Assembly: GCA_964583985.1 (NCBI GenBank)
Contig: CAZOYD010000035.1
Location: 1 to 35,936, forward strand
DNA from: an uncultured archaeon
GTDB taxonomy: Archaea > Asgardarchaeota > Lokiarchaeia > Sigyniarchaeales > SOKP01
Direction of reading: 5' to 3'
DNA length: 35,936 nucleotides
The notes below the pieces were generated by a model that saw nothing but the letters and a program-made list of their open reading frames with translations, was not told the DNA's origin and searched no databases. The position numbers and the translations under genes were made by a program. Shown here piece by piece: positions 1 to 35,936 of this stretch (position 1 is the first letter of the stretch; each line of letters opens with the position of its first letter).

Positions 1-377
1 TCTGAATTGAATTTATATTTAACGTATCCTTTATCTCGTAGATCAACCAAGACTCTTAATACATCTTTTGGTTTAATTCCAACTTCTAATGCTATGTCTT
101 CCAATTTGTGATTTCCTTGAAAATCTCTATCTATTAAAGCTACCCTAACTGCTTTTTGAAACTTCCTATTGGTATTAATTTGAGTAAATCCCCCAATTGT
201 TATGAAAAAAGCGGGTATAAAGAGCCAATATCCCCAATAACTTAGACCAATAAAATCTATTCTAAAAGTCATTAAAACTAGGGATATAATACCAACAATT
301 AGAAAAACAATACCTACTCCAAAAGTTTCCATTGGAGCCTCGTATTTTCCTTTCGAATAATATCTTTCTTTAACCAT
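1..377 (-). CDS. Membrane protein with 2 N-terminal TM helices and a winged-HTH-like domain (partial, runs off the window start)
   Basis: Not in the ORF track. Hand translation from ATG at 377 gives MVKERYYSKGKYEAPMETFGVGIVFLIVGIISLVLMTFRIDFIGLSYWGYWLFIPAFFITIGGF...HKLEDIALEVGIKPKDVLRVLVDLRDKGYVKYKFNS, open to position 1, with an HTH-plus-wing pattern. Confidence 0.75.
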   Translation of the reverse strand, partial: MVKERYYSKGKYEAPMETFGVGIVFLIVGIISLVLMTFRIDFIGLSYWGYWLFIPAFFITIGGFTQINTNRKFQKAVRVALIDRDFQGNHKLEDIALEVGIKPKDVLRVLVDLRDKGYVKYKFNS

Positions 378-422
378 TAATTATCACAATTTTTATGTAT
401 ATCACTTTAAGTTAACTTTATT

Positions 423-451
423 AAAAAAAAGATCTATAGACCAATGTCTAT
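423..451 (-). terminator. Probable terminator: short hairpin plus U8 tract after the 455..2074 gene
   Basis: ATAGAC (436-441) pairs with GTCTAT (446-451), followed on the minus strand by a T8 run (A-run at 423-430). Confidence 0.4.
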
Positions 452-454
452 TGG

Positions 455-2074
455 TTAAAATATATTCATGGCTTTTCCAAGCCAAAAAACTACTAAATAT
501 GAATTTGGAATGACTTGTTTTAATCCATCTCCTATGGGATCTCCACCTGTGCCTGCTAGCTTGCTATGTTCCCATAAGAATTGATGAACCCCCATTTCTG
601 ACACTGTTAAGGGTTTTACATAAGTGGGTTCATCAAATCCAAATTCATCACCAATCCATTTGAATAATCCTCCAAAAGGGTGATTTGAAAAGAAATAATT
701 CCATTTTGCTTTATTTGGTTCTATCTCCATCGATCTAATTTCAGAATTTAAACTCGTAGCCCTGGTAGAATTCGCTCGAATAGTTGTATTGTAATTTCTG
801 ATGCCTTCACCCCATCCTGATGTATTAAAACGCCATAATTGATCGAGAATATCCCACTTAATTGTATCGTCATTATAATTTGTGTTTTCATAAATCGAAG
901 AGTCTGGAATTAGAGACATGAAAGTTAAATGAACGATATTAAAAAACGCATTACGATGATAACGTAAATAGTCGTAAAAACCGTATTCGAAATTCTTGAT
1001 ATAATGTTGTTGTAATGTGGGATTGTCTTCTAATATGATTAATGAAAACATAACATCCATGCTAAATGCTAAAGCATAAGTATCATAAAAGGTATTTTGA
1101 GAGCTAGATTTCCCTGCTCCCACCATAGACATTACTTTAGTAGCTTCGTATTGATAAAGTGAATCATATTTATCAGGTGATGATGTTGCACCAATTCGAA
1201 GTAATGTAAGGCGCCATACAGTATCCGGAAAGTAAACATTAAGATCCGATCCGACGGGTTCTCCTTCGCCCCCAAGAACAAGCCAATTGGTTTTTTTAAA
1301 TCCCTCAATCAATTGTTCCGTTAAAAGTCGAATTCTTTCCACACACCACCGACTATCTTCATTTACGGAGGGATCAATAAATTTAAGGACGCTTGAGAAA
1401 CCTAAATAATAACCAGCTAATTCATCTCTGCTTGTGTGTAGTCTTACGCGCCAATTTTTATAAGGTCCCGTACCATTAAAATGTCTGGGATCTTCTTGAA
1501 ACAACCATTCATGATATTTCCTATTCTCTGGAGAAGAAACAAACCTTGCAGGCATTCCAGGATAATCGGGACCAATACCACCATTAGGCGCAGCTAGCAT
1601 ATTGCTGAATCCCGTAACACATTTCTTTACCATGCGCGTAGCATTTGCCAATTCATCAGCATCTGCCGAATCTAATGCTGTTTTATATCGAAAGCATTGA
1701 GATGCTAGAGTATACCCTAAATGTAGGGCACCATTATCAGTTCCATCCCAAGAGGAGATTTCGCTATAATTATCATTTGAAAAAGTTATATCGATACTTA
1801 TATTAGAAGGAATGTGATATTTTTCAAGTTGCCAATCGAATAACTCTGCCATTTTTTCCATATTTGTAGCATTTCCTTCGATTTGGTCAAGAGGGATAAA
1901 ATATGTAGTATTCGGAGGATCTAATGTAAATGTAAAAGATGCTACATCATCAATTATATAAAAAGCAAAACCCACATATGAAAAAAACCCAATAACTGGG
2001 AGAGAAAGCAGAAATGAAACTACGATATATTTATAAATTAAATTCTTTCTGGATCGAATCCTCACATCAATCAC
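455..2074 (-). CDS. Membrane-anchored extracellular protein, possibly an (alpha/alpha)-barrel glycosidase-like fold
   Basis: 539-aa ORF with a GTG start and a single N-terminal TM helix. Helical body with DNGALHLG and TSRDELAGYY acidic motifs and several N-x-S/T sequons. The function is inferred. Confidence 0.55.
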   Translation of the reverse strand: MIDVRIRSRKNLIYKYIVVSFLLSLPVIGFFSYVGFAFYIIDDVASFTFTLDPPNTTYFIPLDQIEGNATNMEKMAELFDWQLEKYHIPSNISIDITFSNDNYSEISSWDGTDNGALHLGYTLASQCFRYKTALDSADADELANATRMVKKCVTGFSNMLAAPNGGIGPDYPGMPARFVSSPENRKYHEWLFQEDPRHFNGTGPYKNWRVRLHTSRDELAGYYLGFSSVLKFIDPSVNEDSRWCVERIRLLTEQLIEGFKKTNWLVLGGEGEPVGSDLNVYFPDTVWRLTLLRIGATSSPDKYDSLYQYEATKVMSMVGAGKSSSQNTFYDTYALAFSMDVMFSLIILEDNPTLQQHYIKNFEYGFYDYLRYHRNAFFNIVHLTFMSLIPDSSIYENTNYNDDTIKWDILDQLWRFNTSGWGEGIRNYNTTIRANSTRATSLNSEIRSMEIEPNKAKWNYFFSNHPFGGLFKWIGDEFGFDEPTYVKPLTVSEMGVHQFLWEHSKLAGTGGDPIGDGLKQVIPNSYLVVFWLGKAMNIF

Positions 2075-2151
2075 GTTATAAAGAGTTATGTTAATTATTT
2101 GTATTTATTAATATTTAAACTTTTAAAAGGTTAAAAGAATGGATTAAATAT

Positions 2152-3252
2152 CTAATATATATCCACACCATTGCTAGTTTTGAGAATATCTGCTTTTCCT
2201 CCAACATTTTCAATTGCATTCATTATACCATCATTTTGATTTAGTGATAGAGCAAACATCGTACCCCCAAATCCAGATCCATTAATTTTTGCTCCTAAAG
2301 CCCCTGCTTTAAGACTGCTTGTTATCATATTATCAATCTTTTTCGTGGAAATTTTGATATTATCCCTTAGATTTTGATTATGCTGATTTAATAGTTTACC
2401 CAATTGAGTATAAAAGGCTATCTGTTGAGGAGAATTTCCTTCATTGATGGTCTGATAATATTCATTTATTAATTTAATAGCCATTTTAGTTATATCTCTA
2501 TTTTTTAAATTTCCAACTATCTTTTTTCTGTATTCTTTTTTTAAAGTTGACAAAAAAGGAATCACATCATCCAGCACGGTTTTAAAAAGATCGAATTTTG
2601 GCATTGATTCCTTCAAGGCAGTAAAGCTTTTGAGAGAACTCTCTTTTACATTAATTAAGTCTTCTACAGTCCTTTTTTTTTCAAGAGAATTTCCCAAAAT
2701 CAAACCATTTATAGATAAATCAAAATTTTCGAGATAGGGATTTGAATTTTTTTGTTCTAAATATATTAATTTTCCATAAGCAGCAGTAAAATGATCCATC
2801 ATTCCCCCAGCTTCATTAAACTCCCTCACTTCTGCGTTGTATCCTTCAAGGGCTAACTGAAATTTACTTAATGCATGGTTTGTGATGTGATCCAGAAAAA
2901 ACAGCCAACCGATTACCAATGCTGAAGAACTAGCTACTCCCGCATTGATAGGAATATCCCCCCTTATTAATATTTCATACCCTTTCTGAAATTTAATTCC
3001 CCTTCTTAAAAAAAGATTATATCCGCTCTTGATATAATCTCGTTTTGATTTGTAATCTAATTCCTTTTGATTCAAGAGAATGTTAATAGATTCATTTGTG
3101 TCTGGCAAGCTTATTATAAATTTTGATTCTGATATTCTTTTTGCTTCGATATAAATGTATTTAGATATAGCCAATGAAATTATAGGATACCCCAGATAAT
3201 CTTGGTGTTCGCCAAAAAGGCATATGCGACCGGGGGATTTTATTTTTATCAT
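2152..3252 (-). CDS. GHMP-family sugar kinase (galactokinase-like)
   Basis: SPGRICLFGEHQDY, PINAGVASSSA (ATP-binding loop), GMMD and GAKINGSGFGG motifs. Confidence 0.9.
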   Translation of the reverse strand: MIKIKSPGRICLFGEHQDYLGYPIISLAISKYIYIEAKRISESKFIISLPDTNESINILLNQKELDYKSKRDYIKSGYNLFLRRGIKFQKGYEILIRGDIPINAGVASSSALVIGWLFFLDHITNHALSKFQLALEGYNAEVREFNEAGGMMDHFTAAYGKLIYLEQKNSNPYLENFDLSINGLILGNSLEKKRTVEDLINVKESSLKSFTALKESMPKFDLFKTVLDDVIPFLSTLKKEYRKKIVGNLKNRDITKMAIKLINEYYQTINEGNSPQQIAFYTQLGKLLNQHNQNLRDNIKISTKKIDNMITSSLKAGALGAKINGSGFGGTMFALSLNQNDGIMNAIENVGGKADILKTSNGVDIY

Positions 3253-3432
3253 GCTAACCTAATTACAAGAGTTTGTTATGCAATTTAAAGTTCATACATA
3301 TTATCACGATATTACTTTTTTTTTTCTTTATAAGAACGTAAAAATTAATATTAAATTGGAAGTAGGTTTTATTTCACTTTTTAAATGTCTTTTAAAAATA
3401 AGTTTGAACGAAATTGAATTGGAAAATAACCC

Positions 3433-4182
3433 ATGATACATGATTTTATAATTATAAAAGATGGATTACCACTTTTGGTAAAAAATTTTTCCAATCCGAG
3501 TAATGTATTTTGTCACAGTGATTCTTTAATCATGATATCTGGATTTTTCACTGCTTTAAATTCCTTCTCTGATTCATTTGAAGATTTAGGAACTATTAGT
3601 GAATTAAAACTATCAAACAATGAGTTAAAATTATCATTTTTAAAAGATTGTAGTATCCCAAATTTAATATATCTTGCAACATACGATGAAACTTCAAAAG
3701 CAGTAAACGTGCAAAGGATCCTGAGAAAAATTAGTAAAACTTTTTTAAAAAAATATAATATCAATCAAATATTAAACTGGAGTGGGAGGAGAAATGCGTT
3801 TAAGTCTTTTGATGAGATCTTGGAAAATTATCAATATGAAGAAATCGAAGAAAATGACTTGCACTTTAAAGAAAGAGTTTTGGATCTTTTTAAAAATGTA
3901 GAAGAAAAGTTAAATGAAGAATCAGATTTAATAGCTCTGAGAGAAGATAGTAGGAAATCTCAATCCGTCCCAGAATATTGCATTCAAGTACCAAAAAGTG
4001 TGAGTTCCTTGAATATTAATCCTAAACATTATCTAACAGGTGAAAAATCTTATCAAGTTTTTAATAAAATTGATGGAAAGAGTTCTATCGAAGATATTGC
4101 TAAAGAATTAAGTATCTCTCATATAGAAGTATATAATATTTGCAAAAATCTCATCAAGCTAGGTTTTATAACTATTAACTAA
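3433..4182 (+). CDS. Longin-like domain protein with a C-terminal winged helix
   Basis: The N-terminus MIHDFIIIKDGLPLLVKNF...LIMISGFFTALNSF matches the Asgard longin pattern. The C-terminus DGKSSIEDIAKELSISHIEVYNICKNLIKLGFITI is wHTH-like. Confidence 0.7.
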   Translation: MIHDFIIIKDGLPLLVKNFSNPSNVFCHSDSLIMISGFFTALNSFSDSFEDLGTISELKLSNNELKLSFLKDCSIPNLIYLATYDETSKAVNVQRILRKISKTFLKKYNINQILNWSGRRNAFKSFDEILENYQYEEIEENDLHFKERVLDLFKNVEEKLNEESDLIALREDSRKSQSVPEYCIQVPKSVSSLNINPKHYLTGEKSYQVFNKIDGKSSIEDIAKELSISHIEVYNICKNLIKLGFITIN

Positions 4183-4193
4183 TCCAAGTATCT

Positions 4194-4502
4194 TTAGTAT
4201 ATTCTTTTTTGATGTTTTTTTTTTTTCTTACGCATTTTTTCTTCGATTTGCTGCATGAGAGCTTTTAATGCTTGATCATCCTTACACTCTAGTTGAAAAA
4301 CGCCTTCTACCTTACTTTCTTCTTTATCGCCAGATTTACTTATTTTTTCAAATGATAGTTTCACCGGTTCTTTTTGTGTGAGCGCGAGATTTAAATAGTT
4401 GATTAATCCCATATGTTTTGAAGGAGCAATGGTGAATTTGATAGATATTTCCCTCCCATTTTTAGTTGTTGTCATTAAAACTAATCGTAATTTCAAATTC
4501 AT
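4194..4502 (-). CDS. Small basic hypothetical protein (paralog of 4508..4732)
   Basis: 102-aa ORF sharing KLRxVLxTTTK..SIKF..PSKHxGxIN..NLALT with its neighbour, plus a Lys-rich tail. Confidence 0.8.
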   Translation of the reverse strand: MNLKLRLVLMTTTKNGREISIKFTIAPSKHMGLINYLNLALTQKEPVKLSFEKISKSGDKEESKVEGVFQLECKDDQALKALMQQIEEKMRKKKKKHQKRIY

Positions 4503-4507
4503 TCCAC

Positions 4508-4732
4508 CTAGTTTTCAATTTTATTTAAGTTAAATGTTCCTTCTATTAAATTTTCCTTTTTATTACCAGCATCATCAATTGTTTCAAGAGCCAATTTTAC
4601 AGATTTATTTTCAGTTAAAGCCAGATTAATGAAATTAATAAATCCCAAATGCTTAGAAGGAGTAACATTGAATTTAATTGAAACGGCTTTATTTTTCTTG
4701 GTTGTTGTTTTCAATACTATTCGCAACTTCAT
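4508..4732 (-). CDS. Small hypothetical protein (paralog of 4194..4502)
   Basis: 74-aa ORF; 37 of 68 residues identical to the neighbour by hand alignment. Confidence 0.8.
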   Translation of the reverse strand: MKLRIVLKTTTKKNKAVSIKFNVTPSKHLGFINFINLALTENKSVKLALETIDDAGNKKENLIEGTFNLNKIEN

Positions 4733-4837
4733 TTGTGTTTAATCCGAAATTTTAAATTATTAATATCAAAAAACAATATATTACTGTATTAAATTATAAA
4801 GTATTATATAAATTAAAAAGAATTTCAAGATTTCAAT

Positions 4838-5632
4838 ATGTCTTCTAATCTATATGCGTATAAATTCAAAAATAACCAATGGCATCAAGCTGATGATATC
4901 AATGAAAGTGATATTGTCGTTATCGTAGATTCGTCTAGAAATCTGATTTGGTATTATGAAGGGAGGAATACTACTGCAAGAAAATGTAATAAAGCAAGAA
5001 GTTTAATAGGAGATCTTAAAAGTAAGCATGAAACGTATAAAATCAAAAAAATAACAAATAAAACTCCACGAGATATAATACGAGAACTTCAGATTTTAAG
5101 AGAGCAGTTTTTTGCATCTACGATTAAGCAATTAAATGTCGATGTATCAAAAATGTCCAAGATATATTTCTATTTAAATACATTTAGTAATCTCCTTATC
5201 ATTATATCTTTTACAATAATTATTCTCCTGATAGGAGGCACCGGAACTCGAATTTATGAGAATTACCCGCATTATTCAATCCGTTTGGCTAATTTTAATA
5301 TGATATTCTTTGTATTATCATTATTTTCATTGATTTCTTTTTTACTATTATTATTTGCAGGTTTAATGGCATTAGTCCTGAGACAAAAAATTATTGCAAC
5401 CTACAACATATTTGCGAGTGTTCTAATTTTTATTACGTATTACATGATTAGCACGTGGACTTCCATTTTTTATTTCGAATTAGATTACCAGATTATATTA
5501 ATACGGATTGACGTGTTCGCCTTGTTTGTGAGTAATCTTGTCATTTTGTACCTTATTTGTCTTTTTGTCGGATTTGCAATGAGTCTTCTTGGTTTTAAAA
5601 GAATTGAACAGATTATTGAAGAGGAAGACTAG
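4838..5632 (+). CDS. Gelsolin-like domain fused to 4 C-terminal TM helices
   Basis: INESDIVVIVDSSRNLIWYYEGRNTTARKCNKARSL follows the gelsolin-repeat pattern (L-x-S-x-D-hydrophobic strand-D...I-W-x-W/Y-x-G...helix). Residues ~110-253 form four hydrophobic segments. Confidence 0.6.
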   Translation: MSSNLYAYKFKNNQWHQADDINESDIVVIVDSSRNLIWYYEGRNTTARKCNKARSLIGDLKSKHETYKIKKITNKTPRDIIRELQILREQFFASTIKQLNVDVSKMSKIYFYLNTFSNLLIIISFTIIILLIGGTGTRIYENYPHYSIRLANFNMIFFVLSLFSLISFLLLLFAGLMALVLRQKIIATYNIFASVLIFITYYMISTWTSIFYFELDYQIILIRIDVFALFVSNLVILYLICLFVGFAMSLLGFKRIEQIIEEED

Positions 5633-5655
5633 ATAAAATAAGATTTGATAGTATT

Positions 5656-6276
5656 ATGGCTTCAAAATTCCGTTTACGAAGATTATTTAAACCACTCATA
5701 AATTTTTCGGCCCGAATCTTAAGTAGAATAGGGTTGTCTGCGAACGGAGCGACAATTACAATGCTAACGTGCTCGTTTATCAGTTTTTTAATCCTAGTGT
5801 TTTTTTCTAATTATGTGTTTTTTTCAATTTTCGTCTTCTTAACAGGCATCTTTGATGGGATTGATGGTGCTATTGCACGATTAAGGAACACCACCTCTCG
5901 ATTTGGAGGAATATTTGATTCTACTATGGATAGATTAAGTGAATTTCTTATATTTTTCGCACTTCTAATAAATCGATGGAATGAAATATTATGGAATATC
6001 ATCGATATGAGGTTGATAATTACCATTTCTTTCTTTGCTTCAATAATGATTAGTTATTCAAGATCCAGAGCCCAAAATTTGTACGATGGAGACTTTGATA
6101 TTGGACTCATGGCAAGATCTGAAAGATTGTTCTATATTTTCTTGACTTCATTTCTTTCATTTTATTTCGGTTATCTTAATGAATTTATTTCGTTATTTTT
6201 GCTATTGGTTATCGCAACAGCAATATTCAGATTTAAAAAAATTAATTTAATGATTTCAGACTCAGAAAAAAGCTAA
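5656..6276 (+). CDS. CDP-alcohol phosphatidyltransferase (archaetidylinositol-phosphate synthase-like)
   Basis: Signature DGIDGAIAR...SRFGGIFDSTMDR, SYSRSRA and GLMARSER. Confidence 0.9.
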   Translation: MASKFRLRRLFKPLINFSARILSRIGLSANGATITMLTCSFISFLILVFFSNYVFFSIFVFLTGIFDGIDGAIARLRNTTSRFGGIFDSTMDRLSEFLIFFALLINRWNEILWNIIDMRLIITISFFASIMISYSRSRAQNLYDGDFDIGLMARSERLFYIFLTSFLSFYFGYLNEFISLFLLLVIATAIFRFKKINLMISDSEKS

Positions 6277-6280
6277 TTAA

Positions 6281-6985
6281 TCATTTTTTATTAAAATCGA
6301 TGATAAGCTTATCTCCATTTTTCAAATGAAAAAGATCTCTCAAATATGGCTTGGCAAGAACTTCAATGATATTTTTATCATGATGCGTTCTCTTTATATC
6401 TAATATCGCAGCTTTTCTTCGCAGAGTTCTATCTCCTAATCGTGATATAAAAACATCGTAACATTTTACTGGTCCATATTCTCTATTTTGATCTTTAAAT
6501 CCTTCAATTATTACAGGAGCTACATTATCTAATTTTTCTCTTAAAATTGATATACCAGTATCGCTCAATTCCAAATTTAAAGTACCCTTGAATGGTTCAA
6601 ATCCCAATTTAGTTTTAAATTGATCATAATACCCTTTAATAGAGACATAATAACCACCTTCATGCATACCTTCACGAACTATTCCAACAATTAAGATGGA
6701 TTCAAGCAGACCCTTAAGATTTTTATAGACATTCAGCATTACAGTGGCACCTTTTTCAGTAATGGAGATGCTCTGAGATTTTCCCTCAACTCTACGATCT
6801 ATCCAATTTAATTTATCCAAATCATTTATTCTCCGATTTCCAGTCTGTTGACTCAAATTAAGCAATTCACCAAACTCTAAACTACTAATTTGAATTGAAT
6901 CTTGATGTCTTGTCAGTTGGCATAGCTTTAATAAAGCAAACCAATTAGCATAATTTTCTGGGGAAATTTCCTCATTACTTTCCAT
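6281..6985 (-). CDS. ribK: CTP-dependent riboflavin kinase with N-terminal wHTH (RbkR-type)
   Basis: N-terminal wHTH (SQQTGNRRI), GIVREGMHEGGYY, LGFEPFKGTLN and RTHH...IEVLAKPYLR; adjacent to ribL. Confidence 0.92.
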   Translation of the reverse strand: MESNEEISPENYANWFALLKLCQLTRHQDSIQISSLEFGELLNLSQQTGNRRINDLDKLNWIDRRVEGKSQSISITEKGATVMLNVYKNLKGLLESILIVGIVREGMHEGGYYVSIKGYYDQFKTKLGFEPFKGTLNLELSDTGISILREKLDNVAPVIIEGFKDQNREYGPVKCYDVFISRLGDRTLRRKAAILDIKRTHHDKNIIEVLAKPYLRDLFHLKNGDKLIIDFNKK

Positions 6986-6997
6986 AATTATTTTAAG

Positions 6998-7438
6998 CTA
7001 TTTATTTTTATATCGTTCTAAGATTTTTTGCTTTATTAATCTTGAAGAATGTAATTCACACTTATCATAGTAAGTCTGAAGACGTTGAATGGATATATTC
7101 TCCAAACCGTGATCTTTCAAACCCTTTTCCAAGGTCGCAATATCATACTTCTGATCAGGACCTAATAATATGATCTCAGGATTAATTTCTTTAACGGTTT
7201 CAAGAGTATCGTTATCACTTCGACCCAATCTAGCAACTTTTACATTTTTTATTCCTTTAATAACTTCAAGTCGCTGTTTTTCAGGAACAATTGGAGCTTC
7301 ACCCGAATATAATTCACGATTTTTATCGGTCGATACAATAACATGTACATCTCCCAATTTAGCGGCTTCATTGATTAAAAAAAGATGTCCGGGATGGATT
7401 AAGTCAAATGTTCCAGCAATTAGTACTTTTTTATTCAT
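6998..7438 (-). CDS. ribL: Archaeal FAD synthase (cytidylyltransferase fold)
   Basis: AGTFDLIHPGH (HIGH-like), LLGPDQ and SSRLIK; directly upstream of ribK. Confidence 0.85.
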   Translation of the reverse strand: MNKKVLIAGTFDLIHPGHLFLINEAAKLGDVHVIVSTDKNRELYSGEAPIVPEKQRLEVIKGIKNVKVARLGRSDNDTLETVKEINPEIILLGPDQKYDIATLEKGLKDHGLENISIQRLQTYYDKCELHSSRLIKQKILERYKNK

Positions 7439-7490
7439 GAATTCCCACTTTTAATCTAAATTATTAATCAGTAGCTCTACTATTAAGCTT

Positions 7491-8114
7491 CTATTCTTTG
7501 TATTCAATATTTTTTTCTATACATTCCTTTAAATTATTCATTTGAAGTGATATTGATATATCCCCTCGTGTTTTTTCGATAATTCCTCTTGCTTGATCTG
7601 TCTTTTGCCTTAAATCTTGAGTTAGCCCAGAAGGATAATCAATGGAAAAGAGTTCTGCATAAATCTCATCCATAATTTCTAGAATTCTCGTTAAATCTTG
7701 TATATTTGAACTACGGATATTATCTAATACGTATCTTCTGAGTTCTCCAATCACATCTGCTAATCCTAATGCGTAATTAAGAGGATCAATCTTTAATTCG
7801 TTAGGAGAGGGTAGGACCTTGCTGTTGATAATAGCATTTAAGGAAATCGCTTCAGCATATTCTTGTTCTGGAACTTTTAGATATTTGGAAAATGCTCCAA
7901 CATCTTTAGTGATCAAATGTTGTAGGTCGACTAAATTTAATTGAATTTTATTTACTTTATCTTGATAGAGATCAACTTCATTTCTATGAATATTCTTTAT
8001 TGCAACACTGCAATCTCGAATAATTTGCCGAGATTTTTTGAGTATTTCTTCTCTACCATTATCAAGCTTATCTAAATTTTCTATTAATTCAGAGAAAATT
8101 CCTTTAAGATTCAT
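7491..8114 (-). CDS. Translin/TRAX family protein
   Basis: REEILKKSR, QEYAEA, YALGLADVIGELRR and LRQKTDQAR translin motifs. Confidence 0.88.
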   Translation of the reverse strand: MNLKGIFSELIENLDKLDNGREEILKKSRQIIRDCSVAIKNIHRNEVDLYQDKVNKIQLNLVDLQHLITKDVGAFSKYLKVPEQEYAEAISLNAIINSKVLPSPNELKIDPLNYALGLADVIGELRRYVLDNIRSSNIQDLTRILEIMDEIYAELFSIDYPSGLTQDLRQKTDQARGIIEKTRGDISISLQMNNLKECIEKNIEYKE

Positions 8115-8231
8115 GTGAATAGATAAATATTTTAGTTATTATTAATTTGAAAGTTAATTGTAGGTAATTATCATAAGTATTTAGAATTTTTTATATATAA
8201 ATGGTGAAAGAAGCAAAGAAGAGAGATAATT

Positions 8232-10292
8232 ATGAAAATTTTATTAATTCATTCCGATGGAGTAGAAGTAGTTAAAAATAAAGAAGCAACGAGCAATCCA
8301 CAAGATTTTCCCAAAAAAATCATAAAAATGGATGGATTGGTCCTCGTTGCATATGTTTCCGTAGAAGATCAAGATACTTATGATACGGATATGATTGCTA
8401 AACAAGGTGCTCAAGTAATTGTAGATGCTATATTGCAGATTTCAGAATTTCCAGAAAAAATAAGAATTGAAAATGAAGAAATAAGGGCATATAATAAGAA
8501 AATAGAATCAAAAACGATAAAAGGAAATTTGCGTAATTTAAAAGAATTAATAAAAAAACCTGAAATGTATACAGTTGATAAAGTCCTTGTGTATCCATGG
8601 GCTCATCTCAGTAAATTCCTAAGTAATGAAGCTAATGCAATGGAGGTTTGCCCTAAAATTGCTCAAATTCTAGAAGATAGAGGTATTGAGGCTGCATTTT
8701 CTCCCTTTGGATGGTATAAATCTTTTAAGATAAATTGCATTGGACATGAGGTTGCTGAAATGTATAGAGATGTAAAATTATATATTCAACCAGAAGAACA
8801 CATTACCAATGCTGAATTTAAAATATTATTCCCTTCAGGTGAGGAAGAAAACATAGAATTTGACGAAGATAAAAATATAAACCCTTTAAAAAATGTCAAA
8901 GATGATGATTTCTTTCTATTTATCAAATCTGAACTCGGATCAAAGAGAGAGGACAAATCAATAGAACCTGTTCATATTAATGTCATGAAAGAATTTGAAC
9001 TAGTCGATTTTGATCCTAACAGTGATAAAGGCATATTTCGTTGGTATACAAAAGGAATGATAATGAAAAATCTTATTAAAAATTTTATTGAAGATCGGTT
9101 AATTGATTATGGAGCTTTACTCATCGATACTCCGATCATGTATACGGTTAAGAATAAAAAATTAACTGCTCAAACCGCACGCTTTCCAGCACGCACTTAT
9201 TGGGTAGAATCAGGGAGAGATAGATTTTTATTAAGATTTGCATCTGATTTTCTACTCTTTGATATGGTAAGCAAAATGATTCTCAAACCACACTATTTTC
9301 CTTTAAAATTATATGAATTTGAACAATATGATTTTAGGAGAGAAATGGAAGGGGAATTAAGCGGATTAAGAAGGTTAAGAGGATTTATGATGCCTGATTT
9401 ACATACTCTATGTAAAGATCTCGATTTGGCAGTTGAAGAATTCATTAAACAATATAAATTAATCAGAGATCTAGAAAGTGATTTGGGAGTTATTTCAAAT
9501 ATAGTTTTTAGAACCACTAAAGAATTTTATAAGGAAAATAAGGAATGGATTGTAAAGCTTTTAAACTCTGAAAATAAACCAGCTCTCTTAGAATTATGGG
9601 AAGATAGATATTATTATTTTATCTTGAAATTTGAAAGAACGGTTTTATCAGCACAAAATAGAACGGCAACATTAGCTACTAATCAAATTGATGTAGAAAG
9701 TTCCTTAGAATATATGGTTGATAATGAGGGAATTAAACGTCAGAAATATGATATTAAGTTTACGGATGATGATGGAAAACAAAAATATCCCATTATACTC
9801 CATAATTCTCCAACTGGAGGAGTAGAACGTATTCTTTGGGGTTTAATTGAATCAGCAATACGAAATAAAGATAAAATCGTCCCAGGTTTTAGAACGTGGT
9901 TATCACCAATACAAGTACGCATCATATCAATCAGTGATGAGCAGATGCAATATGCTGAAAAAATATTAGATATCCTTAATAAGGAATCATATCGGACTGA
10001 TTTTGATGATCGTAATGAAACCATGGGTAAAAAAATTAGACAAGCTGAAATCGAGTGGATTCCATATGTTATTATTATTGGCAAAGACGAGCAAGAAAAG
10101 CAAGAGATATCTGTGAGAAGGAGGCTAATAGGAAAACCATTTGGTCCTAAAAAATCCACTACTGAACAATTCAAAAACTGGAAATTAAGTAAATTACTTG
10201 AAATGTTAGAAAATGACACTGAAGGTTTTCCGAAATATAAACTACCGATACCACTTCGAAAATTTTCAACAAAAGTATATTTTAGGAAATGA
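8232..10292 (+). CDS. thrS: Threonyl-tRNA synthetase, archaeal type with N-terminal editing domain
   Basis: MKILLIHSD and YPWAHLS (editing domain), PFGWYKSF, FRREMEGELSGLRRLRGF (motif 2), HNSPTGGVER (motif 3) and a C-terminal anticodon-binding domain. Confidence 0.97.
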   Translation: MKILLIHSDGVEVVKNKEATSNPQDFPKKIIKMDGLVLVAYVSVEDQDTYDTDMIAKQGAQVIVDAILQISEFPEKIRIENEEIRAYNKKIESKTIKGNLRNLKELIKKPEMYTVDKVLVYPWAHLSKFLSNEANAMEVCPKIAQILEDRGIEAAFSPFGWYKSFKINCIGHEVAEMYRDVKLYIQPEEHITNAEFKILFPSGEEENIEFDEDKNINPLKNVKDDDFFLFIKSELGSKREDKSIEPVHINVMKEFELVDFDPNSDKGIFRWYTKGMIMKNLIKNFIEDRLIDYGALLIDTPIMYTVKNKKLTAQTARFPARTYWVESGRDRFLLRFASDFLLFDMVSKMILKPHYFPLKLYEFEQYDFRREMEGELSGLRRLRGFMMPDLHTLCKDLDLAVEEFIKQYKLIRDLESDLGVISNIVFRTTKEFYKENKEWIVKLLNSENKPALLELWEDRYYYFILKFERTVLSAQNRTATLATNQIDVESSLEYMVDNEGIKRQKYDIKFTDDDGKQKYPIILHNSPTGGVERILWGLIESAIRNKDKIVPGFRTWLSPIQVRIISISDEQMQYAEKILDILNKESYRTDFDDRNETMGKKIRQAEIEWIPYVIIIGKDEQEKQEISVRRRLIGKPFGPKKSTTEQFKNWKLSKLLEMLENDTEGFPKYKLPIPLRKFSTKVYFRK

Positions 10293-10405
10293 AACAATAG
10301 TTTCTCTACAAATTACAAAGATATAGTCAAAAAATAAAATATAAAGATTATATTTTAATTTCATATTCGATTACTATTTTCATCAATTTAGGTATATTTC
10401 AGAAA

Positions 10406-11050
10406 ATGACAATTAAATGCATTATTTTCGATTTAGGAGATGTGATATTTGATTTGGACTTCGATCAATTCTTTAATGAGGTAATTACACCGTCTCCCTT
10501 AAATAAACCTAAAACACCCATTATGATGGAATTTTTTCGGCAATCTGATACATATCATCAAGGTAAAATAAGTGATAAAGAATTTTACAATCAAGCGTGT
10601 GAATTATTACAAGTATGCAATCTTAATCAAAAAGCATTTTTTGACGCGTTTAATAGCATTATTTCAGAGATAAATGAGGAAATGGTTGAATTGGTTAAAA
10701 AAATAAGGAAAAATAATGAACTCAAAATGATGTGCATGTCAAATATCAATTCTAGTCATTGGAACTATATTAAGAAAAAAAAATGGAATATATGGGAATC
10801 GGATCCAACAAAAACCCCACTTTTTGATGAATTTATCTTATCTCACGAAGTGCATTTAACCAAACCGGATAGTAAGATGTTTGAGATCGCAATTCAAAAA
10901 GCAGGATGCAAACCCGAGGAAATTATCTTTATTGATGATGGTTTTAATAATATCAGAGCCGCTTCGGAATTGGGGATAAACGGAATTCGTTTTGTAGACA
11001 TTGGTGAGCTGATTAAATCTCTACACGAATTTAATATTATTATAGATTAA
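10406..11050 (+). CDS. HAD-superfamily phosphatase
   Basis: IIFDLGDV, SN, KPD and FIDD motifs. Confidence 0.9.
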   Translation: MTIKCIIFDLGDVIFDLDFDQFFNEVITPSPLNKPKTPIMMEFFRQSDTYHQGKISDKEFYNQACELLQVCNLNQKAFFDAFNSIISEINEEMVELVKKIRKNNELKMMCMSNINSSHWNYIKKKKWNIWESDPTKTPLFDEFILSHEVHLTKPDSKMFEIAIQKAGCKPEEIIFIDDGFNNIRAASELGINGIRFVDIGELIKSLHEFNIIID

Positions 11051-11114
11051 ATACTCTTCTTCTGTTATTACATCTAAAAAAGGTTTTTTAACATATATTA
11101 GAATAAGAATATAT

Positions 11115-11633
11115 TCATTGTAAAACATTGTTTAAACAAGCCTTTGCTATTGTTTCAAATGCTAACTCTACATTTTCGCCTGTTTTGGCTGAAGTTTCAA
11201 GATATTCACAATTTAACCTTTTTGCTAGATCTTCTGCTTCTGATCTTTCTACTTGGCGAACAAGATCGGACTTATTACCCAATAATATCATTGGAATGGC
11301 TTTTTTTACCGATTTTTTAATACTACTTATCCATCCAGGTAATTTTAATAAGGATTGGGTATTGGTTAAATCAAACACTCCAAGAGCACCATTACTTCCT
11401 TTAAAATAGATTGTTCTTAGCTTCGCGAAGGTATCTTGTCCGCCGATATCCCAACAAAGTAAGCGTACATTAACGTTTTCTTCTAACTCAACGTCCTTAA
11501 TCAAGAAATTTGAACCTATGGTTTGTTTTAGGTCAACACTAAAATAATCCTTTATGTACCTTATCAATAAAGATGTTTTACCTACATCTCCTGCTCCGAA
11601 AAGAGTGATCTTGAATTTGAATGTTTCAGAAAT
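11115..11633 (-). CDS. Rab-like small GTPase (ATT start inferred; the ORF track truncates it at 11567)
   Basis: The in-frame upstream extension ISETFKFKITLFGAGDVGKTSLL supplies the P-loop. Also TIG (G2), WDIGGQ (G3), NKSD (G4) and ETSAK (G5). No C-terminal prenylation motif. Confidence 0.92.
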   Translation of the reverse strand: MSETFKFKITLFGAGDVGKTSLLIRYIKDYFSVDLKQTIGSNFLIKDVELEENVNVRLLCWDIGGQDTFAKLRTIYFKGSNGALGVFDLTNTQSLLKLPGWISSIKKSVKKAIPMILLGNKSDLVRQVERSEAEDLAKRLNCEYLETSAKTGENVELAFETIAKACLNNVLQ

Positions 11634-11775
11634 TTTAATTACCTAATTGATTTAATTAATAGAATAGAATCATCGCAAGTATATTTGATATATTATATTA
11701 ACCATATTTATATGTTTATAATGAATGTAGTAAATTTGAAAAAATTAATACATATTTTCTAAACTTTACATAAAT

Positions 11776-13164
11776 TTAATCATGCTTTTGTTTTATTTTT
11801 TGGACAGATTCTTTAATTTCTTCTTCAATGACATGAATCTCCTTTTTTACATTATGTCCTGTTTTTTGCCCTATGCGCCCAATTTGTATCATGATCCATT
11901 CTGGTGATCCTACTCCATTATAAAACTCGTTCCAGAGAAACATGAAGAATCCCATCAGACCAGCATAACAAATAACGATAACAACATATAATACAAAATC
12001 AAGAGATCTGAAAAATAATGTGACATAAATATAATGCACTAAGAAAAGACTCAATGAGACCCTTCCATAATACTTCAACATGCTAATAAAATAATTCCTT
12101 TTTTCTTTTATATCTATAATATAGAAACAGATTCCAATAAGGAGTAGTGCTGCACCCAGATTATAAATCATATTCGGACCTCTTCCACGAATAAGAAACT
12201 CCCACATTCCAGGATATCTTATTTCTGGAATAAACATTTGTGAATTCATATCAGCCAGTAAAGACATAAGAGGATATTCTTGCAGAGGTAGGGTTCCAAT
12301 AATATTATAATCTGCGTTTTGCCATATATCTCCCGGCACGTATATTTGCCTACCTAACCACATCCCACCAATTACGAATAATGAGCCCCATAACACAAAG
12401 CTTCGAAATAACTGAATGTAATCTTTTTTCCGTCCACCCATCATAGCATCGTTTAATAATTCTCCAAAGATTGTAGAAATGAAACAGACTGCTAGCCAAG
12501 GTAGAAGAGGTGTCATGGGAGAAGGAGACACAACAATATAATGGATAAAAGTAATAATTGGATTACCCGCTTCTTTTCCGATAAATAAAAATTCACGAAT
12601 CCCATCAGAAAAGTAAATGATAAGCACCCCAATCATTGCTCTTGTCATTTTACTTAATTTAAGGGCATATAATGAAAATATTTGAGAGAATCCGATAAAC
12701 ATCAAGATATTCCAGCCCCATAAATTTAAAGGAAATGGATATCCCGCTATAGTAAATTCAAATGAGAAAATATTGAATAGAATTCCAATAAAAATAATAG
12801 TTGCACCTCTACTCATAATTCGATTCCGAATTACTTTTTCTGACATATCTCCTTTCTTCTTTTTTATGCTAAAAACAACACTTAAAGCTGAAAGAAATAT
12901 AAATAGTGAGGGACCAAAAATATCCATTGCAGTATAGAGTAGGCCATAAAGAAAGATCCATTCTGAATTCAGCCAAGCTCCAGCAGTGTGTGCAAACATA
13001 ATCATAACAATAGCAAAGCCTTTTACAAAATCAATACTATAGATTCTTTGAAGAGATGCATAGTCCCGTATTTCTTCAATAGGGATTACCGTTTTCAAAT
13101 AATCAGACAGAGGGATGGAATCTAAATTGTTATAATCGTGATCTTCTGACGACATGAGAATCAA
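11776..13164 (-). CDS. Multi-TM acyltransferase (heparan-alpha-glucosaminide N-acetyltransferase/DUF1624-like)
   Basis: RIYSIDFVKGFAIVMIMFAH, PLLPW and GRVSLSLFLVH with about 10 TM segments. The true start may be the ATG at 13155. Confidence 0.75.
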   Translation of the reverse strand: MILMSSEDHDYNNLDSIPLSDYLKTVIPIEEIRDYASLQRIYSIDFVKGFAIVMIMFAHTAGAWLNSEWIFLYGLLYTAMDIFGPSLFIFLSALSVVFSIKKKKGDMSEKVIRNRIMSRGATIIFIGILFNIFSFEFTIAGYPFPLNLWGWNILMFIGFSQIFSLYALKLSKMTRAMIGVLIIYFSDGIREFLFIGKEAGNPIITFIHYIVVSPSPMTPLLPWLAVCFISTIFGELLNDAMMGGRKKDYIQLFRSFVLWGSLFVIGGMWLGRQIYVPGDIWQNADYNIIGTLPLQEYPLMSLLADMNSQMFIPEIRYPGMWEFLIRGRGPNMIYNLGAALLLIGICFYIIDIKEKRNYFISMLKYYGRVSLSLFLVHYIYVTLFFRSLDFVLYVVIVICYAGLMGFFMFLWNEFYNGVGSPEWIMIQIGRIGQKTGHNVKKEIHVIEEEIKESVQKIKQKHD

Positions 13165-13278
13165 TTTCCATTAAAATTCGGTTTATATTAAGGTTTAGAA
13201 ATTAAATTAATATGATCTTATTATTTTATACTATTTGAATGTTTATATATTTCAATTTTTATCTTATTGGAGAATAAC

Positions 13279-13707
13279 ATGGATATTAAAAAGTATATTG
13301 ATTTAAGACTGATGGGGATCATTGGTTCTTTTCTCTTGATTGTATCTCAATTTTCATCCTGGTATTCTGGATTATCCTTATTTGATATTTATTTGATCAC
13401 AACTTCGGTAGCTATAGAGGATTCATTTTTATATATATTTCCTCTGATTAGTGGAAGCATTTGTTTTATAGGGACATTTCTTGTCCTGTATAAATTAGAA
13501 TATAAACTTAATTCAGTAATCATCAACTTTATTGGACTCGGATTTTTCTTAATTTTCATTTTTAAATTTATACCTAATGATTTCCCTTATATCGGTGGTG
13601 CAGAAATGGGATTTTATTTTGCGGTTATTGGAGCTCTCTTGATCTTATTAGATATATTGAACGTTTTAAAATTAAATAATAATCCTGAGGAAGGGAGTCA
13701 AAATTAA
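13279..13707 (+). CDS. Small integral membrane protein (about 4 TM)
   Basis: Hydrophobic ORF. ATG at 13279 is preceded by GGAG, so it is preferred over the TTG at 13267. Confidence 0.7.
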   Translation: MDIKKYIDLRLMGIIGSFLLIVSQFSSWYSGLSLFDIYLITTSVAIEDSFLYIFPLISGSICFIGTFLVLYKLEYKLNSVIINFIGLGFFLIFIFKFIPNDFPYIGGAEMGFYFAVIGALLILLDILNVLKLNNNPEEGSQN

Positions 13708-14581
13708 TACGGAAAACGAATCAACGAAAGGAAATAATAAGAGCCAAGAATCTGAATCAAATTTCTACTATGCTTTAGGGCATAAAATAAGGAGAAGAAT
13801 AATAGAGATTATAGGAGAAAATGGCTTTTCTTCATTTACCTCACTAAAAAAAGAATTAAATGTAAGTACAGGTACGATCTATCATCATTTAGATACGCTT
13901 TCAACTTTAATCCAACAAAAATCGGATAAAAAATATTATCTTACAGATTTGGGAATACGAGCATATGATTCGATTAGGAATAATTTAGGATCCCCATCAT
14001 ATGATATTTCGAAAAAAGATTATGATTCATTTCTTTTGAAGGGGCTGATGCATCTTACCCCAAAAAAAATTATCGCTAAAAATAGCAAACCAAGCATTCT
14101 TGTTATCACCTTTTCTATCATTATTTTGTTCTCAGGAGGTATTTTTTGTGCTTTAAATGGATTATATCCCTTCTTTTTATTATTTGGGACAATTCCAGCT
14201 ATTGTTTATGCACCCCTTCTTAATTTCGTATTCTTCATAATAAATTTTTTTGTTTTCTTTTGCCTTATTGAAGCAATATATCGTGTATTTTACAAAAAGA
14301 AAGGTAATACTAAAGAGTTCTTGAGCACCTTTGCTATCATATTTTTTCCTTCAGTACTATATTTAATGATACATTATTTCTTTCTTGTCCTAATGATAAT
14401 TGAAATTCCTTTTATTGGGATATTAGACAACATATTCATGATTATATTCCAAGTGTGGTCATTATGGTTGCTTACCTACAGTATCACCGCGTATAAACAA
14501 TTAAGAATTGAAAATGCCCTTATACTCTCCTTAATGTTGCATTATGGAGGTTTTTCTATTATTTTAATGATATCTATTTAA
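13703..14581 (+). CDS. ArsR-type winged-HTH fused to a Yip1-like membrane domain (ATT start inferred)
   Basis: The frame is open upstream of 13949 and encodes ALGHKIRRRIIEII...SFTSLKKELNVSTGTIYHHLDTL...KYYLTDLG (wHTH). The C-terminus KGNTKEFLSTFAIIFFP...WSLWLLTYSITAYKQLRIENALIL is Yip1-like. Confidence 0.75.
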   Translation: MNTENESTKGNNKSQESESNFYYALGHKIRRRIIEIIGENGFSSFTSLKKELNVSTGTIYHHLDTLSTLIQQKSDKKYYLTDLGIRAYDSIRNNLGSPSYDISKKDYDSFLLKGLMHLTPKKIIAKNSKPSILVITFSIIILFSGGIFCALNGLYPFFLLFGTIPAIVYAPLLNFVFFIINFFVFFCLIEAIYRVFYKKKGNTKEFLSTFAIIFFPSVLYLMIHYFFLVLMIIEIPFIGILDNIFMIIFQVWSLWLLTYSITAYKQLRIENALILSLMLHYGGFSIILMISI

Positions 14582-15860
14582 AAACTCTAAAGTTTCTTTT
14601 CTCTAATCTAGTAATTAAATGAGTTTCTTGCTTTTTTGAATCAATCAGGTCTTTAGCTTTAGTTGCGATAAAGCAAGTAAATATAGAATCCTCATCTAAC
14701 GCTAATGGTGGTGATACAATAGGAGCATTTTCTTTCATAATCTGAGGAATTAACTCCTTGTTTACTTCATTCAATGAGAGATCCCCTTCATATCTCAAAT
14801 GTAAGCTATAAAAATGGGAGAAATATTTATGAGTAGTATCTATGATAGTATTTATGTCAATATCAGGTTGTGTAATTAATAAAAGGGGATTATTTTTAGT
14901 GATATTTCTAATCCCAACATATGAGGTTGTCAATCTTGGGTTAATTTCTATAAAGCTTAAAGTATTATCTGTTTTTCTAATAAAGTCAATCCCATAATAT
15001 CCTATAAACCCTTTCAAATTTAGTTTCTGAAATGATATTATTAATATTTTATCAATATTTTCATAATTCGATATTGGAGTACATCCTCCTAAGTAAGAAG
15101 ATTTACTATTTAATTTGTTAATTTCAACGAATTGAGCATTAATCGATAAAATATTTTGATCCTGGGAATTTCCTATAATAGATACACTCATATCATCCCC
15201 GGGAATATATTCTTGTACAATGTAGTTTCTACCTGATTCTAAGGAGTTTGGGGTAGAAGTAAAAAAAGAAGAAATCTGTTGTTTATTTTCAAAATAGAAA
15301 ATGGATTCAGCTCCAACTCCATCCTCTGGTTTGATTATTACGGGTAATTTTAATTTTGAAATTATTTTCATGACATGATCTTCGTACAGTAAATGAGACG
15401 GTAGGTGATAAGTTAAGGGAGTGGATACTCCTTGAGCCTTAAAATAGTTATAAGTTTCAAATTTGGAGGACCCTAATCTAATTGCTTCTAAGTTCATGCT
15501 TAGAATTATTTTATTCTGATCTTTCATAATTTTAGTTAATTTGTTTAGGATATCAGAAAATTCAGGAGCAATAATGAAGACATACTTACAATCTTTAACT
15601 GCTTTCTTTACTTCAAGAAAAATATCCATGTCTTGATTTATTTCCCCAATAAAGTCAGCATTTAAGTATCGAATCACGTGTTGAATTCTATAGTCTAACA
15701 ATGTTTTAACTTCAAAGTCAAGATTTTTGAAATCTTCAATGATTGTTTTCAGCATTCCAAATCCTTCAGTAAATAAAGGTATGGGAATGTTAATGTGATT
15801 GAATCCCCCACCAGATATAAATTCAAAAATAAAAATTCGATTAATTTCCGTACTACTCAC
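14574..15860 (-). CDS. ATP-grasp ligase, tyramine--L-glutamate ligase (MfnD)-like
   Basis: IFIFEFISGGG..EGFGML, IIAPE, IIKPEDGVGA, QEYIPG, GYYGIDF and IEINPRLTTSY; GTG start. Confidence 0.8.
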   Translation of the reverse strand: MSSTEINRIFIFEFISGGGFNHINIPIPLFTEGFGMLKTIIEDFKNLDFEVKTLLDYRIQHVIRYLNADFIGEINQDMDIFLEVKKAVKDCKYVFIIAPEFSDILNKLTKIMKDQNKIILSMNLEAIRLGSSKFETYNYFKAQGVSTPLTYHLPSHLLYEDHVMKIISKLKLPVIIKPEDGVGAESIFYFENKQQISSFFTSTPNSLESGRNYIVQEYIPGDDMSVSIIGNSQDQNILSINAQFVEINKLNSKSSYLGGCTPISNYENIDKILIISFQKLNLKGFIGYYGIDFIRKTDNTLSFIEINPRLTTSYVGIRNITKNNPLLLITQPDIDINTIIDTTHKYFSHFYSLHLRYEGDLSLNEVNKELIPQIMKENAPIVSPPLALDEDSIFTCFIATKAKDLIDSKKQETHLITRLEKRNFRVFK

Positions 15861-15978
15861 TTTTAACTAGTCTTGAAAATGATAAAGCAAGTGAATATTA
15901 TAAGTTTGGGGGATAGTTTTAAAGTGATGCACAAATTATTTTAAATAACTTAAATTTGACAACAAACAGTTAGAAAAG

Positions 15979-17211
15979 ATGACTTATTTTCCAGAAGAGC
16001 TAATGCAAAGAATTCGTTACCTCCACTTTAAAATTAGACATTTAGGCGATGCATTAGATAAAGAAGAGAGTTTTACTTTGGATGATATAAATCTAGTGTT
16101 GGAATATACCAAGATTTTGAATATCAATTACATGAATGAAAATCATTCAAAGATATTAAAAGATTTAGACATCACATTAATTTTTAATGATCCCAGTGAA
16201 AACAATCGAGAAATAGAAATAAAGGATCTCATGATTGAATGTGCTAGATCACTATGGGTAATGGCAAGAGCTTATAGTTCACTTTCTGAGAAATTCGAAG
16301 AAGAAGAGGATTGGGAAAATGCTATTGTCGCGATGGTCGAAAGCAGCAAAATGTACAAGACTGCTGCTTATTTTAGCGCTTCGAGTACTTATCAAAATGA
16401 CATCGGAACAACACTCTCATCTGAGAATTTAGAATTGAGCTCCGAAGAAGCGAGAGTTTTAGCTCAGAGTATCGCTGCCCTTCGGGAAGAAACAAATAAC
16501 AACTTGTATTTTGCTTCAAAGCTATATGCTGGACTTTCACAACTTTCAAAAAGAATCTTTTATCTTAGAAAACATGAAGAGAAAAAAAAACAACAGTTAA
16601 GGGCCCAATTTCATTATGATATGGGGAAAGCTTGTCAGCTTAAAGCTCAAGCATCATTAGATTCATCAATCACATCAATAAATATGGAGAAAATCACTCG
16701 TCTAAAACAGAAGGCAAATTTTTATTACGATAAATCAAAAATTATTTGGAAAGAAATGCTTGAAAGTTTGACTAATCTCTCAGAAGCCGAAAAAAACAAT
16801 CTAAGAGTGAATTTATCAGTTGTTGAAACATTGATGAATGAGAATAATGTAGACGTCTTGGACTATGAGGAAATAAAAAGAATCCAAGATCCTGAACCTA
16901 TCATTGTTATACCAGAAAATTTGGCTCCATTTGTTCCCAAAAGCACCATTTTTCTTACAAAATTTGTTCCAAAAGATCTTAATGTGAAACGATTTAAGTC
17001 TTTCACCCAAAAAAAGCTAGAACAAAAAATACCCTACAGTAAAAAAGAAAAATTAATTGATCAAAAAGCGGGTATAGTCCGTACAATAAATGAATTAAAG
17101 ACATTAAGAGAAGGAAATGAAATAACCGTAGAAAAGTATGCTGAATTAATGGAAAAATATTCTGTGAAACTCAAAATGGTAGAAACTGCAATTGAAAAGT
17201 TAGCCAAATAA
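15979..17211 (+). CDS. All-alpha hypothetical protein (helical-repeat-like) with a C-terminal coiled coil
   Basis: 410-aa ORF of Ala/Tyr-patterned amphipathic helices, ending GNEITVEKYAELMEKYSVKL. Confidence 0.7.
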   Translation: MTYFPEELMQRIRYLHFKIRHLGDALDKEESFTLDDINLVLEYTKILNINYMNENHSKILKDLDITLIFNDPSENNREIEIKDLMIECARSLWVMARAYSSLSEKFEEEEDWENAIVAMVESSKMYKTAAYFSASSTYQNDIGTTLSSENLELSSEEARVLAQSIAALREETNNNLYFASKLYAGLSQLSKRIFYLRKHEEKKKQQLRAQFHYDMGKACQLKAQASLDSSITSINMEKITRLKQKANFYYDKSKIIWKEMLESLTNLSEAEKNNLRVNLSVVETLMNENNVDVLDYEEIKRIQDPEPIIVIPENLAPFVPKSTIFLTKFVPKDLNVKRFKSFTQKKLEQKIPYSKKEKLIDQKAGIVRTINELKTLREGNEITVEKYAELMEKYSVKLKMVETAIEKLAK

Positions 17212-17216
17212 AAACC

Positions 17217-17705
17217 TTATTTTATTTTGACAAACTCATTTTTAAAATACAATTTTTGGTTTTTTTGAAATTCCTCTTCCCTTTTATTAGCGTTTTTAAG
17301 AAATAAATCATAAGCCTGTTTATAGATTATTAATAATAAAATTCCTTCTATTAATGTAGTTAAAGCGATCATTATTTGGATAAGTTGTAAGCTTAGAACC
17401 ATGAGGGAAATAAGGAAAAAGAGATGTGGTGTAAAAATAATATTAATAATCCCAATTTTCTTCATAAACTTGATCACATTCCTAATTTCTAATTTATAGA
17501 TTTTTTTCGCTCTTAAAGCAATAAAGAAATATACTACTGAAATTAACATGCTAATTGCAGACAGTATTACAATCAAATCTCTATCATTAGGTTCCAATGC
17601 TAAATACGGTTTAAAAATGAGAGCTCCAACAATCAATGTGAACGAAAATAAAAATAGCATGAATGAGGATGATATTAATCCATCATAAAAATCCTTAAAA
17701 TCCAT
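17217..17705 (-). CDS. Hypothetical membrane protein (about 4 TM)
   Basis: 162-aa ORF with four hydrophobic segments, filling the gap between neighbours. Confidence 0.7.
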   Translation of the reverse strand: MDFKDFYDGLISSSFMLFLFSFTLIVGALIFKPYLALEPNDRDLIVILSAISMLISVVYFFIALRAKKIYKLEIRNVIKFMKKIGIINIIFTPHLFFLISLMVLSLQLIQIMIALTTLIEGILLLIIYKQAYDLFLKNANKREEEFQKNQKLYFKNEFVKIK

Positions 17706-17812
17706 ATGATAATGATAGTTCTTTAATTATTAAAGATGTTCAATGAAGTCTAAAATTTTTAAAGATTAAAATTAAAGTAATCATATTGATAAATAAAGAA
17801 TTGTGAAAAACC

Positions 17813-19504
17813 ATGAGCTTGTTAAAAGAACAAGAAATAGAATCCTTAAAAGCAATACATCCAAAAAAGAAAATTCTGCGTATTTTTTTCTTAGCAATAG
17901 GACTTCTATTAATTTGTATTGGATTCTTATTTCTTATTTTAGGATTTGATTTTGATGTCATTATAATGGAAATAAATTTCTCCATTGTCATTGATATCAT
18001 TATAATAGTAATTGGAATGATAATTACTTCAAAATATTTCATCACATCATATTATTTAAGAGAAAATTCAATTGTTTTTAAAAGAATGAGAGATATGAGA
18101 GAACCTATTGATACGTATATAAAATTCAATTCATTTGCATATACAAGATTGGCTGCGGGTATATTGTTAACAATAGTAGGATTAATATCTCTTTTAGTAT
18201 TTGGAACAGGCATTGGTCATGAAGTACCTTACGGAAGTGCTGTTTTCTTAGGGGGACCATCGTGGTTTTATGTAACAGGATTGCCTGCATTAGGATTTGG
18301 ATTAAGTCTTTTATTGTATTGTGTTTTAAGTTTATTTCGGGGCATATTTTCACAATCAAAAAATTTTTATTTTTTCTATGAAGTTCGATTAGCATTCCCG
18401 TGGTTAACAGAAGTTCCAAAGAAAGATATAGAGGCCGTTCGATATCAAAATAATTATTTGGGTCCAAAAATTCTGTGGATTCCTGCATTATTCCCTTTTA
18501 TAGTTATGCAACTTATGACAGCAATACCATTATTTAGTGCTGAACGTGCTGCTCCCGAGCATGTGTTATCTTGGGTTTTTGTCGTGATCTCTATGATAGA
18601 GATAATAGCTTTATTAATTCTTGTCTGTTTCCAACAAAATTTTTTTGAGATCGTTACAGAATCCAAAGTATATGAGATGTGGTTTTCTCCCATCAAATTA
18701 AAGAAACTTTCTCTTTTTAAAGCTAATTTTAGCAGGTTTTTAGGATGTGATGTTGAGGCTCGAGAGGGTGAAAAAACAAATAACGGAATTTTTAAAGATT
18801 TAGATAACACACATCTTCAAACATTTAACCTGGAATTTGGTTTAATTTTAGTAATATTATCTCTAATTATGCTAATAAATATGGTTTTCTTTGGTCAATT
18901 AGTTTGGTGGTTAGCATTAATATATGGTTCTATTTTACTCCTTAAAGCTTTTAGTCACGATTTTAGTGATACAAATGGGGATATTTTCTTTTATAGCGAT
19001 ACGTTAAAAAAATTTTCCTTTAGAAGAAGATTCCAATATAAATTTCATTATATAACTGCTAAAAATGTTGAGACCATCTCCACCAAAAAATGGTTTAAAA
19101 AATTAGATGCGTTTGATATTATATTCAATACGGGATTGCTTATCTTCTTGATCTCCCAATTGGGTTTTGGATGGGGGCTCGCGGATTCATTTAATTTAAT
19201 TTTAGATAATATTTTCAGCACCATAGTTTCAATAATCATTATTATTGGAATTTTTTATTACCTTTGTTTCCCAATCGATGTAATTGAATTTAAAACAGCA
19301 ACCGTAAAATATAGGATACCTGTCACTTTAAAATTAAAGTATAACAATGTATTTGATAAGTACATAAAAGAGTTCGCTAAATTTTTAAAAAGCAATCAAG
19401 AGAAAGATATGAAAAAAACCTTTTTCATAAGATTAGGAGTGCTGGGCTTGATCATTCTTGGAGTTGTTTCATACGTTTTGATCTTTTTTCTATTTTTCTT
19501 TTAA
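17813..19504 (+). CDS. Large polytopic membrane protein with an internal duplication
   Basis: 563-aa ORF with about 11 TM segments alternating with beta-rich linkers. Confidence 0.75.
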   Translation: MSLLKEQEIESLKAIHPKKKILRIFFLAIGLLLICIGFLFLILGFDFDVIIMEINFSIVIDIIIIVIGMIITSKYFITSYYLRENSIVFKRMRDMREPIDTYIKFNSFAYTRLAAGILLTIVGLISLLVFGTGIGHEVPYGSAVFLGGPSWFYVTGLPALGFGLSLLLYCVLSLFRGIFSQSKNFYFFYEVRLAFPWLTEVPKKDIEAVRYQNNYLGPKILWIPALFPFIVMQLMTAIPLFSAERAAPEHVLSWVFVVISMIEIIALLILVCFQQNFFEIVTESKVYEMWFSPIKLKKLSLFKANFSRFLGCDVEAREGEKTNNGIFKDLDNTHLQTFNLEFGLILVILSLIMLINMVFFGQLVWWLALIYGSILLLKAFSHDFSDTNGDIFFYSDTLKKFSFRRRFQYKFHYITAKNVETISTKKWFKKLDAFDIIFNTGLLIFLISQLGFGWGLADSFNLILDNIFSTIVSIIIIIGIFYYLCFPIDVIEFKTATVKYRIPVTLKLKYNNVFDKYIKEFAKFLKSNQEKDMKKTFFIRLGVLGLIILGVVSYVLIFFLFFF

Positions 19505-19554
19505 TTAATTTCTAGATTGGAAAAGATTTAATCTTAATTCCAACTAATCTTTTC

Positions 19555-19827
19555 ATGTCAGATCAATTAAAACTAATTATGTATCTAAAGATAATGATCT
19601 CGGATTTGGTATACATAAATAGTGTCATGGCTACTGAATTAATTAAGATCAATGAAAATTTATCTGCACTTAGACACGGGGAAGAATTTTTAAAAAATAG
19701 CACTTGTATTGAGGAACACTCAGCAATTTCAGAACATATAATTAAGATTGTGGATAAATATAATAAGACTGACAGTGAACTCGTGAGGAAAGAAGTTTTA
19801 GAGAAACATGTCTTAAAACACGATTAG
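19555..19827 (+). CDS. Hypothetical helical protein
   Basis: 90-aa ORF, 5 bp upstream of the hydrolase gene. Confidence 0.65.
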   Translation: MSDQLKLIMYLKIMISDLVYINSVMATELIKINENLSALRHGEEFLKNSTCIEEHSAISEHIIKIVDKYNKTDSELVRKEVLEKHVLKHD

Positions 19828-19832
19828 GAAAA

Positions 19833-20555
19833 ATGATAGAAATGAAAATAATAGAAGAGACTGTCGACATTCCAATAGCAGGAACCAATTTAAATTTGAA
19901 GGGGTCAATTTATTTTTCAGAACAGACTCCTAATAAAGCACCATTCATTATCAATGTGGCGGGATTAAATCAGCATAGAGGAAAATACCTAGAAAAATTT
20001 TTTTCGGAGCAATTCGCTTTAAATGGATTTTATGTTTTAGGTTATGATCACAGAGCGCATGGTGAAACAAGCAAGCAGACTGGTTCTCTTTGGCTAAAAC
20101 ATATAAAGGAGATCTTCAATGATATCAATCGTGTTGTTTCTTGGATCTTAGAAACTCAGAAGGACCGCCTTTTGAATGATCAAATCGCCATGTTTGGTCG
20201 TAGTTTAGGAGGTGCGATAATTTTAACAAGAGGTTACCTTGATAAGAGGGTTAGTAAATTGATAGCATTATGTACTAGGTATGATTACCACACCACGAAA
20301 GTTAAATTTCCTGAAGATGTTATATCTTATATCAGTCCCATAAATGTATTAGAAATAGATATAGGAAATGATTCAAGAATTATTATTGCACATTGTAAAG
20401 ATGATGAATTCATCCCATTCGAAAATTTAAAATTAATCAAAAATCATTTTGGATTAAGTGATGGCAATGCCATTAAATATGATACTGGAGGACACACATT
20501 TAAAGGACATAGAGAAGAAATTATTCATCACGCAATAGAATTTCTTAAACTTTGA
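19833..20555 (+). CDS. Alpha/beta hydrolase
   Basis: YDHRAHGET, GRSLGG nucleophile elbow, HCKDDEFIP (Asp) and GGH (His). Confidence 0.9.
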   Translation: MIEMKIIEETVDIPIAGTNLNLKGSIYFSEQTPNKAPFIINVAGLNQHRGKYLEKFFSEQFALNGFYVLGYDHRAHGETSKQTGSLWLKHIKEIFNDINRVVSWILETQKDRLLNDQIAMFGRSLGGAIILTRGYLDKRVSKLIALCTRYDYHTTKVKFPEDVISYISPINVLEIDIGNDSRIIIAHCKDDEFIPFENLKLIKNHFGLSDGNAIKYDTGGHTFKGHREEIIHHAIEFLKL

Positions 20556-20607
20556 ATTAAAAAAATAAATTAGAATGTAACTTTTCTTATGTATTGAGGT
20601 TGAAAAA

Positions 20608-21516
20608 ATGGAGAAGATTTTAGTGATTGGTCCAGCATCCCAAATGTTGGGCATGAGAATCAGCAGAGAGTTAGGAATAAAATCAGTCAATGTGGAAACA
20701 AAAACTTTCCCAGATGGAGAAAATTATCTAAGGATTAATATTGATGATGAAGCCCTTATCAAAAATAAGGAAGTATTCATAATCCAATCGATGGGACCAA
20801 GCGCCAGAGGTAATCAAAATGCTTGTTTTTTGGAATTACTAATGATGATTGAATCGGTAAAATTAATGGGTGCTGTTAAAACAATTATAATTGTTCCATA
20901 TCTAGCATATGCTCGCCAAGATAAGTTATTTAGAATTGGAGAGTGCACTTTTGCTAAAACCATTCTGAAAGTTATAAATTCATTAGGGATTGATGGTTTT
21001 TTTACAGTAGATATCCACAATCCGGATGTACTAAAAGAACTATCGTGTAAAGCTACTAATATTGATTCAATGGCGGTACTTGCTAAGTACATCCAATCAG
21101 GTGGAGTAAAAGACGTTGTCGTTGTTTCTCCAGACAAAGGGGCTATTGAGAGATCTAAAGCCTTTGCACGTCACTTTGGAGAAAAGATTCCTGTTGATTA
21201 CTTTGATAAAAAGAGAGATGTGAAGACTGGAGAAATCACCATGAAGGGGCAATTAAGTTTAAAGAATAGAGATGTAATAATTGCTGATGATATAATCGCA
21301 ACTGGGGGTACAATGGCACAAGCAATAAAAATTGCTAAAGAAAGTGGAGCTAATAGAGTTTTTGCCGTCGCTACACATGCATTGATGTTACAACAAGCTA
21401 CTTATAGAATATTAGAAGCAGGAGCCGATGAAATTATTGGAACTGATACTATTGATAATGAAATGGCAAAAGTGTCTCTTGCTGAAGTTATTGCAGAATA
21501 TTTAAAAAGTAATTAA
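20608..21516 (+). CDS. prs: Ribose-phosphate pyrophosphokinase
   Basis: FPDGE, PYLAYARQDK, VDIH, SPDKGA and DDIIATGGT. Confidence 0.97.
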   Translation: MEKILVIGPASQMLGMRISRELGIKSVNVETKTFPDGENYLRINIDDEALIKNKEVFIIQSMGPSARGNQNACFLELLMMIESVKLMGAVKTIIIVPYLAYARQDKLFRIGECTFAKTILKVINSLGIDGFFTVDIHNPDVLKELSCKATNIDSMAVLAKYIQSGGVKDVVVVSPDKGAIERSKAFARHFGEKIPVDYFDKKRDVKTGEITMKGQLSLKNRDVIIADDIIATGGTMAQAIKIAKESGANRVFAVATHALMLQQATYRILEAGADEIIGTDTIDNEMAKVSLAEVIAEYLKSN

Positions 21517-21526
21517 CTTGACTTTC

Positions 21527-22063
21527 TTACTGAATTAATTTCATGATTAATGTTTTAGTCTTTATTTTTAAATCTATAATATTAGAATTATTTTCAATGA
21601 TATAATCGGCATTCTTAATTACTTCTTCCAAACCAAAACCGATTTCTCTTAGATCTCTTTCTTTAATATCAGATTTCTTATCTGAATCATCCATCCGAGC
21701 CCTATTACTTATCCATTGATATCGTAATTGATCATCTGCAATTATAGCTATCATTAAAAAGTTCCAATATTTTCTAAATACTTTTATTTCAGCCATAGAT
21801 CTAATTCCGTCAATGAATATTGGTGATTTCATATTATCTTTGATTAATTCAACGCATTTTTCGGCGACTATTTCATCCCCACCATTTTTACGGAGTTCTT
21901 TTGCGATTCTTCCTAAATTTTCATCTGTGGGCAATAAACCCATTTTCTTAGCTTCATTTCTGATAACATCACCCATCATGATGATTGTTCCTAATTCTGC
22001 AATTGCTTCGAGTGCAGTTGATTTTCCAGAGCCTGGAAGCCCACAAAAGCCTAAAACTTTCAT
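21527..22063 (-). CDS. P-loop nucleotide kinase (UPF0200/dephospho-CoA-kinase-like)
   Basis: GLPGSGKS, MGDVIR, IDGIRS and ERDLREIGFG. Confidence 0.85.
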   Translation of the reverse strand: MKVLGFCGLPGSGKSTALEAIAELGTIIMMGDVIRNEAKKMGLLPTDENLGRIAKELRKNGGDEIVAEKCVELIKDNMKSPIFIDGIRSMAEIKVFRKYWNFLMIAIIADDQLRYQWISNRARMDDSDKKSDIKERDLREIGFGLEEVIKNADYIIENNSNIIDLKIKTKTLIMKLIQ

Positions 22064-22168
22064 GATTATTAAAACTAATTAATGATAAATATAAAAAATA
22101 CTATAAAAGAATAAAAGGAATTCGCACTATAATTAATTTGTCAAATTAGTCAATTAACTGAATCTGGT

Positions 22169-23428
22169 ATGACGAAAGAAAGTACTGAGCAAAAAATCAA
22201 TAAACGAACTGCTGGTCTCGAAGATAAACCAAGCGATGAATTAGAAAATGGATTAGAGGATAATTCCTCAGAATTTGGTGAATTTTTGAATATCGACAAG
22301 TTGATTGAAAAACGAGATCCAGTAGTGTTTAAAACTCCGGCTAAACTCACGTTTAATGCATATAAGCGCATTATTAGTTATGCTCTAAGATATGCTAGTG
22401 ATCTTATTTCAGAAAAAAACTGGAAAGAAGTCTATGGTATTCTTATTGGAACAGTTGAAAATAATAAAAAGGTTATTATTAAAGATGCAATCCCAATGCT
22501 AGTAGGGGAAAGAGCAGGCGTCAAATATGAAAATAAACAATACGTTGATATGGCTCAAATTGATGAATCTATTTATGAGCGCTCAGTTCGAGATAAAAAG
22601 AATGATTTTATAATTGGATGGTGGCATACTCATCCAGGCTTTGAGTTTAGATTTTCTGATATTGACACGCAAACCCAACTTGGCTACCAACTTCCAAACC
22701 CATTTGCTGTTGCTCTAATCTTTAATCATTGTAAATTAAAATCAAATAGTTTTTATCTTGGATTAGCTGCATTACGTTTAGCAAACCCGGAGAGAGGAAT
22801 GTTTTCTAGCTATGATTACATTAATTTAGAAGTTGAATTAGACCAAGAGAAGATGTTAGATAAAGCCCAAAAAATTGTTAAAGATAATTTTAAAAATTTC
22901 CATAAAATATTAAATGAAATTAAATATATTGATGAAATTTTGCGTAAGAAAGCTCTTGCTCAGTTACAAAGGAATTTCGGACTCATATTAGTACCAAAAG
23001 AAGATATTGTTATTACGGATAAAGAAGAAAACACGGAAGAAGACGAGAGATTTTTATATGAGTGGGATCCAGAATTTTTTAAAAAAAGTTTTCGTATCCC
23101 TAAATTCAGAGAGAAAATTGAAGAAGAAATCAAAAAAAATGAGAAAATATTAGAAGAATTGCTTGAATCAAATGAAAATAAAAAATTCGAACAAAAAAAA
23201 GAGAAATTTAAGAAAAAGGTTAAAGGAATATTAGCAAAACCAAATGACTGGTTTAATAAACTTAGTTCGGAGTTTGCTAAAAGGATTGAAATCATTTATC
23301 CTTATTATGATTATTTGGATACTAGTGAGAGAAAGATATTAGAACATTTTGAAAGTAGAAGTATTGAGTACTATAAAATTTTAGATTCTCTGAACACTCG
23401 AGCACAATTTAATCTAAGTTTGGAGTGA
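22169..23428 (+). CDS. JAB1/MPN+ (JAMM) metalloprotease with a C-terminal helical extension
   Basis: KEVYGILIG...IIGWWHTHPGFEFRFSDID is a complete E-HxH-S-D JAMM motif. Confidence 0.9.
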   Translation: MTKESTEQKINKRTAGLEDKPSDELENGLEDNSSEFGEFLNIDKLIEKRDPVVFKTPAKLTFNAYKRIISYALRYASDLISEKNWKEVYGILIGTVENNKKVIIKDAIPMLVGERAGVKYENKQYVDMAQIDESIYERSVRDKKNDFIIGWWHTHPGFEFRFSDIDTQTQLGYQLPNPFAVALIFNHCKLKSNSFYLGLAALRLANPERGMFSSYDYINLEVELDQEKMLDKAQKIVKDNFKNFHKILNEIKYIDEILRKKALAQLQRNFGLILVPKEDIVITDKEENTEEDERFLYEWDPEFFKKSFRIPKFREKIEEEIKKNEKILEELLESNENKKFEQKKEKFKKKVKGILAKPNDWFNKLSSEFAKRIEIIYPYYDYLDTSERKILEHFESRSIEYYKILDSLNTRAQFNLSLE

Positions 23429-23529
23429 AAATGTGATTTAGAAGAACGTTTATATTATTTGTATTATATTTATACATAGACTTCTTTTGTATCCCAATTA
23501 AATTAAATATTTTAACGGTTAACTACTCA

Positions 23530-23868
23530 ATGCCTATAGAAACAACATATATAATTAAAAATCGCTCTGATAAAGAGAAGACTATTAAAGATGCCATTTT
23601 TGCATTTTCTGGTGGTACCCGTTCCATATTACTAAGAGGAGAAGGAGATGAAATATCAACAGCTGTAGAAATAGCTGAAATTATAAAAAATAGAATGTAT
23701 CCTTCTTTAGAGATAGCTAATATATCACTGGGAAGCAGGCCATATTTTGATAATAGATCTCGCGGTTATAACCGGAACGATAGAAATAATAGGAATAGTA
23801 GGAGTAGCAAAAACTCTAAAGATTTAATATCTAAAATCGAAATAACATTATCAAAGTCTAATCAATAA
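23530..23868 (+). CDS. Divergent Alba-family nucleic-acid-binding protein
   Basis: ILLRGEGDEISTAVEIAEIIKNR...ISLGS...ISKIEITLSK matches the Alba core. Confidence 0.85.
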   Translation: MPIETTYIIKNRSDKEKTIKDAIFAFSGGTRSILLRGEGDEISTAVEIAEIIKNRMYPSLEIANISLGSRPYFDNRSRGYNRNDRNNRNSRSSKNSKDLISKIEITLSKSNQ

Positions 23869-23869
23869 A

Positions 23870-24052
23870 ATGTCGTTTGAAAAACTAGGACCATTATTAG
23901 GAGAAGCTAGAACAAGCAGTGTATGTATGATATGCAATAATTTTATTTATAAACGAATTTATCGTGATGAGAATTCCTCAGGCAACCAAAAGGTAGTATT
24001 TGTCTGTAAAAACTGTCTAAGAAATAATCACCAAGCAGAACATTCAGAATAA
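23870..24052 (+). CDS. Small zinc-finger protein
   Basis: CMIC...CKNC; 1 bp after the Alba-like stop codon. Confidence 0.7.
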   Translation: MSFEKLGPLLGEARTSSVCMICNNFIYKRIYRDENSSGNQKVVFVCKNCLRNNHQAEHSE

Positions 24053-24068
24053 GCAAAAGCTATTATAA

Positions 24069-24884
24069 CTAATTGGATAATTTCTGTCTTTGACGTTTAT
24101 CAAGGAATTTTCCCCAATTGAAAGTTAAGATAAAAAACATCACACTAAGAGTTACCAAAAGCATCACTGCTTCCGTAATTACACTAGATATGTCATTAAT
24201 ATCTATTCCACTAGCAGCATATCCTAATATGATAAAAAGTGGAAGAATAGCATAGAAAAAGGTAGTGATATTCTTACCGAGCCATCCCCAAATTATACAT
24301 TTCGTAATATTTATTTTCTTATCTGACATCCCGAGAGCAATCCATAAAGGGTCATCGGGGATGGGTAGTGCTGCGGCTGCAAAAATGAATAAATACATGC
24401 TCTTGGGGTGCTCCAATACTAATCTTCCAAATCCCTTGACATTTTTAAGAGTTTGATTAGAAACTTTTTTAGCAACTTTTTTTGTTCCCAATCCTACTAA
24501 AAAACTAAGCATTTCTCCCAAGATACTCCCTAAACCTCCAATTACAGTAATTCCTAAGATTTCAAACCAGAAAAAGCCGTTTCCCAGAATTTCACTCACA
24601 ACTAAATCCATTGAATATTTGTAATATATAGGTTGTGATAGCGAAAAAAGTACAAAAGGATAAGGTATGGGAAATCCAATACTTGCGTTTCCAATTAAAC
24701 ATATGAAAAAAGAGATTAGCAATGCAAGTAAATAATTCGATCCTTCAGTGAAAATTGCCATATTTTTTCTTGCGTTGATGATTACTGCTTGAAATTCAGG
24801 TATAGTTAAAAATAATAATAAGTATATGATAATTGCTATATAGAAAAACGTAAATACAATAATTAGTTTTTTAGGAATAGCCAT
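24069..24884 (-). CDS. VTT/DedA (SNARE-associated Golgi protein) family membrane protein
   Basis: FPIPYP, GGLGSILGEMLSFLVG and AAALPIPDD motifs. Confidence 0.8.
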   Translation of the reverse strand: MAIPKKLIIVFTFFYIAIIIYLLLFLTIPEFQAVIINARKNMAIFTEGSNYLLALLISFFICLIGNASIGFPIPYPFVLFSLSQPIYYKYSMDLVVSEILGNGFFWFEILGITVIGGLGSILGEMLSFLVGLGTKKVAKKVSNQTLKNVKGFGRLVLEHPKSMYLFIFAAAALPIPDDPLWIALGMSDKKINITKCIIWGWLGKNITTFFYAILPLFIILGYAASGIDINDISSVITEAVMLLVTLSVMFFILTFNWGKFLDKRQRQKLSN

Positions 24885-24906
24885 ACTATAAATCCCCTCT
24901 ACATTT

Positions 24907-25296
24907 TCACCGTACTTTAGAAAATTTTGTATTTAGCCCATTTTTCGCCTCTAAAAATAAATTTAAATTTTTAGTCACTTTTCCAACCTTACTAACTTTA
25001 TAAGGAAACTCAAAATCTTCCAATAATATTACTAATTCGTCACTTTTTGGGTTATAAAGGATATCTCCCTTTTGTCCTTTTTTTTCAGCTCTTGAATCTA
25101 GACCCTTATAAATTTCCATCCCTGGAATGGACCAATAATTCTTTCGAGTGAAATTAAATCTCCCTCTCAATGCAAAGGGCATTTTTCTCAGAACTGCATC
25201 AGCACATAGCGGATTATAATGTCGATTGATTACACCTTTAATGTCTCCAATACCAAATAGTTCAATTTTAATAGATACATCTCCACTATCAGACAT
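24907..25296 (-). CDS. Cyclophilin-like fold protein (TM1367-like)
   Basis: NPLCADAVLRKMPF, KGDILYNP..ELVI and VSKVGKV. Confidence 0.7.
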   Translation of the reverse strand: MSDSGDVSIKIELFGIGDIKGVINRHYNPLCADAVLRKMPFALRGRFNFTRKNYWSIPGMEIYKGLDSRAEKKGQKGDILYNPKSDELVILLEDFEFPYKVSKVGKVTKNLNLFLEAKNGLNTKFSKVR

Positions 25297-25380
25297 GCTC
25301 TATAATTATATGTATTTAGATTATATATATTATTTCAAAATTTAGCAATTTATCAAGTGTTAAGAGATTCTCTATTAATA

Positions 25381-25394
25381 GCAACATTTAAATA
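25381..25394 (+). promoter_or_regulatory. Archaeal TATA box for the putative ncRNA
   Basis: TTTAAATA at 25387-25394 ends about 23 nt upstream of the helix start at 25417, which is canonical archaeal spacing. Confidence 0.55.
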
Positions 25395-25416
25395 CGTAAT
25401 TTGTTACAATTATATT

Positions 25417-25877
25417 TGGACAATAGTAATGGTCTTTGCATTGGTTAAAGATTCGTTAATTCGGATTATACGATGAATAAGTTATTTTAATTATTTTTAT
25501 TCGTTCTTACACTGTCGTTTTTACCATCGAACAATTTTTTATAATGCACTCAAACAAGATTAATTATTTATATAGCATCATTAGAAGGTGCGAATTTACC
25601 GTAGTATGATCACATCATTTAATCTGTAGAGCGGGATGTAATTATAGAGATTTTACCTTAAAATTTACTACCTTGCTTATATTTATGGAGAATTAAATTA
25701 CTTGAGGCATAGAAACTTGAGTTCGTGTTGATTTGAGTTTTTTTGATACTCGAGACAAATAATCTTTATGCAATTAAGCGGAATTGTAAAAAAGGAGTCT
25801 TTTAATAAACGCTTCTGGAATATAAAGTAGTTCCGTACAATCTGTAGTTCTTTTAAATTCGGGGCTACTATTGTCCA
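25417..25877 (+). ncRNA. Large (~460 nt) structured non-coding RNA of unrecognised family
   Basis: Perfect terminal helix TGGACAATAGTA (25417-25428)/TACTATTGTCCA (25866-25877), many nested helices with G-U pairs on the + strand, upstream TATA box, downstream T10, and no ORF in the track. Confidence 0.7.
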
Positions 25878-26701
25878 CTTTTTTTTTTATTAAGATACTC
25901 TAAATCAAATGCAGTATCAATGTCATAAAAAGAACCTTTAGACGTTATTTCGCATGCGAGAATATCTTGAAGATTTTTTTTACAAATTTCATTCAAAACC
26001 TCGCTAATTTTATTAGAGTCAGAGGATTTTAATATTTGAGAGATTAATAATAGAAATTTGTAATTTAAAAAGAAGATAGGAATCATTTGATTTATGTATG
26101 TGTCTTTTTTAATAGTTGAGAGTTCGATTTCTTCAATTTGAGCCATTACTTCGATATCATCTCTTTTAATAGTTGTTACGTTAGAAATTAAATGAGATTT
26201 TTTTTTTATATCGCTAGCCTTGATTCGTGTATAAAAGATTAATGCTCTTCCTTGAATTTTCTGAATTTGTTTAATTATGATTGAAAGGAGATCATTTAAG
26301 AGAACTTGATCAAATATTGTATCACCGGGAAAAACTAATAAATTATTTTGTTCCTTCCTGATTTCGGGGTTATCAAGGAGTGTTAAGAATGTAAATAGGG
26401 GTCCTTTTTTATATTCAGGATGAGCGTTAATAGTAATTATTCGTTCACTAAGAATGGAATCTTGACATTTTAGATTAGAAATATAGGATTCGATCAGTTT
26501 TCCCCTATATCCTAAGATTACAATGATTTTATCTAATCCTTGGCTTAAAAGATTATCAATAATGATGCCTAATAGAGGTTTGTTACCCATTGATTGTATC
26601 TGAATTAAAGATTTAGGACCTTTTATTTTATTTTTTCGAAACCTCGTGCCCATTCCAGCACATAAAATAACCACTAGAAGATTTTCATTTAATTCTTTCA
26701 T
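25868..26701 (-). CDS. Nucleotidyltransferase (NTP_transferase, sugar/polyol-phosphate type)
   Basis: ILCAGMGTRF...GPKSL, FPGD and YDIDT. Confidence 0.85.
   Translation of the reverse strand: MKELNENLLVVILCAGMGTRFRKNKIKGPKSLIQIQSMGNKPLLGIIIDNLLSQGLDKIIVILGYRGKLIESYISNLKCQDSILSERIITINAHPEYKKGPLFTFLTLLDNPEIRKEQNNLLVFPGDTIFDQVLLNDLLSIIIKQIQKIQGRALIFYTRIKASDIKKKSHLISNVTTIKRDDIEVMAQIEEIELSTIKKDTYINQMIPIFFLNYKFLLLISQILKSSDSNKISEVLNEICKKNLQDILACEITSKGSFYDIDTAFDLEYLNKKKSGQ
25879..25888 (+). terminator. Poly-T terminator of the putative ncRNA
   Basis: Ten consecutive Ts starting 2 nt after the terminal helix; overlaps the last codons (KKK) of the convergent gene. Confidence 0.6.
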
Positions 26702-26725
26702 TTTGAGTTGGGCTTATATAAAAAA

Positions 26726-27640
26726 TCATTTAGTTGTTACAATCGTATTTCCATCCATATCGATTATTATCGTATGTTCTTGTTGAGCTACTGGAGCTCT
26801 TGATTGTTCGATTAATATAGGATAATGATCAAGAACTTTCTTCCTAACAAGGGAGTCCATATATCTTTTAATCTTATCCACAGGAACCAGATCATTTTTC
26901 TCAATTAAACGAGGTGAAAATGGTAATTTTCTTGTTAAAGTCTCAATTTTTTGCATTAAAACTTGTTCTTCATAAGATATATTTTTTTTTAATTTCTTGA
27001 TTAATCTGTAAATATAAGAAATATTTCCATTGATTACCTTCCCAATCCCCGATGTCGAAAAGGGCTCACAAGCATATGCTTGACCAGGTTCTATTACTTG
27101 ATCATGCATCTTATCCTTATAATTTGGAATAAACGGTCCTGCGTGAAGGTTAAATTGCTTCAACTCATGACCGCCTAAATTAGTTATGGGTCGTAATCCG
27201 AAATTAATAATTTTATCAGCAATAACTTCACCCAATTCATATAATTTTACTCCAGGTTTGAATATTTCAATCGCTGCCTCTAAACCCTCTTCAGCCGCAT
27301 CAATATATTTCTGTAATTTTGGATCTTCGTCTAAATTAATTGTAAAAGCTGAATCTGCAATATAACCATTATGATGGGATCCAAGATCCACTTTTAACAA
27401 ACCTTTTTCAGGGATTTGAGTTAAATCTCCAATTGGTGGACTATAGTGAGCAGCTATCTCATTTAATGAGAGATTTATTGGAAAAGATAACTCACAACTA
27501 TTATTAAGGATTTCCTCTTCACATTTATTTGCAACCTCTAAGTAGGAAATTCCCGGCTTAATTAATTTTCGGGCAAGATTCTTTGCAGCAACAACAGCTT
27601 TACCAGCTAAGACATATGATTCAATCCAATTTTCTGTCAT
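26726..27640 (-). CDS. map: Type II methionine aminopeptidase
   Basis: AAHYSP, KVDLGSH..GYIADSA, GGH, LHAG, EPF and QQEHT. Confidence 0.96.
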   Translation of the reverse strand: MTENWIESYVLAGKAVVAAKNLARKLIKPGISYLEVANKCEEEILNNSCELSFPINLSLNEIAAHYSPPIGDLTQIPEKGLLKVDLGSHHNGYIADSAFTINLDEDPKLQKYIDAAEEGLEAAIEIFKPGVKLYELGEVIADKIINFGLRPITNLGGHELKQFNLHAGPFIPNYKDKMHDQVIEPGQAYACEPFSTSGIGKVINGNISYIYRLIKKLKKNISYEEQVLMQKIETLTRKLPFSPRLIEKNDLVPVDKIKRYMDSLVRKKVLDHYPILIEQSRAPVAQQEHTIIIDMDGNTIVTTK

Positions 27641-27682
27641 AGTTATTGAATTTATATATGATTTTTGAATATTTATATAAAT

Positions 27683-29005
27683 CTATGGAGTTAATCTATC
27701 AGGAGTTCGGGGATACATGACGGTTTCTCTAATATCATCCAATCCACATAAGAAGGTTATCCATCGAGCAATGCCTAATCCAAATCCCGCATGAGGAGGC
27801 ATTCCAAAATCAAATGCATTGAGATGAGATTCGAATGATAGTGGATTTAAACCTTTAGAGTCTAATGCTTCTTCCAATTGTTTTCTCGAATGTACTCTTG
27901 TTCCACCAGAGGTTAATTCGAGCCATCCCATCTGTAGATCGAATGATTCGGAATATTTCGGATCTTTGGATGGCATTATGTAGAACGGCTTTATTTTCAT
28001 CGGCCAATGAGTGATATAATAATAACCCTCAAATTCTTCTCCTAATTTACGATATGCCTCAGTCGAGATATCTTCACCCCATTCAAGGGGGATGTCAAAT
28101 TTTTCGTTGATTAGTTCAATCAACTCATCGTATTTATATCTGGGAAATGGTAATTTTGGAACTAATGTTTTATCTTCCATTCCAAGGAAGGTTAATGCAC
28201 TCATTTTGTTAATTCTGATGTTTTTTATGACATTATGAACCAATTCTTCTAAAATTTTTAATACATCATACATATCCGCAAACGCCATCTCTACATCTAA
28301 CATAAATATTTCACAAATATGACGTTTTGTACGACTCTTTTCTGCTCTAAAACAAGGGCTCAATTCATAAACTCTTTCATAAACACCGCTTAATTGTTCC
28401 TTATACAACTGTGAAGATTGCGTTAAAAATGCTTCCTTATCAAAATACATAATTGGAAATAATTCAGTTCCTCCTTCTGTTGCTGAACCTATTATTTTTG
28501 GTGTTATGATCTCCGTAAAATCATTGTCAAGTAAAAATTTTCGGATTGAATTTAAAACGTCCCCATGAATTTCAAATATTGCTTGATTTCGTAATGATCT
28601 TAGATCCAATGATCTATTGTTTAATCGGATATCTAATTCTGAAATAGTCTCACCAGTCATATCTATGGGTAATTTTTCAGGTGTTTTATTAAGAATTCTA
28701 ATTTCTGAGGGAATTATTTCAACTCCTCCCGGAGCTTTATCAAATGCTTTTACTTTACCCTTGACCATAATACAGTATTGATATCCTAATTTGGTATTTT
28801 CAAATAATTCATCTGATACATTCCCTTTCTTTAAAGTTATTTGCCTTTCACCATATTTATCTTGAAGATTAATAAATTTTAACCCACCAAGATCACGGAA
28901 ATTTCTAACCCACCCCCCAAGAATTATTTCTTTTCCTGCTAATACTTGCGAAATATTTTTGGTATAGTGAGTTTTACGCCAAGTACCTATTTGTTCAATC
29001 GTCAT
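27683..29005 (-). CDS. aspS: Aspartyl-tRNA synthetase, archaeal type
   Basis: GWV..RDLGG, ATEGG, QSSQLYK, FRAE, ELTSGGTRVH, GMPPHAGFGLG and YPRTPDRLTP. Confidence 0.96.
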   Translation of the reverse strand: MTIEQIGTWRKTHYTKNISQVLAGKEIILGGWVRNFRDLGGLKFINLQDKYGERQITLKKGNVSDELFENTKLGYQYCIMVKGKVKAFDKAPGGVEIIPSEIRILNKTPEKLPIDMTGETISELDIRLNNRSLDLRSLRNQAIFEIHGDVLNSIRKFLLDNDFTEIITPKIIGSATEGGTELFPIMYFDKEAFLTQSSQLYKEQLSGVYERVYELSPCFRAEKSRTKRHICEIFMLDVEMAFADMYDVLKILEELVHNVIKNIRINKMSALTFLGMEDKTLVPKLPFPRYKYDELIELINEKFDIPLEWGEDISTEAYRKLGEEFEGYYYITHWPMKIKPFYIMPSKDPKYSESFDLQMGWLELTSGGTRVHSRKQLEEALDSKGLNPLSFESHLNAFDFGMPPHAGFGLGIARWITFLCGLDDIRETVMYPRTPDRLTP

Positions 29006-29095
29006 TTTCTCACTCTTTAATAGAATATAAATATTAGAATAAATTTGAAAACGAAAGTAATAATAAATTCTTTGTCATATTTAAGATTGTAAGTC

Positions 29096-30598
29096 ATGCC
29101 AACTTTAAGATGGAAGGATAAAGAAAAATACGAACAACTTATCTCGAATATAGACCATAAAGCAGTATCCTTTCAAGTTAATGAGGAATTTTGTGATATT
29201 TCTCTTAAAACTACTTCTAAAAATAAAGAAAATATCTGGGAAAACAGTTTGATTCTGGGAGATAATAAAATGGTAATGGAAAGCTTAATTGATAGTTCAT
29301 TTCAAGAGATCGATCTAATTTATATTGATCCCCCTTTTGCTACAGGAGGAAATTTTAATTACAAAGTTCAGATTGGTGAAGAAGGAGCTACTGAAGTGGT
29401 AAAATCATATTCTGATAATTGGAGAGGAGGAATCGATTCTTATCTTAACTTTTTACACGAGCGATTACAATTAATGACACAACTCCTTTCCGAAAGAGGT
29501 AGCATTTATGTACATTTGGATTGGCATGTAAGCCATTATGTAAAGATTATTTTAGATGAAATTTTTGGAGAAACAAATTTTCGAAACGAAATAATTTGGG
29601 TTTATCCGGCGGCATCAGCCCAAACAAGGAACTTTTTTATCCGATCATATGATGTAATTTTATTTTATACAAAGTCTGAAAAGTACATATTTAATGATGA
29701 TCCAAATATCTATATGAGTTATTCTGATCGCGTTAAAAACGCCTTGAAAGAAGATGAAAATGGAATATTTTATTATCGAGGAGGAAGTCATGATGGTAAA
29801 AAATTATCACGAAAAGTATACGTCAAACAAGACGGTATTTTTCCAAGGGATTTTTGGAATGACATACCATATATAAGAGCTAATATTGCTGAATATCAAG
29901 GTTTTTCGACCCAAAAACCCGAACGATTATTAAAAAGAATAATTTTGGCTTCTACAAATAAGAATGATTTAGTAGCTGATTTTTTTTGCGGTAGTGGCAC
30001 TACTTTAGTTGTAGCTGAAAAATTAGGAAGAAGATGGATAGGTTGCGATGCTACAAGTCATGCAATACACTTAACACGCAAAAGATTACTCAACATAAAT
30101 AAGAGTAATGATCTTTTGAATTGGAAAAAAAAATATGACCAACCCTTAAAGCCATTTAAAATCTTATCATTAGAAGGAATTCACCAAAAAGAATATCTTC
30201 ACGAAAAATTCTTGGGAGGGGGAGAAAATTTTAATTTAGACAATATTATGAAGACCAGTAAACCAAAACTCTCAATTGAGATTCACCAAAAAGAGCATAA
30301 AATAGCAATAGAACTAAAAGATTATTCACTTCCATTTATAGATAAGATTTCCAGTAAATTAAAGGAAAAAATTAGAAAATTTTCGGATTGGATCGATTAT
30401 TGGGCGATTGATTTCAATTATTCCTACAATGTATTTAAAGTTAGTTGGACATCATTTCGAACTCCAAAAATGCGAAAGATGGAAATGAAGTCTGTAGAGC
30501 ATTCATATTTAAAACCAGGTAAGTATATCATCGCGATCATGACAATTGATATTTTAGGTATTGCAACAATCCACACGTTCGAACTTAAAATAAATTAA
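29096..30598 (+). CDS. Amino-DNA methyltransferase (beta class, Mod-like), apparently orphan
   Basis: IYIDPPF precedes TQKPERLL and DFFCGSGTT (beta order); C-terminal DWIDYWAIDF domain. Confidence 0.92.
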   Translation: MPTLRWKDKEKYEQLISNIDHKAVSFQVNEEFCDISLKTTSKNKENIWENSLILGDNKMVMESLIDSSFQEIDLIYIDPPFATGGNFNYKVQIGEEGATEVVKSYSDNWRGGIDSYLNFLHERLQLMTQLLSERGSIYVHLDWHVSHYVKIILDEIFGETNFRNEIIWVYPAASAQTRNFFIRSYDVILFYTKSEKYIFNDDPNIYMSYSDRVKNALKEDENGIFYYRGGSHDGKKLSRKVYVKQDGIFPRDFWNDIPYIRANIAEYQGFSTQKPERLLKRIILASTNKNDLVADFFCGSGTTLVVAEKLGRRWIGCDATSHAIHLTRKRLLNINKSNDLLNWKKKYDQPLKPFKILSLEGIHQKEYLHEKFLGGGENFNLDNIMKTSKPKLSIEIHQKEHKIAIELKDYSLPFIDKISSKLKEKIRKFSDWIDYWAIDFNYSYNVFKVSWTSFRTPKMRKMEMKSVEHSYLKPGKYIIAIMTIDILGIATIHTFELKIN

Positions 30599-32002
30599 TT
30601 ATTTCATCAATTCTCGTAAAACCATTGTGGCGTAAGATCCCCTTGGAAGCGAAAATTCAATTTTTACTTGTTGTTTGTTTTGAAAAATATCATCTTTAAG
30701 AACCTGAAGTATTTTTGCATCTGACAGTTTAATTGTCATTGCTCTATGAGCACCTTTAAATTCATATTGCCGAAATAACTCACTTTTAAAGATTGAAGGA
30801 TCTACATTTTGTTCTTTTAATATTTTTTTGAAATATTCATTCATGAGAGGATATTCATCCATCTTAGTATCATAACCTACCAAAGGAATTACAATACTAG
30901 CTCGATTCAAAAGAATCGCTTTTTTTAAGAATTTATCATATCTCCCACCATAAATGTATTTTACTGAAGTTAAATCTCCTTTATCATCATCTAAAATTAC
31001 AAGAACATCTCCATTAACGGGTTCAAAGGGCGATAGTCCATCTTTAATCCTAAATGTTAACATCTTGTTGAACAAATACGATTGAAATGAACTAAAGAGC
31101 AATTTTTTCAAATAGTTAGGGATACTTTGCACGCTACCCTTGAAATCTTGTTCATGTTCTATAAGATGTTGAATCATCATCCTTTCATAATTCAAACTTT
31201 TTGGAAAATTATCATAGGCCCAAATCATATCCCCATCTCTTCTCAATTTATTTCTTAAAATTTGAGATTTTATTGACTCAGAAGAATATGTATTTAGAAC
31301 AAGTTCGTCAAAGACATTTTCATATTCATTTAATAATATGTGCTTTGCAATAAGGTGAGAATTTGGCCTAAATGTCCCAAATCTTTGAAGTCCATAATAA
31401 TTTAGAAATCCATCATTCGTCAACTTTTCGAAAACTTTCTGAATCCGCTTCTCTATATCAATATCATTATCTATATTTCTTATTATTACGGTAAAACGAT
31501 TCCCTTTATTACTGCCTAGTTTGATCGATTTTGGTGAAAGAGAGATATTATGAATAAAAATATCTCGGAGCTTTAAATTTTCTAAATTTTCTATATGATT
31601 GCCCTTAACAGCAACTTTTTGCACGCTAATAGAACATCTATCTTTTAATCCAGAATAGCTAAGATGAGATAAAGGAATTTTCAACGCGTTAGTTATTAAG
31701 TTAAACGCTTTAAATGGTTCTTTATTTATCTTAATTAAATCAAACTCGGTATAATCATCATGTATTTCGCTTGAAAAATGAGGTTTCGTCGAATTATCCT
31801 TAATTCTGAGTATTTCTCCCTCTTTTGTTATTTCTTGGACAATAAAGTCTTTATAAGAGTGTTTGTAAATTCCACCAATTCCATCTATATTTAAAGTGGT
31901 AAAAGCTTCGATACCGGCAAACTTTTCTATTTCTCTCTCACTATTATCTTTAAAAATTATTACTCGATCCTGTATATGAGTCAACGGTTTTCTCTCAACC
32001 AT
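30599..32002 (-). CDS. truD: tRNA pseudouridine(13) synthase
   Basis: DFIVQE, SGLKD, GNRF, NYYGLQRFG, QSYLFN and FSLPRGSYAT. Confidence 0.96.
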   Translation of the reverse strand: MVERKPLTHIQDRVIIFKDNSEREIEKFAGIEAFTTLNIDGIGGIYKHSYKDFIVQEITKEGEILRIKDNSTKPHFSSEIHDDYTEFDLIKINKEPFKAFNLITNALKIPLSHLSYSGLKDRCSISVQKVAVKGNHIENLENLKLRDIFIHNISLSPKSIKLGSNKGNRFTVIIRNIDNDIDIEKRIQKVFEKLTNDGFLNYYGLQRFGTFRPNSHLIAKHILLNEYENVFDELVLNTYSSESIKSQILRNKLRRDGDMIWAYDNFPKSLNYERMMIQHLIEHEQDFKGSVQSIPNYLKKLLFSSFQSYLFNKMLTFRIKDGLSPFEPVNGDVLVILDDDKGDLTSVKYIYGGRYDKFLKKAILLNRASIVIPLVGYDTKMDEYPLMNEYFKKILKEQNVDPSIFKSELFRQYEFKGAHRAMTIKLSDAKILQVLKDDIFQNKQQVKIEFSLPRGSYATMVLRELMK

Positions 32003-32006
32003 AATG

Positions 32007-32363
32007 TTATAATAATTTTAAATTTCCGGTTATTTCATCCAATTCTCGGGAAAGTACCGGTCCGATGCCTAATGCAGTTGTAGTTCCGGGAGATAATTGA
32101 GTAAGTCCAGCGTCTTTAACTAAAAAATAGGGGATGTTTTTCTTTTCTAATTTAACAACTATTTCGTTTAAATCATCCATTCCCATTACTTTCAATACGA
32201 CTTTTTTTTGACCCGTATTCTTCCAATTCTTCCATATTACCTTATTCTTAATTCTTACTAAATCAGAAGCTGACACTGAAGCATGACATGATTGAGCACA
32301 TTTCTTTCCCGTCCCCATTTTTAAATCTGTTCTAATAAGGATTACTTGTTTATATTCTTCCAC
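32007..32363 (-). CDS. pth2: Peptidyl-tRNA hydrolase Pth2
   Basis: [34 protein letters not shown] and IGP; GTG start. Confidence 0.96.
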
Positions 32364-32416
32364 GATTTTTAAAACCTATATTTTATTAAGGAATTAGGAT
32401 ATATATTGATTTTAAC

Positions 32417-32932
32417 TCATTCAAATTCGATTCGAGTGACATTACCAGTTAACTCAAGAACTAATTCTTCAAGTTCCTCCCGAGTGAAAAGAAGTTTTTC
32501 CTTATCAGATTGAAAAAGGATTGCCCTAAACTCTATTTCACCTGTTGCGAGGAAAATTTCATTCAATGAAAGGATCTTATAAGGAGCAATTAATGCTTCT
32601 ATAACAGGTCTTGGCTTGCTAGTTTTTTCAATTAATATCAAATTGTCAATTTCATATGTTTCTTTAATAAAATCAATTAGATCAGGCTTGATCCGTAATT
32701 TATCTTTTTTTCCAACAACAAGAATTACTACATCTTCATAATCTATAGCCTTAAAAAAAGACACATCTCGTAAATAAGAAAATTTTTCATCTTGTTCTTC
32801 CGCTTCAAGCATAGTTTTGGCTATATCTAATTCAAACTCCGTAAGCTCCCCATCCTCAAGTTTTGCTTGACATGAAGTGCAGAGGAATCCTGAATGCACG
32901 CACGTTTTACACGCGGGTAATGTTTTGACCAT
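32417..32932 (-). CDS. Archaeal NusA-like protein with an N-terminal Zn finger
   Basis: LPACKTCVHSGFLCTSCQAKLEDG; located in the rpl38e-pth2-truD run. Confidence 0.7.
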   Translation of the reverse strand: MVKTLPACKTCVHSGFLCTSCQAKLEDGELTEFELDIAKTMLEAEEQDEKFSYLRDVSFFKAIDYEDVVILVVGKKDKLRIKPDLIDFIKETYEIDNLILIEKTSKPRPVIEALIAPYKILSLNEIFLATGEIEFRAILFQSDKEKLLFTREELEELVLELTGNVTRIEFE

Positions 32933-32977
32933 TTCTACTCAATATTTTTAATATCTTATCATATTTTAGAGCTAATG

Positions 32978-33172
32978 TTACAATTCAATGATATCGCATT
33001 TAACATTCGCCAATAATCGATCCGCAGTCGTTGGGTCTGTCTTAAACGTAAATAGATGTTTTTGCGTCCTTAATTTCAATTTGACGACATCCTTTACTCG
33101 TTTCACCCTGCAATGTACAGCATATTCAGAATATCTAATAAAATCTTCTTCATTAAAAATTTCCTTCGGCAA
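32978..33172 (-). CDS. rpl38e: Ribosomal protein eL38
   Basis: MPKEI...CRVKR...KLKLRTQKHLFT; TTG start. Confidence 0.9.
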   Translation of the reverse strand: MPKEIFNEEDFIRYSEYAVHCRVKRVKDVVKLKLRTQKHLFTFKTDPTTADRLLANVKCDIIEL

Positions 33173-33356
33173 TTTTACTCAACTAACTATACGTTTACTA
33201 ATAAATCAATTAATTTATAGAAATTTTAATAGAATTTTAATTTTTACTTTATATTTGTATGAGATACAAAAATTTTAATTCTTAAAACTATTTTACTCAT
33301 TATTATTTAGGTTGCAAATTTTATACGCACCCTATAAGAATTCGAGGAAATGAACA

Positions 33357-33521
33357 ATGAGCCCTATAGATGATTTAGAAAAACGGAAAATCGCCAGATA
33401 TCACTTACTTGATAAAAGTGTGTGCCGAAGATGTGGTGCTCTTAATCCTTCAAAAGCAAGAAAGTGTCGCAAATGCCACGGTAAAGATCTGCGACCTAAA
33501 AGAAAAGAACTCTCGAAATAA
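33357..33521 (+). CDS. rpl40e: Ribosomal protein eL40
   Basis: Not in the ORF track. Hand translation: [54 protein letters not shown]. Confidence 0.95.
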
Positions 33522-33535
33522 TTCTCCTTTATCAG

Positions 33536-33758
33536 TTACATTACTGGTTTTTCAGCTGATTTTGAGGGGTATTCATTTAAATTTATTGCATAAATTATTA
33601 TTCCGCCTATAAATGAAATTAAACCCATAATAAATCGCGCGAAGCGATTATAATAATAAATAGAAGGAACTTGAAGAATTTGATTTGCTAAATTGAATTT
33701 TCCAACGGAGTATAATTCTAGCTCCATTGTCTAACTTCTTTTTTGACATCTTAACCAA
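33536..33758 (-). pseudogene. Frameshifted or deleted paralog of the 33767..34066 membrane protein
   Basis: The SD-led frame (TTG 33758/ATG 33749, MSKKKLDNGARIILRW...) stops at 33648. The homologous C-terminus MGLISFIGGIIIYAINL lies in another frame. Confidence 0.5.
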
Positions 33759-33766
33759 TAATTCAC

Positions 33767-34066
33767 CTATTTTGATATTCCATTATTCACCTTCCGTAAA
33801 TCCTTATCGATTTTATCAATCTTATAGAACAAAAGATTTATTGCGTATGCGATTGCTCCACCTGTAATAGAAATTAAGCCCAGAAGAATAAATCCTAAGC
33901 ACCAGATATTTGAAATAAGAAAAAAATTAAATTCTACTTCATATGATAAAATTACTATCAAATCTAATACTCCTATTAAGATGAATAAGCCTCCTGCTAA
34001 GAATAACCAATTATATATAGTTTTAATATTTTCGTTCTGTTCATCAGTTGCCATGTAATATACCAT
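33767..34066 (-). CDS. Small 2-TM membrane protein
   Basis: 99-aa ORF with AGGAG SD upstream and two TM helices. Confidence 0.7.
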   Translation of the reverse strand: MVYYMATDEQNENIKTIYNWLFLAGGLFILIGVLDLIVILSYEVEFNFFLISNIWCLGFILLGLISITGGAIAYAINLLFYKIDKIDKDLRKVNNGISK

Positions 34067-34395
34067 TCTCCTTAATTTTAAGTTGCAAATTTGTCAATTT
34101 AATATTTTATAAGTGTTCGCTCTCTTATTTAAATACATGAGCAGATTTTATTCATTTCAAAAACACCTTTAATTTTGATATGATATGATAACTTAACCAA
34201 GTATATCATGAATTCTGGCAAGAAATACTGAATGTTCCAAATGATCACGAAATAACGATGGGATATAATTCCTCTCTTCATGTAAAAAAGCGTAATTTTT
34301 AAATTTTTCAGTATATTTTGATTGTTATATATAAAGATGTTCAAATCATAATAAAATTATAATTAAAGAATTTAACTAAAATGGTGAATAAATAA

Positions 34396-35936
34396 ATGTG
34401 TGCACAACTTGGCGGACAACCCATCTTCATAATGAAAGAGGGAACCGAAAGAACTCGTGGAAAAGATGCAATGCAAAATAACATTGCTGCTGCGAAAGTA
34501 ATCGCTGAAGCCGTTCGCACATCACTAGGTCCCATGGGCATGGATAAAATGCTCGTCGATCAATTTGGTGATGTAGTGATCACAAACGATGGCGCAACAA
34601 TCTTAAAAGAAATTGACGTACAACATCCTGCTGCAAAGATGATGGTAGAAGTCGCCAAAACTCAGGATTCTGAAGTTGGAGACGGTACCACGACCAGCGT
34701 GATTATCGCAGGGGAATTACTAAAGCGTGCCGAAAAGCTTTTACAACAGAAAATCCATCCTACAGTGATTTCTGAAGGATTTAGAAAAGCCGCGGATAAA
34801 GCAGTTGAGATCTTGGAAGAAATTTCCATTAAAAGTGGAATTGATGACTATGAGGGTTTAAAAAATTGCGCAATGACATGCATGTCAAGCAAGATTGTCT
34901 CTGAATCAAAAATCATGCTCGCTGAAATTTGCATTGATGCAATTAAAGCAATAGCCGAAAAAGGAGAAAATGGCAAGTGGATCGCTGATATCGACAAGGT
35001 TCAGATTCAAAAGAAAGAAGGAGAAAGCATTGATGAAACCTCCCTAATCAAGGGAATCATCCTTGATAAGGAAGTTGTAAGTCCTGGAATGCCTAAATCC
35101 ATAAAAGACGCGAAAATCTTGTTATTACAAAGCGCAATCGAGATTGAAAAGACCGAATTCGATAGCAAGCTGCAAATTACAAGACCAGAACAAATCCAAG
35201 AATTTTTAGATGAAGAAGAACGAATGCTTCGATCCATGGTTGAAAAAATCGTGAAGTCTGGAGCAAATGTTTTAGTTTGTCAAAAAGGAATTGATGATTT
35301 GGCTCAACACTTCTTATCCAAAGCTGGCGTGATGGCAATCAGGAGAGTCAAGAAATCCGATATCGAAAAACTTGCCAAAGCAACTGGTGGAATGATCTAT
35401 ACCAATCTTGAAGATGTCTCCACTGCGAAACTTGGATATGCGGGACTAGTCGAAGAACGAAAGATCATGAATGATAGCTGGATCTTCATCGAAGAATGCA
35501 AGGAACCAAAATCAGTCGTGATTTTAATTCGTGGTGGAACTGAATTAATCATTGATGAAGTCGAGAGAGCAATTCACGATACTCTTTGCGTCATTCGAGA
35601 TGTAATTCAAGATGAAAAAGTCGTTGGAGGCGGTGGCGCTCCAGAAATCGAAACTGCCATCCGATTACGAAAATATGCTTCAACTCTCGGCGGTCGTGAA
35701 CAATTAGCCGTTGAAGTTTTTGCTGACAGCCTTGATATCATCCCAAAAACACTCGCTGAAAATTCTGGGCTCGACCAAATTGACATCTTGATGCAACTAC
35801 GTGCCGCTCATCAAGCTGGCAACAAGTTTGCTGGCTATGACATGAATGCAAGTAAAGTCATAAATAACATGATGGATATTGGCGTTGTAGAACCTACAAT
35901 CGTCAAGATTCAAGCCATCAAGAGCTCATCAGAAGC
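34396..35936 (+). CDS. ths: Thermosome (group II chaperonin) subunit, partial at the window end
   Basis: Not in the ORF track. ATG at 34396 after GGTGA: [25 protein letters not shown]...[31 protein letters not shown]; open to the end of the window. Confidence 0.97.

What the first reader, a model, noticed from the sequence alone, without database searches (positions are those of the whole stretch)
25381..25888. Unannotated ~460-nt highly structured ncRNA with its own promoter and terminator
Seen: the longest ORF-free gap has TATA (25387-25394), a 12-bp perfect terminal helix (25417-28/25866-77) and T10 (25879-88). Hand folding gives nested helices. Arm A: TGGTCTT 25430-36/AAGATTA 25556-62, TGCATTG 25437-43/TAATGCA 25542-48, ACGATG 25470-75/TGTCGT 25513-18. 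Long-range helix: AATTATTTATAT 25562-73/ATATAAAGTAGTT 25820-32 and TTAGAAG 25581-87/CTTCTGG 25812-18. Internal arms: TCTGTAGA 25623-30/TTTATGGA 25682-89, GCGGG 25631-35/CTTGC 25672-76, GCATAGA 25707-13/TTTATGC 25765-71, CTTGAG 25716-21/CTCGAG 25749-54. 3' hairpin: GTAGTTC 25844-50/GGGCTAC 25862-68. Non-Watson-Crick positions are consistently G-U on the + strand, which indicates selection on RNA structure and fixes the strand. The RNase P CR-I (GAGGAAAGUCC), SRP helix 8 and a tmRNA alanyl acceptor are all absent. Inference: a new or very divergent large Asgard ncRNA.
Basis: partly seen in the sequence, partly recalled or inferred. Interest (0 to 1): 0.9.

Follow-up and report, generated by a model that had tools for sequence, protein, structure and literature searches.

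The report
New large structured RNA of Lokiarchaeia
The gap holds a real gene for a roughly 460-base folded RNA that makes no protein, is kept as one copy in the same place in over a hundred related Asgard (Lokiarchaeia) genomes, and matches no RNA family described so far; what it does is unknown.

Summary

Window 25417-25888 (+) is a single-copy RNA gene. An archaeal TATA box sits at a fixed 22 nt before an 11-bp helix that joins the 5' and 3' ends. An oligo-T tract follows directly.

I collected about 100 distinct homologues from genomes and metagenomes (345-633 nt). Each has the same promoter spacing, terminal helix and T-run. Where flanks were examined (4 genera), they lie between the same genes. 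The RNA occurs in 8 of 13 sampled genera of one Lokiarchaeial family, about 110 of 134 genomes. It was not found in sister families or elsewhere in the phylum.

The terminal helix and two 3' hairpins covary: 87-98% paired against 37-50% in slid controls. G-U outnumbers A-C ten to one, which fixes the + strand.

Rfam 15 gives nothing. RNase P and SRP RNAs lie elsewhere in the genome. It is not a MITE, and it holds no conserved ORF.

Function is unknown. My best guess is a trans-acting RNP scaffold with clamped ends and U-rich loops. Internal T-runs and the lack of expression data remain open.

The parts
25417..25888 (+). Whole predicted transcript: ncRNA of about 461 nt plus oligo-U tail
   Evidence: Bounded by a TATA box at fixed spacing and by a T-run in about 100 homologues. 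There is one copy in the own genome.
25387..25394 (+). Archaeal TATA box (TTTAAATA), 22 nt before the first base of the terminal helix
   Evidence: Position and sequence are kept in nearly all homologues. In one subclade of genus g12 the helix start and the TATA box both move 5 nt upstream together.
25375..25380 (.). Second conserved AT hexamer just upstream of the TATA box; possibly the TATA box of the divergent cyclophilin-like gene (inference)
   Evidence: Conserved in the upstream flanks printed. Its role was not tested.
25417..25427 (+). P1 5' arm; transcription is inferred to start here
   Evidence: Pairs with 25867-25877. It is 98.4% paired in 95 sequences, with compensatory changes at three pairs: UA/AU; CG/UG/UA; UA/GC/AU.
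25438..25444 (+). Invariant 7-nt motif GCAUUGG (its core CAUUGG is kept in every clade)
   Evidence: Invariant columns in A1 and A3, and present in all eight genera. Its partner differs between genera. In g14 and g15 it pairs with a segment next to the P1 3' arm (my reading of the sequences). In g1 two candidate partners exist.
25716..25757 (+). Hairpin D3: conserved base helix 25723-25730 with 25749-25755, variable stem, and a U-rich apical loop (U7 at 25738-25744)
   Evidence: The helix is 88-91% paired family-wide, with one-sided changes that keep pairing (UG to CG, UG to UA). The window's own copy has two mismatches and an alternative register.
25796..25866 (+). Long 3' hairpin D4: base 25796-25804 with 25858-25866, apex 25817-25819 with 25832-25834. 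It stacks on P1.
   Evidence: The base helix is 93% paired. The inner helices carry most of the covariation, for example AU 26 / UA 26 / GU 12 and CG 42 / UA 19 / AU 7.
25867..25877 (+). P1 3' arm; overlaps the stop codon and last codons of the minus-strand NTP-transferase ORF
25879..25888 (+). Oligo-T tract (T10), the inferred archaeal terminator, giving a 3' oligo-U tail
   Evidence: A run rich in T follows the 3' arm in every homologue, within 0-4 nt in nearly all.

Best explanation
Window 25417-25888 (+) is an independently transcribed, single-copy gene for a structured non-coding RNA. It belongs to a previously undescribed RNA family that I found in only one family of Lokiarchaeia.

**Shown**
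- A TATA box at a fixed distance from the RNA's first base.
- An 11-bp helix (P1) that pairs the first and last bases of the RNA, followed at once by an oligo-T tract.
- A conserved core: an invariant 7-nt motif near the 5' end, a hairpin with a U-rich loop (D3), and a long 3' hairpin (D4) that stacks on P1.
- Variable domains in between, which account for the length range of 345-633 nt.
- Covariation in P1, D3, D4 and two further helices (P4, P5).

**Inferred**
- The RNA acts in trans as a stable folded molecule, most likely the scaffold of a ribonucleoprotein.
- P1 and the 3' oligo-U tail protect the ends. The near-invariant sequence of P1 suggests a protein recognises it.
- The conserved single-stranded U-tracts (two hairpin loops and the tail) are candidate binding sites for Sm-like archaeal proteins.

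I give about 0.9 that this is a real conserved structured RNA gene. I give about 0.3 that it works specifically as an Sm-like-protein RNP scaffold.
For: **Promoter, ends and copy number**
- The coordinates check out in the window.
- About 100 distinct homologues share the TATA spacing, both arms and the T-run.
- In one g12 subclade the inner P1 pairs are lost and 4-5 outer pairs are gained. The TATA box shifts 5 nt upstream with them.
- There is one copy in the own genome and one CM hit per genome in 90 of 91 hit genomes.

**Synteny and distribution**
- Gene order is the same in four genera: JAB, Alba, 271-aa ORF, cyclophilin-like, RNA, NTP-transferase, Met-aminopeptidase, AspRS.
- The RNA occurs in 8 of 13 genera of the family.

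**Covariation**
- P1 is 98.4% paired, with three covarying pairs.
- The 3' domain is 92.3% paired against 36-51% in slid controls on 63 sequences.
- On 95 CM-aligned sequences it is 87.2% paired against 37-50%. Covariation score is 0.150 against 0.025-0.052, and 15 pairs changed on both sides.
- P5 is fully compensated in genus g16. P4 switches between GC and AU.

**Strand**
- G-U 399 cells against A-C 41 cells in the supported helices.

**Not a known family, not coding**
- No Rfam family matches.
- There is no conserved ORF. Open stretches change frame between clades.
Against: - No expression data were available. The transcript, its ends and its stability are inferred.
- Three internal runs of five or more T lie on the + strand in the window (25519-23, 25536-41, 25738-44). 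A U-tract in the first hairpin loop is over 90% conserved. Archaeal RNA polymerase terminates at U-tracts (PMC8716108, abstract seen), so short isoforms or attenuation are possible.
- Folding energy is not better than shuffles at a convincing level (z = -1.63).
- GC content is not raised above the surroundings.
- The 5' domain and the partner of the invariant motif could not be settled.
- The window's own clade departs from the family consensus in D3 and the middle of D4.
- The U-tract in the D3 loop is missing in one large clade, which weakens the Sm-site idea.
- Covariation counts are not phylogeny-corrected statistics.
Confidence: 0.8

Rival explanations
1. A cis-acting or antisense regulatory transcript tied to its neighbours. 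It could be an antisense RNA against the 3' end of the convergent NTP-transferase mRNA, or a by-product of the bidirectional promoter it shares with the cyclophilin-like gene.
For: The RNA's 3' end overlaps the last codons of the NTP-transferase ORF. In genus g15 it overlaps by 7 nt. Its promoter lies about 90 nt from the start of the divergent gene. Synteny is invariant in four genera.
Against: The overlap with the neighbour is only about 10-20 nt, while more than 300 nt of internal structure is conserved and covaries. In g17 the RNA stays next to the NTP-transferase while the cyclophilin-like gene is 8 kb away. In g13 the RNA is present but no NTP-transferase homologue was found with this query. 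So neither neighbour is obligatory.
Confidence: 0.07
2. A catalytic RNA (a new ribozyme) rather than a passive scaffold. On this view the invariant unpaired nucleotides of the core form an active site.
For: Several short blocks are invariant in sequence beyond what pairing needs: the 7-nt motif, the flanks of the D3 base helix, and the P1 sequence. The size and multi-domain layout resemble large ribozymes (my own knowledge).
Against: No Rfam ribozyme family matches. No substrate, cleavage site or processing junction is evident. The 3' domain is replaced in g14 and g15, which would be unusual for a catalytic core.
Confidence: 0.06
3. A very divergent member of a known RNA class: a second RNase P/MRP-like RNA, SRP RNA, tmRNA, a Sm-class or U6-like snRNA, or a known gene hidden by archaeal bulge-helix-bulge introns.
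For: The terminal helix joining the 5' and 3' ends is shared with RNase P and SRP RNAs. Some clades have a 5' stretch that recalled, from memory only, the U6 segment around its ACAGAGA box. Lokiarchaeia carry many hidden introns (bioRxiv 10.64898/2026.10.13.758758; scan notes).
Against: No Rfam hit at gathering score or at E<=1 for 13 members. No U6, RNase P, MRP or SRP hit even at E<=10 on three members. Genuine RNase P and SRP RNAs lie elsewhere in the genome. ARAGORN finds nothing.
Confidence: 0.03
4. A DNA-level element rather than an RNA: inverted repeats of a replication origin, an invertible switch, or a miniature transposon.
For: Near-invariant 9-11-bp inverted repeats flank an AT-rich 350-620-bp segment.
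Against: There is a single copy and no dispersed copies. The internal orientation is the same in all ~100 copies examined. Mismatches in the repeats are G-U, never the mirror A-C. Internal helices covary. TATA spacing and the T-run fix a transcription unit. Pfam searches of seven flanking ORFs found no Orc1/Cdc6, transposase or recombinase.
Confidence: 0.02
5. A small protein-coding gene on either strand that gene callers missed.
For: Stop-free stretches of 45-120 codons occur on the minus strand in 72 of 95 copies.
Against: These stretches start at different positions and in different frames in different clades, and most lack a start codon. Indels between clades are not multiples of three. 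The conserved blocks coincide with paired RNA segments.
Confidence: 0.02

Closest known systems
OLE RNA and other large orphan bacterial ncRNAs (GOLLD, ROOL, raiA); comparison from my own knowledge
   Same: Several hundred nucleotides long, multi-domain, one copy per genome, and conserved across a taxonomic group. OLE also sits in conserved gene neighbourhoods and was found by comparative genomics before any function was known. OLE works as an RNP.
   Different: There is no sequence or structure match to any of them in Rfam 15. This RNA is archaeal, has an archaeal TATA promoter and oligo-T end, and has a terminal helix of near-invariant sequence. No partner protein is identified.
Archaeal RNase P RNA (RF00373) and SRP RNA (RF01857)
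   Same: Single-copy, housekeeping-type structured RNAs with their own promoters, in which a terminal helix pairs the 5' and 3' ends.
   Different: Both are present elsewhere in this genome. The RNA here matches neither model even at E<=10. It lacks raised GC content.
Eukaryotic small RNAs with a terminal stem and a U-rich protein-binding site (Y RNA, 7SK, Sm-class snRNAs); comparison from my own knowledge
   Same: The ends are clamped in a conserved stem, there is a 3' oligo-U tail, and single-stranded U-tracts of the kind bound by Sm/LSm or La-type proteins are present.
   Different: It is much longer than Y RNAs and snRNAs, though comparable to 7SK. No Rfam match. The U-tracts lie in hairpin loops, and one of them is absent in a large clade. 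Protein binding is untested.
The ~120-nt small RNA family of Lokiarchaeia reported earlier in this scan (e1-5630547)
   Same: By that note it has its own promoter, a closing stem, U-rich motifs and an oligo-U end, in the same class of archaea.
   Different: That RNA is about a quarter of the size and is said to occur in most Lokiarchaeia, including the cultured species. This one was found in a single family only. I could not compare sequences, so any relationship is untested.

Membership tests
Independent structured ncRNA gene (generic criteria) | Own promoter at a fixed distance from the first base of the RNA | tested here: met
   The TATA box lies 22 nt before P1 in about 100 homologues, and it shifts together with the helix start in one subclade.
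Independent structured ncRNA gene (generic criteria) | Base pairs kept through compensatory changes, above controls | tested here: met
   P1 is 98.4% paired with 3 covarying pairs. The 3' domain is 87.2% paired against 37-50% slid, with covariation score 0.150 against 0.025-0.052.
Independent structured ncRNA gene (generic criteria) | Strand asymmetry of wobble pairs | tested here: met
   G-U 399 cells against A-C 41 cells.
Independent structured ncRNA gene (generic criteria) | A stable transcript of the predicted size | not testable with these tools
   No RNA-seq or northern data were available.
Archaeal RNase P RNA (RF00373) / RNase MRP | Covariance-model match, including the conserved P4 core | tested here: not met
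   No hit at gathering score or at E<=10. The genome's RNase P RNA is on C11 at 140 bits.
Archaeal SRP RNA (RF01857) | Covariance-model match, including helix 8 | tested here: not met
   No hit in the window. The SRP RNA candidate is on C15 at 67.6 bits, E 8e-15.
tRNA / tmRNA | Cloverleaf or tRNA-like domain | tested here: not met
   ARAGORN finds 0 genes in the window. A multi-intron tRNA was not excluded by a dedicated tool, but the 9-12-bp terminal helix and the conserved 300-nt interior do not fit one.
C/D-box or H/ACA sRNA | Box motifs with a K-turn, and a model match | tested here: not met
   Only chance-level snoRNA hits, E 0.9-9, on varying strands. Boxes are not conserved in the alignment.
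Sm-class / U6 snRNA | Model match; Sm site or ACAGAGA/AGC core | tested here: not met
   No snRNA hit at E<=10. Sm-site-like tracts (A, then U5-9, then GA) occur in the D3 loop of several clades but not all, so that single feature is inconclusive.
MITE / mobile element | Many dispersed copies with target-site duplications | tested here: not met
   One copy in the own genome, one per genome in relatives, and a fixed syntenic position.
Archaeal replication origin (ORB repeats) | Adjacent orc1/cdc6 gene and repeated origin recognition boxes | tested here: not met
   Six of seven flanking ORFs carry JAB, Alba, cyclophilin-like, NTP-transferase, M24 peptidase or AspRS Pfam domains; the 271-aa ORF has no hit. 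None is Orc1/Cdc6. Only two repeat arms exist, and they behave as an RNA helix.
Protein-coding gene | An ORF conserved in frame across relatives | tested here: not met
Large bacterial orphan ncRNAs (OLE, GOLLD, ROOL, raiA) | Match to the family covariance model | tested here: not met
   All are in Rfam as far as I know. No hit in the window or in 12 homologue loci.

The most novel reading that the evidence does not exclude
The RNA is the core of a previously unknown Asgard ribonucleoprotein. Its invariant terminal helix and single-stranded U-tracts would be bound by Sm-like (LSm/SmAP) or other RNA-binding proteins, making it an archaeal counterpart of the stem-plus-U-tract RNPs of eukaryotes. 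Alternatively, it is a new class of large ribozyme.
Probability: 0.12. Interest if true: 0.9.

Novelty: categorically new. Interest (0 to 1): 0.7.

Why it matters
Few large structured RNAs of unknown function are known in archaea, and to my knowledge none from Asgard archaea, the closest prokaryotic relatives of eukaryotes; three literature searches found none.

This RNA has the hallmarks of an important cellular RNA. It is kept as one copy per genome, with its own promoter, in about 110 species-level genomes. Its structure covaries, and its terminal helix is conserved in sequence beyond what pairing needs.

It gives a defined target for RNA-protein pull-downs, structure probing and cryo-EM in a lineage where RNP evolution bears on the origin of eukaryotes.

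It also shows that this family's intergenic space hides RNA genes that standard annotation and Rfam miss.

One limit is that it was not found in the sister family f2, which I guess (untested) holds the cultured Asgard strains, so experiments would need enrichments, metatranscriptomes or heterologous work.

Tried and rejected
- **Rfam.** No hit at gathering score on the whole window. At E<=10 on the region there are only chance snoRNA or sRNA hits. At E<=1 on 12 homologue loci there is nothing. At E<=10 on two divergent members there is nothing relevant.
- **U6 lead.** A 5' stretch in some clades recalled, from memory, the U6 region around ACAGAGA. No U6 hit appeared at E<=10, so I dropped it.
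- **Folding energy.** Minimum free energy against shuffles gives z = -1.63 (+) and -0.89 (-). This is uninformative in either direction.
- **GC elevation.** None.
- **MITE.** Rejected: no second copy.
- **Distant family f31.** Pattern hits there (7 genomes) lack the TATA box, the 3' arm and the T-run, and sit in 46-49% GC sequence. I treat them as chance.
- **Sister family f2.** A 9-nt inverted pair near the cyclophilin-like gene lacks every other feature, and neither syntenic locus has a gap.
- **CM R1 sensitivity.** The 3'-domain model misses genera g13, g14, g15 and g17 because their 3' domain differs. The RNA was recovered there through synteny and 5' motifs. The zero CM hits in other families are therefore weak evidence of absence.
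- **5' domain.** Single-sequence folds and RNAalifold on the 5' domain gave inconsistent answers. Two candidate partners for the invariant motif in g1 could not be told apart, because the motif never varies.
Tested on the family alignment and mostly rejected. MAFFT misalignment in the variable regions makes that test harsh.
- **Literature.** Three searches found no description of this RNA.
Full report
**1. What is in the window**

The region 25297-25867 has no ORF of 40 aa or more. It lies between two minus-strand genes:
- a cyclophilin-like protein (24907-25296, PF18050);
- an NTP-transferase (25868-26701, PF12804).

- TTTAAATA at 25387-94;
- a perfect 12-bp helix, 25417-28 with 25866-77;
- T10 at 25879-88.

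One correction applies. The NTP-transferase ORF ends inside the 3' arm, so the T-run and that arm overlap its last codons on the other strand.

**2. Known things it is not**

- Rfam 15 finds nothing at gathering score in the whole window. At E<=10 it finds only chance hits at E 0.9 or weaker.
- ARAGORN finds no tRNA or tmRNA.
- The genome's RNase P RNA is on contig C11 (140 bits). An SRP RNA candidate is on C15 (67.6 bits, E 8e-15).
- The element has no second copy among the 3.8 Mb of this genome, so it is not a MITE.
- GC content is the same as the surroundings.
- Folding energy is only weakly better than shuffles: z = -1.63 on the + strand and -0.89 on the minus strand.

On single-sequence evidence alone, the finding would be undecided.

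**3. Homologues**

BLAST against 40 relatives showed three conserved blocks, about 500 nt apart, in all 23 genomes of the same genus: the promoter with the 5' arm, a middle block, and the 3' arm with the T-run.

A 19-nt pattern from the 3' end then recovered further copies from genome and metagenome collections. This gave 64 distinct sequences of 345-518 nt.

Every one has:
- the TATA box exactly 22 nt (rarely 21-23) before the first base of the 5' arm;
- the 3' arm;
- a following T-run.

I built a covariance model (R1) from the 3' 160-190 nt. It found one full-length hit per genome in 90 of 130 other genomes of the same taxonomic family (f1), in genera g1, g12, g16 and g23. It found none in three sister families.

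The model is blind to genera whose 3' domain differs. Through synteny and the 5' motifs I found the RNA also in g13, g14, g15 and g17. These copies are 362-633 nt long and have the same TATA spacing, terminal helix, invariant 7-nt motif and T-run.

The union of the three searches gives about 110 of 134 genomes in 8 of 13 genera. The five genera without a hit contribute only six genomes.

Outside the family:
- Pattern hits in a distant family of the phylum lack every other feature and are chance.
- The sister family f2, which includes complete genomes, has no gap at either syntenic locus.

**4. Synteny**

In the four genera whose flanks I examined, the order is the same: JAB protease, Alba, a 271-aa ORF, cyclophilin-like, the RNA, NTP-transferase, methionine aminopeptidase, AspRS.

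Neither immediate neighbour is obligatory.
- In g17 the RNA stays with the NTP-transferase, while the cyclophilin-like gene is 8 kb away.
- In g13 no NTP-transferase homologue was found with this query.

**5. Structure supported by comparison**

*P1, the terminal helix.* In 95 sequences it is 98.4% paired. Three pairs change on both sides:
- first pair: UA 63, AU 16;
- fifth pair: CG 85, UG 9, UA 1;
- eleventh pair: UA 56, GC 20, AU 4, UG 3.

In one g12 subclade the two inner pairs are lost and four or five new outer pairs appear. The TATA box moves 5 nt upstream with them. This is what selection for a helix that starts at the transcript's first base would produce.

*D3.* This is a hairpin with a conserved 6-bp base helix, one more G-C pair, a variable upper stem and a usually U-rich loop. 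Rare changes keep pairing, such as UG to CG and UG to UA.

*D4.* This is a long 3' hairpin that abuts P1. Its 9-bp base is 93% paired, and its inner helices carry most of the covariation.

| Alignment | Paired | Slid controls | Covariation score | Slid controls |
|---|---|---|---|---|
| D3+D4, 63 sequences (MAFFT) | 92.3% | 36-51% | 0.134 | 0.024-0.054 |
| D3+D4, 95 sequences (aligned to the model) | 87.2% | 37-50% | 0.150 | 0.025-0.052 |

In the second alignment, 15 pairs changed on both sides, against 5-14 in the slid controls. That alignment is fitted to the model and so leans towards it. The MAFFT alignments give the same picture.

*Two further helices have support.*
- P5 closes the variable middle domain and is fully compensated in g16.
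- P4 is a hairpin with a conserved U-rich loop, and one of its pairs switches between GC and AU.

*Strand.* Across P1, D3 and D4 there are 399 G-U cells and 41 A-C cells. The paired strand is therefore the + strand.

**6. What stays unsettled in the fold**

The 7-nt motif near the 5' end never varies, so covariation cannot find its partner.
- In g14 and g15 it can pair with a segment directly 5' of the P1 3' arm, extending the terminal stem. This is my reading of the sequences.
- In g1 two partners are possible, and neither is conserved family-wide.

In most clades a copy of the inner P1 sequence lies just 5' of D4. It could pair with the 3' arm instead of the 5' arm. The window's own clade lacks that copy, so I do not treat it as essential.

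Several short motifs recur two or three times in the RNA. I cannot say whether this reflects duplication, protein sites or chance.

**7.

Mapped onto the 95-sequence alignment, the helices are 5-59% paired family-wide. In the six close relatives of the window they are 47-92% paired, which says little.
- H5, H6 and H8 clash with D4 or with the supported layout.
- H7b is a perfect 6-bp helix in the window, but it is a clade-specific register of D3. The family register has two mismatches in the window.
- H3 uses the invariant motif.

The details are mostly not.

**8. Not coding**

The longest ORF with a start codon has a median of 44 aa. Stop-free stretches on the minus strand start at different places and in different frames in different clades. 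In the window, the frame through the 3' arm is that of the NTP-transferase C-terminus. In another clade a different frame is open.

**9. How it most likely works**

*Shown.* It is a conserved transcription-unit layout that encodes a folded RNA.

*Inferred.* It is a trans-acting, stable RNA.
- P1 with the 3' oligo-U tail would shield both ends from exonucleases.
- Nine base pairs of P1 are almost invariant in sequence across eight genera, more than pairing requires. This points to recognition by a protein or a processing enzyme.
- Three single-stranded U-rich tracts (the P4 loop, the D3 loop in most clades, and the tail) are the kind of site bound by Sm-like archaeal proteins (my own knowledge).

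I therefore favour an RNP scaffold, at about 0.3 for that specific step.

One real difficulty remains. The internal T-runs should act as termination signals for archaeal RNA polymerase (PMC8716108, abstract seen). Either read-through is efficient here, or shorter isoforms form part of the biology.

**10. Novelty**

No Rfam family matches. Three literature searches found no description. The scan's earlier notes hold only another reading of this same stretch, plus an unrelated-looking smaller Lokiarchaeial RNA.

I rate it a new RNA family of unknown function, restricted as far as I searched to one family of Lokiarchaeia.

Noticed in passing
window 25868-25888: The NTP-transferase ORF (minus strand) ends inside the RNA's 3' arm. 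Its last codons read through the A-run that is the RNA's T-run on the other strand. The two genes therefore converge and overlap by about 10-20 nt. In g15 the overlap is 7 nt.
   Followed up: partly
window 25297-25416: This looks like a compact divergent promoter region. A second conserved AT hexamer (25375-80) lies 6 nt upstream of the RNA's TATA box and could be the TATA box of the cyclophilin-like gene on the other strand.
   Followed up: no
own genome contig C15:17602-17926 (locus L030): The SRP RNA candidate scores 67.6 bits, below Rfam's gathering score of 96.5, although E = 8e-15 and the full model length is matched. SRP RNA in this lineage seems divergent enough to be missed by standard annotation.
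   Followed up: no
window 25519-25523, 25536-25541, 25738-25744: Three internal runs of five or more T lie on the transcribed strand. The family keeps a U-tract in the loop of the first conserved hairpin in over 90% of sequences. These tracts could be termination or attenuation sites, or protein-binding loops.
   Followed up: partly
alignment A3 (95 homologues): Short motifs recur within the RNA. The invariant 6-nt core of the 5' motif appears again in D4. A 5-nt GGAGC block appears three times. The inner P1 sequence appears again just 5' of D4, where it could compete for the 3' arm.
   Followed up: partly
G014 contigs C57 and C117: One relative carries two near-identical copies on separate contigs. 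That genome is listed with 9% contamination, so this is probably two strains in one bin rather than a duplication.
   Followed up: no
window 23530-24052: An Alba-family gene is kept next to the locus in the genera examined. Another first-reader note says it is followed by a 60-aa zinc-finger-type ORF. Alba proteins bind RNA, but I found no evidence that links them to this RNA.
   Followed up: partly
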